Assembly: GCA_963665295.1 (NCBI GenBank)
Contig: OY762209.1
Coordinates: forward strand, 2,752,001 to 2,816,000
DNA length: 64,000 nt
Reading direction: 5' to 3'
Origin: Syntrophorhabdaceae bacterium
Lineage (GTDB): Bacteria > Desulfobacterota > Syntrophorhabdia > Syntrophorhabdales > Syntrophorhabdaceae
The notes beneath the pieces were generated by a model, which was given only the letters and a program-made list of their open reading frames with translations, did no database searches and was not told the origin of the DNA. Each line of letters opens with the position of its first letter. Positions within the stretch are counted from its first letter, which is position 1. Below, one piece after another: positions 1 to 64,000 of this stretch. The position numbers and the translations under genes are program-made.

Positions 1-981
1 AGGAGGGACTTTCAGTCCCTGGGAGATGCAGGCATCAACGGCGAGGGCTCCGTGCCCGCCGCTTCCCGTAATGATACCGATGTTGCCCTCGAAGGGTGTA
101 CGGTAGCAACTCAATGATTCGGCGAAGGAAACGAGCTCGAATTCGTCCTTGGCTTCGATGATGCCGTACTGAGCCATTACCGCGGAAAAGACTTCATAGT
201 TGCCGGCCATGGACGCAGTGTGGCTGCTTACCGCCTTGGTTCCCGCAGCGGTCTTGCCGGATTTGAGGACTATTACGGGCTTTCCGCACTGAGAGGCAGC
301 CATGGCGAATTCCCTTCCATCGTTCTTGTCGAATCCTTCCAGATAGAAGGCGATCACATCCGTGTCGGGATCATTGCCGAAATGCCTGACGAAGTCACAT
401 TCCTTGACAAAGGCCTTGTTTCCGATGCTGATACCGGCGGAAAGGCCGACCATCTCGGCCGCACACAGGACCATATGGTCCACAAGGATGCCGCCGCTCT
501 GGCTTATGAGGGCGACCCTTCCTTCACCGGGTTTGACCATCCGTTCGTTGGGCACGAAAAACGTGTCCATATAGGGCGGTGCGTAAATGCCGAGGCAGTT
601 GGGCCCGATAAAGGGGAACTCTGCCTCCCGCGCCATGGAAACAAGGCGGTCCTGAAGCGCCGTCTGGCCGACCTCGGAAAAACCTCCCGACACCACCACG
701 GCACCCTTGGCCCCGGCCCTGATACAGTCCTCCATGACCTTGGGCACAAACTCGGCCTTTGTGGCGATAACCGCCAGGTCCACCGGTTCGGGGATCTCCG
801 TAATGTTCGTCCAGAGTTTTTCGCCCCGGAGAACGCCCCCGCGCTCGTTCACGCCGAAGACCTTCACCTTGTGGCGGAGGTGATTTTTCTGAAAGATCAC
901 ATTTGCGGGGTGGTCATCCCTTGTGAGGGAGACCCCGATAACCGCCATCGTCCGGGGTTTCACTATGGTGCTTAAATCCAT
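1..981 (-). CDS. Acyl-CoA synthetase (NDP-forming) alpha-subunit-like / CoA-binding protein, 3' part runs off the window
   Basis: Not in the ORF track. Manual translation from ATG 981 (RBS AAGGAGG upstream): MDLSTIVKPRTMAVIGVS...; near the window edge KAVSSHTASMAG (phospho-His motif) and IGIITGSGGHGALAVD. Confidence 0.85.
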   Translation of the reverse strand, partial: MDLSTIVKPRTMAVIGVSLTRDDHPANVIFQKNHLRHKVKVFGVNERGGVLRGEKLWTNITEIPEPVDLAVIATKAEFVPKVMEDCIRAGAKGAVVVSGGFSEVGQTALQDRLVSMAREAEFPFIGPNCLGIYAPPYMDTFFVPNERMVKPGEGRVALISQSGGILVDHMVLCAAEMVGLSAGISIGNKAFVKECDFVRHFGNDPDTDVIAFYLEGFDKNDGREFAMAASQCGKPVIVLKSGKTAAGTKAVSSHTASMAGNYEVFSAVMAQYGIIEAKDEFELVSFAESLSCYRTPFEGNIGIITGSGGHGALAVDACISQGLKVPP

Positions 982-1027
982 GGCAACCTCCTTTTATGTC
1001 TTCAGTCCATGATGCCGGGACGGGGTG

Positions 1028-2455
1028 TCAGAACTTCACCCTTACCCGGTACGTAAGTTTCGTCTCTCCGTCCTTGCCCACGGGCACATCGAAGGAAACG
1101 GTGCGGGCATCTTCCTTCTTATATGCCTGCGATGCTTCCAGGACCTTCCAGTCCCCCGGGAGGGGTTCGACGACCTTGATAGTCACGCCCTCCTTTTTGT
1201 GGTTTCTCAGAGCGATCTCGAAGGCTACCTCGTAGGTGTCCTTTGAAATCTTTTCCCACTGGGTCTGTTTCCTTTTGGCTGCTATGTCAAAGGCGTAACC
1301 GAGCCTCGCCTTGATCAATTCGTCCTTGGGCGTATGCTCTATCCGGTCTTCGCCGATGAACTGGAGGCTGCCGTCGCTGTCGAGCTTGTACACCCTCATT
1401 GTCCCTTTCGGCAGGGGCATGCCGAGGTTGTTATCCTTCTTGTTCACTAGTTCCACGAAGACGGAGACCTTTTCCTTTGAAACAGGGTCCTCGTAGCGGC
1501 TCTGGAAATAGTAGGACGCGCCCCGGTATTCGAATTGTTTTTTCACGGGGATGTTCCCGGCATCGAGAAAACTTATCTGTTTGGTCTGGTTTTCCCGGAG
1601 CGTGGTCCGTCTGTCAAGTTTGTAAATGTGATACTCGAAGAAAGACTCTTCCCGGAATTGAGGCGCGGCCCCGGCCATAGCCCTGTCGGACTTGTACAAT
1701 GCCGGTGCCGGACGGGGCTGCTCGACCCGGTGGATGTCTCCTGCCACGAGTTTAAGCCGGGCGTCTTTATAGGGAGCGCCGCTTTTGTTGTCGATGGTCA
1801 CCCACCCGGAAAGGTCGGCCAAGGTATCTTTCTCATTGAGAAGGAGTACGTAATCCGCCTGCCACGTGATCCCGTTGGTGAGATAAAGGGCCTCGATCTC
1901 CCGGGGGCCGCTCGTCTTGCTCGCAAGGAGCCATACGAGGGTCGGTTTGGGAATGAGATTTTCCGGAAGACGGGGGAATATGATTCTTCCCGGGTGATTG
2001 AAAGTGATCTCATCGCCTATCTTGAAGACAGGCACTCCTCCATCGTTCGACAGGATCGTCGCCGCGACGATCTCCTCCTTGTCGGTATAGGGGTTTTTCG
2101 TCACGAGCTTTACCTCCTTGCCCACGTACTTGTCGCGGAGCTTCGAGGGATTCAGGAGGTCATACTCATAATTCTGCTCCAGCACCGACAGTCCGTCCTG
2201 GGCGGAGAGGGACCTGATGCTCACGCTCGCCGGTATAACCTGGGACGCTACATCCATGAACCTCAGTTCCTGGGTGCCCTTCGCAAGACTGATCCTTCTT
2301 AAGTCCTTTACGAGCCCGATATTGCTGTTGTAGACCGTGACTTCAACGGCTGTCTGGTCCCTGAGATCCGTCGAACGGGTCTCTGCGGCGTCTGCCGGTC
2401 CCCCGGCAAAGGTGAGGAGGGCGATCAGGAGTGCGGCGTGGAATAACTGTTTCAT
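1028..2455 (-). CDS. DUF4139-domain secreted protein
   Basis: Signal peptide MKQLFHAALLIALLTFAGGPADA after GGAGG RBS (ATG 2455); VTVYNSNIGLV, EQNYEYDLL, YLTNGITWQADY and LVAGDI segments typical of the family. Confidence 0.8.
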   Translation of the reverse strand: MKQLFHAALLIALLTFAGGPADAAETRSTDLRDQTAVEVTVYNSNIGLVKDLRRISLAKGTQELRFMDVASQVIPASVSIRSLSAQDGLSVLEQNYEYDLLNPSKLRDKYVGKEVKLVTKNPYTDKEEIVAATILSNDGGVPVFKIGDEITFNHPGRIIFPRLPENLIPKPTLVWLLASKTSGPREIEALYLTNGITWQADYVLLLNEKDTLADLSGWVTIDNKSGAPYKDARLKLVAGDIHRVEQPRPAPALYKSDRAMAGAAPQFREESFFEYHIYKLDRRTTLRENQTKQISFLDAGNIPVKKQFEYRGASYYFQSRYEDPVSKEKVSVFVELVNKKDNNLGMPLPKGTMRVYKLDSDGSLQFIGEDRIEHTPKDELIKARLGYAFDIAAKRKQTQWEKISKDTYEVAFEIALRNHKKEGVTIKVVEPLPGDWKVLEASQAYKKEDARTVSFDVPVGKDGETKLTYRVRVKF

Positions 2456-2494
2456 CGGTTTAACCTCCATCGTGTTATTGTGGATCAAGCCTGT

Positions 2495-5329
2495 TCATAC
2501 GTGACAAAGGAGATTGAAAGGGCAGGCGGAACAGGCAAGGTCATCGAAGGGCTTGAAAGGCACGGACCTGTCGAGAATGTGTCCGAGCACCGTGCTCACG
2601 CCCTCCATGTACTTCTCCTCAACGGATTCCCTTTCCTCCGGGGCCGCGGTTTTAAACAGCATTTCTTCCCGGTTGTTCTTAAGGAATATAAGCTTTGCAT
2701 TCACCTTTTGTGAAGAAGAAGGATGGTTCCCGCGAAAAAGAGTGATATAGACGGGAAGTTGAAAGGTGACGCCCTGTCCGTGGATATCCGCCATGGAACG
2801 GAAATCGGTCTTTAAAAAGGTCCCGCGGGAATACTGCCCGGCGCCCCCGGTCTTGTAATCTATTATGGTGAATTCGTCCTTTTCAGGGCAGAAGTCGATC
2901 CGGTCAACGCGCCCTTTCAGCCGCACCGAAACATCCCCCGCCTGGAACGGGGATTCGAAGGCCTGCTCAAGGTACTTCACGATGAAAGGATTTTCCGTTT
3001 CTCCCACATTTTTTCTGAGGAAGGAGTCGAGTTTGAAGGCCGCGATCTTCTTGAAGAGATAGAATTCTCCTGTAATGACCTTGTGCCTGAATTCCCTCTC
3101 CAGGGCTTCCGACATAAGGGCTGCCAGGGCTCCATGCGCGGAACGGTCAATCTCCTTGTCCTTAAAAGGCTCAAAAGTTTCGAAGAGGACCTGGTGGATG
3201 ATTTTCCCCCGGTCCATGGCATCGATATCTTCGGTAACCTCCTTTCTTTCCTCGAACTTCAGAACCCGGCTGAAGTAGAACGACACAGGACATCGTATAT
3301 ACGCGTCCATATCAGATGGCGAGTAGGTCCTCGCAAGGAGCGCCTCGTATATCTCGTCCGATTTTCGGATCTCGGGCAGTCTTCCTTGCGGCGCCAACCT
3401 TATGGGAAAGGACGTGGCGTCCACCTCGATGACATCGAGGGCTTTCTTCTCTTTCTCCGCTTCCCAGATGATCTGTTCTATATATCTGCTCCTGGGCCTG
3501 TCCTCGGCATCGACGTAGAGGAGGTGGACGTGCTTTGCCGATTTCACGAGGCGGTAGAAGTAATACCGGTAGATTTCCTCGTTATGCTCGGGCGAGGGTA
3601 TGCCGAGTTTCTCATAAACGCCCAGGGGGACAAGGGGATCGATCTTCCTCGGCTGGGGCATGATCCCTTCGTTCGCGTCGAGCATGATCACCGTATCGAA
3701 ACGGATGCTCCTCGATTCGAGGACCCCTATGATCTCGAGAGGCTCAACGGGCCGCGTCTCGAAGGGAAGGGTGGCCGACTTCATAAACTGAAGGAGGAAT
3801 CCGCACACGGTCTGCCTGTTCCCTTTTTCGTTCCTGTCGAATATTTCCCTGCTGAACCTTGTTTCCCGCACTCTTTCAAGCAACTCGAAGGTACGGGTGA
3901 ATATCTCGCCGGAAAGCACGTAGGAGCGCACAGGGGTGTTTCTGAGGACGAAATCGAGCAACTGTTCGAGTTTTCCCGCGAATCCGTAAAGGGTTGTTTC
4001 GCTTTCGAAGGACCGGAAAAAGAGATCATGTACTTCCCTGAGGGCTGTCACGGCCCCCTGGGCGACAACGAGGGCGGCCCCGTCCCTTACGCTCAAGGCC
4101 TGGGCGGCATTCTCCATCTCTCCGAGGGTGACAAAAGCCTTGTGCGCCACCGTAAGCCCCGGTATTTCCCCTGCGAGCGCCCTTTCCAGGGCGAGAAGGA
4201 GGGTCCTCAAGCCTTCGTGGAGGTTAAGATTTTTTACAAAGGGGTGGAGCATTACCTTGAGATATGACTTTACAGGGTAGAGGGTGCGGTCTCTCTTCGT
4301 AGTCTGGCTGTTGATCACGTTGGAGATGAGGTCGAAGACCGGTGTCCGCATGAGGGGGTAGCCGAGGGATATGTTATACCGGGTATCGATGCCGTCGATT
4401 GCGAAGGTGAGGAGGGGAAAGAGCGCCTCCGACAGGGGAAGGACTACCGCGGTCTTTTCGGACTCCGTCCGCTCCAGAATGGTGAGGACCTTCAGGGCCT
4501 CCGCGTGGGTATCGAAACCGGAATAGAGTCTCACCCTCTCGGGAGACCTGGTTTCCACGGGGATCTTCTCCACTTTTGCGCCGAAATGGGCTACGAGGTC
4601 CTTGAGTATCCTCCACTCTTCCACATCCCCTTCGAAGATGATGTCCCCGGTGCCCCGCTCCCAGAAGTGCTTCGTGACCTTTTTCTCGACGCCCGTCATT
4701 CCGAAAATACCCGCAAAATAAATATGCTCGAATTCGTCGAAGCCGGATTTATCGAGGGCGGCCGCCGTCAGGATACACTTGTATCCCCTGGTGAAGAGGT
4801 GTTCTTCGTCAAGTATGGAGTGGAAGCGCTCCCTCAGGAGGCTGATATTCACGAGGAGGTCGTTGATGCTCTCCGGGACGTCGTAACCGAGTTCCGCGTT
4901 CTTTTCAAGGGAATGGAGCTTCGCCGAGGAGATGTTCTCCGCATCGATCTGGTCTATGAAGGAGAAAAGGTATTGTCCCCAATAATAGAACCTGTCGAAA
5001 CCTTTTTGTCTGAGCGGGTGGTTGCGAAAGGGTTCAAGGGATTCGACTGCCTGGTAAAGAAGCCAGATAGCGTCATTGTATTCCAGGTCCGTAAAGGTAG
5101 GGTAGAAGGCCCCTGCCATGTGGTCGGTAAAGGTGTCAACGGAAAAGAATCCCGGGGCGTAAAACGGGCGGCCGAGTTTTTCCGATAGTCTTCTTCTCAG
5201 GTAGAGGGCCGGTCTTTTGCCGGGGAAGACCACCGCGAGGCGATCGAGGGGTATTTCATCCTTGAGGATGAAGGCACTGAGCCCGTCTATGAAATCTGCT
5301 CCGAAGGGTATGGAGTAGAGCGGCCTCAC
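2495..5329 (-). CDS. addB: AddB-like subunit: inactivated helicase fold plus C-terminal PD-(D/E)XK nuclease with Fe-S cysteines
   Basis: VVFPGKR N-terminus; GRVDRID...IIDYKT nuclease motif; Cys pattern YIRCP...CSACPFNLLC; 4-nt overlap with the helicase gene. Confidence 0.8.
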   Translation of the reverse strand: MRPLYSIPFGADFIDGLSAFILKDEIPLDRLAVVFPGKRPALYLRRRLSEKLGRPFYAPGFFSVDTFTDHMAGAFYPTFTDLEYNDAIWLLYQAVESLEPFRNHPLRQKGFDRFYYWGQYLFSFIDQIDAENISSAKLHSLEKNAELGYDVPESINDLLVNISLLRERFHSILDEEHLFTRGYKCILTAAALDKSGFDEFEHIYFAGIFGMTGVEKKVTKHFWERGTGDIIFEGDVEEWRILKDLVAHFGAKVEKIPVETRSPERVRLYSGFDTHAEALKVLTILERTESEKTAVVLPLSEALFPLLTFAIDGIDTRYNISLGYPLMRTPVFDLISNVINSQTTKRDRTLYPVKSYLKVMLHPFVKNLNLHEGLRTLLLALERALAGEIPGLTVAHKAFVTLGEMENAAQALSVRDGAALVVAQGAVTALREVHDLFFRSFESETTLYGFAGKLEQLLDFVLRNTPVRSYVLSGEIFTRTFELLERVRETRFSREIFDRNEKGNRQTVCGFLLQFMKSATLPFETRPVEPLEIIGVLESRSIRFDTVIMLDANEGIMPQPRKIDPLVPLGVYEKLGIPSPEHNEEIYRYYFYRLVKSAKHVHLLYVDAEDRPRSRYIEQIIWEAEKEKKALDVIEVDATSFPIRLAPQGRLPEIRKSDEIYEALLARTYSPSDMDAYIRCPVSFYFSRVLKFEERKEVTEDIDAMDRGKIIHQVLFETFEPFKDKEIDRSAHGALAALMSEALEREFRHKVITGEFYLFKKIAAFKLDSFLRKNVGETENPFIVKYLEQAFESPFQAGDVSVRLKGRVDRIDFCPEKDEFTIIDYKTGGAGQYSRGTFLKTDFRSMADIHGQGVTFQLPVYITLFRGNHPSSSQKVNAKLIFLKNNREEMLFKTAAPEERESVEEKYMEGVSTVLGHILDRSVPFKPFDDLACSACPFNLLCHV

Positions 5330-8300
5330 AGGGTCTCCAGCCTGTTTTCGTCAATGTAGAGGAGGTGTTTCGCCACGGGCCTGTCCTTGTGAATTTGCTC
5401 CAGGAGGCGTCCATAGTTGCGTATCTGCTCCACGTGTTCCTTGCTCCGGGTCTCGCCGGTCTTGAAGTCGATCACGTCCACGCGGTCCTCCCGGATCACT
5501 ATGCGGTCCGCCTTGTACGCTTCACCTCTCTTATCCACGATCTCCTTTTCCGTATATACGGTGCTGCCGTTTCCTGGGAGGAAGAAACTTCTGAACGGTC
5601 CGTAACTGAAGAAGCGGGTCATCATGTCCCGGATCTCCTTCTCGTGGCTCGAAAGCCCGAAGCGCAGGACCCCCTGACGTATCGCGTTGTTGAGGACCGT
5701 ATCGTCGCCCTCGGGGAAATAGGGGATAAGGGAGAGGATGAAATGAATCACATCCCCTTTTTTCTTTGCTGAGACTTGTTCCCTCGAACAGCTTTCGGAA
5801 GGCTCGAACTTGCCGCGCACCTTTTCGAGCCACCTGAGCTGTCCTGTTTCGCCGAAACGGGGAGCCTCCCATGGGGAAGGAGCCGGACTTTCTCTCAAGG
5901 AGGGTCGGGTGCCGTCGTATTCCTTCTTCCGCCCCATCTCCAGGATACTGCCTCGCGCGAAGGGCTTGAGTTTCTCCAGGACAAAGAGGTAATCGATGAA
6001 GTAATTCTTCTGCCTTTTGGAATCGGCAAGGATTATATAGAGTTCCTTTTCGGCACGGGTGCATGCCACGTAGGCGCTATTGATTTCATCGATCAGGTAC
6101 TCCGTCTCTTTTTCGAGATAGATGTCCCTCAACTTCGGCGAATAATCGATATATTCCCTCTTGATCTGAAGGAGCTTCAGACCCACCTCGTCCGCCACGA
6201 AGAATTTACCCTTTTCCCTCCTGTCCGAAGCGCCGAAATCGGCGAGTTTCAGGAAGGGGAGGATTACCACGGGGAATTGGAGCCCCTTTGCCTTGTGGAC
6301 GGTGAGCACCCGGACGGCGTTCGCCCCCTCCGTTGTCTTGAGGAGGAAAGGCGTCTCGTCTTCCTGTTCATCGCCGAAAGCCGAGCCGCCGCCCCCTCTC
6401 CAGAATTGGAGGAAGCCGGTAAGGTTGTTGCTTCCCAGGCCCTCCCTCTTCTTGATCAACTCACATACATGGAGAAAGTAGGGGGCATCCTTGGGAAATC
6501 GGCTTAATATGGCCCAGCGCTTGAGGATCAGGACAAAAAGCTCGTAGAGGGGGAGGTATCCCGCGCTCTTGAAAAAGGTGGCGAAATATTCATCCCACAG
6601 GACGGGATGGGAGCGCTGAAAAGCCCGGTAGAGGGGGGTTGAACCACCATGCAGACGTCTGACAGTAATCCACTGGATAATCTCGTTCCGCCTGGCGGGG
6701 GAGACTTCCTTCATAATCGTGCCCGTGAGGAACCCTGCAAGGGCTGCGTCGTCGTGGGGCGTGCCGAGGAACTGGAGAAGGCCGATCATCTCTTTTATGA
6801 GGGGGTTGTTCTTTACGTTGACCGTGAATTCCGAGTCCACGCTTATTCCCGCTTCAAGGAGCTTTTTTACGATCAACTCCGCCTCCTGCCTCCTTCTCAC
6901 AAGAACAGCGACATTGCGGTCCTCGTATATCCCGCGGGCCCTTATTTCCTTGACCATGGCCTCGACTTTTTCCGCGACGAGCCGGTTGCGCGTCTCCCTG
7001 GAAAATGTCTCGTCGGATTCAGTCTCCTCAGTGTCTTCGCAGAGCTTCTCCACGTATACGTATCCATCCCCTTTCTTTGCGTCGAGGCATTGCTGGCCCG
7101 ACCCCTGGTAGGTTTCGAGTATCCTGAGCCAGCCCGCGGGGATCTCCGGTTTTGCGAAACTTGCGAGGAGGCGCATGATATTGCCCGTATCGAAGACCTC
7201 GTTGTTAAAGGCTATCACGTGCTCTCCGCTCCGGTAGTTGATATCGAGGCAGAGCGGGTACATTGCGTATGACGGATAGGAACCGGCAATCTCATCCACC
7301 AGCTCCGCTTTTCCGCCACGCCAACGGTATATGGCTTGTTTCTTGTCGCCCACGAGAAAGAGGGTGCCGCCCCTGCTCAGGGCTTCGTCCGCGAGGACGC
7401 CGATGTTCTTCCATTGGAGGTGGTTTGTGTCCTGGAATTCGTCGATAAGGAAATGGGAGTACCGCTCGGCAAGGGCATAGTATATCTCCGGGATAAAATG
7501 TTTCCCGCAGATCACGTCCTGGAGCAGCTTGTTCAACTCTTCGATGAGGATGAGCCGTTGGCGGTAGGTAACCTCTCCTCTCAGGCGGTCCTTGAAAAGC
7601 CTGTAGACTTCCAGATAGGAGGAAAACTTGGTCTCCGCCATGCCTTCCACCAGGAGGGCGATGAGGCCCCTGATATCTTTCCAGGCCTCTTCGGCCTCTC
7701 CGTCCGCCTCCGCGCTCCCCTTATTGAGGGATTGGGCGATTGTCTTTCTCCTGAAACAGGCGCTCCCCTTGAAGCCGGTCTTATCCACGGCGGAAAGGTT
7801 GGTGAGGGCGTTGACGAAGTCTTTTCGGGGCTTCAGGCCCTCCGCTTTCAGAAGGTGCGCGAGGAGCGCCGCCGATGCCGCGGCGATTCCCTTGCGGAGG
7901 CCGTCAACCCTTTCAAGTCCCCCATCGACGAGAAACTCTTTGTTCTCCTTGGCCTCCTCTTTCCAGAATCGGTAGACCGTGTCCGTAAGGAACCTCTTCG
8001 GCACCCACGCGGTGTTCTCGCCCTCGATCTCCACATAGGACCGGAGAAAGGCGTCGAAGGTTCTCCTCACGTCGGTGTTCTCAAGGATTTCCTGGAGGAC
8101 CTCCTGGACCACGGCGTCCACGTAGAGGGCCGATTCGGTGGATATCTCGAAATCGGGCGGCAGGCCCAGCTTGAAGGCCGATGCCTTCAATGTGAGGTTC
8201 ACGAAGCTGTCTATGGTGCCGACCTTGAAGTCGTAGAAATTCTTTATCAGGTCTTCGAAATCCGCCTCCACGGAACGCATGATCTCCGCCCTCTGTTTCT

Positions 8301-8592
8301 CGTCGAAGGGGCCGGAGACAATCTGGTCAACGGGCTTGATCGAGGAGCCTTTGAAGGGGATATCGAGGATGATCCTCTTCATCCAGTCGATGATCCGGCT
8401 TCGCATCTCGGAAGCGGCCTTGTTGGTGAAGGTTATGGCCACGATATTACATATGTGGCTCCTCAAGTCCGGCCGGCCCACGGCGCTGCCCAGGGTGAGA
8501 AGCTGAAGGTAACGGAGCGCGAGGTTGTAGGTCTTGCCCGCCCCCGCAGAAGATTTGACGGTGACGATATGGGGGAATTCCCGGTTATCCAT
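5326..8592 (-). CDS. addA: AddA-like UvrD-family helicase with C-terminal RecB-type nuclease
   Basis: Walker A SAGAGKT, ITFTNKAA, DEFQDT, VGDKKQAIYRWRGG, TVHKAKGLQF, YVACTRA; nuclease ADRIV...VIDFKT. Confidence 0.88.
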   Translation of the reverse strand: MDNREFPHIVTVKSSAGAGKTYNLALRYLQLLTLGSAVGRPDLRSHICNIVAITFTNKAASEMRSRIIDWMKRIILDIPFKGSSIKPVDQIVSGPFDEKQRAEIMRSVEADFEDLIKNFYDFKVGTIDSFVNLTLKASAFKLGLPPDFEISTESALYVDAVVQEVLQEILENTDVRRTFDAFLRSYVEIEGENTAWVPKRFLTDTVYRFWKEEAKENKEFLVDGGLERVDGLRKGIAAASAALLAHLLKAEGLKPRKDFVNALTNLSAVDKTGFKGSACFRRKTIAQSLNKGSAEADGEAEEAWKDIRGLIALLVEGMAETKFSSYLEVYRLFKDRLRGEVTYRQRLILIEELNKLLQDVICGKHFIPEIYYALAERYSHFLIDEFQDTNHLQWKNIGVLADEALSRGGTLFLVGDKKQAIYRWRGGKAELVDEIAGSYPSYAMYPLCLDINYRSGEHVIAFNNEVFDTGNIMRLLASFAKPEIPAGWLRILETYQGSGQQCLDAKKGDGYVYVEKLCEDTEETESDETFSRETRNRLVAEKVEAMVKEIRARGIYEDRNVAVLVRRRQEAELIVKKLLEAGISVDSEFTVNVKNNPLIKEMIGLLQFLGTPHDDAALAGFLTGTIMKEVSPARRNEIIQWITVRRLHGGSTPLYRAFQRSHPVLWDEYFATFFKSAGYLPLYELFVLILKRWAILSRFPKDAPYFLHVCELIKKREGLGSNNLTGFLQFWRGGGGSAFGDEQEDETPFLLKTTEGANAVRVLTVHKAKGLQFPVVILPFLKLADFGASDRREKGKFFVADEVGLKLLQIKREYIDYSPKLRDIYLEKETEYLIDEINSAYVACTRAEKELYIILADSKRQKNYFIDYLFVLEKLKPFARGSILEMGRKKEYDGTRPSLRESPAPSPWEAPRFGETGQLRWLEKVRGKFEPSESCSREQVSAKKKGDVIHFILSLIPYFPEGDDTVLNNAIRQGVLRFGLSSHEKEIRDMMTRFFSYGPFRSFFLPGNGSTVYTEKEIVDKRGEAYKADRIVIREDRVDVIDFKTGETRSKEHVEQIRNYGRLLEQIHKDRPVAKHLLYIDENRLETL

Positions 8593-8655
8593 GAAACACG
8601 CGCCTTCTCATCATCAGAAAAAGATAGCATGTGAGAAGGTTTTTGGCGACAACTA

Positions 8656-9492
8656 TTATGGCTGCCCACGTCCTTCGCTGCGCCACTCACGGTAAAAGGT
8701 TTCCAATGTCTCCCGTATGTTCCTGCCTACGGCGATATATGCAGGGTCTTCCATGTTGGCGAGAGAGACCCTGAGCGTCCAAGGGGGAGCGGCAAACCCT
8801 TCACCGGGAAGGCACAGGGTCAGCCTGTCGCGGGCGAGGCTGAAAAGGAAGTCATGGAGCGTCCGGCTTTCGGAGAGGTATTGCTGAAAGGCTTCGCCGC
8901 CCATGGACCCCGCCATGGCCCCTATGTCGATAAGGGCGTAATAATTTGTGCTGTGGGGGAGGTTGGGAGGAGCCATGCCAAGTCCTTCGTGGAGAGCGGC
9001 AACCCTTGCGCGAAGAAGGGCGCGGACCTCGTCTTTGTAATGCCGGTTTTCGTCGGAGAGGCTGAAAAGGGAAAAGAGGCACATGATTGCCTGCTGGGGA
9101 CATGACAATCCCCCTGTGTGGGCAAGGGCGATGTCCCTGCTGTCCATGGCGAGACGGGCATAGCGGAGGGCCCGGTCAAAAAAGTCCGTTCCCGGACCCG
9201 GTGATTCGTCAAAGTATCGGACCAGCCTTTCGGCGATACCGATTCCCGATGGCCGGAAACCGAGGTGAGAAAGGGAGTTACGGACCGATGAACACCTGAG
9301 GGCGAAGAGGCTGAGATGGGAAAAGGCCGCCCTTGCCGTGGCGTTGAAGAAGTTGGGGTTGGCTCTTCCCGCGTCCAGCACGCTGCAGCGGTCGCCGTCC
9401 CTGTTCCTCCGCCTGCATGCCTGGTGCGCCGTTTCTTCCAGGACCTTCTGGACTTCAAAGGGAGTGAGGTCTTCTATCTCTTTCTGTGCGAT
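8656..9492 (-). pseudogene. Aspartate 4-decarboxylase (AsdA/AspD) homologue with central in-frame deletion and ATC at the expected start; probable remnant
   Basis: LTPFEV, LDAGRANPNF, DSRDIALAHTGGLSCPQQ, NYYALID and LPGEGF...RVSLAN match the N- and C-terminal parts of AsdA as I recall them. Only about 278 codons; no SFSK-type PLP-lysine motif. Confidence 0.7.
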
Positions 9493-9564
9493 ACGTCAGC
9501 CTCCGCAGGATCGGTCACCTTCTAAACATAATACCGGTCCTGTCCGCTGCCTATCCCCCCGGCG

Positions 9565-10041
9565 CTATTCCGGATGGGTCCGCCCGGCCCGGGAGGGTGT
9601 CTGGAAGAGAAGCTCCTCTATAATCTCCGCCGCATCTTTGACGAATACGGCGCAGAGCCGGGTGTGAAGGTCATTTTCCTTCATAAACTTCATGCCCTCG
9701 GGGGTCCCTACTTCGCAGCCGAGCAATTCCCTGCAGAGGAGCGTAAAATGGCGGGCCTTGAACCGCTCGATAAATTCCTGCGCGGTCCCGTACGTCCTTT
9801 TCTTGGCCTCCTTGTCTTTCGCATCCGTCATGCCCCGGGCGAGGCCTATGACCATGAGGGCCCCGCTCACCGCGCCGCACGTCTCGCCCATGGCGGCCAC
9901 GCCGCCCCCGAAGGCCGCCGCCGTCCTGAGGGCATCGTCCCTCGTAAGACCGAATTCGGGGCCGTACGCAGCGACCACCGCCTGGGCGCAGTTAAAGCCC
10001 TCCTGAAAACAATGCAGAGCCCGATCAATTCCGTCAGTCAC
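9565..10041 (-). CDS. C-GCAxxG-C-C family (putative redox) protein
   Basis: FNCAQAV, FGGG, TCGAVSGA, CRELLG and C-terminal Cys; GTG 10041 follows a GGAGG RBS. Confidence 0.85.
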   Translation of the reverse strand: MTDGIDRALHCFQEGFNCAQAVVAAYGPEFGLTRDDALRTAAAFGGGVAAMGETCGAVSGALMVIGLARGMTDAKDKEAKKRTYGTAQEFIERFKARHFTLLCRELLGCEVGTPEGMKFMKENDLHTRLCAVFVKDAAEIIEELLFQTPSRAGRTHPE

Positions 10042-10068
10042 TTCTGTTCCTCCTTGCATGTCGTGTTT

Positions 10069-10112
10069 AAAAGAAAAACCCCGCCCGGACCTTTCGGGTC
10101 ACTCGGGCGGGG
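10069..10112 (-). terminator. Intrinsic terminator after the Tim44-like gene
   Basis: CCCCGCCCG...CGGGCGGGG stem followed by TTTTTCTTTT on the minus strand. Confidence 0.8.
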
Positions 10113-10136
10113 AGATTGTTTCCTGTTGCTGATGAA

Positions 10137-11138
10137 TCAGTAATCGCCCTCCTGCGTGATGCCCGCGAGGATCCAGTTTCTCTCGCCCACTTTCCGTGTA
10201 AATGTCCAGTATTCGAGGAATTTCACGGGATCGGTGGTGCTTCCCGAGATTACCTGGTTGCCCGTATCCTCCACCATATAATCGAGGAGACTTGCAAGGA
10301 ATTTTACCGTAATGTACTCTTCGCCCTGATCCTGGACCGCATCGACGATCTCGACCTGGCGAACCGCAATATTTTCCAGGCGGTTGATCTGCTTATCGGC
10401 AATATATTTGTTCACGTCTTCCTGGAACGTATTGAACATACGGGGAGTGAGGAGGTGCTTTATCCCGCCCAAATCCCTTTTTGTCCATGCGCTCTGGATC
10501 TTGAAGAAGTTGTCCTCCACCGTCTCCTTGAACCTGAATTCATCGAAAGACGGGTCCATTTCGCTGATGTGACGGAGTCCGTCGGAAACCAGGTCCTGTT
10601 GTGTCGGGGGCGGATAGGACGGAGCCTCCGCAGGTCCGCTGTATCCGGCGGGAGCATAGGTCGTTCCGAAGGTTTCTCCCACTGAACTGAAGCTCATTCC
10701 CTGTCGTTTCGCCCTGAAATGTTTCACCACGAACCAGATGACGACTCCTATGATGATGAGGAGTATGAGGTCGCCGAGTCCGAATCCTCCGCCTCCTCCA
10801 CCCCAGCCTCCGCCGCCTGCGTACCCGCGACCGCCGAAGAGCATGCTGCCGAGCATACCGCCCACCAGTCCGCCACCCAGTCCCGCCATGAAACTTCTGC
10901 CCGCGGAAGGCGGCCTCGGAGCCGTGGGAGACATTTGAGGCGTTGTCGGCTGACGCTGGTAGCCGCTTGAAGGAGAGGTGCTGCGGTAGGTGCTCCCTGA
11001 ACTGTATCCTCTGCTTCCCGAAGACCTGCCGCTGCCCGCCCTTGCAAAAGCGACGGATTCCATTCCTGTGAAGACGAGAAAAAAGAGTGCTGCCACAAGC
11101 GCCATTACTTTAATGTGACGATTTATCGAATGTGTCAT
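10137..11138 (-). CDS. Tim44-domain membrane protein
   Basis: Signal peptide, [13 protein letters not shown], Gly-rich hydrophobic segment, TM helix, then DPSFD...FFKIQSAW...EYWTFTR...W Tim44-like domain. Confidence 0.85.
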   Translation of the reverse strand: MTHSINRHIKVMALVAALFFLVFTGMESVAFARAGSGRSSGSRGYSSGSTYRSTSPSSGYQRQPTTPQMSPTAPRPPSAGRSFMAGLGGGLVGGMLGSMLFGGRGYAGGGGWGGGGGGFGLGDLILLIIIGVVIWFVVKHFRAKRQGMSFSSVGETFGTTYAPAGYSGPAEAPSYPPPTQQDLVSDGLRHISEMDPSFDEFRFKETVEDNFFKIQSAWTKRDLGGIKHLLTPRMFNTFQEDVNKYIADKQINRLENIAVRQVEIVDAVQDQGEEYITVKFLASLLDYMVEDTGNQVISGSTTDPVKFLEYWTFTRKVGERNWILAGITQEGDY

Positions 11139-11381
11139 GATTTACCCCCTTGACTTGATGACTGATTTCGTATGGTGCCGGTTGTTCCAGTCGATCCCAC
11201 CCCCCCCTGGTCGTTTGTTGAATTCCGGTTCTGAATTGACATGTGCCGCACTGTTTTAATATCATATTATCGTGAAGTATGTCAAAATGCAGCCCATGAT
11301 AACGAGCAAAGAGAAGGGCTCAGGGGCGTGCGGGTGATAATGAACCGCCGCCCTTCAGCCCGGTCGGTCGCGAAACGGTTT

Positions 11382-12437
11382 CTATATCCTGCGGCACCAG
11401 CCCAGTTTATCAGGTCGTTCACCATACTGGATTCCGGTTATCTCATCATATAACCTCTGGGAAAGGTCTCCCGTCTTACCGTCGTTGATTCGGATGAGGG
11501 TATCCTGGTGCTGGATTTCCCCCACGGGCGAAATTACCGCGGCGGTTCCCGTGCCGAAGGCTTCTTTCAGCCTTCCTTCCTTTGACGCGGACAGAACCTC
11601 GTCAATGGATATGCGTCTCTCGACCACCTTGATGCCCCAGTCCCCGGCAATCTGAATGACCGAGTCGCGGGTAACGCCTGCGAGTATCGATCCTTCCAGG
11701 GCGGGCGTTATCAATTCATCATCTATGACGAAGCAGATGTTCATGGTCCCTACTTCCTCGATGTACTTTCTCTCTACTCCGTCCAGCCAGAGTACCTGGG
11801 TGAAACCTTTTCTATGTGCCTCTTCGGCGGGCAGCAGACTCGCCGCGTAGTTTGCAGGTGTTTTCGCCATACCCAGTCCACCCTGGACTGCCCGGACATA
11901 TTCACCCGATGTGGCGAGGCGCACGGGGTTCATGCCCTCCTTGTAATAGGCGCCCACCGGCGAAGTGAGGATCATAAAACAATACGTCTTTGAGACCCTT
12001 ACCCCGATGTAGCTGTCCGTGGCGAAAACAAAGGGCCTGATATAAAGGGAACAGCCTTTCTTCCTCGGGATCCATTCCCTGTCAAGGGCGATCAGTTCCT
12101 CTAAGGCCATGAGAAAGGTGTCAAAACTCATCCCTGGTATGCAGAGTCTCTGGCACGACTTGTTGAAACGCTCGTGGTATTTCTCGGGACGAAAGACATT
12201 AATGTAGTCTCCTTCCGTGTAGAAGGCTTTCAGACCCTCGAAAACCACCTGACCGTAATGGAGGGAACAGAGAGACGGGAAAATCTCTATCCTTCCGAAA
12301 GGGCGGATGTGAGGGGTCATCCAGTGTCCGAACTCGTAATCCATGCTGAGCATGTGGTCGGAGAAGACTTCACCGAACGCCAGGTTGTCAAAATCAACGG
12401 ACTCGATCTTACTTTGGTCTATTCTGCAGATATCCAT
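11382..12437 (-). CDS. ilvE: Branched-chain amino acid aminotransferase
   Basis: FSDHM, LHYGQVVFEGLKA, LYIRPF, AKTPANY (PLP Lys), EEVGTMN, ILAGVTR, GTGTAAVISP; start placed at ATG 12437. Confidence 0.93.
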   Translation of the reverse strand: MDICRIDQSKIESVDFDNLAFGEVFSDHMLSMDYEFGHWMTPHIRPFGRIEIFPSLCSLHYGQVVFEGLKAFYTEGDYINVFRPEKYHERFNKSCQRLCIPGMSFDTFLMALEELIALDREWIPRKKGCSLYIRPFVFATDSYIGVRVSKTYCFMILTSPVGAYYKEGMNPVRLATSGEYVRAVQGGLGMAKTPANYAASLLPAEEAHRKGFTQVLWLDGVERKYIEEVGTMNICFVIDDELITPALEGSILAGVTRDSVIQIAGDWGIKVVERRISIDEVLSASKEGRLKEAFGTGTAAVISPVGEIQHQDTLIRINDGKTGDLSQRLYDEITGIQYGERPDKLGWCRRI

Positions 12438-12559
12438 ATCGTATAACACCTCGGAGGGGTTTCGTTCGAATTTCGTCTTATATTTTGCCACAATAGAAGC
12501 CCCATTGCAAATCAAAAATGGCCGTTTTCCCGATCCGGGCCATTGACGGCGGACGATAT

Positions 12560-12588
12560 TTGTATTAGAAAAATCTTCATGATATAAT
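12560..12588 (+). promoter_or_regulatory. Sigma70-type promoter for the Ni/Co transporter-like gene
   Basis: TTGTAT-17 nt-TATAAT. Confidence 0.65.
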
Positions 12589-12727
12589 CCACTCTTGCTC
12601 CTTGTTTTTAGCGGGGACCCGGCCGCAGCCGGTTTGACCCTGCGATCCGGGGTTGGGAGCCGGACGGAAGGGCTGTAAGAACCGGAAGAGGCAGAATACT
12701 CCGGCTATTCCGACGGGAGGTGGCAGG

Positions 12728-13450
12728 GTGCCCGATGCACCGGAAAGTTTGATGATTCTTATTTTGACCGCAGCATCCATAGGGTTCTTCCATACCCTCG
12801 TGGGGCCGGACCATTACGTTCCCTTCATAGTGATGGGCCGGGCGAGAAAATGGTCGGCGGGCAAGACGGCATGGATAACGGTCCTTTGCGGTGTCGGTCA
12901 TATCCTGAGTTCGGTTCTTCTCGGTATCGCAGGTATAGGCTTCGGGATTGCGGTGACGAGACTCGAGGTCCTGGAATCCTTCCGCGGCAGCCTCGCGGGG
13001 TGGTCTCTCATTGTGTTCGGCCTTGTCTATTTTGCCTGGGGCATCAGGAAGGCGATGCGTAACAGGCCCCATGAGCACATCCATTTCCATAAGGATAATA
13101 AGGTCCATATTCACACCCACGTGCACCAGGAGGAGCATGTGCACGTTCATGCGGCGGAAAAAGAAACAAGCCTTACCCCGTGGATACTCTTTACCGTGTT
13201 CATTTTCGGCCCCTGCGAGCCCCTTATACCGCTTCTCATGTATCCTGCCGCAAAAGGAAGTTATATGGGTGTAGTCTGGGTGACCGCCGTATTCGGCATG
13301 GTCACCATTGCCACCATGCTCGGCATGGTCCTCATATCATCCATGGGCATCAAATTAGTGCCTCTCGGCCGTATGGAACGTTACAGCCATGCCATGGCAG
13401 GGGCGACCATATGCCTGTGCGGGTTGGCAGTGCAGTTCCTGGGTCTATAG
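12728..13450 (+). CDS. Nickel/cobalt transporter-like membrane protein (UreH/HoxN/RcnA-like)
   Basis: HTLVGPDH motif in TM1, GH in TM2, His-rich loop HEHIHFH...HIHTHVH, GPCEP motif; GTG 12728 after GGGAGG. Confidence 0.75.
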   Translation: MPDAPESLMILILTAASIGFFHTLVGPDHYVPFIVMGRARKWSAGKTAWITVLCGVGHILSSVLLGIAGIGFGIAVTRLEVLESFRGSLAGWSLIVFGLVYFAWGIRKAMRNRPHEHIHFHKDNKVHIHTHVHQEEHVHVHAAEKETSLTPWILFTVFIFGPCEPLIPLLMYPAAKGSYMGVVWVTAVFGMVTIATMLGMVLISSMGIKLVPLGRMERYSHAMAGATICLCGLAVQFLGL

Positions 13451-13550
13451 GGGACCGTCTCCGGCCTGCCAAATTCGTCCTTGACATATCTTCCTCAACC
13501 ATTTAAAACATGGTATCGTCTTTATCAAAATCCTACTAGGAGGCAGAAAC

Positions 13551-14153
13551 ATGAAAAGAGTTTCACTATTCGTTCTCGCCCTACTGATTTCCGTTGCATT
13601 CGTTACCACCGGTTTTGCCCAGGATAAGGCCAAGGCCCCTGAGAAACCTGCCGCCGCTGCCGAGAAACCCGCAGCCGCTGCTCCTGAAAAGCCTGCTACC
13701 CCTGAAAAAGCCGCAGCACCCGAACAGGCGGCCAAACCGAAGGCAAAACCGAGAGCGGGTTTTGTGGGCGAAGTCACCGCCATCGACGCCGCAGCGAAGA
13801 TCTTCACCGTGAAGAGCGCGAAAGAAGCGGTAACCTTTGACCTGACCAACGCGAAGTTCAAGGGGTACAAAGATGCCGGCGAGATAAAGACGGGCGACAA
13901 GGTAGTAGTGAAGTACGCCAAGGCCGGGATCAAGGTTGACAAGATCGGCGGAAAGAAAGCCACGAAGGCAGAAAAGGCAAAGAAGGCGGCCTTCAAGGAC
14001 GTGGATAAGAACAGCGACGGCAAGATCACCGTTGAAGAACTCGTGATAGTCTTCGTGAATGTTACCCCGGATCAGTTCAAGGCTCTCGACAAGAACAATG
14101 ACGGCGCCCTTGATGAGTCCGAGTACAAAGCCATGAAACCTGCCGACAAGTAA
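13551..14153 (+). CDS. Secreted protein with Ala/Lys/Pro-rich linker, small beta-barrel-like domain and two EF-hand motifs
   Basis: AGGAGG RBS; signal peptide; (P/A)EKPAAA repeats; DVDKNSDGKITVEEL and LDKNNDGALDESEY; upstream TTGACA-17-TAAAAC at 13481-13509. Confidence 0.8.
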   Translation: MKRVSLFVLALLISVAFVTTGFAQDKAKAPEKPAAAAEKPAAAAPEKPATPEKAAAPEQAAKPKAKPRAGFVGEVTAIDAAAKIFTVKSAKEAVTFDLTNAKFKGYKDAGEIKTGDKVVVKYAKAGIKVDKIGGKKATKAEKAKKAAFKDVDKNSDGKITVEELVIVFVNVTPDQFKALDKNNDGALDESEYKAMKPADK

Positions 14154-14179
14154 CCGTACCATTTTCTTCGTATTACTGG

Positions 14180-14208
14180 ACCCCGCCCTTGATAAGGCGG
14201 GGTTTTCT
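14180..14208 (+). terminator. Intrinsic terminator
   Basis: ACCCCGCC...GGCGGGGT stem followed by TTTCT. Confidence 0.8.
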
Positions 14209-14331
14209 GTTCGACGGTCCCGGACTCCCATTTGACAGGCTCCGCTCCGTAATGTAATATATGGAAGTCTTCCTCGGGTCAACTCAGAGAAGCGGTGCCC
14301 CACCGAAGGTGCGGGCGGTTCGGGAAACCTC

Positions 14332-16257
14332 ATGATAACAGCTACAGGGCTTACGAAAACATACGGTCTGCAAACCCTTTTCGAAAACGGTTCCTTCATC
14401 GTAGGTCCCGGCGAGCGGGTGGGCCTCGTAGGAAGGAACGGAAGCGGCAAGACGACCCTTTTCCGTCTCATCCTGGGGTTGGAAGAGCCCGACTCGGGAT
14501 TTCTCAACATTCCCCGGAACTATGCCATAGGGTACCTGTCCCAGCATATCTCCTTCACCCGTTCCTCGGTGCTTGAGGAGGCATGTGCGGGCCTCAAGAT
14601 GGACGAGGACGGAACGGACAGGACGTACAAGGCCAAAGAGATACTCCTGGGGCTCGGTTTTTCAGAGAAAGACTTCGGCCGCAGCCCTCTCGAGTTGTCG
14701 GGGGGTTACCAGATCAGGCTCAACCTTGCAGGCCTTCTTATCTCCGAACCCGAGATGCTTCTTCTCGATGAACCCACGAACTACCTCGACATCCTTTCCG
14801 TGCGCTGGCTCGCAAGGTTTCTCACTGCGTGGAAGAGGGAGTTGATTCTCATTACCCATGACCGGGCGTTTATGGACAGCGTTACCACCCATACCATGGC
14901 GATCCACAGGTTTGCCTTCAGGAAGATGGAAGGTTCCACCCATAAGCTCTACCAGCAGATCCTCCAGGAAGAGGAGGTGTATGAACAGACCAGGGTAAAC
15001 GAGGAGAAGAAGAGGAAGGAAATAGAACAGTTTGTGAACAGGTTCCGGGCGCAGGCAACGCGGGCCCGGGCGGTACAATCACGGATCAAGGCCCTTGAGA
15101 AGAAGGAAAGGCTACAGAAGATGACGGAGGAGAAGAGCCTGGATTTCGAGTTCCAATCCGCCCCCTTCCACGGCAAATGGCTCCTGGAAGCGAGGAACCT
15201 TTCTTTTTCCTTTGACCCGGATGGTCGGCCCCTCATCGACGGGCTCAGCTTTTCTATCGGTAGGAAAGACCGGATAGGCGTGGTGGGCAAGAACGGGAAA
15301 GGCAAGACAACGCTGCTCAGCCTCCTAGCGGGCGAACTCAAGCCCTCGTCCGGGTCTATAGTCATCCATGAAAACGTGAAACAGGGTTACTTCGGTCAAA
15401 CCAATATCGACCGCCTCAGTATGTCGCGCACGGTGGAGGAAGAGATAGGGTCCGCCTTCCATGACGGAGGGTACGGCGCGGTCCGCAATATCTGTGGATT
15501 GATGATGTTCGAGGGGGACAAGGCGGAGAAGAAGATCAGCGTTCTTTCGGGAGGCGAGAAGAGCAGGGTGCTCCTCGGCAAGATGCTCGTCAGCCCGGCG
15601 AACCTCCTGTTCCTCGACGAGCCTACCAACCATCTCGATATGGAATCGATCGACTCCCTCGTGGAGGCCATGGAGACGTTCAAGGGTGCGGTTGCCATTG
15701 CCACCCATAGTGAAATGATCTTGAAAGCCGTGGCCACGAAACTGATCGTCTTCGACAGGGGCACGGTCACCCTTTTCGACGGCTCCTATGATGATTTTCT
15801 GGAGCGGGTAGGGTGGGAGAACGAGGACGGAGGCCCTGGCGATCAGGCAACGGACCGGGGCGCCAAGGAAAAAGGACTTGACAGGAAAGAGTTCAAACGG
15901 CTGAAGGCCGATATTGTGGCCCTCCGCTCAAAGGCGCTCAACCCCCTGAAGGAACGCATTGCCCGCCTGGAAAGCAGGATCATGGAACTCGAAAACAAGG
16001 TAGAGGAGGAAAACAGGGCGCTTCTCAAGGCCTCCGAGAATGGCGACGGCAAGAAGATCGTAGCCCTCTCCATGTCGATCCATTCCGGGAAGAAAGAGAT
16101 TGACACTGCCTTTGAAGAACTGGAGATATGTTCCACGGAATATTACGAGAAGGCGCGGGAATTCGAAGACAGGCTGGACGAACTCGACAGGCTCGATAAC
16201 CCCATGGCGCGCCGGTCGGATCTTGCCGACGGAATGACCGGACAGGCTTCCGGTTGA
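14332..16257 (+). CDS. ABC-F family ATPase
   Basis: Two NBDs (GRNGSGKT/LSGG/LLLDEPTNYLD; GKNGKGKT/LSGGE/LFLDEPTNHLD), no TM segments, C-terminal coiled coil. Confidence 0.93.
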   Translation: MITATGLTKTYGLQTLFENGSFIVGPGERVGLVGRNGSGKTTLFRLILGLEEPDSGFLNIPRNYAIGYLSQHISFTRSSVLEEACAGLKMDEDGTDRTYKAKEILLGLGFSEKDFGRSPLELSGGYQIRLNLAGLLISEPEMLLLDEPTNYLDILSVRWLARFLTAWKRELILITHDRAFMDSVTTHTMAIHRFAFRKMEGSTHKLYQQILQEEEVYEQTRVNEEKKRKEIEQFVNRFRAQATRARAVQSRIKALEKKERLQKMTEEKSLDFEFQSAPFHGKWLLEARNLSFSFDPDGRPLIDGLSFSIGRKDRIGVVGKNGKGKTTLLSLLAGELKPSSGSIVIHENVKQGYFGQTNIDRLSMSRTVEEEIGSAFHDGGYGAVRNICGLMMFEGDKAEKKISVLSGGEKSRVLLGKMLVSPANLLFLDEPTNHLDMESIDSLVEAMETFKGAVAIATHSEMILKAVATKLIVFDRGTVTLFDGSYDDFLERVGWENEDGGPGDQATDRGAKEKGLDRKEFKRLKADIVALRSKALNPLKERIARLESRIMELENKVEEENRALLKASENGDGKKIVALSMSIHSGKKEIDTAFEELEICSTEYYEKAREFEDRLDELDRLDNPMARRSDLADGMTGQASG

Positions 16258-16269
16258 ACGTTGTTTAAA

Positions 16270-16506
16270 TCAGGATTTTAGCTCCACAATCTCCCTGATC
16301 TCGGGAATCGCTTCTTTAAGCAGCTTCTCCACCCACAAACTGAGGGCATCGATGCCGCATCAATGAAGCCTGCCATCCACAAGCCTTATCCTCACCACGC
16401 CCAGGGACTCGTCAACGTCCTCGAGCACGGCATAGCCGTCGGCCAGGTCAATGAGCCGCGGCTTCAGGAGATCGATCGTTTCACGGACTCTCTCTGTTAA
16501 GGTCAC
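16270..16506 (-). CDS. NifU/Nfu-like small protein with in-frame TGA (candidate selenoprotein)
   Basis: Manual translation from GTG 16506 (RBS GGGAG): MTLTERVRETIDLLKPRLIDLADGYAVLEDVDESLGVVRIRLVDGRLH-[TGA 16362-16360]-CGIDALSLWVEKLLKEAIPEIREIVELKS*. Nfu-like sequence is present on both sides of the TGA. Confidence 0.75.
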
Positions 16507-16637
16507 TTATACTCCCGATGTGAAAATGATATATGCAGATATTACAATACCTTCTTGGCATGGCCTTCACGTCGCAGCCCTGTGTGCGGCTGATCGGGAA
16601 GACCATGTTCGATGTTCTCCGTTTCAGGAGCGGAAGG

Positions 16638-16826
16638 CTATAAGCCGCCGCGGACGGTGTGATAATTCAAAATGCTGATAAACGCCTCGTCATCAAGGAA
16701 CTCATCGTAGCTTAATTCCTTTGTAACCATGCTACTGCCGCAATTGGGGCAGAAATTGTCTGGGACCTCTCCGTCAAGAAAGGCATAGCCACACAAGTCG
16801 CATACAAACTCATCGGGTATTCTCAA
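16638..16826 (-). CDS. Small rubredoxin-like/zinc-ribbon protein with acidic tail
   Basis: FVCDLCGY...FCPNCGS; TTG start after GAGGAGG RBS. Confidence 0.75.
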   Translation of the reverse strand: MRIPDEFVCDLCGYAFLDGEVPDNFCPNCGSSMVTKELSYDEFLDDEAFISILNYHTVRGGL

Positions 16827-16992
16827 TCGTATTCCTCCTCTTTTCCCTACCCCCGGAAGCCTCCATGTATTTCATATGGATGACGCACCGGGTTCTATGC
16901 TTGCAGAAATCGTTGGGATGGGGACATGATGTTTTGTCTATATCCACGTTTTCTTTGTATTTCAGACAGGTAAGGACTCTCTCATCTGTCAC
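16810..16992 (-). CDS. Small Cys/His-rich hypothetical protein
   Basis: C...CPHPNDFCKHRTRCVIH; overlaps the next gene; promoter-like -10 just upstream of the GTG. Confidence 0.65.
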   Translation of the reverse strand: MTDERVLTCLKYKENVDIDKTSCPHPNDFCKHRTRCVIHMKYMEASGGREKRRNTIENTR

Positions 16993-17067
16993 TGGAATAG
17001 TCTACCATATATTTGGGGAATATGCACAACCCTATTCGAAGGCCCTGTATCAATCGTAGGAAAGGGG

Positions 17068-17721
17068 TCAGGAGTATTGATCAAGGATGGCCCGGAAGTT
17101 CTTTTCTATGGTCTGTTTTCCCTGGACCATCTCGCCATGACCCGGGATGAGGTATTCGATGTCGAGTTTCGACAGCCTCTCGATACTCTTCACGAGCAAC
17201 TCGGCGTCTCCTCCATAGAGGTCGGTCCTTCCCACGCCCATATAGAAGACCGTATCCCCGGAGATAAGCACCTTCTTTTGTTCCCAGTAAAGGCAAACCG
17301 CTCCAGGCGCGTGGCCCGGGGTAAGAATTACCCTGAAAGTCTTGTCCCCCACATTGATTATGCCTTCTTTAAGAAAAACCGTGAAGAGCTTGGCAGGGGA
17401 TTGGCAACCCATAGCGAGAAACATCTCTTTGTACCCGTCGTTGAGATAGGCGTACTCTTCCTTGCTTATCCCTTTGATGACACTGTCGTCGAACCGGTCA
17501 AGGGCCTCTATGTGGTCCGGGTGGCCGTGTGTACAGAGCACCATCTTCACAGCCTCCACTGTCAATCCATCCCGCGCCATGCCCTGTATCACGTGGTCAA
17601 AGAGATGGGTGTGGCCGGGGTCTATGAGCATGGGGACCTTTCCGTCAATAAAGACGGCATTGCAGTTGTTCTCCTGATAGGAGACCCATGGGTATGCGTA
17701 AAAATCATCAAAAATCTTCAT
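17068..17721 (-). CDS. MBL-fold metallo-hydrolase (glyoxalase II-like)
   Basis: LIDPG, THGHPDH, TPGHAPG, SGDT, GRTDL, PGHG. Confidence 0.9.
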   Translation of the reverse strand: MKIFDDFYAYPWVSYQENNCNAVFIDGKVPMLIDPGHTHLFDHVIQGMARDGLTVEAVKMVLCTHGHPDHIEALDRFDDSVIKGISKEEYAYLNDGYKEMFLAMGCQSPAKLFTVFLKEGIINVGDKTFRVILTPGHAPGAVCLYWEQKKVLISGDTVFYMGVGRTDLYGGDAELLVKSIERLSKLDIEYLIPGHGEMVQGKQTIEKNFRAILDQYS

Positions 17722-18722
17722 CGTGATTCCTTCTCCTGGATCCTGAATGCCTCATAGTCCATCTCGATCCGATTCACCGTATATGTTTGCGGTACGCCCG
17801 CATCGGCCCGGACCGAAATGGCGGGAGACGTGTTCTTTGCGTAAAAACCGATGATATTGGCGGTCAACCCTATGATCTCGTCATTGAGGGCGCCCTTGAG
17901 CACAGCCTGGGGACCTTTGAAATCCACGGGGGAAAAGAATACATAGGGCGGGGCGCACATGGACTGGAGTCTCTCGTTTTCGTCTTGGTTTCTCCCCACG
18001 ATCAGTTTAGTATCTTCCCTCAACCTGAAGTGCCTGCCGACGCTCAGAAAATCGATGTCCTTCAGAGTGAAGTCTTTGTCTTTCGAAAAGAGCTCCCGGA
18101 GCTTCACGGAGAATATGGGGTCGGTAAGAAGGCACCCTCCTCCCGGCTTGCTGAATTCCTTGAAGTTGTATTTTTTTGCAAGGGTATATTGTGCGGTGCG
18201 AGACCTTCCCGTTATATCGAGAAGGTCCTTCCTGTCGAGGATGCCCTCGATCTCGGGGACCGTGGCGGCGAAGCACCGCCCGGATAGGGGTCTCACGATA
18301 AGACCCTCGAGGCCGCTTTCCTGCTCTATCTGCCTTATAGTCTCCCTTCGCTGGGACATGGGCCTCTGGCCCAGGACTTCTCCTGTCACCACGAAAGAGT
18401 TCCCGGTTTCCGCCATGACGCGGGCGATTATCTTCAACATGTAGATCCTGCAGTCAATGCAGGGATTCATGTTCTTCCCATAGCCGTGCCGGGGGTTCCT
18501 GAGCACGTCGAGATAGTCCTCTTCCTTGTGGCGGATGATGAGTTCTATGCCGAGTTCGGAGGCGGTCTTTATGGCCATAGCCCCCTTTTCCTTATCTCTG
18601 CGGCTCGAAAAGGGCGAGGTAAAATGAAACCCCGTCACCTCTATGCCCTGGTCCATAATGAGCTTCGTGGCGAGTATGCTGTCGAGTCCCCCCGATATGA
18701 GGGATATTGCCTTCTTTTCCAT
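17718..18722 (-). CDS. PP-loop tRNA sulfurtransferase-like protein (ThiI/MnmA-like, no THUMP domain seen)
   Basis: SGGLDS PP-loop, NPCIDCR, TGEVLGQRPMSQ, GGGCLLTDP, GRHFRL. Confidence 0.8.
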   Translation of the reverse strand: MEKKAISLISGGLDSILATKLIMDQGIEVTGFHFTSPFSSRRDKEKGAMAIKTASELGIELIIRHKEEDYLDVLRNPRHGYGKNMNPCIDCRIYMLKIIARVMAETGNSFVVTGEVLGQRPMSQRRETIRQIEQESGLEGLIVRPLSGRCFAATVPEIEGILDRKDLLDITGRSRTAQYTLAKKYNFKEFSKPGGGCLLTDPIFSVKLRELFSKDKDFTLKDIDFLSVGRHFRLREDTKLIVGRNQDENERLQSMCAPPYVFFSPVDFKGPQAVLKGALNDEIIGLTANIIGFYAKNTSPAISVRADAGVPQTYTVNRIEMDYEAFRIQEKESR

Positions 18723-18763
18723 GATATCCTTATGTTTCGAGACGCCCCGGAGTACCGTCCCGT

Positions 18764-19972
18764 CTATATTGTCCCGGGGGTCCTTTCATCAAGGGTATTC
18801 ATCTTGATCCCCGCATCCACGCCGGGCAGGTTTACAACGGGGCTGGTAAGGAGGAATTTTCCCTCTGCCACCCAGCCTTTCAGTATGGTCGCAATCTCCA
18901 CCGCCTTCGGGTAGCTTGAAATAGGAAATGAAGGTATCTCTTTTCCGTTGAAGGTTATCCTGCCGGTCTTCAGTTCGGCGTAGCTCACTTCGCCCAGGCT
19001 GACGGGTTCCCTTTCAGGGTAATCGGATCCGTAGTCGACGACCTGTGCAAAGTAGTCCTCGTCACCCCTGGACGTGAGGTATGCCATCTCTTCATCGAGG
19101 ACAGGTATGGGGATGCCGATGCCCACGAACATGGTAGCCCCGTAGCCCATAAAGCTGGCGCCCCTGAGAAAATTGCTGTTCATCTGTTTCGCGTCGCCGA
19201 TGGTCGCGAGCGTTCCCGCTCCTGCCCTGGGAATACCGTCAGGGCTCCTTTTTACGTCGGGGTTATGCTGGGTTCCGTGCCACGCGACGTAACCGATGCC
19301 GCCCCCGAGGAATATCCTTGTTCCGATGCCTATAGTACGGTACAGGGGGTCGTTGAGGAGCGGGGAGAGTTGGCCGGCGCTCGAATAGTTAGCGCTTCCC
19401 ATGTTCGGCTTCAACACGCCCATGTAGGTATGGATAACCCTGCCCGACAGGTTGACGGCAACGTTGTAGTTCTGATAATCGTTTCGAGGGTTGTAGAGAT
19501 ATGCCTCGTTGACATTGTTCTTGTTTATGTAGGTATCGATCTTCTTCCGCGGGTAACAGTCGGTGCCGTATGCGGAGACGACGAGGTGTATGTCCTTGCC
19601 GTCGACGAATTCCTCTATTACGTGCCCGCCGCCGTACTTGAAAGCGCCGGGGTACACGGTATTTCGGGGATCGTCATCGGGTGTGGCGGTGGCCCCCATG
19701 TAGATGTCGACCGCGGCGAGGCCGCAATATGCGGGAACATCGTTCAGGTAGCATCTTCCTCCGCCGACCTTGATCCTCGGCTTGGAATGGCCCAGATTGA
19801 CGAACATCCCGCTCGAGCACATGGGGCCGAAGGTGCCCGTGGTTACCACATCCACCTCTTCCGAGGCCTTCTTCACGCCTTTTTCCCTGGCGATCCCGAT
19901 CATCTCCTCAGCGGTAACGACGACTACCTTGCCGGTTCTTATCTTTTCGTTTATTTCTTCAATAGTTTTCAA
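18764..19972 (-). CDS. Homocysteine biosynthesis protein (L-aspartate-semialdehyde sulfurtransferase, MA1821/DUF39 family)
   Basis: TTG 19972 after GAGGAGG gives MKTIEEINEKI; VVVTAEE, VDVVTTGTFGPMCSSG, YGGGHVIE, YGTDCYPR, NPRNDYQNY, SPLLNDP, GTQHNP. Confidence 0.88.
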   Translation of the reverse strand: MKTIEEINEKIRTGKVVVVTAEEMIGIAREKGVKKASEEVDVVTTGTFGPMCSSGMFVNLGHSKPRIKVGGGRCYLNDVPAYCGLAAVDIYMGATATPDDDPRNTVYPGAFKYGGGHVIEEFVDGKDIHLVVSAYGTDCYPRKKIDTYINKNNVNEAYLYNPRNDYQNYNVAVNLSGRVIHTYMGVLKPNMGSANYSSAGQLSPLLNDPLYRTIGIGTRIFLGGGIGYVAWHGTQHNPDVKRSPDGIPRAGAGTLATIGDAKQMNSNFLRGASFMGYGATMFVGIGIPIPVLDEEMAYLTSRGDEDYFAQVVDYGSDYPEREPVSLGEVSYAELKTGRITFNGKEIPSFPISSYPKAVEIATILKGWVAEGKFLLTSPVVNLPGVDAGIKMNTLDERTPGTI

Positions 19973-20190
19973 TCTTTCCTCCTCGCCGCCGATGATACGC
20001 TGTAATGGGCGATGTATCGATTTTTGTCCGTTCGGTAAAGGTGCGTCCTCCCCGGTTTCCGGCTTCACGCGCAAGGGAAGCCGCGCGCCGTCATTCCGAC
20101 GCCCATAGTCCGGGCGGAAACGGGTTCTTGAGACCGCTTCGATATTATACACCAATTCGGGTGTAATTTCGAAAGTTTCTACCGTCATAT

Positions 20191-21572
20191 TCATGAGAAA
20201 TCGGACCCTGCACGCGACCGGGGGAAAGCGAGGGACTTGCTTACGGCCTCGAGGGTTTGGTTTTTCACGTTAACCGGGTAAAAGGCGACCAGGAAGACGC
20301 AGAGGAAACAGGGTATGGAAAAAAAAGGAAGAACTGCTGAAAACTGAGCCCGAGGGTCTGAAAGAGTCCTCCCAAGGCGGGTCCCAACATGGAGCCTATC
20401 CGTCCCGCGGCCTGGGTCGATGCGATCCCGGTGGCCCGCATGCCGGTGGGGTATATTTCGCTGCATACTACGTTCAGGGCTGTGGGGGTCCCCACTACAA
20501 GGACCCCGGTGGCGGCCCCCGCGACATAGAGACAGAGGTTCGAAGTAACGGAACCGAAGAAGATAAGGGAGAGTCCGCCAAGAAGATAGGCGAGTATAAG
20601 GCCGTGCTTTCGCCCGACGCGGTCCATCAGGCAGCCCAGGAGTACCCCGCCCATTGCCGACCCCCCGGCCTGAACCATGGCAAAGGAGTAGCTCTTCGCC
20701 AGCGAGAAGCCCCTTTCCACCAGCAGGGACGGGAGCCAGGAGGAAAGGCCGTAGAGGGCCATGGTGTTAAGGAGGTAGGTGGCGCAGACGAGAATTGCCA
20801 TGACCACCGGGCCTCCCCGGAACAGCGGTACCGGGCCTCCCTGTGGCTCCTCCGGAAGGACGAGGTTGTCCTGCGACCACGGGAGAGCCGGGAGGTTCGC
20901 GAACTTCTCGATCTTTCCCGCTTGTTCGAGGGCTTCCCCGCTGAATCCTTTGCCCACGAGGAACCGGATCGATTCGGGAAGGTAGATGCGGAGCACGGGA
21001 ATCAGAAGGAGCGGAAGGAGGCCGAACTGGAAGACCGGGCGCCAGCCGTACTTCGGGATGAGGATCATGGAAAGGGAGGCGGCCACCACCCACCCGAAGG
21101 TAAACCCGCTGACTGCAGCGGTTACGAGACGTGCGCGGACAGACGAGGGAGAAAATTCCGAGAGGAGGGCCACGGTAAGAGGAAAGGCGCCGCCTATGCC
21201 GAGACCGGTAAGGAACCGGAGAACAGCAAGGAACCGGTAATCCGGCGCAAGGGACGCACATCCGCTGAGAAGGGAAAAGAGCGCGATGGCCGCCATGAGG
21301 GCCTTTCTTCTCCCTATGCGGTCCCCGAGAACGCCGAACCCGAGGGCCCCCATCATGAGGCCCAGGAATCCGCAGGACATCAGCGTTCCGCACTGGAGCG
21401 GTGTGAGCGCCCATTCTTTCAGAATAACCGGAACGGCATAGGCGAGGATCTGGAGGTTGTAACCGGCGGCAGCGAGGACGAGGCAACTCGTAACCAGCAT
21501 AAAGGCGTGAAATCTGTTGAAGGGAAGCCCGTCCAGCCACGGGAAGATCATTGTTTTTCTGTCGTTCTTCAT
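20191..21572 (-). CDS. MFS transporter (aromatic acid:H+ symporter-like) with an apparent frameshift near the 3' end
   Basis: GDRIGRRK, RFLTGLGIGG, SEFSP, PESIRFL, MDRVGRK, SEIYPTGMRA. The called frame ends at 20265; the expected last helix and tail lie in the frame ending at 20191. Confidence 0.85.
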
Positions 21573-21662
21573 AGTATACCCCCTTTTTGGGCGACAATGG
21601 CTGCGTACCAATGCGTGGAGCGCCATTGAGCCGTTACAGACCGGTGACCGGGGAGTACCTGT

Positions 21663-21699
21663 AAAAAAAGCCATCCTCGGGAAGGTCGGGATGGCTTTT
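21663..21699 (-). terminator. Intrinsic terminator ending the rpsB...YiiX-like run
   Basis: AAAAGCCATCC...GGATGGCTTTT inverted repeat with T7 on the minus strand. Confidence 0.8.
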
Positions 21700-21734
21700 G
21701 CCTTGCATAACCTTTGTGTGTCTGCTGTTGAGGC

Positions 21735-22343
21735 TTAAGTTACCTCTTTTTGCCCGCCCGAGTCAAGATGTACGGCACGACTGTGAACCGAGCCGTCCCA
21801 TATCTCCTGGGGGAGTATGACGCTTTTCGTGCCGGGTATGCGGCCTACGCCGACGCCGGTATTGAGATCGATCCCCTGCCTGAAATAGGCCTTGTAGGCC
21901 AGTTGACTGCAATAGAAGGCTCTTTCCGTGGACGAATTGAGGAAGTTGATATTATATGGTTTTTCAAGCACCGCCTGTTCGAGGCAGTACCGGGCCACCT
22001 CTTCCCGTATGAGGTCCTGGCTGCTCCGGCTCAGACCCTTCCCTTCCAGGGGATAGGCGACGCCGTGCAGGGTATCGACGAACATCCCCCTCTGGTCCAT
22101 CATACTCCGCGCATCCCATGTGTCGCCGGTTATGTCAAAGGTGATCACCTTGCCTTTGGCGCCGGCCTCCACTGAGCGGCCTCCCGGACCCACATAGATG
22201 GCGATATGGTCTACATCGCCCGGTATGAACTTGCCTATGAGCCTCCAGAAGAGCCCCACAATATCACCGCCTTCTCCGTCGGTGGTACAGATGAGATCAC
22301 CGGTTTGCAGCGTCAGGCCGGATATGTGGTGCTCGTACACCAT
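21735..22343 (-). CDS. Permuted papain-like amidase (YiiX/YebB-type NlpC/P60)
   Basis: LQTGDLI, DHIAIYVG, VEA, KPYN, FYCSQL; His precedes Cys, the permuted order. Confidence 0.82.
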   Translation of the reverse strand: MVYEHHISGLTLQTGDLICTTDGEGGDIVGLFWRLIGKFIPGDVDHIAIYVGPGGRSVEAGAKGKVITFDITGDTWDARSMMDQRGMFVDTLHGVAYPLEGKGLSRSSQDLIREEVARYCLEQAVLEKPYNINFLNSSTERAFYCSQLAYKAYFRQGIDLNTGVGVGRIPGTKSVILPQEIWDGSVHSRAVHLDSGGQKEVT

Positions 22344-22350
22344 GGGCTAG

Positions 22351-23115
22351 TTACGCGATGAGCTTTACGATGTCCCTGTAGGAGACGACCACGGTGAGAA
22401 GGACGAAGAGGGCCAGACCGGCGATGGTAGCCGCCTGATATGTTTTCGGGCTGAAGGGTTTCCTTCTTATGGATTCCATGGCAAGCATGAGCAACTGGCC
22501 GCCGTCCAGGGCGGGAAAAGGGATGAGGTTCATGATGCCGAGGCTCAGGCTGAGGGCCGCGGTAAAATAGGAGAGGTTCACGAGGCCCTTGCTCGCCGCC
22601 TTCCCTGCCATGGCTGCGATGCCCACAGGTCCCGACAACCCTTCCATGACGCCGCTTCCGGAGAAGAGGTTCACGAGAAACATGACAGTCCCCGAGACCG
22701 CGGACCATGTGGTCTTTGCGCTCAGTGCCGCCGCGTCGAGAAAATGAAGGTGTTTGCCGATCATGAATACGGGTACGAATAGAAGGAGGGCAAAGAAGAT
22801 ATTGGCGAGAGAGCCTGCGGCCATGATGAGAGCCCTTCTCATACGGGGCGCCTCAAGCAGAGCCTTTGCCTCTTCAGTGGTCCCGTCTTTTGAAAAACTT
22901 ACAAATCCGCCGAGAGGAAGGAGCCTCAGGGTGAACTCCGTTTCCTTGTGATGAAAAAAGGTGAATATCTTCGGGCTGAAAGGAAAGCCTATGGAGAATT
23001 CATACACCTTGATCCCCGATTTTCTCGCGGCGAGAAAATGCCCGAATTCATGAACAAGGACTACGAGGGTAAATACGGCGATAAAGGAGACAAGTGAAAC
23101 CACCATCTGCATCAT
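22351..23115 (-). CDS. Second M50/site-2 intramembrane metalloprotease, lacking PDZ
   Basis: HEFGH, FSIGF, LPLGGFV, AGSLAN, SGPVGI, NLIPFPALDGG. Confidence 0.88.
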   Translation of the reverse strand: MMQMVVSLVSFIAVFTLVVLVHEFGHFLAARKSGIKVYEFSIGFPFSPKIFTFFHHKETEFTLRLLPLGGFVSFSKDGTTEEAKALLEAPRMRRALIMAAGSLANIFFALLLFVPVFMIGKHLHFLDAAALSAKTTWSAVSGTVMFLVNLFSGSGVMEGLSGPVGIAAMAGKAASKGLVNLSYFTAALSLSLGIMNLIPFPALDGGQLLMLAMESIRRKPFSPKTYQAATIAGLALFVLLTVVVSYRDIVKLIA

Positions 23116-23158
23116 ACATCGTCCTCCGATAGGTGAGACTTTTTGTTGCGGTCCCTCA

Positions 23159-23842
23159 TCAGGTGACCGTTACGTTGAACCTGATCTCCGCTTCCGAGAG
23201 GCGGCCGTAAATGGGTTGGGTGGCAGTGGCATCCCCTGTCCGCCTCAACGCCTCTTTTATGAGTTCTTCGCATGAAACCCTGAAGAACGCGTCTTTCACG
23301 ATGGTAATGCCGCCGACTCCTGAAAGGAACTCCTCGCAGAGGCGGGCGCCGGTGCCGAAGCAGAGGCAGGGAGTCAAGACTCCCTCTGCGATATCCTTAG
23401 GTTTTACCGCCCGGTAGTTCGTGAGCCGTTCCATGCTTCCCCCGGAAGCCCGGTAAAGAGCCGAAAATACCTCACCCTTCTTGGCATCGACAAGAGGAAA
23501 GATGAAGTGATCCTCCATGAACGAGAAGGGGGCTGCGAGCACGTCGAGGGTGGATATGCCGAGGAGAGGGATGTTGCGGCCCGCGCTCACGCCCTTCGCA
23601 AAGGCGAGGGCCACTCTCATGCCCGTAAAGGACCCGGGTCCCAGGGTGACGGCGACGAGGGAAAGGTCGTCCACCGTAAGTCCATGGCCCGCGAGCATCT
23701 GGTTGACGTGTCCCGGAAGGATCTGGGACGGGGGCAGCGTGTTCTTTATGCGCCGCTCTTCGATCAGCCTTTCTTCGAGGGAGAGGGCGATATTCAGGAA
23801 ATCTATTGAATTGTCGATTCCGAGGACGAGCCTACTTTCCAC
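23159..23842 (-). CDS. tsaB: tRNA threonylcarbamoyladenosine biosynthesis protein TsaB
   Basis: VLGIDNS, GPGSFTGMR, DAKKGEVF, PIYGR; GTG 23842 overlaps the rseP stop. Confidence 0.9.
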   Translation of the reverse strand: MESRLVLGIDNSIDFLNIALSLEERLIEERRIKNTLPPSQILPGHVNQMLAGHGLTVDDLSLVAVTLGPGSFTGMRVALAFAKGVSAGRNIPLLGISTLDVLAAPFSFMEDHFIFPLVDAKKGEVFSALYRASGGSMERLTNYRAVKPKDIAEGVLTPCLCFGTGARLCEEFLSGVGGITIVKDAFFRVSCEELIKEALRRTGDATATQPIYGRLSEAEIRFNVTVT

Positions 23843-24914
23843 CAAAGAACCTCGAAAAACTGAAAATCCTGTCAAGGTCGTTATAAAAGGCGAAGACCAT
23901 GATGAGAATGAGGATGGAAAGACCCACCTTCTGCGCTATGTCGATAACCTTGGTGGAGAGCTTCCTCCTGGTCACAAGCTCGATAAGGTGGATGAATATA
24001 TGTCCGCCGTCGAGGATAGGTATGGGCAGGAGGTTCACCACGCCCAGGTTTATACTTATTATCCCGATGAAATAGATGAGGTTGTTCGTCCCTTCTTTCG
24101 CCTGTTTTCCCGCTGCCTGCAAGATGAGTATGGGGCCCCCGATATTCTTGGGCGAAATGCTCCCCTGTACAAGCTTTACGATCCCGATGAGGGTGACCTT
24201 GGAGAGGTTGTAAGTCTGGTAAAACGCCTTGGACGCGGCCCCGGTGACGGTTTCCTTTTTCATCACGAGCTCGCTTGACGCGCCCACCCCGATGATCCTC
24301 CGTTTTATGGTTTCGCCGAAGATATTCTTGCTTTCCATTTCCTTGGGCTTGATCGTGACGTCGAAGAGCCGGCCATCCCTCTTGACACTGAACTTGAGGG
24401 GGCCTTCCCCGACGTTCGCCATGGCATCCATGAGGTCGCTGAATTCCTGGAGGGGTTTTCCTTCGACGGCCACGATGACGTCTCCCGGCTGGATGCCGGC
24501 CGCGTACGCGGGAAGCCCCTTTTCCACGGTTCCCACCTTGGTGGAAAGTACCGAATACCCGCTCATGAATACGAGGTAGAAGAGCAGGAAGGCAAAGATA
24601 ATATTGAAGAGAGGGCCCGTGAAGGCAATGAGTATCTTGACCCAGGGAGGCTTGTGGGCGTATGATCGCGGGATGTCCTCCTCCGCGATCTCATCTTCCG
24701 TGGACTCGCCGAGGAGCTTCACATATCCGCCGAGGGGCACGAGTGAAAGGGCGTATTCCGTCTCGCCCTTCTTGAAAGTGAAAAGTTTTTTTCCAAAGCC
24801 GAGGGAAAAGGCGAGGACCTTCACGTTCGCGAGGCGGGCCACGATAAAATGTCCCAGTTCGTGTACCAGTATGAGCAGACTTAAAGCTATGATGCCGTAA
24901 ATTACATTAACCAT
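23832..24914 (-). CDS. rseP: RIP metalloprotease RseP (one PDZ domain)
   Basis: HELGH, PLGGYV, PAYAAGIQPGD PDZ segment, NLLPIPILDGG; conserved position after dxr. Confidence 0.93.
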   Translation of the reverse strand: MVNVIYGIIALSLLILVHELGHFIVARLANVKVLAFSLGFGKKLFTFKKGETEYALSLVPLGGYVKLLGESTEDEIAEEDIPRSYAHKPPWVKILIAFTGPLFNIIFAFLLFYLVFMSGYSVLSTKVGTVEKGLPAYAAGIQPGDVIVAVEGKPLQEFSDLMDAMANVGEGPLKFSVKRDGRLFDVTIKPKEMESKNIFGETIKRRIIGVGASSELVMKKETVTGAASKAFYQTYNLSKVTLIGIVKLVQGSISPKNIGGPILILQAAGKQAKEGTNNLIYFIGIISINLGVVNLLPIPILDGGHIFIHLIELVTRRKLSTKVIDIAQKVGLSILILIMVFAFYNDLDRIFSFSRFFGGK

Positions 24915-26064
24915 AAAGCTCCCTTATTTTCCTTTCAGTGTAATCTTTTGCCCATTCGTGAATTTCCCATATTGTTTCAACCGTGTCAATAACGGGAACG
25001 ACGGGGTGGTGATTGAGGGCCTCTTCGATGACGACCGGAATGTCCGTGAAGTCTATCTTGCCGTCCATGAATGCCGACGCCGCAATTTCATTGGCGCTGT
25101 TTATCGCGATGAGGGCACTGTCGCCCGATTCGAGGGCTTCGTAAGCAAGCCGCAATGAAGGGAACCGGTCAAGGTCCGGGGGATGGAAGGTAAGGCTGAA
25201 AGATTCCGCCAGGGTCATTTTGCCGAAGGGAAGGGGACACCTTTCCTCTTCGTTCAGGGCAAAAGAAATGGGTATTCTCATGTCGGGATAGGACATATAG
25301 GACATGAACCCGTTGTCTATGAATTCGACGATGCCGTGGATTATGCTCTCGGGATGGACAACGACGTTGATCCGGTCCCCGCCGATGTCGAAGAGCCACC
25401 GCGCTTCGATGACCTCGAGGCCCTTATTCATCAGGGTTGCCGAGTCCAGGGTGATCTTGTTTCCCATCTTCCACGTGGGATGGTTGAGCGCTTCCTCGGG
25501 TTTTACCTTCTTGAGCGCTTCCTTCCCGTGGCTTCGGAAAGGTCCGCCCGAAGCGGTAATGGTGAGGGCCTTCAGCTCTCTGGGAGGGACGGAACCGAGG
25601 AGCTGGTAGAGGGCGGAATGCTCACTGTCAACGGGGATAAGCTTTCCCGAACCTTCTTTGACGAGCCTTTGTACCAGGCGGCCCGCCATGACGAGACTCT
25701 CCTTGTTTGCGAGGGCAAGGACCTTGTCCTTTCTCAGGGCTTCCAGACTTGGTTCGAGCCCCACGCTTCCGGGCAGGGCATTCACCACGATGTCCGCGTC
25801 CATGCCGATCATTTCCTTTATGCCTTCCATACCGTACAGGACCTTCGCCGTGTCGAGACGATCCTGAAGGGCCTTTCCGGGGACGCCGTCATATATGGAA
25901 ACAAAGGAAGGTTTGAATTTTGCTATCTGTTTCTTCAGAAGTCCCAGGTTTTCCCGGCACGCGAGACCCAGGACCTCGAATTTGTCTTTCTGGTGTTCGA
26001 TCACATCCAGGGTTCCTTTGCCGATGGACCCCGTGGAGCCGAGTATAAGGACCTTTTTCTTCAT
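24907..26064 (-). CDS. dxr: 1-deoxy-D-xylulose-5-phosphate reductoisomerase
   Basis: LGSTGSIG, LANKESLV, PVDSEH, TASGGPF, HPTWKMG, DSATLMNKGLE. Confidence 0.97.
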   Translation of the reverse strand: MKKKVLILGSTGSIGKGTLDVIEHQKDKFEVLGLACRENLGLLKKQIAKFKPSFVSIYDGVPGKALQDRLDTAKVLYGMEGIKEMIGMDADIVVNALPGSVGLEPSLEALRKDKVLALANKESLVMAGRLVQRLVKEGSGKLIPVDSEHSALYQLLGSVPPRELKALTITASGGPFRSHGKEALKKVKPEEALNHPTWKMGNKITLDSATLMNKGLEVIEARWLFDIGGDRINVVVHPESIIHGIVEFIDNGFMSYMSYPDMRIPISFALNEEERCPLPFGKMTLAESFSLTFHPPDLDRFPSLRLAYEALESGDSALIAINSANEIAASAFMDGKIDFTDIPVVIEEALNHHPVVPVIDTVETIWEIHEWAKDYTERKIRELYG

Positions 26065-26858
26065 ACTTTCAGACCTGCAAGGTAGTGATAGAGCAACGGC
26101 GCGGTAAAGATGAAGCTGTCTATCCGATCCAGGATTCCGCCATGTCCCGGGATCAGGGAAGAAGAATCCTTCACGTTGCTTACCCGCTTCCAGATCGATT
26201 CGAAGATATCTCCCGCCTGACCGAGAAAACCCAGGGCCATTCCGAGGAGGACGGCCTCAAGGATGCCGAGTCCCAGGACGCTGCTGGATATGGCCATGAC
26301 TATCATGCTCCCCACCATGGCCCCTGCCAGTCCTTCATAGGTCTTCTTGGGGCTGATGAGGGGGACGAGTGGCCTTTTCCCGAAGTTCTTTCCAAAGATA
26401 TAGGCCCCTGTGTCGCTTGCCCATATAGTGAAGAGAAGAATTAAAGGAAAAGCATTGCCCAGACCCTTGAGGAAATAGAAGTAGAACAGGGGGAGCACCA
26501 CAAAGACCTCCGAGAGGAAGAGGGTGTTGATGCCGGTCATGATCTCGCCGTTGATCTTAGCTTTGGTGCCCTTGCCGCTCAAGGAGACGGCCAGGAGGTA
26601 GACGACGGGCGAAAAAAGAAGCCAGAGCACATAGGACTGGAGGGATTGCCGGTAGAGCGGAACGAGGCAGACGATTGCGAGGAGGGCAAGAAGGTATCCT
26701 TGCCTCGGCTCCGCCATCTTGACGAGCTCAAGGACCGCGAGTGCGGAAACGAGGGCGAGAAAGAGAAGGAACCATTCCCGGGGGAGGTAATAAAAGACAA
26801 TAACTATCGGGGGCGCGAGGCAGACGCCTGCCAGCACCCTTTTATGAATCTCTTTCAC
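26061..26858 (-). CDS. cdsA: Phosphatidate cytidylyltransferase
   Basis: SDTGAY, ISPKKTYEG, GDIFES..KR...KDS..IPGHGGILDRIDS. Confidence 0.95.
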   Translation of the reverse strand: MKEIHKRVLAGVCLAPPIVIVFYYLPREWFLLFLALVSALAVLELVKMAEPRQGYLLALLAIVCLVPLYRQSLQSYVLWLLFSPVVYLLAVSLSGKGTKAKINGEIMTGINTLFLSEVFVVLPLFYFYFLKGLGNAFPLILLFTIWASDTGAYIFGKNFGKRPLVPLISPKKTYEGLAGAMVGSMIVMAISSSVLGLGILEAVLLGMALGFLGQAGDIFESIWKRVSNVKDSSSLIPGHGGILDRIDSFIFTAPLLYHYLAGLKV

Positions 26859-27577
26859 TCAGTCCCCTTTACTCTCCCGAATCTCCTGTCCCGCTTTGTG
26901 AATTCCCGGAGGGCTTCAAAGTATTGTTCCCTTCTGAAATCGGGCCAGAATGTTTCGGTCACGTATATCTCGGTATAGGCCATCTGCCAGAGGAGAAAGT
27001 TGCTGAGCCGCATTTCCCCGCTTGTCCTGATAAGAAGATCGGGATCAGGCATGTCCCTGGTGTAGAGATATCTGTTGAACACCTTTTCGTTGATCCGCTT
27101 GATGCGCCCTGCGAGGACGTCTTCGACCACGGAGGAGACGGCGCTCAGGATCTCTTTTCTCCCGCTGTAACTCAATGCGATATTGAGAAGAAGGTCCTTG
27201 TTTTTCTCTGTAGCCTTCATTACTTCGGCCAGCTTTACCTGGAGTACCCGGGGAAAATCCTTGATCACTCCGAGTACGTTGAATTTGATGCCCTTTTCCA
27301 TCATAAGAGGCAGTTCTTTTTCCAGGTAAAAGCCGAGGAGCTGCATGAGAGTCCGCACCTCTTCCCGCGGTCTCGTCCAGTTTTCCTTGGAAAATGCGTA
27401 GAGCGTGAGGTAGGGAATATCCATGTCCCGTGTTGCGGTCACTATTTCCCGCACGGAATCGATGCCTACCGCATGGCCGTGTGCCCTCGGCAGGCCGCGC
27501 GACGTTGCCCATCTCCCGTTGCCGTCCATGATTATGGCTACATGGACCGGGAGGCTCTCCGCTCTTAGATTGTGCAT
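26855..27577 (-). CDS. uppS: Undecaprenyl diphosphate synthase
   Basis: HVAIIMDGNGRWA, YAFSKENW, DLLIRTSGEMRLSNFLLWQ. Confidence 0.97.
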   Translation of the reverse strand: MHNLRAESLPVHVAIIMDGNGRWATSRGLPRAHGHAVGIDSVREIVTATRDMDIPYLTLYAFSKENWTRPREEVRTLMQLLGFYLEKELPLMMEKGIKFNVLGVIKDFPRVLQVKLAEVMKATEKNKDLLLNIALSYSGRKEILSAVSSVVEDVLAGRIKRINEKVFNRYLYTRDMPDPDLLIRTSGEMRLSNFLLWQMAYTEIYVTETFWPDFRREQYFEALREFTKRDRRFGRVKGTE

Positions 27578-27585
27578 ATCCTGTG

Positions 27586-28143
27586 TCAGATCTCCAGGAT
27601 CTCTTTTTCTTTTTCGGAATATGCCTTCTCTGCCATTTCTATATATTTGTCGGTGAGTTTCTGGACATCTTCCTGGTCCTTATGGAGATCATCTTTGGAA
27701 ATGAGTTTGTCTTTTTCCTGTTTCTTCAGCTTCTCGTTGACCTCCCGCCTCACGTTCCTCATGGCCACCCTCGTGGCTTCGAGCATCTTGCTCCCGAGTT
27801 TCGTCACCTCTTTCCTTCGCTCTTCGGTGAGCTTGGGAAATGAGAGCCTGATGGTTTTGCCGTCGGACATGGGGGTTACGCCTATATCCGATTTCTGGAT
27901 GGCTTTCTCTATTTCACCTATGGCCGAACTGTCCCAGGGCTGTATGGTGATGGTCCTGCTGTCCAGAACGCCTATGGCCGCCACCTGGTTCAGGGGAGTG
28001 GGCTGATTGTAGTAGTTTACCTTGATGTCTTCGAGGAGGTTCACAGACGCGACCCCTGTTCTCAATTTAGACATGTCTTTCTGGAGCGTGGTGAGCGACT
28101 TCTTGAGCTTGTCTTCGAGCTCATCTATAGCTTCATTTTTCAT
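27586..28143 (-). CDS. frr: Ribosome recycling factor
   Basis: LRTG, YYNQPTPLNQVA, IQPWD, LTEERRKE, RNVRR. Confidence 0.97.
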   Translation of the reverse strand: MKNEAIDELEDKLKKSLTTLQKDMSKLRTGVASVNLLEDIKVNYYNQPTPLNQVAAIGVLDSRTITIQPWDSSAIGEIEKAIQKSDIGVTPMSDGKTIRLSFPKLTEERRKEVTKLGSKMLEATRVAMRNVRREVNEKLKKQEKDKLISKDDLHKDQEDVQKLTDKYIEMAEKAYSEKEKEILEI

Positions 28144-28145
28144 AT

Positions 28146-28850
28146 TTACCTCCTCACAATAGTTCCGACGGGCTCACCGGTGACCGCCTTCTTCATATCG
28201 TCTCCCTTTATATTGAAAACGATGATCGGCAGCTGGTGGTCCCGACAGAGGGTAATCGCCGTAAGGTCCATTACCCCGAGGTTTTTGCTGATCGCTTCCA
28301 TATAGGTTACCTCCGGCAGGAAAACGGCGTCCTTGTGGACCTCCGGGTCCTTGTCGAATATACCGTCAACCTTTGTCGCCTTGCACATGACGTCGGCCCG
28401 GATCTCTATGGCCCTGAGTGCCGCCGCGGTATCGGTGGTGAAGAACGGGTTTCCCGTACCTCCCGCGAATATCACGACACGCCCCTCTGAGAGATGTCTT
28501 ACGGCCTCTTGAGTCATGTACGGTTCGACAATGCCCGCTATCCCCACGGCGCTCTGGACAGTCACGGACAGACCCGCGCTTTCGAGAGCAGCCCGCAGAC
28601 CCAGTGCGTTTATCACTGTGGCGATCATGCCCATGTGATCGCCCGTTACCCGGTCTATACCCTGCTTTTGGGCCTTGACGCCCCTCATGATGTTTCCGCC
28701 TCCCACCACCAGGCCTATTTGAACCCCGAGGTCAGCGACGCTTTTGATCTGAGCAGCCACGGCAGCAAGGGTATCGGGGTCCAACCCGTACCCTTGCGTC
28801 CCCATGAGGGCTTCACCACTTAACTTTAAGAGAATTCTTCTGTAAGTCAT
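28146..28850 (-). CDS. pyrH: UMP kinase
   Basis: RILLKLSGEAL, VVGGGN, DHMGMIAT, GTGNPFFTTD; start placed at ATG 28850. Confidence 0.97.
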   Translation of the reverse strand: MTYRRILLKLSGEALMGTQGYGLDPDTLAAVAAQIKSVADLGVQIGLVVGGGNIMRGVKAQKQGIDRVTGDHMGMIATVINALGLRAALESAGLSVTVQSAVGIAGIVEPYMTQEAVRHLSEGRVVIFAGGTGNPFFTTDTAAALRAIEIRADVMCKATKVDGIFDKDPEVHKDAVFLPEVTYMEAISKNLGVMDLTAITLCRDHQLPIIVFNIKGDDMKKAVTGEPVGTIVRR

Positions 28851-28854
28851 TAGG

Positions 28855-29460
28855 TTACTCGGCGAGTGTCTCACCAAGCTGAAATCTTACGAACCTGTTG
28901 ACCACGATCTTTTCGCCCATCTTTACGATGAGTTCTTCAAGAAGGTCCTTTATCGTAATATCCTGATTCTTTACAAAGGTCTGCTCCATCAAGCAGATTT
29001 CCTGGAAATACTTCTCCATCTTTCCGTCCGCGATCCTGTCGATGATCTTTTCCGGTTTTCCGGACTCGAGGGCCTGGACCCTGTAAATGTGTTTCTCCTT
29101 TTCCTTCGCCTCTTCAGGTACGTCCTCTCTTCTCACGTAAGAAGGGTTCGCCGCGGCGATCTGCATGGCCAGGTCCTTCGCAAACTCCTGGAACTGAGCG
29201 GTCTTCGCCACAAAGTCCGTCTCGCAGTTTACCTCTACCATGACCCCTATTTTGCCGCCCGTATGGATGTAGGAAGAGATTACGCCTTCCGACGCGACCC
29301 TGCCCATGCGTTTTTGCAGCTTTGCCAGCCCCTTTTCTCTCAGGAACTCAATAGCTTTCTCTAAGTCGCCCTCCGCATGCTTCAACGCCTCTTTGCAGTC
29401 CATGAGGCCGACGCCTGTCTTTTCTCTAAGTTTTTTTACGAGTTCTGCGGTGATTTCCAT
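28855..29460 (-). CDS. tsf: Elongation factor Ts (short form)
   Basis: LREKTGVGLMDCKEAL, EVNCETDFVA, follows rpsB. Confidence 0.97.
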   Translation of the reverse strand: MEITAELVKKLREKTGVGLMDCKEALKHAEGDLEKAIEFLREKGLAKLQKRMGRVASEGVISSYIHTGGKIGVMVEVNCETDFVAKTAQFQEFAKDLAMQIAAANPSYVRREDVPEEAKEKEKHIYRVQALESGKPEKIIDRIADGKMEKYFQEICLMEQTFVKNQDITIKDLLEELIVKMGEKIVVNRFVRFQLGETLAE

Positions 29461-29474
29461 CTGTTTCCTCCTTC

Positions 29475-30263
29475 CTATTTGCTGCTGTCGTAGTCATCAT
29501 ATTTTTCTTCGAGGATGCTTTCGTCTATAAAGGGCTTCAGTTCTTCGTTCCCTTCCTCTTTAGCCTGAAATTCCTCAACGTACAGTGCTTTTCCCTCAAG
29601 GACCGCGTCGGCTATCTTCGAAGTGATGAGCTTAATGGCTCTTATGGCGTCATCGTTCCCCGGGATGATGTAATCGATATCGTCCGGATCGCAGTTCGTG
29701 TCGACTATACCGACGGTGGGTATGCCCAGTTTCTTCGCCTCGTTGACCGCAATGTATTCTTTCTTCGGGTCCACGATATAGACTGCGCCGGGAAGACGCT
29801 CCATGCCCTTGATGCCGCCTATGTTTTTTTCCAGTTTCAATCTGTCCTTTTCTATGCCTATGGCCTCTTTCTTCGGGAGGACCTTGTAAATATCGCTTTC
29901 CTTCAGTTCTTCGTATTTCCGGAGCTTGTCAAGACTTTTTCCGATGGTCTGGAAGTTGGTAAGGGTGCCGCCGAGCCACCTCACCCTGACGAAGAAGGCG
30001 CCGCATCTCCTGGCCTCTTCCGCGATGGCTTCCTGGGCCTGTTTCTTTGTGCCGACGAAGAGGATATACTCGTTCCGAGCTGCTACCTCTTTGACGAAGT
30101 TGTAAGCTTCCTTGAACATTTTCAGCGTCTTCTGAAGATCGATGATGTAGATACCGTTTCTCGCGCCGAAAATATAGGGTTTCATCTTCGGATTCCAGCG
30201 TTTTGTCTGGTGCCCGAAATGCACACCTGCCTCGAGAAGTTGTTTGATGGTAAGATTGGACAT
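29475..30263 (-). CDS. rpsB: 30S ribosomal protein S2
   Basis: [43 protein letters not shown]. Confidence 0.98.
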
Positions 30264-30274
30264 ACTACCTCCTG

Positions 30275-30396
30275 GTTTTTTTGTCTTCCGCCCTTCGCAT
30301 TTTAGTTATAGACAGATTTTCTGCACCCTACGACTAATTGAAAGACGTGTAGATTTGATTCCACGTATAAATACCATATGATTTCAAATATTTCAA
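30275..30396 (-). promoter_or_regulatory. rpsB promoter and structured leader resembling the S2 autoregulatory element
   Basis: TTGAAA-17-TATTTA with extended TG (30396-30368); leader ACACGTCTTTC...AGGGTG-CAGAAAATCTG...GAAGGGCGGAAGAC has the ACAC/GGGU layout I recall for rpsB leaders. Confidence 0.55.
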
Positions 30397-30602
30397 CAGA
30401 AAATAGAAAGGGGCGGCAACGTGACGGGAGAGGATTGCCGGCCTGCTTTCACGGAGATACTGTGGAGGGGACGGTGAGGTCGTGGGAAGACGCGCCTTTA
30501 TGCCCGGGGAGCCCCCCGGGGGCTGAAGGACCTTATATTGCTTGAAGATAAAAGGAGTTATGTGTTATATTCAAACGGACAAAAATAAGGAGGAAGAGTA
30601 CT

Positions 30603-30734
30603 ATGGCATCCAATACGAAAAAGACCGACGCAAGAAGGAAGAGAAAAAAGACCAGCCAGGGCAAAAAGAGAAAGGTGATAATGTCGAAAATGTCCACACC
30701 GGCTTTCGCAGTACATGTAGAGAAGAGCGAATAA
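30603..30734 (+). CDS. Small basic hypothetical protein (43 aa)
   Basis: Not in the ORF track. AAGGAGG RBS; MASNTKKTDARRKRKKTSQGKKRKVIMSKMSTPAFAVHVEKSE*; TGtTATATT extended -10 upstream. Confidence 0.72.
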   Translation: MASNTKKTDARRKRKKTSQGKKRKVIMSKMSTPAFAVHVEKSE

Positions 30735-30765
30735 ACAAAAGAAGCCGTGAAAAGCCAAGAGAAAC

Positions 30766-31920
30766 ATGGGTGAGACCCTTAGATACGAGATAGGACCCAT
30801 CAGGCCCCCCAATGAAGCTTACAGCCTGCTGGTAAGGTTTACGAGGAACTGCCCCTGGAACCAGTGCGAGTTCTGTCACACCTATAAGGGCAAGAGATTC
30901 GAAAAACGGAAACTGTCGGACATCAAAAGGGATATAGATAGCATAAAGGCCATACGCGACGATGTGACCGGTCTTTCCATGACCATGGGATATGAAGGTA
31001 AGATCACGGAGGAACTGGTTGACCATATCTTCGGGGACAGCAGCCGCAACGACTGTTACCGGAGCGTCGTTGCGTGGTTGTACTTCGGCGGCAAGAACGT
31101 CTTTATACAGGACGCGAATTCCCCGGCCATGAAGACCGAAGTGTTTGTCGAGGCCCTCCAGTACCTCAAGGAGAAGCTCCCTTCCATCGACCGGGTTACA
31201 TCCTATGCGCGGTCGAGGACGATCGCCAAGAGATTGAGCCTCGACGACTTGAAGGCAATGAAGGAAGCCGGTCTGACCAGGCTTCACGTCGGCATGGAGA
31301 CGGGCAGCAACGTTCTCCTCAATGAGATCAACAAAGGCGCGACAAAAGAAGACCATATAGCCTGCGGCAAGAAGGTGAAGGCAGCGGGAATAGAACTCTC
31401 CGAGTATGTAATTCTCGGCCTTGGCGGAAAGAAGCTGTGGGAAGAGCATGCCCTTGAAACGGCTGCCGCCCTGAACAGGATAGACCCCGATTTCATTCGA
31501 TTCCGGACGTTGAAAGTCCTGAAGGATATGCCCCTCTATGAAAAAGTGAGCAGGGGCGACTTCCTCATTCCCCATGATGAAGATATCCTGCGGGAAGAAA
31601 TGCTCCTCATCGAACATCTGGAAGGCATCGGGAGCCGGATAAAGAGCGACCATATCCTTAACCTCCTGGAAGACGTGGAAGGTAAGCTTCCTGAAGACAA
31701 GGAACGGATGATTTCAGTCATCGACCGGTTTTTTGCCATGAGCGCCGAAGAGAAGCTTGTGTACAGATTCGGCAGAAGGGCAGGAATGTATCGGAGCCTC
31801 GACGACCTCCATGACGAGCTTTCCTATTACAGGATAAAGAAGGCCATCAAGGACATGGAAGAGAAAGAACCGGGGAGCGTGGAAAAGACCCTGTCCCTCC
31901 TCCTCGAAAATTACATCTGA
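30766..31920 (+). CDS. Radical SAM protein of unknown function
   Basis: IRPPNEA, CPWNQCEFC, HVGMETGS, SDHILN. Confidence 0.88.
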   Translation: MGETLRYEIGPIRPPNEAYSLLVRFTRNCPWNQCEFCHTYKGKRFEKRKLSDIKRDIDSIKAIRDDVTGLSMTMGYEGKITEELVDHIFGDSSRNDCYRSVVAWLYFGGKNVFIQDANSPAMKTEVFVEALQYLKEKLPSIDRVTSYARSRTIAKRLSLDDLKAMKEAGLTRLHVGMETGSNVLLNEINKGATKEDHIACGKKVKAAGIELSEYVILGLGGKKLWEEHALETAAALNRIDPDFIRFRTLKVLKDMPLYEKVSRGDFLIPHDEDILREEMLLIEHLEGIGSRIKSDHILNLLEDVEGKLPEDKERMISVIDRFFAMSAEEKLVYRFGRRAGMYRSLDDLHDELSYYRIKKAIKDMEEKEPGSVEKTLSLLLENYI

Positions 31921-32166
31921 TACAATTTACCATCTGAACAAAATCGTTCACCCTCCGCATTGTCCGGCAAAGACCGCCCGTATTCCGGGAATGACGGGTT
32001 TGCCACCCGCCCTGTGAGAAGACTCCCTCCCGAGGGCCCACCTCCGGGTGCGCCGGAATTGTGAGATCGGTTTCTCAACGTCCGGCCGAAAGTGTGCTAC
32101 ACTATAATATAAAGGTGTTGCGGGTAACGGAATATGAGGTTCATTTAACGCGCGGAAGGTGACGGA

Positions 32167-32760
32167 ATGAGCATAATCATAATCCCTGCAGGTCACATAA
32201 TCGGAGAAACACTTCATATTCTCGCACGGGATGCGGGCGCCATACTGGACAAAGCGGCCCGTGTCGGCAAGGGCCTCCCCGACCCCGGCTATGGGCTGAA
32301 TAGCAAGAGGGGGCAGTATTCCGCGGAGGCAATACTCTATGAGGTGTTTAAATCGAAAGAACGCGGTCCCCACGAAAGGGTCCTCGGGGTGGTGGACCAC
32401 GACCTTTACGTACCGGAGTTCAACTTCGTTTTCGGCATTGCTCTGGGTAACTCGGCGTTGATATCGATGACCCGCCTCAGACCTGAGTTCTACGGGCTTG
32501 AGCCTGACCCGCCCCTTTTTCGGAAGAGGCTCCTTACCGAAGCGGTTCATGAGTTGGGCCATACCTATGGAATGGGACATTGCGCGAACCCCTTCTGCGT
32601 TATGTTTTTCTCCAATACCCTTAACGACACGGACAGGAAGGGGGTTGACTTCTGCGAGCCCTGCAGACACGCCCTGTCCTCCCGAAAAGAGCCGTCCACC
32701 CTCGCTGAGGACGGATGGTTATTCATGAACTCTCCCTTTGCCTTTGCGCCGGCCTCCTGA
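32167..32760 (+). CDS. Archaemetzincin-family (M54) Zn metalloprotease
   Basis: NFVFG, HELGHTYGMGHC...CVM...D.K...FCEPC. Confidence 0.85.
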   Translation: MSIIIIPAGHIIGETLHILARDAGAILDKAARVGKGLPDPGYGLNSKRGQYSAEAILYEVFKSKERGPHERVLGVVDHDLYVPEFNFVFGIALGNSALISMTRLRPEFYGLEPDPPLFRKRLLTEAVHELGHTYGMGHCANPFCVMFFSNTLNDTDRKGVDFCEPCRHALSSRKEPSTLAEDGWLFMNSPFAFAPAS

Positions 32761-33942
32761 GTAGCGGTATTCATACATGTGTTTCTGGAAAGCCTCCACC
32801 GTCCTCATGGAGGCACGCAGTCTCTGTCTCTCTGCTTCATCGAGCATATCGGGATTTACATGGACAGCTTCCCGTTCTTCCGCCTCCCTGCACACTGTCT
32901 GGGTGAAGAGCCTGAAGTTCATGAAAGAAAGGTAGGCGTCTTCGAGGTCCCTCTCCATCCCTGATGAAATGAGCCCTTCTTCTCTGAGGACGCGAATCCG
33001 GAGGAGGGTGTTCGTCTCCTCGATCCCATGGGAAAGAGAAAAGGCCCTTATACTCGTCACGAGGGGCGTCCATCCTCGGAGGCCCGCATGGAAGGTCCCC
33101 CTGTGGCGGCCCTCCGTCTCCCGCCTGAACCTGCCGAAGAGTCCCAGGGCCGTTTCGAAGAGGATCGCGGAGCGGACGAACCCTTTTATAATGGCTCCGT
33201 TTTTTCTCAGAGCGCCGAAAAGCTCGTTGAGGACGATGCGGGAAAGCCTCTGGTCGCCGCTCACCGGTCGTGCGTCCGCGAAAGCCATGATGTCGGAGGG
33301 CCTCAAAGGGCCTCGCCCGAGGTGCATCGACTCACGTATCTTCTTCTTCCAATCCTCCACCGAGCCCGTCCTTTCACGGGGCGAGAAGGGTCCGGTTGTC
33401 TCGCAGGCTCCCAACCCCACGGCGGAAAGCCTTTCCGCCATCCTTTGGGAGAGCTCCCGGTAATAAGGGGTGGACCGGGTCCTGCGGCCCGGTCCGTTGG
33501 TTCCCCCGGCAGCCTCCGGGGGACGGTTATGTTTGGGCGTCGTTATTTCCGCATCATTGCGGTCATCGTGGACGATGATGTTGATTTGCCTTCCGGCAAG
33601 GGTTTCCTCGCGCCGTCCCGCGGACCCGAGACTCATCCAGGCGTATGGGGCCGGGGGCGGGCCGAAGCCGTCCCGGTCCATCTCGTGCTCGACGACATCG
33701 AGAAGCCTCGTGGTTATCCTGTCTCTCGTGGTGGTGAGGAGCGCATGAATTCCGGGCGCCCCATTGCGTCTCAGGACCAGGTCCCGGGCTTGGCGGAGGG
33801 CCGCGTCATGGTGTCTCTGTAAGGCCTGACAGACATTCATCTTCTCAACGTCCTCCGCAGAGAACCCGGGACCCGGCATCGGCCCTTCACTTGCCGGTAC
33901 GGAGGGCCCGGTTCTCTTCTTCAGCAAAAGAGGCATGGTCAT
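32719..33942 (-). CDS. DUF294/DUF294_C nucleotidyltransferase-like protein with degenerate active site
   Basis: PPAPYAWMSLGSAGRREE, DARPVSGD, LGLFGRF, ETNTLLRI; start uncertain (ATG 33942 or 33936). Confidence 0.72.
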   Translation of the reverse strand: MTMPLLLKKRTGPSVPASEGPMPGPGFSAEDVEKMNVCQALQRHHDAALRQARDLVLRRNGAPGIHALLTTTRDRITTRLLDVVEHEMDRDGFGPPPAPYAWMSLGSAGRREETLAGRQINIIVHDDRNDAEITTPKHNRPPEAAGGTNGPGRRTRSTPYYRELSQRMAERLSAVGLGACETTGPFSPRERTGSVEDWKKKIRESMHLGRGPLRPSDIMAFADARPVSGDQRLSRIVLNELFGALRKNGAIIKGFVRSAILFETALGLFGRFRRETEGRHRGTFHAGLRGWTPLVTSIRAFSLSHGIEETNTLLRIRVLREEGLISSGMERDLEDAYLSFMNFRLFTQTVCREAEEREAVHVNPDMLDEAERQRLRASMRTVEAFQKHMYEYRYSGGRRKGKGRVHE

Positions 33943-33956
33943 TCTCCGAACCGGCG

Positions 33957-35189
33957 TCAGACGGTTTTGAAACCTTTCCGCAGGACCAGTGAACTGAAAG
34001 TGCCGACAAGGGAGACAAGGGCGGACAGAAGAAAGGCATTGGTGAAGGTCCCGGTGGAATCCTTCAGCCATCCGCCCACAAAGGGTCCGAGGGCCTGACC
34101 GATCCCGAAAAAGAGGGTGATGAAGCCGAGCCCGGCCGGTGCGAGCCTTCCTCCCACTGCGTCGCCCGCGGCGGCGGCCATGATCACGGGTACCGCAAAG
34201 GCGGTAATGCCGAAAAGGGCCGCGGAAATATAAAAACCGACACTGCTTTTGGTGAAAGCGAGGATGAAGTAGGAAATGGTGAGGGTCAGGTAGGCAAGCA
34301 TGGAGCCGTACCTTCTTCCTACCACGTCTGAAATGCCTCCCCATACAACCCCGCAGAATATACTGACCATGCCGAGAACGGCAAATATCTGTCCGGCTTT
34401 CGCAGGGGGAATGCCCACCTCTTTGTTAAGGTATGCGATAATGAAGGTGAGGTAGATTATGTAAGAGAACCCGTACATGAGATAGACCATTCCAAGCTTC
34501 CACAGTTCCGCCTCGCCCAACACGTCTCTCCAGACGGCGAACATGGTGGGGGCAGGCGCTGCCTTGGGCTCCTCCCCGCCGTCGAGCATGGGAGCCCCAT
34601 AGGCGGTAAGGCCCTTCTCTCTCGGATTATCCCTCAGAAGCGCATAGCAGAGGAGAGAAAGGAGACATGCGGCGGCGCCCATTACGAACCATGCGTACCT
34701 CCAGCCTTCAACGCCGTAGCGGGAAAGGAAATAGGGGAGAATGATCCCCGCGAGAGAAAGACCTACCCCTATTCCCATAATGACGATCCCGATGGCAAGC
34801 CCCCTCTTCCTGGTGGCAAACCACGCAGCCGGGAGGGCCATGATCGGGACGAAACTTCCTCCGTTGCCGAGGCCCGTGATCAGCCTCGTGGTAAAGGCAT
34901 AGGAAAAGGAATTGGCGAAGCCCGTGAGAAAGATGCTGACCCCCAATATGATGAGAGAAACGAATACGACCTTCCTTACCCCGAAGCGGGCGGCAAGAAA
35001 TCCGCCCACGATAGACAGGACCATGTATCCGATGAAGTTCCCGGTCCCGATGAGACCAAGCTGCGTATAAGAGAAGGAAAGTCCGTCCCTCATGGCAGGA
35101 AGAAGAACAGAATAGGACATCCGGCCAAATCCGTGGGCGAGAAGCACCACAAGGGCCCCTGTAGCAGCGATAATCCAAGCATAATGCAT
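33957..35189 (-). CDS. MFS transporter (YbfB/YjiJ-like)
   Basis: GFGRMSYSVLLPAM, NFIGY, about 12 hydrophobic segments, SDVVGRR. Confidence 0.88.
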   Translation of the reverse strand: MHYAWIIAATGALVVLLAHGFGRMSYSVLLPAMRDGLSFSYTQLGLIGTGNFIGYMVLSIVGGFLAARFGVRKVVFVSLIILGVSIFLTGFANSFSYAFTTRLITGLGNGGSFVPIMALPAAWFATRKRGLAIGIVIMGIGVGLSLAGIILPYFLSRYGVEGWRYAWFVMGAAACLLSLLCYALLRDNPREKGLTAYGAPMLDGGEEPKAAPAPTMFAVWRDVLGEAELWKLGMVYLMYGFSYIIYLTFIIAYLNKEVGIPPAKAGQIFAVLGMVSIFCGVVWGGISDVVGRRYGSMLAYLTLTISYFILAFTKSSVGFYISAALFGITAFAVPVIMAAAAGDAVGGRLAPAGLGFITLFFGIGQALGPFVGGWLKDSTGTFTNAFLLSALVSLVGTFSSLVLRKGFKTV

Positions 35190-35357
35190 ACGTGTACCTC
35201 CCTATTGGTTTAATTCCGTATACAAACAATCGGAGTTGAGGCCAATGATAGCACATAGCTTCGACAAGAAAACGACAGGAATATGCTACAAAAATGATAA
35301 CGTCGCACTACCATTGGAATGGTAGGTTTCTGACAAGTAAATGGTAGGTAGGCCCTA

Positions 35358-37400
35358 CTATTGTGGGAAGGAGGACATGAGGTAGGTCCTCAGATTGACC
35401 TTTACACTGTTTAATCCGAGCTTGTTCCTGAGGTGCTGACGATGAAGGTTTATCGCGCTTACCGATACGCCCAGCATATCGGCGATTTCCTTCACTGTCT
35501 TTCCATCCCTTATGAGATGGGCCACCTTTATCTCCGCGGGGGTGAAGTTGATATTGATGGAAGTCATTTGATGCACAAAAGGTGACATGATGTTTTTCAG
35601 ATTTGCCTCGAGCACTCCGAGGTAGGACCGGAGCCGGGCATCCAGCCGGAATTGCTTCAGTTTATCTATGTAGGGGAAGACAAGCTCTTTGGAGTTGTGG
35701 AGGATCTTCTGCTCCAGTTCTTCCCGGTCCATTTCCCTTTGCTGGAGCAATACCCTCAGGGCGGCGTTCGCGTCTTCGAGGGCAAGGGACTTGTTTCTCA
35801 ATTCCTCCTCGTACTCTTTCCGCTTGGTAATATCCCGGATGATCCCCTGGAGTATGGGTTTTCCTTCGAGTTCGATGCAGTTGAGGCTCACCTCGGCGTC
35901 AAATACGGTCCCGTCCGGGCGGCAGTGTTTCCATTCAAAGAACTGTAACCGGCCGCGCATGGCCGCCCTTATCTTCGCGGCGGCTTTCTCGCTCGACTCA
36001 CTCCCGTCAGGCTGCAAAGGAGGCGAAAACGCATAGGGTCTCCGGCCGACGAACTGGCCCTTCGTGCAGCGGAACATCTTGAGGGTCTTGCTGTTGCAGT
36101 CCACGCACCGGTCGTTTCTCATGAGAAAGATCGCGTCGTTCGAGGACTCGAAAAGGGTCCTGTATTTGAGTTCTCCATCTCTGAGCGCCTTTTCCGCTTC
36201 GTTGCGCTCCGTGATGTCTCTCATAAAACCCCACATTTCCTCCGGGTTGCCGTCCTCGTCCCTCTTGAGGTGCGCCCTCACCTCGACAGGGAAGACCACG
36301 CCGTCCTTCCTGATATATTCCTTTTCATAGACGTCGGAGTAACCCCTTTTCATCACCTGCTTCGCCACGATCTTATCCTCGAAGACATGCCACTCGGCGG
36401 GGGTAATGGCGTCGTAGGTCATTTCGGAAAGCTCTTCCCGGCTGTAGCCGACCATGGCCTGAAAGGAGGGGTTCGCCTCGGTGATCTTTCTTTCCATGTT
36501 TACTGCGGCGAACCCGTCACGGAGGTTTTCGAATAACCCATGGTACCTTTTCTCGGAGTTTTTGAGGGCCTCTTCAGTCCTTTTCCGCTCTGTATTATCG
36601 AGAAACGTCCCTATTACGGCAGGCTTTCCCCGGTAGGTGGTGCTGGAGCTATAGACTTCAACGTTCCTGATTTCACCGTTCTTCCTCACTGTTCTGAATT
36701 CGGAATAGAAGGACTGGACCTCCCCCGCGATTCTTCTCTGTATGTATTCCTCCACCGCGGGCCAGTCTTCGGGCAGAACAATATCCCTGGGGCCGAGTTT
36801 GCGGGTGATCTCTTCCGTCGTATATCCCTGTATCTCCGCGAGGCGTGAATTGACATAGAGAAAGACACCGTCCTGAAGGAGATACATGCCGACGGGCGCC
36901 TTTTCCGCCAGGTCTCTGAATTTGTTTTCCGATTCGCGGAGTTGCCCTGTCCTCCTTTCGACTTCCGCTTCCAGGGCATGGGCGTAACCCTCGGTCTCCC
37001 GCTCGTGGAGGAGCTGGAAGTATTCGGTAAACCTCCGAATCGTATAGCTGAGGCAAAGGTTGAGCCCGTCAAGGCGGCCGACGAGCGCATCGCGGTCCAG
37101 GGTCTTCACAAGGAGAGGCATGAGGATGGACCTGTAAAGTTCGAAGGCCTTCTGAACATCGGAGAGAGAAAAGGCCGCCCGGGACCGGACCCTCCCCATC
37201 TTCTTGATAAAGGTATCTATTCTGGAGTGGTCTCCATTCACGAGGACCTCGAAGTTCGCGTCCGCAGCCTCCGACACGGCGGCCGCGACCTCTTCGATGG
37301 GGCGGGCGGCGAAGCAGGGGCTTACCTCTGTGCGCAGCCGCCGCGTCCACTCGTCTACGACGTGGTTTTTATGAAGAATGAGTATTTCCGCGATATCCAA
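35358..37400 (-). CDS. Multi-PAS LuxR-family transcriptional regulator with N-terminal RsbRD_N-like helical domain
   Basis: Three PAS/PAC repeats ending DNTERK/DITERN/DITKRK; C-terminal FTPAEIKVAHLIRDGKTVKEIA...HRQHLRNKLG HTH. Confidence 0.88.
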   Translation of the reverse strand: MDIAEILILHKNHVVDEWTRRLRTEVSPCFAARPIEEVAAAVSEAADANFEVLVNGDHSRIDTFIKKMGRVRSRAAFSLSDVQKAFELYRSILMPLLVKTLDRDALVGRLDGLNLCLSYTIRRFTEYFQLLHERETEGYAHALEAEVERRTGQLRESENKFRDLAEKAPVGMYLLQDGVFLYVNSRLAEIQGYTTEEITRKLGPRDIVLPEDWPAVEEYIQRRIAGEVQSFYSEFRTVRKNGEIRNVEVYSSSTTYRGKPAVIGTFLDNTERKRTEEALKNSEKRYHGLFENLRDGFAAVNMERKITEANPSFQAMVGYSREELSEMTYDAITPAEWHVFEDKIVAKQVMKRGYSDVYEKEYIRKDGVVFPVEVRAHLKRDEDGNPEEMWGFMRDITERNEAEKALRDGELKYRTLFESSNDAIFLMRNDRCVDCNSKTLKMFRCTKGQFVGRRPYAFSPPLQPDGSESSEKAAAKIRAAMRGRLQFFEWKHCRPDGTVFDAEVSLNCIELEGKPILQGIIRDITKRKEYEEELRNKSLALEDANAALRVLLQQREMDREELEQKILHNSKELVFPYIDKLKQFRLDARLRSYLGVLEANLKNIMSPFVHQMTSININFTPAEIKVAHLIRDGKTVKEIADMLGVSVSAINLHRQHLRNKLGLNSVKVNLRTYLMSSFPQ

Positions 37401-37453
37401 ATCAGGGACCTTTCGGGAGTCTTACGTGAAAGAGGGAAGGCAGCCGGGGGACC

Positions 37454-38983
37454 TCATCCGTCGAGGACCTCTCTTACTTTCCTTAAAAGCTGGTGCGGCG
37501 AAAGGGGCTTCGATATGAAATTGAACCCCTTGTCGTTGATACCCTTATTGAGGACAACATCTCGCGTATACCCGCTCATGAAGAGGGTTTTTACGTGGGG
37601 CGACCGGCGCTGGATGACGTCGTACGCCGCTCTTCCGTTCATTTTCGGCATGACGGAATCGAGAACCAGAAGGTCGATATTGTCGTGTTCCCCGTATTTA
37701 CGGACGGCATCGGCGCCGTCCACCGCTTCTATTACGGAGTACCCATGCTGGGTAAGTATACTGCTCATGAGCTGTCTCACATTCTGGTTATCTTCCGCCA
37801 CAAGTATGGTTTCGCTCCCTCTTTTGGCTTCAGGAGGAGGTTCGGTTATCTGTTCGTGGTCCACCGCCGCCGCGGGGAAATAGACGCGGAAGGTGGTCCC
37901 CCGGTTCGGCTTGCTGTATACGTTTATATACCCGTGGTGATGCTTCACGATGCCGTACACGATAGAGAGACCGAGGCCGGTGCCTTTCCCCACCTCCTTG
38001 GTGGTGAAGAAGGGCTCGAAGATCTTCTCCTTTGTCGTGTCGTCCATGCCTGTGCCCGTATCGGACACGGTGATGGAAACATAGTCCCCCGGTGTGCCGT
38101 ATCCGCGAAGATCCGCGGTTTGGCGGTCCAATCTGACAAGGTCTGTTTTCAGGGTCAGGACGCCGCCCGCGGGCATGGCGTCTCTCGCATTTGTGGCGAG
38201 ATTGATGAGCATCTGATGGATCTGGGTCGCATCGCCCATTATCACGGGACCTTGGGGAGCGGTGCGGGTTTCAAGGAAGATATCCTCCGAAAGAAGTCGC
38301 TTCAGCAACACTTTCGTGTCTTCAATAACGTCATTTACCGCGAGAGGGACAAGTGTCATCGGTTGGTGTCTGCTGAAGGCGAGCAAACTTCGCGTAAGGT
38401 CGGCTGCCTTTTGCGAAGAAGAGAGTATATGGTCCACGTAGGTGCACAGAGGATCTCCATCATGCATCTGTCCGCGAAGGAGGGTGCTGTACCCGATCAC
38501 CGCCGTGAGGATATTGTTGAAATCATGTGCGATGCCTCCCGCAAGGGTCCCGATGGCTTCCATTTTCTGGGCCTGATGGAGGTGAGATTCAAGGCGCTTC
38601 CTGTCTGTTACATCCTCCAGGGAAACCACAAACGAATGGGTGTCCATGGGTGTCAACCTCAGGAGACCGTCTATTTTCGAGCCGTCCTTCCGGATGACCT
38701 TCATCTCGTGCCAGCCCCTGCGGTAAAGGATATCACCCAGGGTCCTGTATTCTTCGTCGTTCCCGTACAGCATGCGCGTATTGTGCCCCACGAGTTCGTG
38801 GCAGGCATATCCTGTCATGCGGCAGGCGGACTCACTGACCCATTGGAAGACACGGTTGCGGATCCTGAATATCCCCACCGGGGACGCGGAAAGTATTGCC
38901 TGGAGGAAATTTCTGGAGTCTTCCCTTTCTTCCTGCGCTTTTTTCAACATGGCAATATCAGGGGCAGTGCCGTTAGTTTCCAT
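37454..38983 (-). CDS. PAS-domain hybrid histidine kinase (HisKA-HATPase-REC)
   Basis: [47 protein letters not shown]; receiver AEDN...LDSVMP...KP. Confidence 0.92.
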
Positions 38984-39507
38984 GGGGCCTCCTTTCGCCG
39001 GCGGCAAGGCCGGACGTGATGTTACCCTCCGAGGTTAAGGAAGAGAAGGTGGACCGATAAAATGCCTACCCGTTTGCCTTGAACAGGGTCCGTCCGCCTT
39101 CGACGCCGCAACCTCTCGCCTGTACTGTGATCTTCCCGCCGGCCCCGTCTGTGTCTGTCCGGACCCCGGCAAGACGTCGATTGTTGGCGGGGGGTTCTTC
39201 CCGGACCTGTTACGGTCCGGGAAGTAATGGAACGGTTCAATATATAACGTACAGACGTACGGAAGAAGAAGTAAGCGGGCAAATTATAGACAGAAAGAAA
39301 GGTGGTTTTCCATATCAATTAATCACGTACCTAATACCTAGCTACAATAGGCATACATGAAGGGGACGAAATGCCGGTCCTGCCGGTTTATAAGGTTATC
39401 CCTGCAACGTCTGTCTGTACCATGGGCGGGGTTTGACCGTTCCCGGTATGAGGCGGGTTGGTTGCGGAAACGAGGAAAAGGTTTTGAAGGTGGTTGCCGG
39501 GAGGATA

Positions 39508-39585
39508 TGGTCGGGGCGACTGGATTTGAACCAGCGACTTCTTGCTCCCAAAGCAAGCGCGCTAGCCATGCTGCGCCACGCCCCG
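39508..39585 (-). tRNA. tRNA-Pro (anticodon TGG)
   Basis: CGGGGCG/CGCCCCG acceptor stem with encoded CCA; anticodon arm CTTGC-TTTGGGA-GCAAG; T arm GGTTCAAATCC. Confidence 0.97.
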
Positions 39586-40124
39586 ATTTGATGAATGTAG
39601 CATATATGTGCCTGTTTTGCAACCGTAATTCCCGAATCGGGAAAGACGGGGATGCGTTTTGGGTTGCAAAGGGCGGTAAATCGTGGAAGACTGATAACCG
39701 TGGACTTTCCTCTCAAAGCGAACCCGCCGGCATCAGGGCGGTACGTACTCCTCGTGGTCATGGCGATGTTGCTTTTCTGTAATGCCGGTTGCGGCAAAGG
39801 CCCTGATGCCGGCCCTCCCGGAGCTCGTGAGGACAGGACCTCGGTGTCGGCAGGCAAATTGTTTCGTGGCGGCTCGACTTCAGGCACATTGTCGGGAGGA
39901 GGAAAAGAAACCGGGGCTGAAGCCGATGACCAGGAGCAGGACGGAGACGGAGAAGAAAGGGACCTCTCATCCGATGAACCTTAGGGGATTTTACCGCGCC
40001 TTGCCGAACCCGCCCTTGTTTTGCCTGTCTTCAGGGGTTATGAGGCCGGGGACGCTCCGGCTACGGTGGCGCCCGCTTATCGGCGGGCATTGACTTTTGC
40101 CGTGATTCGAGCCACAATATCGGC

Positions 40125-41306
40125 ATGATTGGAATATCTAAACTCTATTGCGGCGCGGTTGAGGCTTCGGACCCTTTACGCTATAACAGGGACTCCCGGC
40201 AGCTTCCTTCTCATTTACTGCAGTTCTCGAAAGACAAGAAGCCCGTGGTGGTGTGGAACACTACCAAAAGGTGCAACCTCAAATGCGTTCATTGCTACGC
40301 CTTCGCTGAAGGGGAAGGGCAGAGAAAGGGAGAGCTTTCCACGGAGGAAGGGAAACGCCTCCTCGATGACCTCGCCGGGTTCGGCGTCCCTGTGATCCTC
40401 TTTTCCGGCGGCGAGCCTCTGCTCAGGGAGGATTTGCCGGAGCTTATCGATTACGCGGTGAAGAAGGGCATGCGGGCGGTCATCTCGACCAACGGCACCC
40501 TCATCACAGAGGAGAAAGCTCGCATCTTTTCAAAGTTTTCCCTCTCCTATATCGGCGTGAGCCTGGACGGGATAGGCGCGGTGAACGACTCTTTCAGGGG
40601 CGTGGAAGGGGCATATGACAAGGCGATTGCCGGTATAAGGAATGCCAAGAAGGAGGGGATAAAGGTAGGCCTTCGTTTTACCATAAACAAACGAAATTTC
40701 AGAGAGATTCCGGCGGTTTTCGACCTCATCGAGAAAGAAGGGATCGAGCGGGCTTGTTTCTACCACCTCGTATATGCGGGCCGGGGTTCAAAGCTTATAG
40801 AAGAAGACCTCTCCCACGAGGAAACGAGGGAAACAGTCGAATACATTCTCGAGCGAACGAGATATTCCTTTGACAGGGGAAAGCCGATAGAAGTGCTCAC
40901 TGTCGATAATCATGCGGACGGGCCCTTCATTTACCTCAAGCTTCTCGAAGAGGACAGGGAGCGGGCGGAAGAGGTTTATGAGCTTCTCATGATGAACGAG
41001 GGCAATGCCTCCGGCGTGGGGATCGGATGCATCGACGAGGAGGGAAACGTCCATGCGGACCAGTTCTGGAGACACCATTCCTTCGGTAATGTGAGAAGCA
41101 AGCCTTTCAGCCGGATATGGACGGATATGGATGAGCCGCTCATGGCGAAACTGAAACAGAAAAAGCACCACGTAAAGGGAAGATGTTCCCGGTGCCGGTG
41201 GCTCGACATTTGTGCGGGCAACTTCAGGGTAAGAGCCGAGGCGAAGACCGGAGATATATGGGCGGAAGATCCTCAGTGCTACCTCACTGAGGAAGAGATC
41301 GCCTGA
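40125..41306 (+). CDS. ahbC: Radical SAM/SPASM heme biosynthesis protein AhbC (NirJ1-like)
   Basis: MIGISKLYCG...LRY...LPSHLLQFSKDKKPVVVWN, CNLKCVHC, VLTVDNHADG, HADQFW, SPASM cysteines. Confidence 0.9.
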   Translation: MIGISKLYCGAVEASDPLRYNRDSRQLPSHLLQFSKDKKPVVVWNTTKRCNLKCVHCYAFAEGEGQRKGELSTEEGKRLLDDLAGFGVPVILFSGGEPLLREDLPELIDYAVKKGMRAVISTNGTLITEEKARIFSKFSLSYIGVSLDGIGAVNDSFRGVEGAYDKAIAGIRNAKKEGIKVGLRFTINKRNFREIPAVFDLIEKEGIERACFYHLVYAGRGSKLIEEDLSHEETRETVEYILERTRYSFDRGKPIEVLTVDNHADGPFIYLKLLEEDRERAEEVYELLMMNEGNASGVGIGCIDEEGNVHADQFWRHHSFGNVRSKPFSRIWTDMDEPLMAKLKQKKHHVKGRCSRCRWLDICAGNFRVRAEAKTGDIWAEDPQCYLTEEEIA

Positions 41307-41317
41307 GGAGGGTGTCC

Positions 41318-42304
41318 ATGCCGTTTCCCGCGCACCGACCGAGAAGACTGAGAAAGAACGAGAAACTGAGGGGTATGATCCGGGAAACGGACATTACTCC
41401 TGAACACCTCGTGTACCCCCTGTTCGTGAAGGAAATGACGCAGGATAAGGTTGCCATACCGTCCATGCCCGGCATCTTCCAATTTTCCGTGGAAGGGCTT
41501 ATGCGGGAAGTGGAAGAGGTGGCAGGGCTCTCCATACCTGCAATCCTTCTTTTTGGTATCCCCGAAAACAAGGACGAAATGGGCAGCGGCGCCTACGATG
41601 AGGGAGGAGTGGTCCAGAGGGCCACCAGGGCGATCAAGAAACTTTTTGGCGATGATATCCTCGTTATCACGGATGTATGCATGTGCGAGTATACGAGCCA
41701 TGGCCATTGCGGCGTGATAAAGGACGGAACCGTCGATAACGACGAGACCCTGAAGCTTCTTTCCCGGAGCGCTCTGTCCCATGCCGCTGCCGGAGCGGAC
41801 ATGGTCGCTCCTTCCGACATGATGGACGGAAGGGTGAGGGCTATCAGGCAGGCCCTTGACGGGGGCGGTTATTCCGATGTCCCCATCATGAGCTATGCGG
41901 CCAAATATGCGTCGAGCCTTTACGGACCCTTCAGGGATGCGGCGGAATCGGCGCCTCAGTACGGCGACCGGCGCGGGTACCAGATGGACCCCCCTAACCA
42001 GAGGGAAGCCCTTCGCGAGATCAGCCTCGACATAGAAGAAGGCGCGGACATTATCATGGTAAAGCCCGCCCTTTTCTACCTCGATGTTCTTTCCATGGCG
42101 AGAAGGGCTTTCGATCTGCCCCTTGCCGCATACTCGGTAAGCGGTGAATACAGTATGATAAAGATCGTTGCGTCAAAAGGGCATCTCGACCTCAGGAGGA
42201 CGGTACTTGAATCCACCCTGAGTATAAGAAGGGCAGGGGCCGACATTGTCATCACATATTTCGCAAAGGACCTCGGAAAATGGTTGAAAGAGAATTCCCT
42301 CTGA
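41318..42304 (+). CDS. hemB: Porphobilinogen synthase (Zn-type)
   Basis: RPRRLR, DVCMCEYTSHGHC, APSDMMDGR, YGPFRDA, YQMDP, MVKP. Confidence 0.97.
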   Translation: MPFPAHRPRRLRKNEKLRGMIRETDITPEHLVYPLFVKEMTQDKVAIPSMPGIFQFSVEGLMREVEEVAGLSIPAILLFGIPENKDEMGSGAYDEGGVVQRATRAIKKLFGDDILVITDVCMCEYTSHGHCGVIKDGTVDNDETLKLLSRSALSHAAAGADMVAPSDMMDGRVRAIRQALDGGGYSDVPIMSYAAKYASSLYGPFRDAAESAPQYGDRRGYQMDPPNQREALREISLDIEEGADIIMVKPALFYLDVLSMARRAFDLPLAAYSVSGEYSMIKIVASKGHLDLRRTVLESTLSIRRAGADIVITYFAKDLGKWLKENSL

Positions 42305-43287
42305 GGATGGTTGCCTGGGAACTTACCAGGAACTGCAACCTCAGTTGCATACATTGCAGGGCGTCGGCCACGTCGGGCCCTCACGCAGGTGAGTTGACCC
42401 TCCCTGAATGCACGAAGATCCTGGACGAAATCCGGGCTTTTTCCGATCCCACCATCATCCTGACCGGTGGAGAACCCCTTATGCGGGACGATGTTTTCGA
42501 TATAATCGATTACGGCGCCGCAAAAGGACTGAGGATGGTGATAGCGGTCAACGGGACTCTCCTCGACGGGGAAAAGGCGGCAAAACTCAAAGAGTCGGGG
42601 ATCAAGCGGGTCAGCATGAGTCTCGATGGACCGGACAGGGGAACCCACGACAGGTTCAGGGGCGTGACGGGCTCCTTTGACGCCGTGATGAAAGGGGCGG
42701 AGATACTGCGCGCCGCGGCCATGCCTTTCCAGATAAACACCACCGTGACCAGACTGAACGCAGACCGCCTTCACGAAGTATACAGGGTCGTCAAAAGCAT
42801 GGGAGCCGTGGGATGGCATGTCTTTCTCCTTGTACCCGTGGGACGGGGAGAAGGGTTGAAGGGCGAGGAACTGAACACGAGGATGTACGAATCGACCCTC
42901 GAGGACCTCTATGAGATCGAAACGAGAAATGAGATTGAGTTGAAGGTGACCTGTGCGCCTCACTATTACAGGATTGTAAAGGAAAGGGGCGGCGTCCCCA
43001 AAAGCGCGGGCTGCCTCGCGGGGAAGAGCTTCATGTTTATATCCCACAAAGGCGTTGCCCAGCCGTGCGGATATCTCGAAGTCCCTTCGGGGGACGTGAG
43101 AGAATTGGGTGTGAGGAGTGTTTGGCAGAATTCTCCCGTCTTCACGGAACTGAGAACCCTCTCGTCCTACAAAGGCAAATGCGGCGCCTGCAGGTACCTC
43201 AAGATATGCGGCGGCTGCCGGGCCAGGGCCTTTGAGTCCCGCGGCCACATCCTGGAAGAAGAACCATACTGTTCGTATAACGGTTAG
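42280..43287 (+). CDS. ahbD: Radical SAM/SPASM heme b synthase AhbD (NirJ2-like)
   Basis: VAWELTRNCNLSCIHCRA, FLLVPVGRG, KVTCAPHYYR, GCLAG, CGGCRARA; clustered with ahbC-hemB. Confidence 0.85.
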   Translation: MVEREFPLRMVAWELTRNCNLSCIHCRASATSGPHAGELTLPECTKILDEIRAFSDPTIILTGGEPLMRDDVFDIIDYGAAKGLRMVIAVNGTLLDGEKAAKLKESGIKRVSMSLDGPDRGTHDRFRGVTGSFDAVMKGAEILRAAAMPFQINTTVTRLNADRLHEVYRVVKSMGAVGWHVFLLVPVGRGEGLKGEELNTRMYESTLEDLYEIETRNEIELKVTCAPHYYRIVKERGGVPKSAGCLAGKSFMFISHKGVAQPCGYLEVPSGDVRELGVRSVWQNSPVFTELRTLSSYKGKCGACRYLKICGGCRARAFESRGHILEEEPYCSYNG

Positions 43288-43496
43288 CCGGCCCGGCAGC
43301 GATGACCCTTCGTTTTTTAGCGTAATTCCCCACCGGCAATTGAATATCGGTAGTGGCCCGGCCACTGCTTCGAATATTTTCCCGGCCCCTGTTCTCCTGG
43401 TATCCGCCGATTGACAAGTATCCCGATAATGCTGATATTAAAACAAAAATAGCTTGCGAGTAGTGAGGAATCGCAGAACTTACAAAGGAGGGTCAC

Positions 43497-43943
43497 ATGC
43501 TCAAACCAACAAAAATACTGGTACCGACGGACTTCTCAGAGTATTCGGACAAGGCATTCCGACAGGCGCTCGACATTGCAAAACAGTATAACGCGAAGGT
43601 ATTTCTCCTTCATGTGATCCATGAAGAGTTCCACCAGTGTGTCGTTGACTATTGCCTTACCGAAGAGCAGATGGACCAGATGAAGAACTCGATGGCGGCG
43701 CGGGTCCAGGAGGAGTTTCAGAAACAGATCGCGAAATTTCCCCAGGCCAAGGAAGTGGACGTGGTTACCGACGTGAAGCAGGGTATCCCTTACGAGGCGA
43801 TCCTGAAGGAAGAAGGCGACAGGGGCATAGACCTTATCGTCATTGCCTCCCTGGGCAGGTCCGGCATTGCGAAATACATTATAGGGAGCGTTGCGAGGAA
43901 CGTACTGAAAGGGGCTAAATGTCCGGTTCTTCTCACAAAATAG
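43497..43943 (+). CDS. Universal stress protein (copy 1)
   Basis: KILVPTDFS, LHV, DLIVIASLGRSG, GSVARNVLKGAKCPVL. Confidence 0.93.
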   Translation: MLKPTKILVPTDFSEYSDKAFRQALDIAKQYNAKVFLLHVIHEEFHQCVVDYCLTEEQMDQMKNSMAARVQEEFQKQIAKFPQAKEVDVVTDVKQGIPYEAILKEEGDRGIDLIVIASLGRSGIAKYIIGSVARNVLKGAKCPVLLTK

Positions 43944-44040
43944 CATGACCGACGCCGTGTCCCGGCTCCCTGATGGGGCGGAGACACGGGCTCAAGGGGC
44001 GGGGAGCGCCCCTACACAAATCGAATTGAAGGAGGCTTAT

Positions 44041-44487
44041 ATGTTCAGACCCACGAAAATACTGGTGCCCACGGATTTCTCCGAGTATTCCGACAAGGCG
44101 CTGCAACAGGCGTTCGACATTGCCGGGCAGAACAGCGCCAAGGTCTATGTACTCCATGTTATTCACGAGGAGATGCACCGCTGCTGGGTCGATTACTGTC
44201 TTTCCGACGAGCAGATGGAGCAGTTCAAGGCACAGATGAGGACAGGCGCCCAGGAAGACCTTCAGAAACAGGTCGCTAAATTTCCGGAGGCAAAGGGCCT
44301 TGAAATCACTCTCGATGTCAAGGGCGGCATCCCCGCCGAGGCGATCCTCAAGGAAGAGCAGGAGAAAGGGATCGACCTTATCGTTATCGGCTCCCTGGGC
44401 AGGACGGGCATAGCGAAATACTTTCTGGGGAGTGTAACCCTGAACGTGCTTAAAGGCGCGAAGTGCCCGGTGCTCCTCGCGAAATAG
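44041..44487 (+). CDS. Universal stress protein (copy 2)
   Basis: ATG 44041 after AAGGAGG; same length and motifs as copy 1. Confidence 0.93.
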   Translation: MFRPTKILVPTDFSEYSDKALQQAFDIAGQNSAKVYVLHVIHEEMHRCWVDYCLSDEQMEQFKAQMRTGAQEDLQKQVAKFPEAKGLEITLDVKGGIPAEAILKEEQEKGIDLIVIGSLGRTGIAKYFLGSVTLNVLKGAKCPVLLAK

Positions 44488-44498
44488 TGGACATGAAG

Positions 44499-44540
44499 GG
44501 TCTCTCCCGCCCCGGTTTGCCGGGAGAGACCGTCACCTTT
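44499..44540 (+). terminator. Probable terminator hairpin after the USP pair
   Basis: GGTCTCTCCCG...CGGGAGAGACC 11-bp stem; T-run is slightly offset. Confidence 0.6.
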
Positions 44541-44568
44541 TAACCGGAGAGCGTTCAGGAGAAGAATA

Positions 44569-46527
44569 TTGAACAGACTTGCGCGGGAAAGATCGGCTTA
44601 CCTTCAGCACGCAAAAGAACAGGCGATCGACTGGTACCCATGGTCGGAGGAAGCTTTCGAAAAGGCGGGGAGAGAGAGCAAACCGGTCTTCTTGAGTTCC
44701 GGCGCTCAATGGTGCCACTGGTGTCACGTCATGGCGCGGGAGAGCTTCGAAGATGAAGAAGTGGCGCGACTCCTCAATGAGCATTTCATATCCATCAAAC
44801 TGGACCGTGACGAAAGGCCTGATGTGGACAGAAGATACCAGCAGGTGACGGCCGTAATGGGGCACGGAGGCGGATGGCCCCTCAGTATCTTTCTTACCCC
44901 GGAGAAGAAGCCTTTTTTTGGAGGCACCTATTTTCCTCCTGAAGCGGGCTTCGGCAGACCCGGATTCAAGGACATACTGAGAACGGTGAGCAGGCTTTAC
45001 AGGGAGAAGAAGGATGAGATAGACGCGTACGGCGCGGAACTGGTGGAGATGCTTAAACCGGGTCCTTCTCCCGCGGGAAAGGCCGACGAGTCGATGGTTC
45101 ATAGCTGCGTGAGGCAGATCCTTGTGGAATACGACGGAAAGTACGGAGGGTTCGGCACGGCTCCGAAATTCCCCATGTCGGGGGCCCTCGAGTTGCTCAT
45201 CAACAGATTTTTTCTCACGAAAGAGGAACGTCTCGGTGACGCCGTGAAAAAGACACTTTTCAACATGGCAAAGGGCGGCATTCACGACCACCTGGGGGGA
45301 GGGTTCCACAGGTATTCCACGGATCAGGAATGGCTTATCCCCCACTTCGAGAAGATGGCGGACGACAATGCGTGGCTTCTCAGGAATTACACCGACGCTT
45401 ATGCGGTGTTCGGAGAACCCCGCTTCAGGGAGGTTGCGGAAGGCATCCTCCATTTTTTCAGAACCGACCTCTCCGACCCGTCAGGGGGGTTCTATGCGAG
45501 CCAGGACGCCGATGTCTCCCCGGAAGACGAGGGGGGATACTTCACATGGACCGACGGGGATTTCAAGGCTGTCCTCGATGAAACCGGGTATGCGGTCCTC
45601 TCCGCCTATTTTCTCCATGGGAAGGGTGCCATGCACCACGATGCGTCGAAGAAGGTGCTCTTTACGGCCTTTCCCGCCGAGGAAATCGCGAAACGCCTCG
45701 GGATGGAGTTGCGGACAGTGGAAGGCATAATAGGGGAGGGGAAAAGAAAACTCCTCGAAGCCCGCCGGAGGCGGCAGAGACCCTTCGTGGACACCGCCTT
45801 ATATACGTCGCTCAACGGGCTTGTCATTTCCGCTTTTCTGAAGGCCTACCGTGCTCTGGGGATCGAAGAGGCAAGAGACTTCGCCCTGGCAAGCATCGAC
45901 CGGATAAGGGCGCTTAATGTTTCGGGCGGCCGTCTGCTCCACTCGGAGGGCGTCGATGCACTGCTCGACGATTATATCTTCTTTTCCGATGCCCTTGTGG
46001 CGGCCTACGAAGTGACGGGCCGCACGGACTATCTCGAACAGGGCAGGATGTTCATGGACGCGTGCATCACGAGGTTCCGGGACGAGTCGGGGAGCGGCTT
46101 TTACGACACCGAGGATGAGGTGATCGGCATGAGGCTCAAGAGTATTGAAGACATGCCCCATCCTTCCGCCAACGCCCTTGCCATACCGGTACTCAACAGG
46201 CTTTCGTTCGCGTGCGGCGATGAAAGGTACCGCACTCTCGCCCGGGAAGCCCTCGACGCCTTTTCGCTGAGGGCGCAGCCGATCGGCCTTCACAGTGCGT
46301 ACTATTTTTGCGCCCTGGACGGGTATTTCAATTTGAGCGAGCTTACCTGCAACCTGTTGCCTGGTTCGGACCTTGCCCGCGGCGCCCTCTCCGTTTTCTG
46401 TCCCTATGAGGCGATCAGGTATGGCGAGGACAGGGGATACATCATTCCTTGCCGTCGGGGCACGTGTTTTGAGCCCGTCACCGGCGTCGAAGCCCTCAAG
46501 GAGTCTCTCACAGGTCGAAGCACCTGA
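44569..46527 (+). CDS. Thioredoxin-domain protein, YyaL/SSP411 (DUF255) family
   Basis: NRLARERSAYLQHA, WCHWCHVMARESFE, DRDERPDVD, GGWPL, APKFP, PHFEKM. Confidence 0.92.
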   Translation: MNRLARERSAYLQHAKEQAIDWYPWSEEAFEKAGRESKPVFLSSGAQWCHWCHVMARESFEDEEVARLLNEHFISIKLDRDERPDVDRRYQQVTAVMGHGGGWPLSIFLTPEKKPFFGGTYFPPEAGFGRPGFKDILRTVSRLYREKKDEIDAYGAELVEMLKPGPSPAGKADESMVHSCVRQILVEYDGKYGGFGTAPKFPMSGALELLINRFFLTKEERLGDAVKKTLFNMAKGGIHDHLGGGFHRYSTDQEWLIPHFEKMADDNAWLLRNYTDAYAVFGEPRFREVAEGILHFFRTDLSDPSGGFYASQDADVSPEDEGGYFTWTDGDFKAVLDETGYAVLSAYFLHGKGAMHHDASKKVLFTAFPAEEIAKRLGMELRTVEGIIGEGKRKLLEARRRRQRPFVDTALYTSLNGLVISAFLKAYRALGIEEARDFALASIDRIRALNVSGGRLLHSEGVDALLDDYIFFSDALVAAYEVTGRTDYLEQGRMFMDACITRFRDESGSGFYDTEDEVIGMRLKSIEDMPHPSANALAIPVLNRLSFACGDERYRTLAREALDAFSLRAQPIGLHSAYYFCALDGYFNLSELTCNLLPGSDLARGALSVFCPYEAIRYGEDRGYIIPCRRGTCFEPVTGVEALKESLTGRST

Positions 46528-46599
46528 TTTTCGTTGACAGAAAGGGTTTTTTATATCAGAATCTTTCCAGATTTGAATAGGTTACACAGGGAGGGTTTT

Positions 46600-47604
46600 G
46601 TGGTAAAGAAGCTCGTTTTCATGGTGTTCCTTTTGATCGTCTATGCGGTCTTCGCAGCATCCCCGGCGGGAGCGAAGATGGTGCTGAAATATGGGCACAC
46701 AGGAGCCCTCAACCAGGCCCGGCACCTGGGAGCCCTTGCGTTTGCCCGATATGTGACCGAAAAGACCGGTGGTGAGATAGAGGTACAGGTGTTCCCCCGG
46801 GGACAACTCGGGGGCGAACGGGCCATGGTGGAACAGGTTCAGGTCGGCACTCTCCAGATGACCACCATATCCGCAGGTGTGCTTGCAAATTTCGTGAGTG
46901 AAGTGGGCGTGATAGAATTGCCCTTTGCATACCCTGACCGGGAGACAGCTTACAGGGTGCTCGACGACAAAGAGGTGGGGGAGGGACTCCGGAAATACTG
47001 CGAACCAAAGGGATTCGTGTTTATCGGCTACACGGAAGATGAATTCAGGGACCTGACAAACTGGAAGGGGCCGGTAACGAGGCCCGAGGACCTGAAAGGT
47101 CTCAGGATAAGGGTTCTCAAGGGACCGCTTTCCATGGATACCTTCAGGACCCTCGGCGCAACCCCCGTTTCACTTCCTATGGAAGAGGTCTACGCCGCCT
47201 TACAGAAACGGACAATCGACGGCCAGGACAATCCGCTTTACACGTCCGTCCGGATGAGGTTCACGGAAGTGAACCCCTATGTGACCATGACGGACCACGT
47301 TTTGACCGAATGTCCTGTAATCCTTAACAAGAAATTCTGGGACGGCCTTTCTGCCCGCCACAAGCATATCCTGAGGGAAGGTGCCGCGATCCAGACCGGC
47401 GTGAACAGGGAAGGCGCCTTGAAGGCCCGCATGGAGGCCCTTGAAAAGGCAAAGGCCGCAAATGTGACGATCACTGTGTTGAACCCCCAGGACAGAGAGT
47501 CCTTCAGGAAGTCGGTCAAACCGGTGTACGACAGGTACCGGGATGTTTTCGGGCCCGAATGGTACGACTTCTTCATGAAGAAGATTGAATACTATCGGAG
47601 ATAG
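46600..47604 (+). CDS. dctP: TRAP transporter substrate-binding protein (DctP family)
   Basis: Signal peptide; VFPRGQLGGE, ELPF, DLKGLRIRV, EVYAALQ, DGQDNP. Confidence 0.9.
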   Translation: MVKKLVFMVFLLIVYAVFAASPAGAKMVLKYGHTGALNQARHLGALAFARYVTEKTGGEIEVQVFPRGQLGGERAMVEQVQVGTLQMTTISAGVLANFVSEVGVIELPFAYPDRETAYRVLDDKEVGEGLRKYCEPKGFVFIGYTEDEFRDLTNWKGPVTRPEDLKGLRIRVLKGPLSMDTFRTLGATPVSLPMEEVYAALQKRTIDGQDNPLYTSVRMRFTEVNPYVTMTDHVLTECPVILNKKFWDGLSARHKHILREGAAIQTGVNREGALKARMEALEKAKAANVTITVLNPQDRESFRKSVKPVYDRYRDVFGPEWYDFFMKKIEYYRR

Positions 47605-47800
47605 AGCCCGCAGACCCGTCAGACGGACCGGGGACGCCGATGGATTTGATTCCCGCCCGTGCGTCGGCGGTTCCGGCAATTTTCCAGGGGAAAAGATATG
47701 TATTTCTCGGCAGCCCGCGGATGGCCCATCTGCGTCCTGCCCCGTATTTTACGCATCGGCCGGGGCCGACGGGCGAGCAAAACCGGCAATGCCTGCTCAC

Positions 47801-47829
47801 TTTACAAATGATGGACTGATAATTATAAT
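47801..47829 (+). promoter_or_regulatory. Sigma70-type promoter upstream of the NtrC-family regulator
   Basis: TTTACA-17 nt-TATAAT, about 320 nt before the ATG. Confidence 0.6.
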
Positions 47830-48151
47830 AGCTATGTCGGGGTCAGAACCAACGGGTGCCGACCGACGCGAGAAATATGCTTTTTGGGGGGTTGTTATTT
47901 CTGAAGGCAGAGCGAGAGATGCGTGCCGTTTACCGGGATGAAATGTATTGAGAAGGCCTTTGTGCTCCTCGAAAGTCATCGCCCCGGTTCCACGGGGCCC
48001 TTGCCCCTGCTTCCCTTTGCGACGTTGGCTGGGCGGAATTTTCGGACGCCGTGGCCTGCCCGGAGCGCTCTCTTCCCTCTATACGGGCGGAGAAGAAGTT
48101 TTTCCGCCGGAGACGGGACGGAATGGTTACATTAAATGGAGGTGAAAGGGA

Positions 48152-49576
48152 ATGGCAAGGGTCCTGATCATAGACGATGATGAGATAATATCGGAGATGC
48201 TTTCCGACATGGTCTCTATCTGGGGACATGACGCGGCCACCGCCGGAACCCTCGAGGAAGGACTGGAGAAGGTCCGGTCGGACTCCTACGACGTGGTATT
48301 TCTCGACATAAGACTGCCGGACGGCAGCGGTCTCGACATATTGCCGAAGATCCGGGAAGCATCATCATCCCCGGAGATCATTATTATCACAGGTTTCGGT
48401 GATCCTGATGGGGCGGAACTCGCCATAAAGAACGGGGCCTGGGACTACATCGAGAAGTCTTCTTCCATAAAGGAAATGGAACTGCCCTTTGTACGGGCCA
48501 TCCAATACCGACAGGAAAAACGGTCGAAGATGCCCCCGGTGTTGTTGAAACGTGAAAACATTATAGGAAGCTCGCCCCAGATGCAGACTTGCTTTGATTT
48601 TCTGGCGCAAACGGCCAACAGTGAAGCCAACGTGCTTGTTTTCGGAGAGACCGGCACGGGCAAGGAACTTTTCGCAAGGGCTATTCACGACAATAGTTCG
48701 AGAGCGCACAAGAACTTCGTTGTCGTGGATTGCGCATCCTTCCCTGAGACCCTTGTGGAGAGCATAATTTTCGGCCACGAAAAGGGTGCGTTTACCGGGG
48801 CGGACAAGGCGCAAGACGGCTTGATCAAACAGGCCCACGGAGGAACCCTTTTCCTCGACGAAATCGGGGAGCTCCCCCTCTCGATCCAGAAGACCTTCCT
48901 CAGGGTACTTCAGGAACACCGGTTTCGCCCGGTGGGGGGCAAACACGAGATCGAAAGCAATTTCAGACTCATCTCAGCGACAAACAAGGACCTTGCCCTC
49001 ATGGTTTCAAAGGGCAGGTTCCGTGAAGACCTTTTGTTCCGCCTGCGCACCCTCAGTGTCGAATTGCCTCCCCTAAGGACCCACCAGGGGGACATCAAAG
49101 AACTGGCCATCTATTACGTAACAAGGATCTGTGAGCGTTACGGGGTCGGGATAAAGGGTTTTTCCTCGGATTTCCTGGAGGCCCTCATGGCCTACGAATG
49201 GCCGGGGAACGTGCGGGAACTGGTGAATGCCCTTGAAAGGGCAATATCCGCGGCGTTCCATGAGCCCACCCTGTTCCCCAAACACCTTCCCACGGAAATA
49301 AGGGTTCAGGTGGCGCGGGCCTCGGTATTCAAGGAGAACCCGGGACCGGGGAGCGAAGTGAAACCCGTCGATTCCCGTCCGACCCTTGAACCGTTAAGGG
49401 AATACAGGGACGCAGCCATTGCGAAGGCGGAGAAATCCTATCTGGAAGACTTGATACGCCTGACCGCGGGCAATATTAAGGAAGCCTGCCACATGTCGGG
49501 CCTATCGAGGCCACGTTTGTACGCCCTCCTGAAGCAGTATAATATCCGGACAGTAAGACACGAAATAGAAGAGTAG
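48152..49576 (+). CDS. Sigma54-dependent response regulator (NtrC family, REC-AAA+-Fis HTH)
   Basis: [13 protein letters not shown] receiver; [41 protein letters not shown]-terminal HTH. Confidence 0.95.
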
Positions 49577-49627
49577 AGATAATCCCGGCATTCTCCCCCC
49601 TTTTTTCGGCCGGAGAGATGGCGGATC

Positions 49628-49798
49628 GTCTCATAGGGAAAGACAGAAAGTCTTGTGTAACGAGAATTATGTCTTGCATAACAAGACAGTGAGCCTTTTC
49701 CTTTATACCATGGATGCCGGGGTTTCCCTGAAAAATGCGCCCTGAAGGCCCTCTCACGGGGTCCTGTTCCCTCCCTTATCTCTGGCACATATATTGAA
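49628..49798 (+). promoter_or_regulatory. Sigma54 promoter with three upstream palindromic activator-site candidates
   Basis: TGGCAC-atata-TTGA at 49783-49797; GTCT-N9-AGA(C) units at 49628, 49650 and 49671. Confidence 0.7.
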
Positions 49799-49820
49799 TG
49801 TTCTTCCGTGGAACGAAGAC

Positions 49821-50267
49821 ATGTTGACCAAAACCCCTAATGGACTCTGGAGAGAGGAACGGCCCGGCGCAGGAAACAGACTCAACGTCATCCTTTATGT
49901 GCGGGACTCGGATATTCTGAAAGCGATTGAGGAAGCGTTTTCCAGAGTGATACCCGCTGTCCGGATAGAGTTCTGCCGGACTATAGAGACATTTGTGGAG
50001 AGTCTCCGGAAGCTTGCCTACGACCGCACTGTCGCGGTGATTGTAGTTACCGACAGGAGCGACCTCGAGAATATCACTTCACTCCAGCGGTTCTTGCTGA
50101 CCTTACGCACCATACTTGTGCTCCCCGACGGCGATGACCAGATGGTCGCCATGGCGCATAGTCTGAGACCGCGGTTTGTCAGCCACCATGAGGACGATTT
50201 TACGAATGTAGTTGCCGTTTTGAATAAAATGCTCGCTGAACTCAATTCAAAACCACGTATGGAATAA
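49821..50267 (+). CDS. Hypothetical protein, possible degenerate receiver-like fold
   Basis: Alternating beta/alpha pattern (VILYV, IEFC, VAVIVV, TILVLP, RPRFV) without a canonical DD/D/K set; start uncertain. Confidence 0.6.
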   Translation: MLTKTPNGLWREERPGAGNRLNVILYVRDSDILKAIEEAFSRVIPAVRIEFCRTIETFVESLRKLAYDRTVAVIVVTDRSDLENITSLQRFLLTLRTILVLPDGDDQMVAMAHSLRPRFVSHHEDDFTNVVAVLNKMLAELNSKPRME

Positions 50268-50280
50268 GGAGGTTTCGATT

Positions 50281-50562
50281 ATGGATGCTCTTCATCAGGG
50301 ACAAAACGTGCCGGAAACGCAGTGGGTTGTCGATCGAAACAATGGTATGCCGATTCTGGACCGGTCCTCTTACGGTCAGCCGGATGTAAAGCTCATGGAT
50401 AACCTGCATACCATCCTGACCCTTTCCCTGGTATTTTTTGAGAAAATTGTGAAACCCTTCGACGACCGGACCGGTATGTCTCCCTTCAATGAAGACGAAG
50501 GCGACTGCGGGGAGCGTTCGTGGGGCCCATTGAGCAACGCGGAAAGGATCCGGATTACGTGA
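50281..50562 (+). CDS. Hypothetical protein (93 aa)
   Basis: TAAGGAGG RBS directly after the previous stop; no motif recognised. Confidence 0.5.
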   Translation: MDALHQGQNVPETQWVVDRNNGMPILDRSSYGQPDVKLMDNLHTILTLSLVFFEKIVKPFDDRTGMSPFNEDEGDCGERSWGPLSNAERIRIT

Positions 50563-50702
50563 GGAAGGCCCTCCTGGCGCCTTTAGCCCGGAGTTGGGGG
50601 AGTCCCGTGGGCCACAGGTTGCCATGTGCGGCCGGGATACCCGGGGAGACGGACCCTGCTTTTTTGATTACACAAGTCGGACAAAACTGAGAAGGAGGAA
50701 GG

Positions 50703-51656
50703 ATGAGCGCACCTCAGACGAGCGAAACCCAATGGAAATACCCCGGAGAAGCAATAGGAAACCGGCTCAGCCGGTGGAGCGGGCGGGAGTTGACGGAGGG
50801 ACGGCAGGGAGGGCTCAAGATGGTTGGCGCGTACACGCCTGCCAATCTTCATCATGTAAAGGAAATGGTGGGTGTAGTTGAATTTGCTTCGGACGTGGCG
50901 CACCACTTCAATAACATTCTGGCTATAGTATCGGGTTACGGAGGCCTCCTGAAGGTAAAGATGTCCAAAGACGACCCCTCCCTGACCTACGTGGAGAAGA
51001 TGCTCGCCTCGTCGCAGAAGGCGCAGGATGTGATCCGCAGCCTTTTCGTGTTTTCGGGAAACGAGCGGATCATATTAAGAGAAATGGACCTGAACAAGGT
51101 AATCAAGCGAGCTACGAGGTTCCTTGAGTCCGGTGAATCCGGGCCGGAGAAGAAGGTGGAAATGAGGCTGGAGCTCCACGAGGGCGAGTTGATCGTTATG
51201 GCCGATGTTGTCCGGATGGAGGAAGTTCTTGCAAATCTGATAGGTAACGCACGGGACGCCATGCCTAGTGGCGGGATAGTGACTTTGCGCACCGAACCGA
51301 TGACTTTGGGCCACGCCGGGAGCGGCGGATCCCGCTTCGCGAGCATCACCGTGACGGATACGGGTTCGGGCATGGATAAAGAAACCAGGGAAAGGATGTT
51401 CGATCCCTTTTTCACCACAAAAGGGCCTGGGAGGAATATCGGACTCGGCCTTTCCAAGGTGTATGGCATCGTGAAGGCCCATTCAGGTGAAATGACCGTT
51501 GAAAGCGCGCCGGGAGAAGGGACTTCGGTAAGGATCCGCGTACCCCTCGTACGAAGCGAGGCCAGGCTCATGGACCCCATACCGCTTCCTGACTCGATTG
51601 TGGCGGGAAGGCTGCACCTTTGCAGCTCATATATAGGTGAGACCATATGTGAGTGA
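50703..51656 (+). CDS. Histidine kinase-like protein (HisKA-HATPase) without sensor or receiver domain
   Basis: DVAHHFNNIL, NARDAM, DTGSGM, FDPFFTTK, GLGLS; AGGAGG RBS. Confidence 0.85.
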   Translation: MSAPQTSETQWKYPGEAIGNRLSRWSGRELTEGRQGGLKMVGAYTPANLHHVKEMVGVVEFASDVAHHFNNILAIVSGYGGLLKVKMSKDDPSLTYVEKMLASSQKAQDVIRSLFVFSGNERIILREMDLNKVIKRATRFLESGESGPEKKVEMRLELHEGELIVMADVVRMEEVLANLIGNARDAMPSGGIVTLRTEPMTLGHAGSGGSRFASITVTDTGSGMDKETRERMFDPFFTTKGPGRNIGLGLSKVYGIVKAHSGEMTVESAPGEGTSVRIRVPLVRSEARLMDPIPLPDSIVAGRLHLCSSYIGETICE

Positions 51657-51806
51657 GCCTCCATAGAGAGACGAGATTTTAACTCCCCCTCACCCCTCCC
51701 TTCGGCGCAAGCTCCCCTGTCCCTTGTTCTCCTTGCTCTCCAAGGAGGACATTGGACAGGGGTGGGAGGGGTCCCCCCCCAAAGAATAGGAAGCGGGAGC
51801 GGCTAT

Positions 51807-52151
51807 ATGGTAAAGATCAAAAGGGTTTACGAAAAGCCAAGCGAAGATGACGGCCGGAGGTTCCTGGTTGACAGGCTCTGGCCGCGAGGTCTCACAAAAG
51901 AAGAACTGGGTGCGGTTTTGTGGTTGAAAGACCTCGCTCCAAGCAATGAACTGCGCAGGCAGTTCCATCACGAGCCTGAAAGATGGGAAGAATTCCGAAA
52001 AAGGTATCTTGAGGAATTGGAAGGCAGGAAAGAGCTTGTAAGAAGGATCATTGAGGAAGCAGGGTCCGGGAATGTGACCCTCCTCTATGCGGCAAAGGAT
52101 ACATCCCACAATAATGCAGTGGTGCTCAAGGAGTTTATTTCCTATCTTTGA
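51807..52151 (+). CDS. DUF488 (YeaO-like) protein
   Basis: IKRVYE, DGRRFLVDRLWPRG, WLKDLAPSNELR, HNNAVVL. Confidence 0.92.
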   Translation: MVKIKRVYEKPSEDDGRRFLVDRLWPRGLTKEELGAVLWLKDLAPSNELRRQFHHEPERWEEFRKRYLEELEGRKELVRRIIEEAGSGNVTLLYAAKDTSHNNAVVLKEFISYL

Positions 52152-53656
52152 TTGCGCCGCTGTTTCAGCAATCCCGTCGTAATAGCCCCTGCGAGCAGAA
52201 GAAGCATGACGAACACGAAATAGTCGCCGTGACGGACGTAGAATGTGGTCGTGTCCTTGAGGGCGAAGCCGCCGGTCAGAACCGCGGGCTGGAAGATGGC
52301 AGTCTTGCCGCGGACACGCCCCGAAGAGTCTATTATGGCGCTTATTCCCGTATTTGCCGAGCGGAGCACCCACCTGTCAGACTCTATGGCCCTGAATATG
52401 TAAAAGGCGAAGTGTTGATACGGGGCCGAGGTCCGGTCATACCAGGCGTCATTGGTGATGTTGACAAGGACCTGGGCACCTCTTCTCACCTCTTCGTTCG
52501 TAATGCCGGGGAATACGCCTTCATAGCAGATCAGCACGCCTATGTTGCCCATGCCGGTCCGTATGGGCGCAGGCGACTGTCCGGGAAAGAACTCTCCGAT
52601 CTGGACGCTCAGCCTTTCAAGGAAGGGGAGATACGCGCGAAGCGGAGTGTATTCGCCGAAGGGGACGAGATGGGTCTTGCTGTATCCTCCCTCTTCATGG
52701 CCGTGAGGGCCGAGTACATATGCCGAGTTCCTGAATTTGCCCATAGTGTCTCGCGATATGGTGCCGAAAAGGAGGTAGGACCCTGTGAGAGACGGCAGGG
52801 CCCGGATATACCGGCGTACATGTTCCTCCTGGTCGAAGATCAGGGGCATCGCTGTTTCGGGCCACACTACGAGGTTGGAACCCTTCGTCGAGTCCATGGT
52901 GGCCTGATAATAGGTATTGATGATCTTCAATTTGAAGGCTTCGTCCCATTTCATGTCCTGCGTGATATTCCCCTGTACGATAGCGGCCTTCAACGGGCCC
53001 GGTTCCAGGGTACGGAGCTTTATAAATCCATATGTCAGGGAGAGGGCCAGCAATGCGCATATGATGCCTGCATACACGAAAGAGACCCTTTTCCTTTTTA
53101 GGAGCATGAATAACAAACCGTTTACCGCTACTATGAGAAAGGAGATGAAATAAGCGCCTGTAAACGATATGACCTGGATGAAAGGAAGAAAGTTGTATTG
53201 GGAGTGAGAGAGGTAGCTCCACGGAAACCCTGTGAGGAGTGTGCCCCGCAGATATTCGACCAACACCCAGACAGGGGGCGCCGTGATGTAGAAAGGAAGG
53301 GAAAACCTCTTTTCGCAATACGAGACTACAAGGGTGAAACACCCCGTATAGACGGCCATATAGACGACGAGGAGCATAAGTATGAGGAAACTGAGATATA
53401 TGTTGATGCCCCCGTATTTATGCACCGCCACGATGACCCAGTAAAGAAGTCCCAGGAACGAAACGACCCCTGTCACCCATCCCCTGAAGAAGCTTTCCCG
53501 GAGCCCCGCCTTTTCCAGGGAGTAGAAAAGGGGGATGAAGGCAAAGAAGGCAAGAAAAGAGAGGGATACGGGCGGCTGGATAAGGACGAGCAGGACGCCG
53601 GAAAGGATGGCCGGGCTAAAGGGTGATTTCTTTATAGATTGGATGGGATCTGACAT
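52142..53656 (-). CDS. lnt: Apolipoprotein N-acyltransferase
   Basis: TGFPW, VQGNI, WPETA, KTHLVPFGEY, ICYE, TNDAWY, RSANTGIS. Confidence 0.95.
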   Translation of the reverse strand: MSDPIQSIKKSPFSPAILSGVLLVLIQPPVSLSFLAFFAFIPLFYSLEKAGLRESFFRGWVTGVVSFLGLLYWVIVAVHKYGGINIYLSFLILMLLVVYMAVYTGCFTLVVSYCEKRFSLPFYITAPPVWVLVEYLRGTLLTGFPWSYLSHSQYNFLPFIQVISFTGAYFISFLIVAVNGLLFMLLKRKRVSFVYAGIICALLALSLTYGFIKLRTLEPGPLKAAIVQGNITQDMKWDEAFKLKIINTYYQATMDSTKGSNLVVWPETAMPLIFDQEEHVRRYIRALPSLTGSYLLFGTISRDTMGKFRNSAYVLGPHGHEEGGYSKTHLVPFGEYTPLRAYLPFLERLSVQIGEFFPGQSPAPIRTGMGNIGVLICYEGVFPGITNEEVRRGAQVLVNITNDAWYDRTSAPYQHFAFYIFRAIESDRWVLRSANTGISAIIDSSGRVRGKTAIFQPAVLTGGFALKDTTTFYVRHGDYFVFVMLLLLAGAITTGLLKQRRNQR

Positions 53657-54110
53657 AACCGAGGAGCTTCTTTTCCCTGTACCTCATCCTCCTGCTTTCA
53701 TTACCGCCAAGTTCATGGTCGAAACCGAGTATGTGAAGCAAGCCATGGATAATCAGGGCGAACACCCTCTCGTAGAATGGGATGTCCGCGGATTCGGCCT
53801 CTTCCCGGGCTCTCTCGAGAGAGATTACAATATCACCAATCATTTCACAAGGAAATTCCTGCCTTCCCGCAGACTGGGCGGCGCCTTCTTCGGGTTCGGG
53901 CTCAAGGTACGAGAAGGATATGACATTTGTAGGCCAATCCCTGTCGAAGAACTTCTTGTTCAGCTTCCGTATCTGCCTGTTGTCCACAAAGAGGATGCTG
54001 ACGTCCCTACCCGGTAGCTTTAAAGACGTGAGCAGGTTTTCCGTTATCTTTCGTATTCGCCTTTTGTCCACCTTCAACGATTTTTGGGAATCTTTTATCA
54101 GAGCTGTCAT
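53616..54110 (-). CDS. ybeY: rRNA maturation RNase YbeY
   Basis: PTNVISF, GDIVIS, HGLLHILGFDH. Confidence 0.95.
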   Translation of the reverse strand: MTALIKDSQKSLKVDKRRIRKITENLLTSLKLPGRDVSILFVDNRQIRKLNKKFFDRDWPTNVISFSYLEPEPEEGAAQSAGRQEFPCEMIGDIVISLERAREEAESADIPFYERVFALIIHGLLHILGFDHELGGNESRRMRYREKKLLGYVRSHPIYKEITL

Positions 54111-55722
54111 GGGTTATCCTTTCAGGGTATTGTATCCTGTGGTGGAATGTGCCTATCAGGATCGCGATGAAACTTTTCCGTATGGCATGAAGGTCCTTGA
54201 GGGTGAGTTCACATTCGTCGAGTTGTCCGTCAAGGAAGATGCGCTCTATGATGTTCTGCACGTGGGTCTCAATCCGTTTCGGCGTGGGCTCGTCGAGTAT
54301 TCTTGAGGCTGCCTCCACCGCGTCGGCAAGCATCAATATACCTGCTTCCTTCGTCTGAGGTTTCGGTCCTGCGTACCGGAACTCCTTTTCATCCACGAGG
54401 AAAAGCTTCGGGTCTTCCAGTTCCTTTGCCCTGTTGAAAAAATAACTGACAAGGCTTGTCCCGTGGTGCTGTTGTATCATGTCGGTGATCTTTTGCCCGA
54501 GTTTGTGTCTTTCCGCAAGCTCCATTCCTTCTTTCACGTGGGAGAGGATGATGAGGGCGCTCATATGGGGGGTAAGGGATTTGTGGGCGTCTTCAAAATC
54601 GGTCCTGTTTTCGATGAAATAATGGGGCATCTTGAGTTTCCCTATGTCGTGGTAGTACGCGGACACCCGTGTGAGGAGAGGGTGGGCCCCGATACTCTCC
54701 GCAGCCGCCTTGCCGAGGTTGCCCACGATAATGCTGTGGTGATATGTGCCCGGAGCTTCGAGCATCATGGCTTCAAGGAGAGGGTGCTCCAGGTTCGCGA
54801 GTTCGAGGAGTTTTATGTCCGTCGTGTAGCCAAAGAGATATTCTATGACGGGGAGGAGCCCGAGGGCGATGAAGCTGCTGCCTATGCCGGAGAGGAGAAT
54901 GAGGGCTATCTTGGCCGGGATATTGCCTGAAGGTTCGCCGAGCAGCACATGGTAGAGGACCATTATGAAACCCATGAAGAAGGCGGTGAAGATTCCTGCT
55001 TTGAGTATGGTATTCCTGTCCTCGCATTTGCCGGAGAAATGAGAGGCGAGGATATTCGCGAGAAAGGTATAGAGAAATACCTGCAGGCTGTTCTGGAAGG
55101 CAAACCCCATGGCGATGCCGAAAACAAGGGAGAAGGTGATCGCTGCCTCCGAAAAGAGAACGACCCGCATAATGATCCCGAACAGAAAGATAGGCACCAC
55201 GTAAAAGAGGTCCGCAATGTTATCCCGGGCAAAGTGACCGAAAATAAGGAAAGAACTCTTTACGAAGGCGACGGTGAACACGGTGAGGACAGCGCCGAAA
55301 ATAAGGTCTTTTCGGGACAGGGAGAATTTTTTGATATTCTTCTCTCCGTACTGGTAAATCACCGTTATGGACAAAAAGAGGATCGCGAAGATGGAAAGGA
55401 ACTTCCGTATATCGAGGGCCTCCCCTTTTTCGATCTGTTTCAGGACGGAAAGTATCCGCAGTTGGGAGTCGCTTATCCGTTCCCCCTCCCTCACGATGAT
55501 TTCCCCCTTCTTGATTACCGTGTCGGTGCCGGGGACACGGAACTGCTGGGGAGATTTTACATTTTCTCTTGCAATGTCGCCATCCTGGTACTCGGTGATG
55601 ACGAAGGGATACGTGACGTGGATGATCAGAGTGAGAGACAAGGCAAAGAGCAGGAGAATCAGCACCCTCTTCCAGTCGGGATACGACGGAGGTTTGTCCT
55701 TCTTGTCCTTAACGCCCTGCAT
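54007..55722 (-). CDS. 7TM-HD membrane phosphohydrolase (PgpH/YqfF-like)
   Basis: Multi-TM block then LLELAN, APGTYHHS, YYHDIGK, QHHGT, LADAVEAA. Confidence 0.9.
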   Translation of the reverse strand: MQGVKDKKDKPPSYPDWKRVLILLLFALSLTLIIHVTYPFVITEYQDGDIARENVKSPQQFRVPGTDTVIKKGEIIVREGERISDSQLRILSVLKQIEKGEALDIRKFLSIFAILFLSITVIYQYGEKNIKKFSLSRKDLIFGAVLTVFTVAFVKSSFLIFGHFARDNIADLFYVVPIFLFGIIMRVVLFSEAAITFSLVFGIAMGFAFQNSLQVFLYTFLANILASHFSGKCEDRNTILKAGIFTAFFMGFIMVLYHVLLGEPSGNIPAKIALILLSGIGSSFIALGLLPVIEYLFGYTTDIKLLELANLEHPLLEAMMLEAPGTYHHSIIVGNLGKAAAESIGAHPLLTRVSAYYHDIGKLKMPHYFIENRTDFEDAHKSLTPHMSALIILSHVKEGMELAERHKLGQKITDMIQQHHGTSLVSYFFNRAKELEDPKLFLVDEKEFRYAGPKPQTKEAGILMLADAVEAASRILDEPTPKRIETHVQNIIERIFLDGQLDECELTLKDLHAIRKSFIAILIGTFHHRIQYPERITHDSSDKRFPKIVEGGQKANTKDNGKPAHVFKATG

Positions 55723-56707
55723 TTTTCTTTTCCCCCTCAGTCTGCGCCTTCTTCTCGTAGGCCTTGATAATCTTTTGAACGAGGGGATGTCTGACTATGT
55801 CCGTCCCCGTAAAATTGACGAACTTGATGCCCTTTATCCCTTTGAGGACAGTCTGAATCTCTACGAGGCCGCTCGATCTCTTGTCGGGGAGGTCGATCTG
55901 GGTGACATCGCCCGTAATAACCGTGCGTGACGAGAAACCGAGCCTGGTAAGGAACATCTTCATCTGCTCCGACGCGGTGTTCTGGGCTTCGTCCAATATG
56001 ACGAATGCGTCGTTCAAGGTCCTGCCGCGCATAAAGGCCAGGGGTGCTATCTCGATAACGCCTTTCTCCAGCAGGCGGGAGGCCCTTTCCATATCGACCA
56101 TGTCGTAGAGCGCGTCATAGAGCGGTCTCAGGTAAGGGTTTACCTTGTCATAGAGGGTCCCGGGCAGGTAGCCCAGCTTCTCTCCTGCCTCGATGGCGGG
56201 CCTTGTGAGGATGATTCGCGATACCTCTTTCCTGTAATATGATGAGAGGGCCATGGCCATGGCAAGGTATGTCTTGCCGGTCCCCGCAGGGCCGATGCCG
56301 ATTACCATGTCATGGGTCCTGATGGCCTCCAGGTATGCTTTCTGGTTGCTTGTCTTCGGGGTTATCAGCTTTTTGGAGGGAAATATATAGACCTGGTCCT
56401 TGTAAAGCTCATCTGCGGCGCCGTGGGTGTGGGCGATATAACGCACGGCATGGTCTATATCGGCGGGATTCACGATAAAGCCCTTTTTGATGATGCCCTG
56501 GAGTTCGCCGATAACCTTGTTCGTATTTTCGACTTCCTTCTTCTCTCCGATTATGGTGAGGTGGTTCCCTCTTATGCTTGTCTTGACATTGAAGTACTTC
56601 TTCAGATACTTAATGTTTTCGTCCCGGGGACCAAATAGGTTGCGTGCTACGTTTGTATCATCAAAGGACAGTTTGATGAGCCCTTCTTCATTCCTTCTTT
56701 CTTCCAA
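55709..56707 (-). CDS. phoH: PhoH-family ATPase
   Basis: GPAGTGKTYLA, LTRPAIEAGE, PLAFMRGRT, LDEAQN, GDVTQIDLP, VRHPLV. Confidence 0.95.
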   Translation of the reverse strand: MEERRNEEGLIKLSFDDTNVARNLFGPRDENIKYLKKYFNVKTSIRGNHLTIIGEKKEVENTNKVIGELQGIIKKGFIVNPADIDHAVRYIAHTHGAADELYKDQVYIFPSKKLITPKTSNQKAYLEAIRTHDMVIGIGPAGTGKTYLAMAMALSSYYRKEVSRIILTRPAIEAGEKLGYLPGTLYDKVNPYLRPLYDALYDMVDMERASRLLEKGVIEIAPLAFMRGRTLNDAFVILDEAQNTASEQMKMFLTRLGFSSRTVITGDVTQIDLPDKRSSGLVEIQTVLKGIKGIKFVNFTGTDIVRHPLVQKIIKAYEKKAQTEGEKKNAGR

Positions 56708-56856
56708 TAAAAGCCTTGCCGACCTCCTTAGGGGGGATTTTCATTCTGGTAGGATATTATATCATAATATTCAGTTTTGCAAGGGTTATCCCATAGCGTG
56801 GCCCTGGCGCGGGAAACGATTGTAAAACCAAATTATTTCAAGTAGACTATTAACAC

Positions 56857-58101
56857 ATGCGTAAAGTCCTTATCATAGACGATGAAAAGAACATACTCGA
56901 AAGCCTTTCCTCGATCCTCGGTGACGAAGGTTTTCAGGTACTGAAGGCGATCGACGGCCACGAGGGGCTTTCCATATTCGAAAAGGAGAAGCCCGGAGTG
57001 GTGCTTCTCGATATATGGATGCCCGAGATGGACGGACTGCAGGTGTTGAAGTTGATCCGCGAGAAGGACAAAGACGCCGTCGTGATCGTAATGTCGGGAC
57101 ATGGGACCATCTCCACGGCGGTTGAGGCGGTAAAGATGGGCGCCTATGATTTCCTCGAAAAACCTCTTTCCATAGACAAGGTGCTGGAAGTGATAGTGAG
57201 AAGCCTGGCCGGGGAAGCCCAGGAGAAGGGCCCGGTGGAGGATGTGAAAATCCAGATATCGAAGGGTGACAATATCCGCACTCAAAAGACCATAGGTAAG
57301 AGCATCGTCGTCTATGGCATGGGTCTCTTTTCCGGGGTAAAGACGGGTATGATACTGCTTCCCATGCCTGAAGACTCAGGCATCGTCTTTGAACATATCC
57401 CCGATGGCGAGCGTATTCCTGCCTATATCGATTACGTGTACTCCGTGGGCTACTCTTCATCCGTTAAAGGGAAGACCTGCATCGTGAGGACGATCGAGCA
57501 TCTGCTCGCCACGTTCCACATGTACGGTATTACCAATCTTCTCGTAAAGGTGAGCGAGGAGATACCCATTTTCGATGGTTCCGCAATAGAGATATGCAGC
57601 AAGATAGAGGAAGCGGGTGTGGTGGAGCAAAAAGAGGGGGTTGAACCTTTGAGGATTCGGGAAAAGGTGGTCCTCTCAAGCCTGAACGACTCCCAATACC
57701 TCTTTATAGAACCCTCCGACGTGTTCGAGATAGATTACGTCCTGGAACACCCGAAGCCGGTAGGCAGCCAGAGATACCATTTCAAGGGCGGCAAGGCCGC
57801 GTTCCTGAAGGAGGTTGCTCCTGCGAGAACCTTCGGTTCCATCAGGGATTTCGAGCGTCTTGCGAAAATAGGGCAGGGCGGCAGGATCGACAACGTGATG
57901 ACCAATGTGATAATCCTGAGCGATGAAGGAGTGGTAAACACCACGCTACGGTTTCCGGATGAGTTTGTCCGGCACAAGATACTTGATATCATCGGAGACA
58001 CATACCTCCTCAACCGGCCCATTATCGGAAAGATATCGGCCAGGCAGACCGGGCACATCGAAAATATCGCCCTCATGAAGGAACTCAAGAAGCGCTTCTA
58101 G
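56857..58101 (+). CDS. lpxC: Receiver domain fused to UDP-3-O-acyl-GlcNAc deacetylase LpxC
   Basis: Residues ~1-116 form a receiver (IIDDE, LLDIWMP, SGHG, FLEKP); then QKTI..GMGLFSG, TIEHLL, EIPIFDGS, APARTFG, DEFVRHKILDIIGD, TGH. Confidence 0.9.
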   Translation: MRKVLIIDDEKNILESLSSILGDEGFQVLKAIDGHEGLSIFEKEKPGVVLLDIWMPEMDGLQVLKLIREKDKDAVVIVMSGHGTISTAVEAVKMGAYDFLEKPLSIDKVLEVIVRSLAGEAQEKGPVEDVKIQISKGDNIRTQKTIGKSIVVYGMGLFSGVKTGMILLPMPEDSGIVFEHIPDGERIPAYIDYVYSVGYSSSVKGKTCIVRTIEHLLATFHMYGITNLLVKVSEEIPIFDGSAIEICSKIEEAGVVEQKEGVEPLRIREKVVLSSLNDSQYLFIEPSDVFEIDYVLEHPKPVGSQRYHFKGGKAAFLKEVAPARTFGSIRDFERLAKIGQGGRIDNVMTNVIILSDEGVVNTTLRFPDEFVRHKILDIIGDTYLLNRPIIGKISARQTGHIENIALMKELKKRF

Positions 58102-58113
58102 AAAAGTGGTATA

Positions 58114-58662
58114 TTATGTTCCGGTGTTCTGTTTCTTCGAGAAATAGTGGTGGAACGCGACAATTACGAGGGCATGGTTTATGATGCCCTTGCCGATGAG
58201 GGACATTACCTCGGAAACAGGCAAAAGCTCGACCTCTATATCTTCGTCAGGGTCAAGGTCAATATCGGAAACCTTCTTCACACCTTCCACAAGGTACGTG
58301 TAGCAAGTGTTGTTGAAGATAGCGGGGTTCGGGTTTGTCGACCCGAGGAAGGTGACCTTTTCTCCCCGATAACCCGTTTCTTCGAGAAGTTCGCGCACCG
58401 CGGCGTCCTCGGGGCTCGCTTCCTCCACGAGGCCCCCGGGTATTTCGAGGGTGAGTTCCTTCGACCCGTGCCGCCACTGGCGGATCATGACAATCTCCCC
58501 GTTATCCGTAACGGGGATTACGTTGACCCAGTCGTTGGTGTCTATCACGTAGAAGCGGCCTTCCTTGCTGGTCCTCGGTGACAGAGACCGTTCGCTCTTT
58601 ATCCGGAATATCCTGTAGTCCCGGTCTATCTCAGACTCTATCAGTTCCCATTCTCTCAGCAT
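58114..58662 (-). CDS. NUDIX hydrolase (ADP-ribose pyrophosphatase-like)
   Basis: QWRHG, LEIPGGLVE...AAVRELLEETGY Nudix box. Confidence 0.9.
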   Translation of the reverse strand: MLREWELIESEIDRDYRIFRIKSERSLSPRTSKEGRFYVIDTNDWVNVIPVTDNGEIVMIRQWRHGSKELTLEIPGGLVEEASPEDAAVRELLEETGYRGEKVTFLGSTNPNPAIFNNTCYTYLVEGVKKVSDIDLDPDEDIEVELLPVSEVMSLIGKGIINHALVIVAFHHYFSKKQNTGT

Positions 58663-58730
58663 GGCGTGTCCGTGAAGAAAGTACCACAGGATGTCCCGTG
58701 TTTTCAACAGGCCCGTTCTGAAATTTGCGG

Positions 58731-61406
58731 TTATTTCAGGGCCAGCCGCACCTGGGTTGTCTCTCCGTCCTCTTCGCGTTCCATGGTGAACCCCAATTTG
58801 AGGACTATTCGAAGCATCTTGTCGTTTTCCGAGAGCACGGTCCCGTGGATTCCCTCAAGACCCTGGTCCTGGGCCACCCCTATGAGCACGTCCACCAGTT
58901 TGTAACCGAGCCCTTTCCCTTGAAAATTATCATGGACGAGGACGGCGTACTCGGCCTCCCGAAAATCAGGATCGACGATAAGCCTTCCGATGGCCACGAT
59001 CCTTTTCTGCTCGCCTTCCCGGACCTCCGCCACAATAGCCATCTCCCTCTCGTAGTCTATGTTGCAGAACCGGACAAGCATTTCGTGAGAGATATCGCTT
59101 ATCATGGAGAAGAATCTGGTACGCATCGTCTCCGGTTTGAGGGTGGCGAGCATCTCATGCTCCAGGTGTTCATCCTCGGGCTTGATGGGGCGCAGGGTCA
59201 TCTGAGTCCCATCGGGTAATTCGTAGGTCGTTACATACCGGGTAGGGTAGGGCGTTATTACGAGATGGGGGTATGGGGATTCATAGTCCATGGACTCCCT
59301 GTCGATCACTATCCTCGCATCGAGTGAGTACACCCCGCCTTTTGATATGGCAATGGGGTTTATGTCCATTTCCGCGATTTCCGGAAAGTCCACTATGAGG
59401 TTGGAAAAACTTACCAATATCTGTTCAAGCCGTTTCATGTCGGCAGGCGGTCTCCCTCTGAAGCCCTTAAGCATCTTGTATACTTCGGTTTCCTCCATCA
59501 GCCTTCGCGCAAGGGTCTGGTTGAGCGGCGGGAGACCTATGGCCACGTCCTTAAAGACCTCCGTTCCTATGCCGCCCATGCCGAAGAGGATCACCGTTCC
59601 GAAATCCTTATCCTTTTTCGCGCCGAGGATGACTTCGTAGTCTATCTTCGGAATCATCTTCTGGACGGATATCCCTTTTATCGAGGCTTCCGGCGCGTTC
59701 AACTCCACGCTGGTCAGCAGGTGGGCATATTCAGACTTCAGTTGGGCATCCGATTCTATCCCGACCTTCACTCCCCCCACATCACTCTTATGAGATATGT
59801 CGTGGGAAACCACCTTGAGGACCACGGGGTACCCTATTCTTCTCGCCGCAGCCAGCGCGGTTTCCACATCCCGGACCATGTACGGATCGGTTCTCGGTAT
59901 GTCGTAGTTTACCAGAAAATCCTTCGATTCCCCCTCGGTCAGAAGGGTCCTCCCTTCCCTTGCGATTCGCCGGAGAAGAACTTTCAGATGGTTCTTCGAT
60001 GGCGCCTGTTTCACGGTAAGCTCCGTGGGTGTTTCGTAAAGGAGGGTAAGGTTCCTATGGTACCGGTACATGTAGAAGTACGTTTTTACCGCGTCTTCCG
60101 GGGTGTCGTAGGTGGGAATGCTGTTTTGAAGGAACAGGTCTCTCGCTTTCTGCACCGTTTCTCCACCCACGAAGGCGGTGATTACGGGCTTCCGGCAGGT
60201 ACGGGCTATTTCCACGATAGACCCGGCAAGGGTCTCGGCATTGAGGATGGCCTGAGGTCCGTAGATCGCGAGAAGCCCATCAACCTCACGGTCGCGAAGA
60301 CATATCTTGATAGCCGATGCATAGCGTTCGCTGTCCGCGTCTCCCAACACGTCCACGGGGTTTCCCTTGCTCCAGAAGGGTGGAAGAATGGCGTTCAACT
60401 CGCCGATGGTTTCATCGGAAAGCTTTGAAAGCTCTCCATGGAGGTCCATCACCGTATCGGTAGCCATGACGCCGAAACCTCCGGCGTTGGTGACAATGGC
60501 CAGCTTGCGTCCTTTGGGGAGATAATTCGAGTCGAGAACCGAGGCGGCATTGAAGAGATCGGAGAATTCCCTGACACGGATTACACCCGCCCGTTTAAAC
60601 GCGGCGTCATAAACCTGATCGTCGCCCGCCAGGGCGCCCGTGTGGGAAAGGGCCGCCTTTGCGCTCTCCGGAAATCTGCCCGGTTTTACGATAACTATGG
60701 GTTTGGTTCTTGCAAAGCCCCGGGCGGCGCTCATAAACTTTTTTGCATTTCCCACCCCTTCCATGTAGAGCATGATGCTCCTCGTATAACGGTCGCTTCC
60801 GAGGAAGTCGATGAGATCACCGAAATCCATATCGATCATCGACCCGAGGGAGGCGAACATGCTGAAGCCCACGTGGGCCTTTATGGCCCAGTCTAGTATG
60901 GCCCCTCCAAGGGCGCCGCTCTGCGAGATAAATGCGATATTTCCCGGGTCCGGGTTGGCCTTGAGGAAGGACGCGTTCAACCCCGTGTGGGGTCGTATCA
61001 CGCCTATGCAGTTTGGCCCCACAACCCGGATCCCGTATTCCTTTCTTACCGCGAGTATTTTCTCTTCGAGAAGCAGGCCCTCTTTCCCCACCTCCTTGAA
61101 GCCCGACGAGACAATGACGGCCCCTTGTACATCGGCCCGGGCGCATTCCTCGACAAGTTCAGGCACGGTGTTCGCGGGAGTGGCAATAACCGCGAGGTCA
61201 ATGGGTTCCGATATGTCCGCCACACCGGGGTAGCACCTGAGCCCCATAATGCTCTCCTTGCCGGGGTTCACAGGGAATATCCTTCGCTTCCCCGGGGCCG
61301 TAAGGTTTTCGAGGATTGCCCGCCCTACGGACCCTTCCTCCTCGCTCGCGCCGATGAGGGCCACGGTAGCCGGATTGAACATGGCGTTGATGCTGTGTGA
61401 TTTCAT
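58731..61406 (-). CDS. Acyl-CoA synthetase (NDP-forming)-like/GNAT fusion, Pat/YfiQ-type protein lysine acetyltransferase
   Basis: ALIGAS, GPNCIG, SQSGA, SHTGALAG, NPVDVLGDA, HKSDVGGV, DINP, C-terminal GNAT (RPIKPED, QGKGLG). Confidence 0.9.
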   Translation of the reverse strand: MKSHSINAMFNPATVALIGASEEEGSVGRAILENLTAPGKRRIFPVNPGKESIMGLRCYPGVADISEPIDLAVIATPANTVPELVEECARADVQGAVIVSSGFKEVGKEGLLLEEKILAVRKEYGIRVVGPNCIGVIRPHTGLNASFLKANPDPGNIAFISQSGALGGAILDWAIKAHVGFSMFASLGSMIDMDFGDLIDFLGSDRYTRSIMLYMEGVGNAKKFMSAARGFARTKPIVIVKPGRFPESAKAALSHTGALAGDDQVYDAAFKRAGVIRVREFSDLFNAASVLDSNYLPKGRKLAIVTNAGGFGVMATDTVMDLHGELSKLSDETIGELNAILPPFWSKGNPVDVLGDADSERYASAIKICLRDREVDGLLAIYGPQAILNAETLAGSIVEIARTCRKPVITAFVGGETVQKARDLFLQNSIPTYDTPEDAVKTYFYMYRYHRNLTLLYETPTELTVKQAPSKNHLKVLLRRIAREGRTLLTEGESKDFLVNYDIPRTDPYMVRDVETALAAARRIGYPVVLKVVSHDISHKSDVGGVKVGIESDAQLKSEYAHLLTSVELNAPEASIKGISVQKMIPKIDYEVILGAKKDKDFGTVILFGMGGIGTEVFKDVAIGLPPLNQTLARRLMEETEVYKMLKGFRGRPPADMKRLEQILVSFSNLIVDFPEIAEMDINPIAISKGGVYSLDARIVIDRESMDYESPYPHLVITPYPTRYVTTYELPDGTQMTLRPIKPEDEHLEHEMLATLKPETMRTRFFSMISDISHEMLVRFCNIDYEREMAIVAEVREGEQKRIVAIGRLIVDPDFREAEYAVLVHDNFQGKGLGYKLVDVLIGVAQDQGLEGIHGTVLSENDKMLRIVLKLGFTMEREEDGETTQVRLALK

Positions 61407-61697
61407 CTCATTTATTCTCCTCTTCCCACTTCCCTCAAAACCCCGGGGACAGGGCCGGCGGCATGGACGCAACAAGGCGACCCCTCCCGAACAGGTTATT
61501 TGCCGTTAAGTGCGTTGAATTTCATGACGCCCATCTCATGGCCCGCCGTGCGCGACGGGTACAGGCAGGATGTCTACAGCTCGAATGGAAAAGATGGGCC
61601 ATGGGACGCCCGTGCCGGTGTTCATCGTCATTATCTCCGCCCGAATAATTCCGATGCCGATAGGGAAACTGTATGCCGGGATTATGCTGTTTCCCGG

Positions 61698-62036
61698 TCA
61701 GCAGGAAACCATGATCTCTCCGCAACAGACCAGGTCGCACTCACCGGAGCAGGAACAGATCCTTTCCACTACTACAGCCATTCCGCACGACGGACACTCG
61801 AAACGGGCGCCTGCTGCGGTCACGGGTTTTCCGGGGGCTCTTTTCTTGGCTGGGGCAGCCTTCTTTGCGGGCGCCGCTTCTACCGCGGCCGTCCTGCCGG
61901 GGGCAGCCGCCCTTTTCCGGGCGGGCGCGGGCGCACTCTTCCCGGCGGCAACGGTTGCTTTCTTCTGCGGTTCCCTTTTTGACGCGGCTTCAGCTTTGAC
62001 GGTCTTTTCTTTACCTTCCGCCTTCTTCATCGCCAT
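61698..62036 (-). CDS. Ala/Lys/Pro-rich protein with C-terminal desulforedoxin-like Cys domain
   Basis: PAKKAAPAKK low-complexity region followed by FECPSCG...CSC..CDLVCCGEIM. Confidence 0.72.
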   Translation of the reverse strand: MAMKKAEGKEKTVKAEAASKREPQKKATVAAGKSAPAPARKRAAAPGRTAAVEAAPAKKAAPAKKRAPGKPVTAAGARFECPSCGMAVVVERICSCSGECDLVCCGEIMVSC

Positions 62037-62344
62037 GTGTTACCCCCTTTTTGTTTTTTTTGTTTTTGCCGCTTCTATAGTTTAATTCTACAGCAGATGC
62101 ATAATCTGTCAAGGTCATTTTACCTAATAGTATCAGGTAATTCCGTGGACCATCGACGGGTGGCCGGCTACCGGGCGCCCACCGCCTTCGTAGGGCGTCC
62201 GATACTGTCTCCCGGGGGCCGGACTCCTGTAATAGATTGACAAGACCTCCGGAAAAGTAATAATTTTAGGTTGATCCGGGATCGAACGAGGCTCAAGGGC
62301 GGACGAAGGCCCGGAAATAAGGGAGAATCAGGGAATAGGCCGAA

Positions 62345-63730
62345 ATGTCTCCGGAAAGAACGCGTGTGGACCATGGAGTTTTGGGGGCACCCGTCCCTTC
62401 TTTGCCCGGACCACGGCTGACCGTGGGCATCATGGACGGGCGGCGCGAGGTATCGGGTACGCTCAACGGCGGTTTTTCCGTCTTCGGGCCGGGTAACCTG
62501 TCAGGCGGGTTCAGGGCTCACACCTCGGATGGCATGATCGTTCTTGCCGACCGGGACGGCCGGGAGATTGCCCGGGCTCCCCTGGTCAGGCTTGTCGGAC
62601 AGGGGGACGCGACCTTCACGCTCTCCCATGTGACTATCGGGAACCGTTTCCACTGGGAGAGGGCAGAAGATCAGACCTTCCGGGGCGACTTGGTCCTGAA
62701 GCCGCGCATGGACGGGAGTATCACCGTCATCAATGAAATAGCAGTGGAGGAATATCTGGAAAGCGTGATTTCTTCGGAGATGAAAGGCAGCGCGCCCATG
62801 GAATTCCTTAAGGCCCACGCCATCCTTTCCCGCAGTTGGCTCCTTTCGGCCCTTGCCCGGCGAAAGAAGGGCGAGGAGACCAAGGTGATTATCCCTGCGG
62901 GCGGTTCCGGGCCGGGCGAGGTGACGCGCTGGTATGAGCGGGAAGACCATGACCTTTTTGATGTGTGCGCCGATGACCACTGTCAGCGCTACCAGGGTAT
63001 CACGAAGATCATACCCGGGAAAGCCGCGGAGTCCGTCGTGGAAACATGCGGGACCGTGCTTACCTACGGGGGAGAGATTTGCGATGCCCGATACTCCAAG
63101 GCGTGCGGTGGGCTTACGGAAACATTCGAGACCGCCTGGAGTGATACACAGGTTCCCTACCTTGTGAGTATTTCCGATGCGCCTATACGTCATTGCCCGG
63201 TCACCACGGAGGAAGAGGCAGCCCGATGGATCCTCTCGAAGCCTCAGGCCTACTGCAATACGGAGGACGCCTGCATCCTCGAGGATATCCTGCCTGATTT
63301 CGACCGCGAGACAACAGCCTTCTTTCGATGGAAGGTCGAATATGGCCGGGAACAACTGGAAGGGATCATACGGGAGAAATCAGGCATCGACTTAGGGACC
63401 TTGCAAGAAATCACGCCTCTTTTGCGCGGGCCTTCGGGCCGCATTTTCCGGCTGAGGATCACCGGCTCCAAAGAGAGCGTTGTCGTGGGAAAAGAACTCG
63501 AGATCAGGCGCTGGCTCTCCGCGAGCCACCTTTTGAGCAGCGCCTTCATGGTGACCACGGAACGTGGGCCCGGAGGAGAAGTGAGGGGGTTCACTTTCCA
63601 CGGCGCGGGCTGGGGGCATGGGGTAGGGCTTTGCCAGATAGGGGCGGCAGTCATGGCGACCAGGGGTTTCGAGGCAGAGGACATCCTTGGCCATTACTTC
63701 CCCGGAGCGGAGATAAACAAGATATATTGA
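62345..63730 (+). CDS. SpoIID/LytB-domain protein
   Basis: INEIAVEEYLESVISSEM, LKAHAILSRS, DVCADDHCQRYQG, YSKACGG, GWGHGVGLCQIGA. Confidence 0.9.
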   Translation: MSPERTRVDHGVLGAPVPSLPGPRLTVGIMDGRREVSGTLNGGFSVFGPGNLSGGFRAHTSDGMIVLADRDGREIARAPLVRLVGQGDATFTLSHVTIGNRFHWERAEDQTFRGDLVLKPRMDGSITVINEIAVEEYLESVISSEMKGSAPMEFLKAHAILSRSWLLSALARRKKGEETKVIIPAGGSGPGEVTRWYEREDHDLFDVCADDHCQRYQGITKIIPGKAAESVVETCGTVLTYGGEICDARYSKACGGLTETFETAWSDTQVPYLVSISDAPIRHCPVTTEEEAARWILSKPQAYCNTEDACILEDILPDFDRETTAFFRWKVEYGREQLEGIIREKSGIDLGTLQEITPLLRGPSGRIFRLRITGSKESVVVGKELEIRRWLSASHLLSSAFMVTTERGPGGEVRGFTFHGAGWGHGVGLCQIGAAVMATRGFEAEDILGHYFPGAEINKIY

Positions 63731-63767
63731 AAGGGATTTCCGGCTCCGTGAACAGAGAAGGGCGAAA

Positions 63768-64000
63768 ATGAAGAGACGACGGTTCAAGACAGGTTTTATC
63801 CTTGGGGCAGGACTTGGAATGCGGCTCAGGCCTCTGACGGAGGCATGTCCCAAGCCGTTGCTTCCCGTGGGAGGACGTCCTGTCATTACTTACGCCATGG
63901 ACCATCTCATAGGGGTCGGCGTGGACCGTTTCATTGTGAATACCCACCATTGTCCTCACGTGTACGAAGAGAAATTTCCCACCGGTTCGTGGCGGGGCGT
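63768..64000 (+). CDS. Sugar-phosphate nucleotidyltransferase family protein (MurU-like), partial
   Basis: Manual translation from ATG 63768: FILGAGLGMRLRPLTEACPKPLLPVGGRP...VNTHH; runs off the window. Confidence 0.85.
   Translation, partial: MKRRRFKTGFILGAGLGMRLRPLTEACPKPLLPVGGRPVITYAMDHLIGVGVDRFIVNTHHCPHVYEEKFPTGSWRG

Follow-up and report, generated by a model that had tools for sequence, protein, structure and literature searches.

A gene on the minus strand of the window—i.e. the whole 64,000-nucleotide stretch of Syntrophorhabdaceae DNA analysed here—almost certainly encodes a selenoprotein, with selenocysteine (Sec, U) predicted from its sequence at codon 49. Its product has, as modelled, an Nfu fold, and it belongs to a real selenoprotein family that is absent from the selenoprotein catalogues we checked. 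The family comes in two forms, U-C (this gene; Syntrophorhabdales) and C-U (other Desulfobacterota), and both chalcogen residues are always kept while their order flips. The gene and its elements are located as follows, in window coordinates:

16270..16506, minus strand: gene for the putative Nfu-fold selenoprotein (fold modelled with AlphaFold2), with GTG start, TGA stop and 78 codons.
16512..16516, minus strand: ribosome-binding site GGGAG, seen in the sequence 5 nt 5' of the GTG (16506-16504).
16360..16362, minus strand: in-frame TGA, codon 49, predicted to be read as Sec; TGA in 97 of the 98 homologous sequences listed, and selA, selB, selC and selD in the genome.
16357..16359, minus strand: Cys50, partner in the vicinal U-C pair; Cys in 38 of 38 U-C representatives, and preceding U in the C-U form.
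16331..16347, minus strand: upper stem-loop of the putative SECIS element, GCCCUC-AGUUU-GUGGGU, with its loop at 16341-16337; +13 to +29 after the UGA, under synonymous constraint.

The frame runs from the GTG through 47 further codons to the TGA at 16362-16360, and then through 29 codons to a stop TGA at 16272-16270. An earlier note on this DNA had described a GTG with a ribosome-binding site opening a frame that the TGA splits into 48 and 29 codons, missed by the list of open reading frames; this matches the sequence exactly, and the mechanical list for the window has no entry for the gene. Truncated database relatives (P0002-P0004) start at the same position as the GTG. Annotation shortens the gene to a 48-residue hypothetical protein, one NCBI member is filed as a 52-residue hypothetical protein, and a word-index protein search returned 3 matches, each ending at the TGA. 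Contigs from three (X1, X3, and X4) of four runs cover the TGA position with zero letter differences, X1 or X3 possibly being the window's own source, whereas those of X5 stop short of it; from these agreeing contigs, an assembly error is not apparent as far as can be seen. The read-through protein scores 23.7 bits against Pfam NifU (PF01106; E 5.5e-5), below the cut-off of 27, and no NCBIfam 20.0 model matched it at E 0.1, its relatives reaching about 20 bits, also below cut-off. Matches to Pfam DUF6331 (E 0.012) and CD81 were taken as chance matches to the artificial CCG.

Among relatives, a match with a single in-frame TGA is found in 29 of 60 genomes (12 of 36 in the host family, and 14 of 19, 3 of 3 and 0 of 2 in the other three families). 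This exceeds chance, since the TGA always lies within G-G-[RK]-L-x-U-C-G; in all 29 the sequence around it reads G-G-[RK]-L-x-U-C-G-x-x-A-L-[SG]-L-W. The distribution is patchy, with the gene in 0 of 3 genomes of the host genus. Wider sampling covered species genomes (35 loci), 251 genomes of the phylum, and metagenomes (the best 80 of 102), and the matches listed amount to 173 domain hits, of which 115 are distinct at the DNA level—i.e. 84 U-C, 14 C-U, 12 canonical CxxC, and 5 others. Three anchor-less rows were excluded from the distinct set: one is L091, and the others are 5' pieces of the frameshifted L039/L084 copy. The 261 pattern matches in viral contigs include no relative.

The earlier note had named homologues with a non-Cys residue at this codon as evidence of a simple nonsense mutation or sequencing error, and this outcome did not occur. 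Among the 98 distinct family DNA sequences listed, the Sec codon is TGA in 97 (83 U-C and 14 C-U) and TAA in 1, and a Cys, Trp or Arg codon occupies the column in none, both contig scans being built on family peptide patterns that diverged Cys forms could escape. A HMMER search of 1.84 billion representatives gave 75 matches without any Cys-for-Sec form; these are TGA-truncated products, canonical CxxC Nfu, a Sec-less paralogue described below, and two database proteins, read as protein only, with Trp in the column (P0005 and P0008). P0008 is 95% identical to TGA-bearing loci, and its Trp probably stems from gene calling with table 4. The TAA copy (L095:2523-2744 / L096:4001-4222) is close to L011, has its SECIS Ala codon relaxed to GCT, and is probably a pseudogene; one other homologue is frameshifted (G057, L039/L084). 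Conservation 3' of the TGA, also raised in the earlier note, is of the coding kind: amino-acid identity is 0.56 after the SECIS vs 0.52 before the TGA, and all 48 representatives (family sequences under 85% nucleotide identity) are free of stops over the 16 codons that begin with the SECIS Ala.

The hairpin downstream of the UGA has the consensus GCCC-U-C-RGUYU-G-U-GGGY (GCCCUC-RGUYU-GUGGGY) across homologues, with its loop at +19 to +23, i.e. 18 nt after the UGA, and a G in second place followed by U. It agrees with the bacterial SECIS model as described in a 2026 review, in which G holds position 1 or 2 of an apical loop of 3-9 nt, 16-37 nt after the UGA, with an MFE <= -7.5 kcal/mol (PMC13188914); the MFE here is -17.3 kcal/mol for 48 nt. 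The imperfect, SECIS-compatible hairpin that had been proposed earlier is thus present and conserved, but its 3-nt GUU loop with G first is better read as the 5-nt RGUYU closed by a C-G pair, with G second. Compared with shuffles, folding gives z values of -0.75 to -2.27, which are not significant save for one folding window. Folding by itself is weak evidence, and the case for a SECIS rests on the comparative signal.

This signal is a lock on codon choice over A-L-[SG]-L. Across the 48 representatives, Ala is GCC in 48 of 48, the following Leu is CTC in 46 of 48, Ser is AGT in 30 of 30, and the last codon is YTG in 45 of 48, yet AGT makes up 8% of Ser codons genome-wide. By contrast, a control Ala five codons past the hairpin Ala is drawn from all four codons. 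Where residues are identical, their codons differ at a rate of 0.70 ahead of the TGA and 0.77 downstream of the hairpin, but of 0.18 within the four SECIS codons. The five stem pairs are kept in 24 of 24 U-C sequences, and a covariation test on these 24 found none, the stem being invariant. In the divergent L091, the closing C-G is swapped to G-C around GGUCU, a double change seen by eye. The loop shares its register with the GGUCU loop of both Sec-fdhA genes in this genome, also at +19 to +23, and in the C-U form it sits 3 nt further (+22), like the G at +22 in mvhD. The SECIS motif occurs once in the genome.

The host genome carries selA, selB, tRNA-Sec (selC), and two selD, i.e. the full set of genes that the earlier note had proposed to look for. 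Other host genes with an in-frame TGA are two FdhA, four MvhD, and one SelD. The selD genes, just one of which has the in-frame TGA, lie at G000:C1:639779-640693 and 5230927-5231841. Two Sec-MvhD genes (G000:C1:4704768-4705139 and 5386384-5386755) have equal scores and the same sequence around the TGA, which suggests a recent duplication. Because TGA ends 1668 of 3416 frames of at least 300 codons and is the commonest true stop, the genetic code is standard, and a code with TGA as Trp was ruled out. Across genomes, selA is found in 65 of 67, and one carrier, the 80% complete G049, has tRNA-Sec without selA or selB. Nearly all genomes therefore use Sec, which fits recoding but does not separate carriers from non-carriers.

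We infer Sec insertion at the UGA, as the earlier note had proposed, from this conservation and machinery together: the TGA is conserved, the hairpin is codon-locked, and the genes for Sec incorporation are present. That the gene is instead no selenoprotein, its TGA being a nonsense mutation, a sequencing error, the end of a 48-residue peptide or a Trp codon, is extremely unlikely. The TAA copy, the frameshifted homologue, and the two proteins with Trp would suit such a reading, as would the fact that Se in the protein is deduced from sequence, but TGA is kept in 97 of the 98 listed sequences spanning several families, coding conservation continues past it, the host uses TGA as an ordinary stop, the Trp of P0008 is probably a table-4 call, and the codon-locked hairpin sits 3 nt further on in the C-U form and has disappeared from the Sec-less paralogue.

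This paralogue is represented by four distinct sequences (L063:5671-5898, L074:5333-5560, L126, and L136), each 0.3-1.3 kb from a U-C gene, and it nests within the U-C clade of the tree. It reads G-x-L-I-A-N-G-I-N-A-C-[CS]-L-W; U, the adjacent Cys, and the hairpin are all gone, and A-C-[CS] is gained in the last helix. Their joint loss makes the paralogue a control for the SECIS reading, and its sequence suggests that a site deprived of Sec is given up rather than turned into Cys-Cys. A separate remnant, a degenerate 3' fragment of a Sec-Nfu gene, lies at L060:7048-7164, 1.4 kb downstream of an intact copy.

The modelled Nfu fold has a mean pLDDT of 85.6, with 69 for residues 41-50, i.e. the U-C loop, which is its least sure part. 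The top six Foldseek matches of the model are all Nfu domains, VIA gives Z 10.1 and rmsd 2.6 with 74 aligned against CnfU (2z51), and the family profile matches 2z51 at E 1.1e-10. In the family-profile alignment with CnfU and S. epidermidis NifU, the first Cys of CxxC is matched by Arg, the second by U, and the Pro after it by Cys50. The register rests on the family because a single-sequence phmmer alignment put C50, not U, on the second Cys. The C-U form, G-G-R-L-C-U-[GA]-G-P-D-V-A-L, is one residue longer and aligns by eye without gaps to the canonical G-A-C-x-x-C-P-x-S-x-x-T-L, which supports U on the second Cys. Three earlier proposals are supported here: distant Nfu homologues have the second Cys of CxxC at the TGA column, with no Cys form found inside the subfamily; the first Cys is replaced by Arg (R-L-H-U in this gene, with Arg/Lys in 45 of 48 representatives); and the result is a vicinal U-C pair, Cys following U in all 38 U-C representatives.

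The gene is a second, specialised Nfu paralogue beside a normal CxxC Nfu. A second Nfu match occurs in 27 of 29 carriers, and canonical CxxC Nfu is kept by the host and by the seven other U-C carriers whose second match was read. In a tree of 88 rows, the Sec family and its derivatives split from 36 CxxC Nfu with support of 99/86 when all columns are used, and with an SH-aLRT of 81 when the motif and SECIS columns are removed, both trees being built on a short alignment with the long-branch C-U protein L091 at the base. A degenerate pattern for CxxU Nfu in the phylum, run without a positive control, matched 0 of 401 genomes, and a family search of 401 genomes gave no stop-bearing match among the best 150 of 533.

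Compared with known Nfu/NifU C-terminal domains (PF01106; CnfU/NFU2 2z51, human NFU1 CTD 2m5o, S. epidermidis 1xhj, and E. coli NfuA), the product shares fold, length, detectable homology, and a reactive residue at the second Cys of CxxC. It differs in having no CxxC; Arg/Lys and Sec take its place, with a new Cys on either side of Sec, and the canonical T-L-K-M-G-I-E has become A-L-[SG]-L-W-[AV]-[ED], shaped by the SECIS. The Sec family also falls below the cut-offs of Pfam and NCBIfam (PF01106, TIGR03341, and TIGR02000), forms a separate branch, and coexists with normal Nfu. It would work like an Nfu-fold soft-ligand protein but, reading R-L-H-U where canonical members have CxxC, stands outside canonical Nfu. 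The redox-inactive second Nfu domain of plant NFU1-3 is likewise described as lacking CxxC (PMC5890173), and the family profile fits it and the first domain equally well. However, it has neither Cys nor Sec and is fused to an active domain; the Sec-less tandem paralogue is its closer parallel.

Adjacent Cys and Sec are shared with SaoL, SaoB, SaoC, HgcA, KCU-star, MbdU, and CopZ-type proteins, but these have other folds, none is listed with Nfu, and their NCBIfam models are unmatched. The HesB-like selenoprotein (TIGR01911), which we take to be linked to A-type carriers, has an A-type (IscA/HesB) fold and a UxGP motif and is not an Nfu. Like the present protein, it is a selenoprotein of small size, akin to a family of Fe-S carriers (PMC13188914). 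Both orders occur within a single family of Fe-S binders in the case of the CopZ-type (2Fe-2S)-binding protein, with forms 1 (GxUC) and 2 (CU) (PMC13188914). Among the 119 families in Table 1 of the 2026 review there is no Nfu/NifU entry (PMC13188914), and no selenoprotein model of NCBIfam 20.0 matches the gene product. NifU/Nfu goes unmentioned in the main texts on BSepDB (PMC13326102), deep-Sep (PMC12013277), and SelCysML (PMC13745706) and in that of a 2022 review (PMC9312934), as well as in the deep-Sep supplement and the part of the BSepDB supplementary file that was covered. No Nfu selenoprotein appeared among the matches listed by full-text literature searches. The gene adds an Nfu-fold family to a selenoprotein catalogue that has none. 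Unlike most selenoprotein families it showed no Cys form, which makes it a small, tractable test of what Sec does beyond Cys. The two forms, C-U (loop at +22) and U-C (loop at +19), also let vicinal Se/S chemistry and SECIS spacing be compared as a natural experiment.

Within the window, the gene is the last in a series of co-oriented genes, which includes:

17068-20194, minus strand: HcyBio (PF01837), ThiI-like, and metallo-beta-lactamase-fold genes, co-oriented; a possible sulfur-incorporation cluster.
16638-16826 and 16810-16992, minus strand: two small Cys-rich ORFs between the metallo-beta-lactamase-fold gene and the Sec gene.

One of the small ORFs encodes a 62-aa zinc-ribbon/rubredoxin-like protein, below Pfam cut-offs, and the other a 60-aa protein without a family; a relative of the former is also found upstream in L080. 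The U-C form has no conserved neighbourhood among the clustered loci, where recurrent neighbours track kinship. At 13 C-U loci, by contrast, the gene directly upstream encodes an Isf-like flavodoxin-fold flavoprotein (CxxCxxC) fused to an ArsC/LMWPc half that keeps its cysteines, usually with DUF166 before the fusion. One such fusion lies at L075:2755-3741, and a search of 68 genomes found full-length copies in 10. In L091, the Sec gene comes immediately after sufC-sufB; sufC-sufB or sufB also heads the gene run in L075/L085 and, as sufB, in L079, yet sufB is near the C-U gene in only 3 of 8 loci. The SufB-like proteins of C-U loci score best on the SmsB model, yet under its cut-off. Genome-wide, sufB is present in 7 of 7 C-U genomes tested and in 2 of 29 U-C carriers vs 10 of 31 non-carriers; none was found in this genome, which has four NifU_N-domain genes. 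Some other C-U loci have genes for flavodiiron protein, rubredoxin, peroxiredoxin, and ferritin in their vicinity. Obligate links of the U-C form were rejected for SufB (sufB in 2 of 29 carriers), for DUF166 (0 of 61 genomes of the order), and for the Isf-ArsC fusion (full length in 3 of 61 genomes of the order, and not in the host).

As to function, we lean, at somewhat short of an even chance, towards a specialised dimeric Se/S-ligated Fe-S carrier or repair protein. We favour this reading because the dimer would still give four soft ligands and because the C-U neighbours belong to Fe-S assembly and oxidative stress. Specifically, SelB would bind the hairpin 18 nt past the UGA, and Sec would go in at codon 49. 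The protein would dimerise through the loop preceding the last helix, as in canonical Nfu, where a [4Fe-4S] cluster is held between two monomers via CxxC (PMC9585516). Each subunit would contribute an adjacent Se/S pair (U-C or C-U) in place of CxxC, and the dimer would thereby offer four soft ligands (2 Se and 2 S) for a labile Fe-S cluster. The cluster would come from the host scaffold, SufC-SufB/SMS-like in C-U lineages and NifU/IscU-type here, and the protein would deliver or repair clusters, Sec possibly giving quicker ligand exchange and resistance to over-oxidation under oxygen exposure.

Two chalcogen residues that are always kept, sufC-sufB in the C-U context, and the Nfu fold all speak for such a carrier. 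Against it, the protein has lost the CxxC spacing by which Nfu binds its cluster, and ligands side by side require a different geometry; the U-C form is without conserved neighbours, the host is without sufB, and sufB lies near the gene in only 3 of 8 C-U loci; and a normal Nfu is present, so that no carrier is lacking, while the gene is patchy. A fuller version, which we regard as speculative and unlikely, would have an obligately Se-dependent Nfu branch whose homodimer holds an Fe-S cluster on vicinal Se/S pairs and serves as carrier or repair factor for SMS, with the Cys having switched sides of Sec in Syntrophorhabdales. SMS is described as having no known carrier (PMC12192291). If Sec-Nfu does carry clusters for SufC-SufB, this bears on how the minimal SMS distributes Fe-S clusters, and vicinal Se/S cluster coordination, if true, is not described for Nfu.

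The earlier note had favoured redox or S/Se carrier chemistry, and we rank modified Fe-S binding slightly above both because the C-U form is linked to sufC-sufB. Redox chemistry is nonetheless a serious contender, if on balance an unlikely one: the protein would be a small shuttle whose U-C/C-U pair cycles between selenolate/thiol and a vicinal selenenylsulfide, reducing partner cysteines such as those of the ArsC-like domain or of damaged Fe-S proteins. A vicinal selenenylsulfide would account just as well for the strict adjacency and for the lack of a Cys form, and the absence of Cys-for-Sec from both the 98 listed DNA sequences and the 75 protein matches suits a chemistry that two adjacent thiols perform poorly. 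No Nfu domain is known to us to catalyse redox reactions. According to the 2026 review, Cys homologues exist for nearly all families of selenoproteins (PMC13188914), and the Gly-Cys-Sec-Gly tail of mammalian thioredoxin reductase is a precedent for a vicinal selenenylsulfide (PMC10298544). The 13 C-U genes directly behind the flavoprotein-ArsC/LMWPc fusion and the flavodiiron, rubredoxin, peroxiredoxin, and ferritin genes near some loci point the same way, but the full-length fusion was not found in the host and occurs in only 3 of 60 relatives of the order, and the U-C loci are without a conserved reductase partner.

We consider it improbable that the protein is a sulfur or selenium carrier, with a persulfide or selenide on Sec that is freed by the adjacent Cys and passed to a scaffold or thiolation enzyme. 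SMS is described as having no desulfurase and using sulfide (PMC12192291), and the gene lies co-oriented downstream of the ThiI-like gene and the HcyBio sulfur-incorporation gene, a ThiI-like gene also being near in L146 and L115. In the clustered set, however, only 3 loci share this arrangement, and neither a desulfurase nor a rhodanese-relay or sel gene cluster accompanies the family in general. Binding of a soft heavy metal or metalloid (Hg, Cu, and As) by the vicinal pair is very improbable. The ArsC-like domain beside the C-U form and the CU/CC dipeptides of SaoL, SaoB, and HgcA, proposed heavy-metal binders (bioRxiv 10.1101/2022.07.06.499078), are set against a lack of metal efflux or mer/hgc genes among recurrent neighbours and a fold that points to Fe-S handling.

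Elsewhere in the window, a gene at 13551-14153 on the plus strand encodes a protein that looks secreted and has two EF-hands and a linker rich in Ala, Pro and Lys.

Follow-up and report, generated by a model that had tools for sequence, protein, structure and literature searches.

Fusion of an NtrX-type receiver domain to the only LpxC of a Syntrophorhabdaceae bacterium suggests direct two-component control of lipid A synthesis

LpxC is the enzyme that commits the cell to lipid A synthesis, and in E. coli it carries a C-terminal degron. Response regulators with enzymatic output are known: in the CheB methylesterase, the GGDEF proteins PleD and WspR, and the REC-HD-GYP proteins a receiver is linked to a catalytic domain, and in CheB, PleD and WspR phosphorylation of the receiver gates catalysis. 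The outputs of these proteins are mostly signalling enzymes, whereas the protein described here carries the committed enzyme of a core pathway, in its only copy. A fusion of LpxC to a second domain is found in LpxC-FabZ (PRK13188), where the partner is a C-terminal dehydratase. LpxC is a known control point, subject in E. coli to proteolysis through FtsH/LapB/YejM and to inhibition by LapB, and in P. aeruginosa to activation by MurA, so that a bound protein can tune its activity allosterically (PMC13333357, PMC12444477); in these cases regulator and enzyme are separate proteins and phosphorylation plays no part. The accessible portions of these two reviews on LpxC control gave no match to fusion terms or to 'response regulator', and full-text searches listed no paper that appears to describe a REC-LpxC protein, although surveys of response-regulator architectures or their supplements may list it. 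Direct control of LpxC by phosphorylation would be a new mode.

The closest two-component systems act on lpxC at the level of transcription. The NtrY-NtrX system of Rhodobacter sphaeroides and Caulobacter crescentus has a kinase of the architecture NtrY_N-HAMP-PAS-HisKA-HATPase (PMC7240162, 10.1101/2021.04.17.440287), as found here, together with a receiver of the type matched by the fusion and a tie to the envelope and lpxC. NtrX is there a DNA-binding regulator with an indirect and negative effect on lpxC: deletion of NtrYX in R. sphaeroides raised the lpxC transcript 8.8-fold and doubled LPS (PMC7240162). In the fusion, by contrast, AAA+ and HTH are both absent and the enzyme is part of the same protein as the receiver. 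In Desulfovibrio vulgaris, which belongs to the same broad phylum, the two-component sigma-54 activator system DVU2931/DVU2934 acts on lpxC (DVU2917). DVU2934 carries GAFTGA, shares an operon with a kinase and has lpxC as its single mapped target (PMC3333781, PMC4641369); the passages on it do not name it as an NtrX ortholog. This system fits the lpxC-ntrY-ntrX clusters with sigma-54 sites described below, but its control is transcriptional and its LpxC is a separate protein, unlike the fusion. Sigma-54 promoters are also enriched before lpxC in Myxococcia (PMC12316311).

The window analysed here is a stretch of 64,000 nucleotides from a Syntrophorhabdaceae genome (contig OY762209.1). The locus has the following features:

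56857..58101, plus strand: REC-LpxC fusion gene, 414 aa, the sole lpxC of the host genome
56866..57195, plus strand: NtrX-type receiver domain, aa 4-113 (PF00072; best NCBIfam receiver match is NtrX)
57010..57012, plus strand: Asp52, the phospho-acceptor predicted from conservation
57214..57273, plus strand: flexible linker, aa 120-139 (pLDDT below 50 at 120-133 and 136-139)
57283..58089, plus strand: LpxC deacetylase domain, aa 143-411 (from Pfam, alignment and the predicted model compared with solved LpxC)

The initial annotation had read this gene as one uninterrupted ORF with an intact receiver and an LpxC part that keeps its zinc and catalytic motifs, and each of these points was borne out. 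The frame contains no internal stop. Pfam places Response_reg at aa 4-113 with 106 bits (cut-off 30.2) and LpxC (PF03331) at aa 143-411 with 234 bits (cut-off 27), covering positions 1-267 of the 268 of the profile, and TIGR00325 (lpxC) scores 192.2 bits, above its cut-off of 187.25. The receiver has the (beta-alpha)5 fold, the acidic pocket D8-D9-E10, the phospho-Asp D52 within LLDIWMP followed by W54, the switch residue S80 and the Lys-Pro pair K102-P103. In the LpxC domain, E214, H215, T325, H373, K374, D377 and H400 align with the solved P. aeruginosa enzyme, with the E214-H215 pair and the motif H373-K374-x-x-D377 kept. The zinc ligands and catalytic residues given for E. coli LpxC in PMC13333357 (H79, H238, D242, E78, T191 and H265) have their counterparts in H215, H373, D377, E214, T325 and H400, which are invariant or nearly so in the fusions.

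One departure concerns the GxGLHSG motif, whose His, expected of an LpxC, is replaced by Phe (F158) in the window protein. Phe is found at this position in 41/242 short fusions, while 50 of 54 receiver-less rows have His. The position is not a zinc ligand, and membership in the LpxC family is unaffected; the site corresponds to H19 of E. coli, and the loss of a usually conserved His may lower activity. This departure had been missed by the initial annotation, as had the NtrX origin of the receiver and the candidate kinase discussed below. The suggestion that the genome be checked for a further lpxC was followed up: the host genome (5.5 Mb in one contig, 98% complete) has a single LpxC match, which is the fusion, and lpxA, lpxB, lpxK and waaA are all found. 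On these grounds the LpxC domain is probably a working deacetylase. An LpxC-FabZ identity was rejected: the score for PRK13188 is 169.8 bits, far from the cut-off of 465 and owed to the LpxC part only, and there is no C-terminal FabZ, the protein stopping at aa 414 straight after the catalytic domain, without a C-terminal tail.

It is clear that the fusion is real, given its presence in independent genomes. The domain-architecture search proposed earlier recovered the same design in homologs across several phyla. Both Pfam domains are present in 120/120 of the best homologs (the best 120 of 8000 candidates scored), with coverage of 100 or 99% and 68-100% identity to the window protein. Among the best 80 of 516 confirmed GTDB loci the match spans the junction in 76, including Syntrophorhabdus aromaticivorans, many Binatia, two Bdellovibrionota and one frameshifted locus (L077), while the remaining four are stand-alone NtrX. 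In the order of the host, 76/81 genomes have an LpxC match and none has a second full copy; the frames are longer than 410 aa except for six, mostly at contig ends. Members of the fusion cluster carry the names Nitrospinota, Entotheonellia, Deltaproteobacteria and one Spirochaetota, and public annotations label the protein 'LpxC' or 'NtrX', which masks the fusion. In the phylum sample, frames of 440-490 aa were considered as LpxC-FabZ and this was rejected, as 27/27 fetched loci proved to be receiver fusions. An assembly artefact or a recently lost stop codon, which the initial annotation had named as what would overturn its reading, therefore has a negligible probability: the best homologs and GTDB loci are fused almost throughout, and the host genome has neither a second lpxC nor an NtrX.

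The receiver itself likely descends from NtrX, although the protein is not an NtrX. Its identity is 46-57% when compared with 25 stand-alone NtrX receivers and mostly 25-42% when compared with the other receivers of the host genome, and among 130 receiver-domain matches in that genome it is the sole carrier of the D[ILVM]W motif. W54 is present in 296/296 fusions and in 26/26 rows of the NtrX set, so that identity, W54 and gene order all point to an NtrX-type receiver in partnership with NtrY. The whole-protein NtrX model (NF051870) gives only 126 bits against its cut-off of 600, and AAA+ and HTH are absent; the phylum's stand-alone NtrX, for which this model is the best match, scores 527 bits and also falls under this cut-off.

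Longer relatives appear to record how the fusion came about. A profile-free search of cluster representatives returned proteins of 680-740 aa, some of them carrying NtrX as their JGI name, and Pfam, run on 50 of the 150 matches, gave the architectures REC-Sigma54_activat-AAA_lid-LpxC, REC-HTH_8-LpxC and REC-LpxC. The 296 fusions, a set that is not deduplicated and counts the window protein twice, comprise 242 REC-LpxC, 19 REC-HTH-LpxC, 8 REC-AAA-LpxC and 27 REC-AAA-HTH-LpxC. The AAA+ and HTH domains occupy the position of the linker (aa 120-139 in the window protein), which measures 23-67 aa in the short forms and 258-348 aa in AAA-bearing forms. GAFTGA, the xxDE Walker B and the DLxYRL Arg-finger motif are each found in 0/35 AAA-bearing fusions, compared with 24-25 of the 26 NtrX-set rows, in which the odd row resembles a truncated fusion. 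By its sequence the AAA+ activator part of the long fusions is dead, with Walker A and lid regions still present. The phospho-pocket has a different history, with D52 in 294/296 fusions (241/242 short, 53/54 long) and 26/26 NtrX-set rows, K102 in 295/296 and S/T80 in 296/296. Two fusions of the same subclade, P0143 and P0151, have Asn and Ser in place of the phospho-Asp and are natural pseudo-receiver variants. Mean identity of the homologs to the window protein is 65% for the receiver and 62% for LpxC, the receiver being no less conserved than the enzyme.

A quick tree was built from 93 LpxC domains, and a branch with an SH-aLRT of 99 sets apart a group that contains all 48 fused rows. Four receiver-less rows belong to that group; two of them may be cut, their contigs being only about 900 bp long, while the others may be true losses, and at least one receiver-less LpxC nested among fusions sits on a long contig. 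The fusion probably arose once, a single origin being compatible with this tree. As for the loss of AAA+, the short forms need seven changes on the quick tree, while a single short-form clade was not rejected (p-AU 0.605).

Within the window, the statement in the initial annotation that no cognate kinase is adjacent is correct. A kinase-like ORF at 50703-51656 was rejected as a partner, as it lacks an H-box of the NtrY type and does not accompany the fusion in relatives; the regulator at 48152-49576 was ruled out for the latter reason. This sigma-54 response regulator is followed on the plus strand (49794-51656) by two ORFs, one of 157 aa that resembles a degenerate receiver without a Pfam match and one of 317 aa with HisKA-HATPase and no sensor domain. 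On the other side of the fusion, on the minus strand, lie two further genes. One (58731-61475) encodes an acetate-CoA-ligase-like protein of 914 aa that ends in a GNAT domain, the architecture of a Pat-type acetyltransferase; the product of the other (61698-62036), 112 aa long and without a Pfam match, is rich in Ala and Lys and has a Cys-rich C-terminus (CPSC...CSC...C...CC).

Elsewhere, gene order points to a partner. In 30 of the 33 loci L045-L077, which are mostly from Binatia, the gene directly upstream of the fusion encodes a kinase of the NtrY type on the same strand; such a kinase is also directly upstream in 7 of 27 loci of the phylum sample, while none was found within 6 kb in 43 loci (L002-L044). 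A profile built from 28 of the fusion-adjacent kinases identifies one clear NtrY ortholog in the host genome, at 746479-748611, which scores 604 bits where the second-best kinase reaches 170. It has NtrY_N (29.3 bits against 23.2), HAMP, PAS, HisKA and HATPase domains and an intact H-box like that of the operon-encoded NtrY. The gene lies about 2 Mb from the fusion and is flanked by a laccase-like gene and smpB; it has no neighbouring receiver gene and is thus an orphan. Integrase-like and other foreign-looking ORFs follow smpB (749400-757000 of the host genome), which suggests an island inserted at the tmRNA gene. In the order as a whole 77/81 genomes have an NtrY match, and all 33 NtrY loci fetched have an intact H-box and no adjacent receiver. 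By orthology and gene order, this NtrY is likely the cognate kinase of the fusion.

The distribution of stand-alone NtrX is in line with this assignment. The phylum sample comprised 121 genomes, 28 of them fused (27 fetched and confirmed, plus that of the window); the 93 non-fused genomes include two without an LpxC match and one with a fragment, and an LpxC frame no longer than 393 aa was counted as stand-alone, with 13 checked. Stand-alone NtrX, called at E below 1e-136 and so clear of the paralog background, occurs in 0/28 fused and 81/93 other genomes, counts that are not independent events since the genomes are kin. NtrY was found in 27/28 fused genomes, 67/81 NtrX-bearing genomes and 2/12 genomes with neither, the absences being soft because the query at E 1e-100 missed it in 14 of the 81 NtrX-bearing genomes. 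Given the absence of NtrX from the fused genomes and the near-constant presence of NtrY, it appears that the fusion has replaced NtrX and that NtrY has been retained for it. Two genomes depart from the simple pattern: G065 has the fusion with NtrY undetected at E 1e-100, and G032 (loci L128 and L136) combines a divergent REC-LpxC with a stand-alone lpxC elsewhere that lies beside ntrY and is preceded by a sigma-54 site, with stand-alone NtrX undetected.

The upstream regions of the two kinds of lpxC differ as well. In many stand-alone genomes the gene order is lpxC-ntrY-ntrX, and in a set of 13 such loci, chosen for the proximity of lpxC and ntrY, a sigma-54-type site lies 20-150 nt upstream of 8 (shuffled mean 0.24), a site being at least 9 of 12 matches to the consensus. 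These sites fit the literature on DVU2934 and Myxococcia cited above. Upstream of the fusion such a site was found in 0/45 loci of the window's lineage, and two other counts, 0/29 and 0/23, carry little weight, the regions before ntrY in operon-type fusions lying outside the scan. The fusion is preceded instead by the following:

56820..56848, plus strand: TTGTAA-N17-TAGACT, a predicted promoter of the sigma-70 type that stops 8 nt short of the ATG, with no Shine-Dalgarno
55709..56707, minus strand: phoH-like gene, the start of a divergent phoH / 7TM-HD / ybeY / lnt cluster

The promoter-scan tool omitted this promoter, which has 8 of 12 matches against a threshold of 9. Nonetheless, the pattern TTGnnn-N16-18-TAnnnT ending 5-10 nt before the start is found in 36/45 loci of the lineage (shuffled mean 0.69), none of these 36 having a Shine-Dalgarno, and seven of the nine loci without it (L037-L043) appear to lie behind another gene. 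The transcript is thus predicted to be leaderless or nearly so. The same pattern precedes 55 of 2834 long ORFs of the host genome, suggesting a set of leaderless mRNAs. The phoH-like gene is, from gene order alone, a conserved neighbour in the lineage.

The structure predicted for the window protein by AlphaFold2 from an alignment of 128 rows has a pLDDT of 89 and a pTM of 0.88, with the linker alone disordered, and its LpxC domain matches solved LpxC with an rmsd of about 2 A and a target TM of 0.81-0.93. A second run on another family member gave a pTM of 0.81, from 54 rows of which none is from the lineage of the window and most are shared with the first alignment. Given that a freely floating receiver would be expected to give about 0.67-0.71 (a rough calculation for 414 aa), both values suggest that the receiver docks on the LpxC domain in a defined pose, with the qualification that pTM is a global rather than interface-specific score and that AlphaFold can pack tethered domains spuriously. 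An underpowered covariation analysis of the two domains (effective n about 85) gave no credible contacts, its top pairs resembling noise, and a two-chain prediction of receiver 1-120 with LpxC 139-414 scored 0.08 against a mark of 0.32, without control runs; neither speaks for or against docking. G164 and K231 are candidates for the docking face, each being conserved in 98% of fused LpxC compared with 7% and 2%, respectively, of 42 stand-alone LpxC. A working mode like that of CheB would rest on these pTM values and on conservation.

The initial annotation proposed that lipid A flux may be directly controlled by two-component phosphorylation. Comparison favours this reading, given the near-invariant phospho-pocket, the sole LpxC, the decayed activator parts and an NtrY without another NtrX-type partner, with control of stability or of localisation also to be considered. 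That NtrY phosphorylates D52 and that the receiver then alters LpxC activity in cis is judged moderately probable. Phosphorylation might instead set the half-life of LpxC, by exposing or hiding a degron for FtsH/LapB, Lon or ClpXP, and leave the catalytic rate as it is. The abundance of E. coli LpxC is under proteolytic control, according to PMC13333357, and a LapB-like gene in the host means that proteolytic control is possible there as well. Its product (457 aa, at 1371879-1373252 of the host genome) has N-terminal membrane segments and a C-terminal zinc ribbon of the LapB type, possibly being a LapA-LapB-like fusion, but the LapB call is based on a 28-residue profile and the appearance of the N-terminus. 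No match to the YejM family of anti-adaptors was found in the host genome, a role that another input could fill. Against a set half-life, the protein ends at aa 414 and so has no tail comparable to the degron of E. coli LpxC; moreover, the residues conserved specifically in fusions are located in the catalytic domain. This reading is therefore unlikely.

It is also conceivable that the receiver works without an intramolecular switch, as a tether or reporter that recruits LpxC to NtrY, dimerises it, or feeds substrate occupancy back to the kinase. The substrate of LpxC is membrane-associated, NtrY is retained alongside the fusion, NtrC-family receivers often dimerise, and the Walker A and lid remnants of the dead AAA+ domain could oligomerise. 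In the absence of stand-alone NtrX, however, LpxC is the only known downstream output, and both AlphaFold scores exceed the expectation for a floating receiver, so that this possibility is regarded as quite unlikely. Finally, the receiver could be a passive relic of an old fusion, retained for folding or for the start of translation. The receiver-less members inside the fusion clade and the two Asp52-less proteins among 296 mean that the receiver can be lost, which counts against the switch, as do the failure to detect NtrY in G065 and the presence of both kinds of lpxC in G032. Nonetheless, across several phyla the phospho-pocket has hardly varied, whereas AAA+ and HTH decayed and were deleted, and an intact orphan NtrY is kept in 77 of 81 genomes of the order, which makes a relic very unlikely.

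The direct phospho-switch would have come about as follows. An ancestral NtrY-NtrX pair may have activated lpxC from a sigma-54 promoter; ntrX would then have fused to lpxC, and the AAA+ and DNA-binding parts, once dispensable, would have eroded. In the lineage of the window, the gene would have left the vicinity of ntrY and gained a promoter of the housekeeping type. At present, the orphan membrane kinase NtrY would phosphorylate Asp52, phosphorylation would shift the contact of the docked receiver with the LpxC domain, and deacetylase activity, rather than transcription of the gene, would be switched directly. As to the sign of the switch, the better guess is activation by relief of inhibition, as occurs upon phosphorylation of CheB, because the ancestral NtrX-type protein would have activated lpxC; the lowering of the lpxC transcript by alphaproteobacterial NtrYX points to the opposite sign. 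We lean slightly towards the overall reading that control of lpxC was rewired from transcription to a direct phospho-switch in which NtrY senses the state of the envelope and the docked receiver gates catalysis, through one ancient fusion that now occurs in Syntrophorhabdia, Binatia, other Desulfobacterota, Nitrospinota, Entotheonellia and further groups.

Two recent reviews stress the question of how LpxC is controlled in bacteria other than E. coli and Pseudomonas, and a system of one protein and one kinase makes control of the committed step testable in the tube. If the phospho-switch is true, this would be the first phosphorylation-gated LpxC, and a natural allosteric site would be exposed on an antibiotic target; the receiver-docking surface would mark a site of the kind wanted by a 2026 review. 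The series of intermediates would then document how control passed from transcription to the protein itself. What NtrY does, long a matter of dispute, is also narrowed down, given that in the fused lineages its only NtrX-type partner is LpxC; the signal of NtrY should therefore concern the envelope, and its class is likely the state of the envelope.
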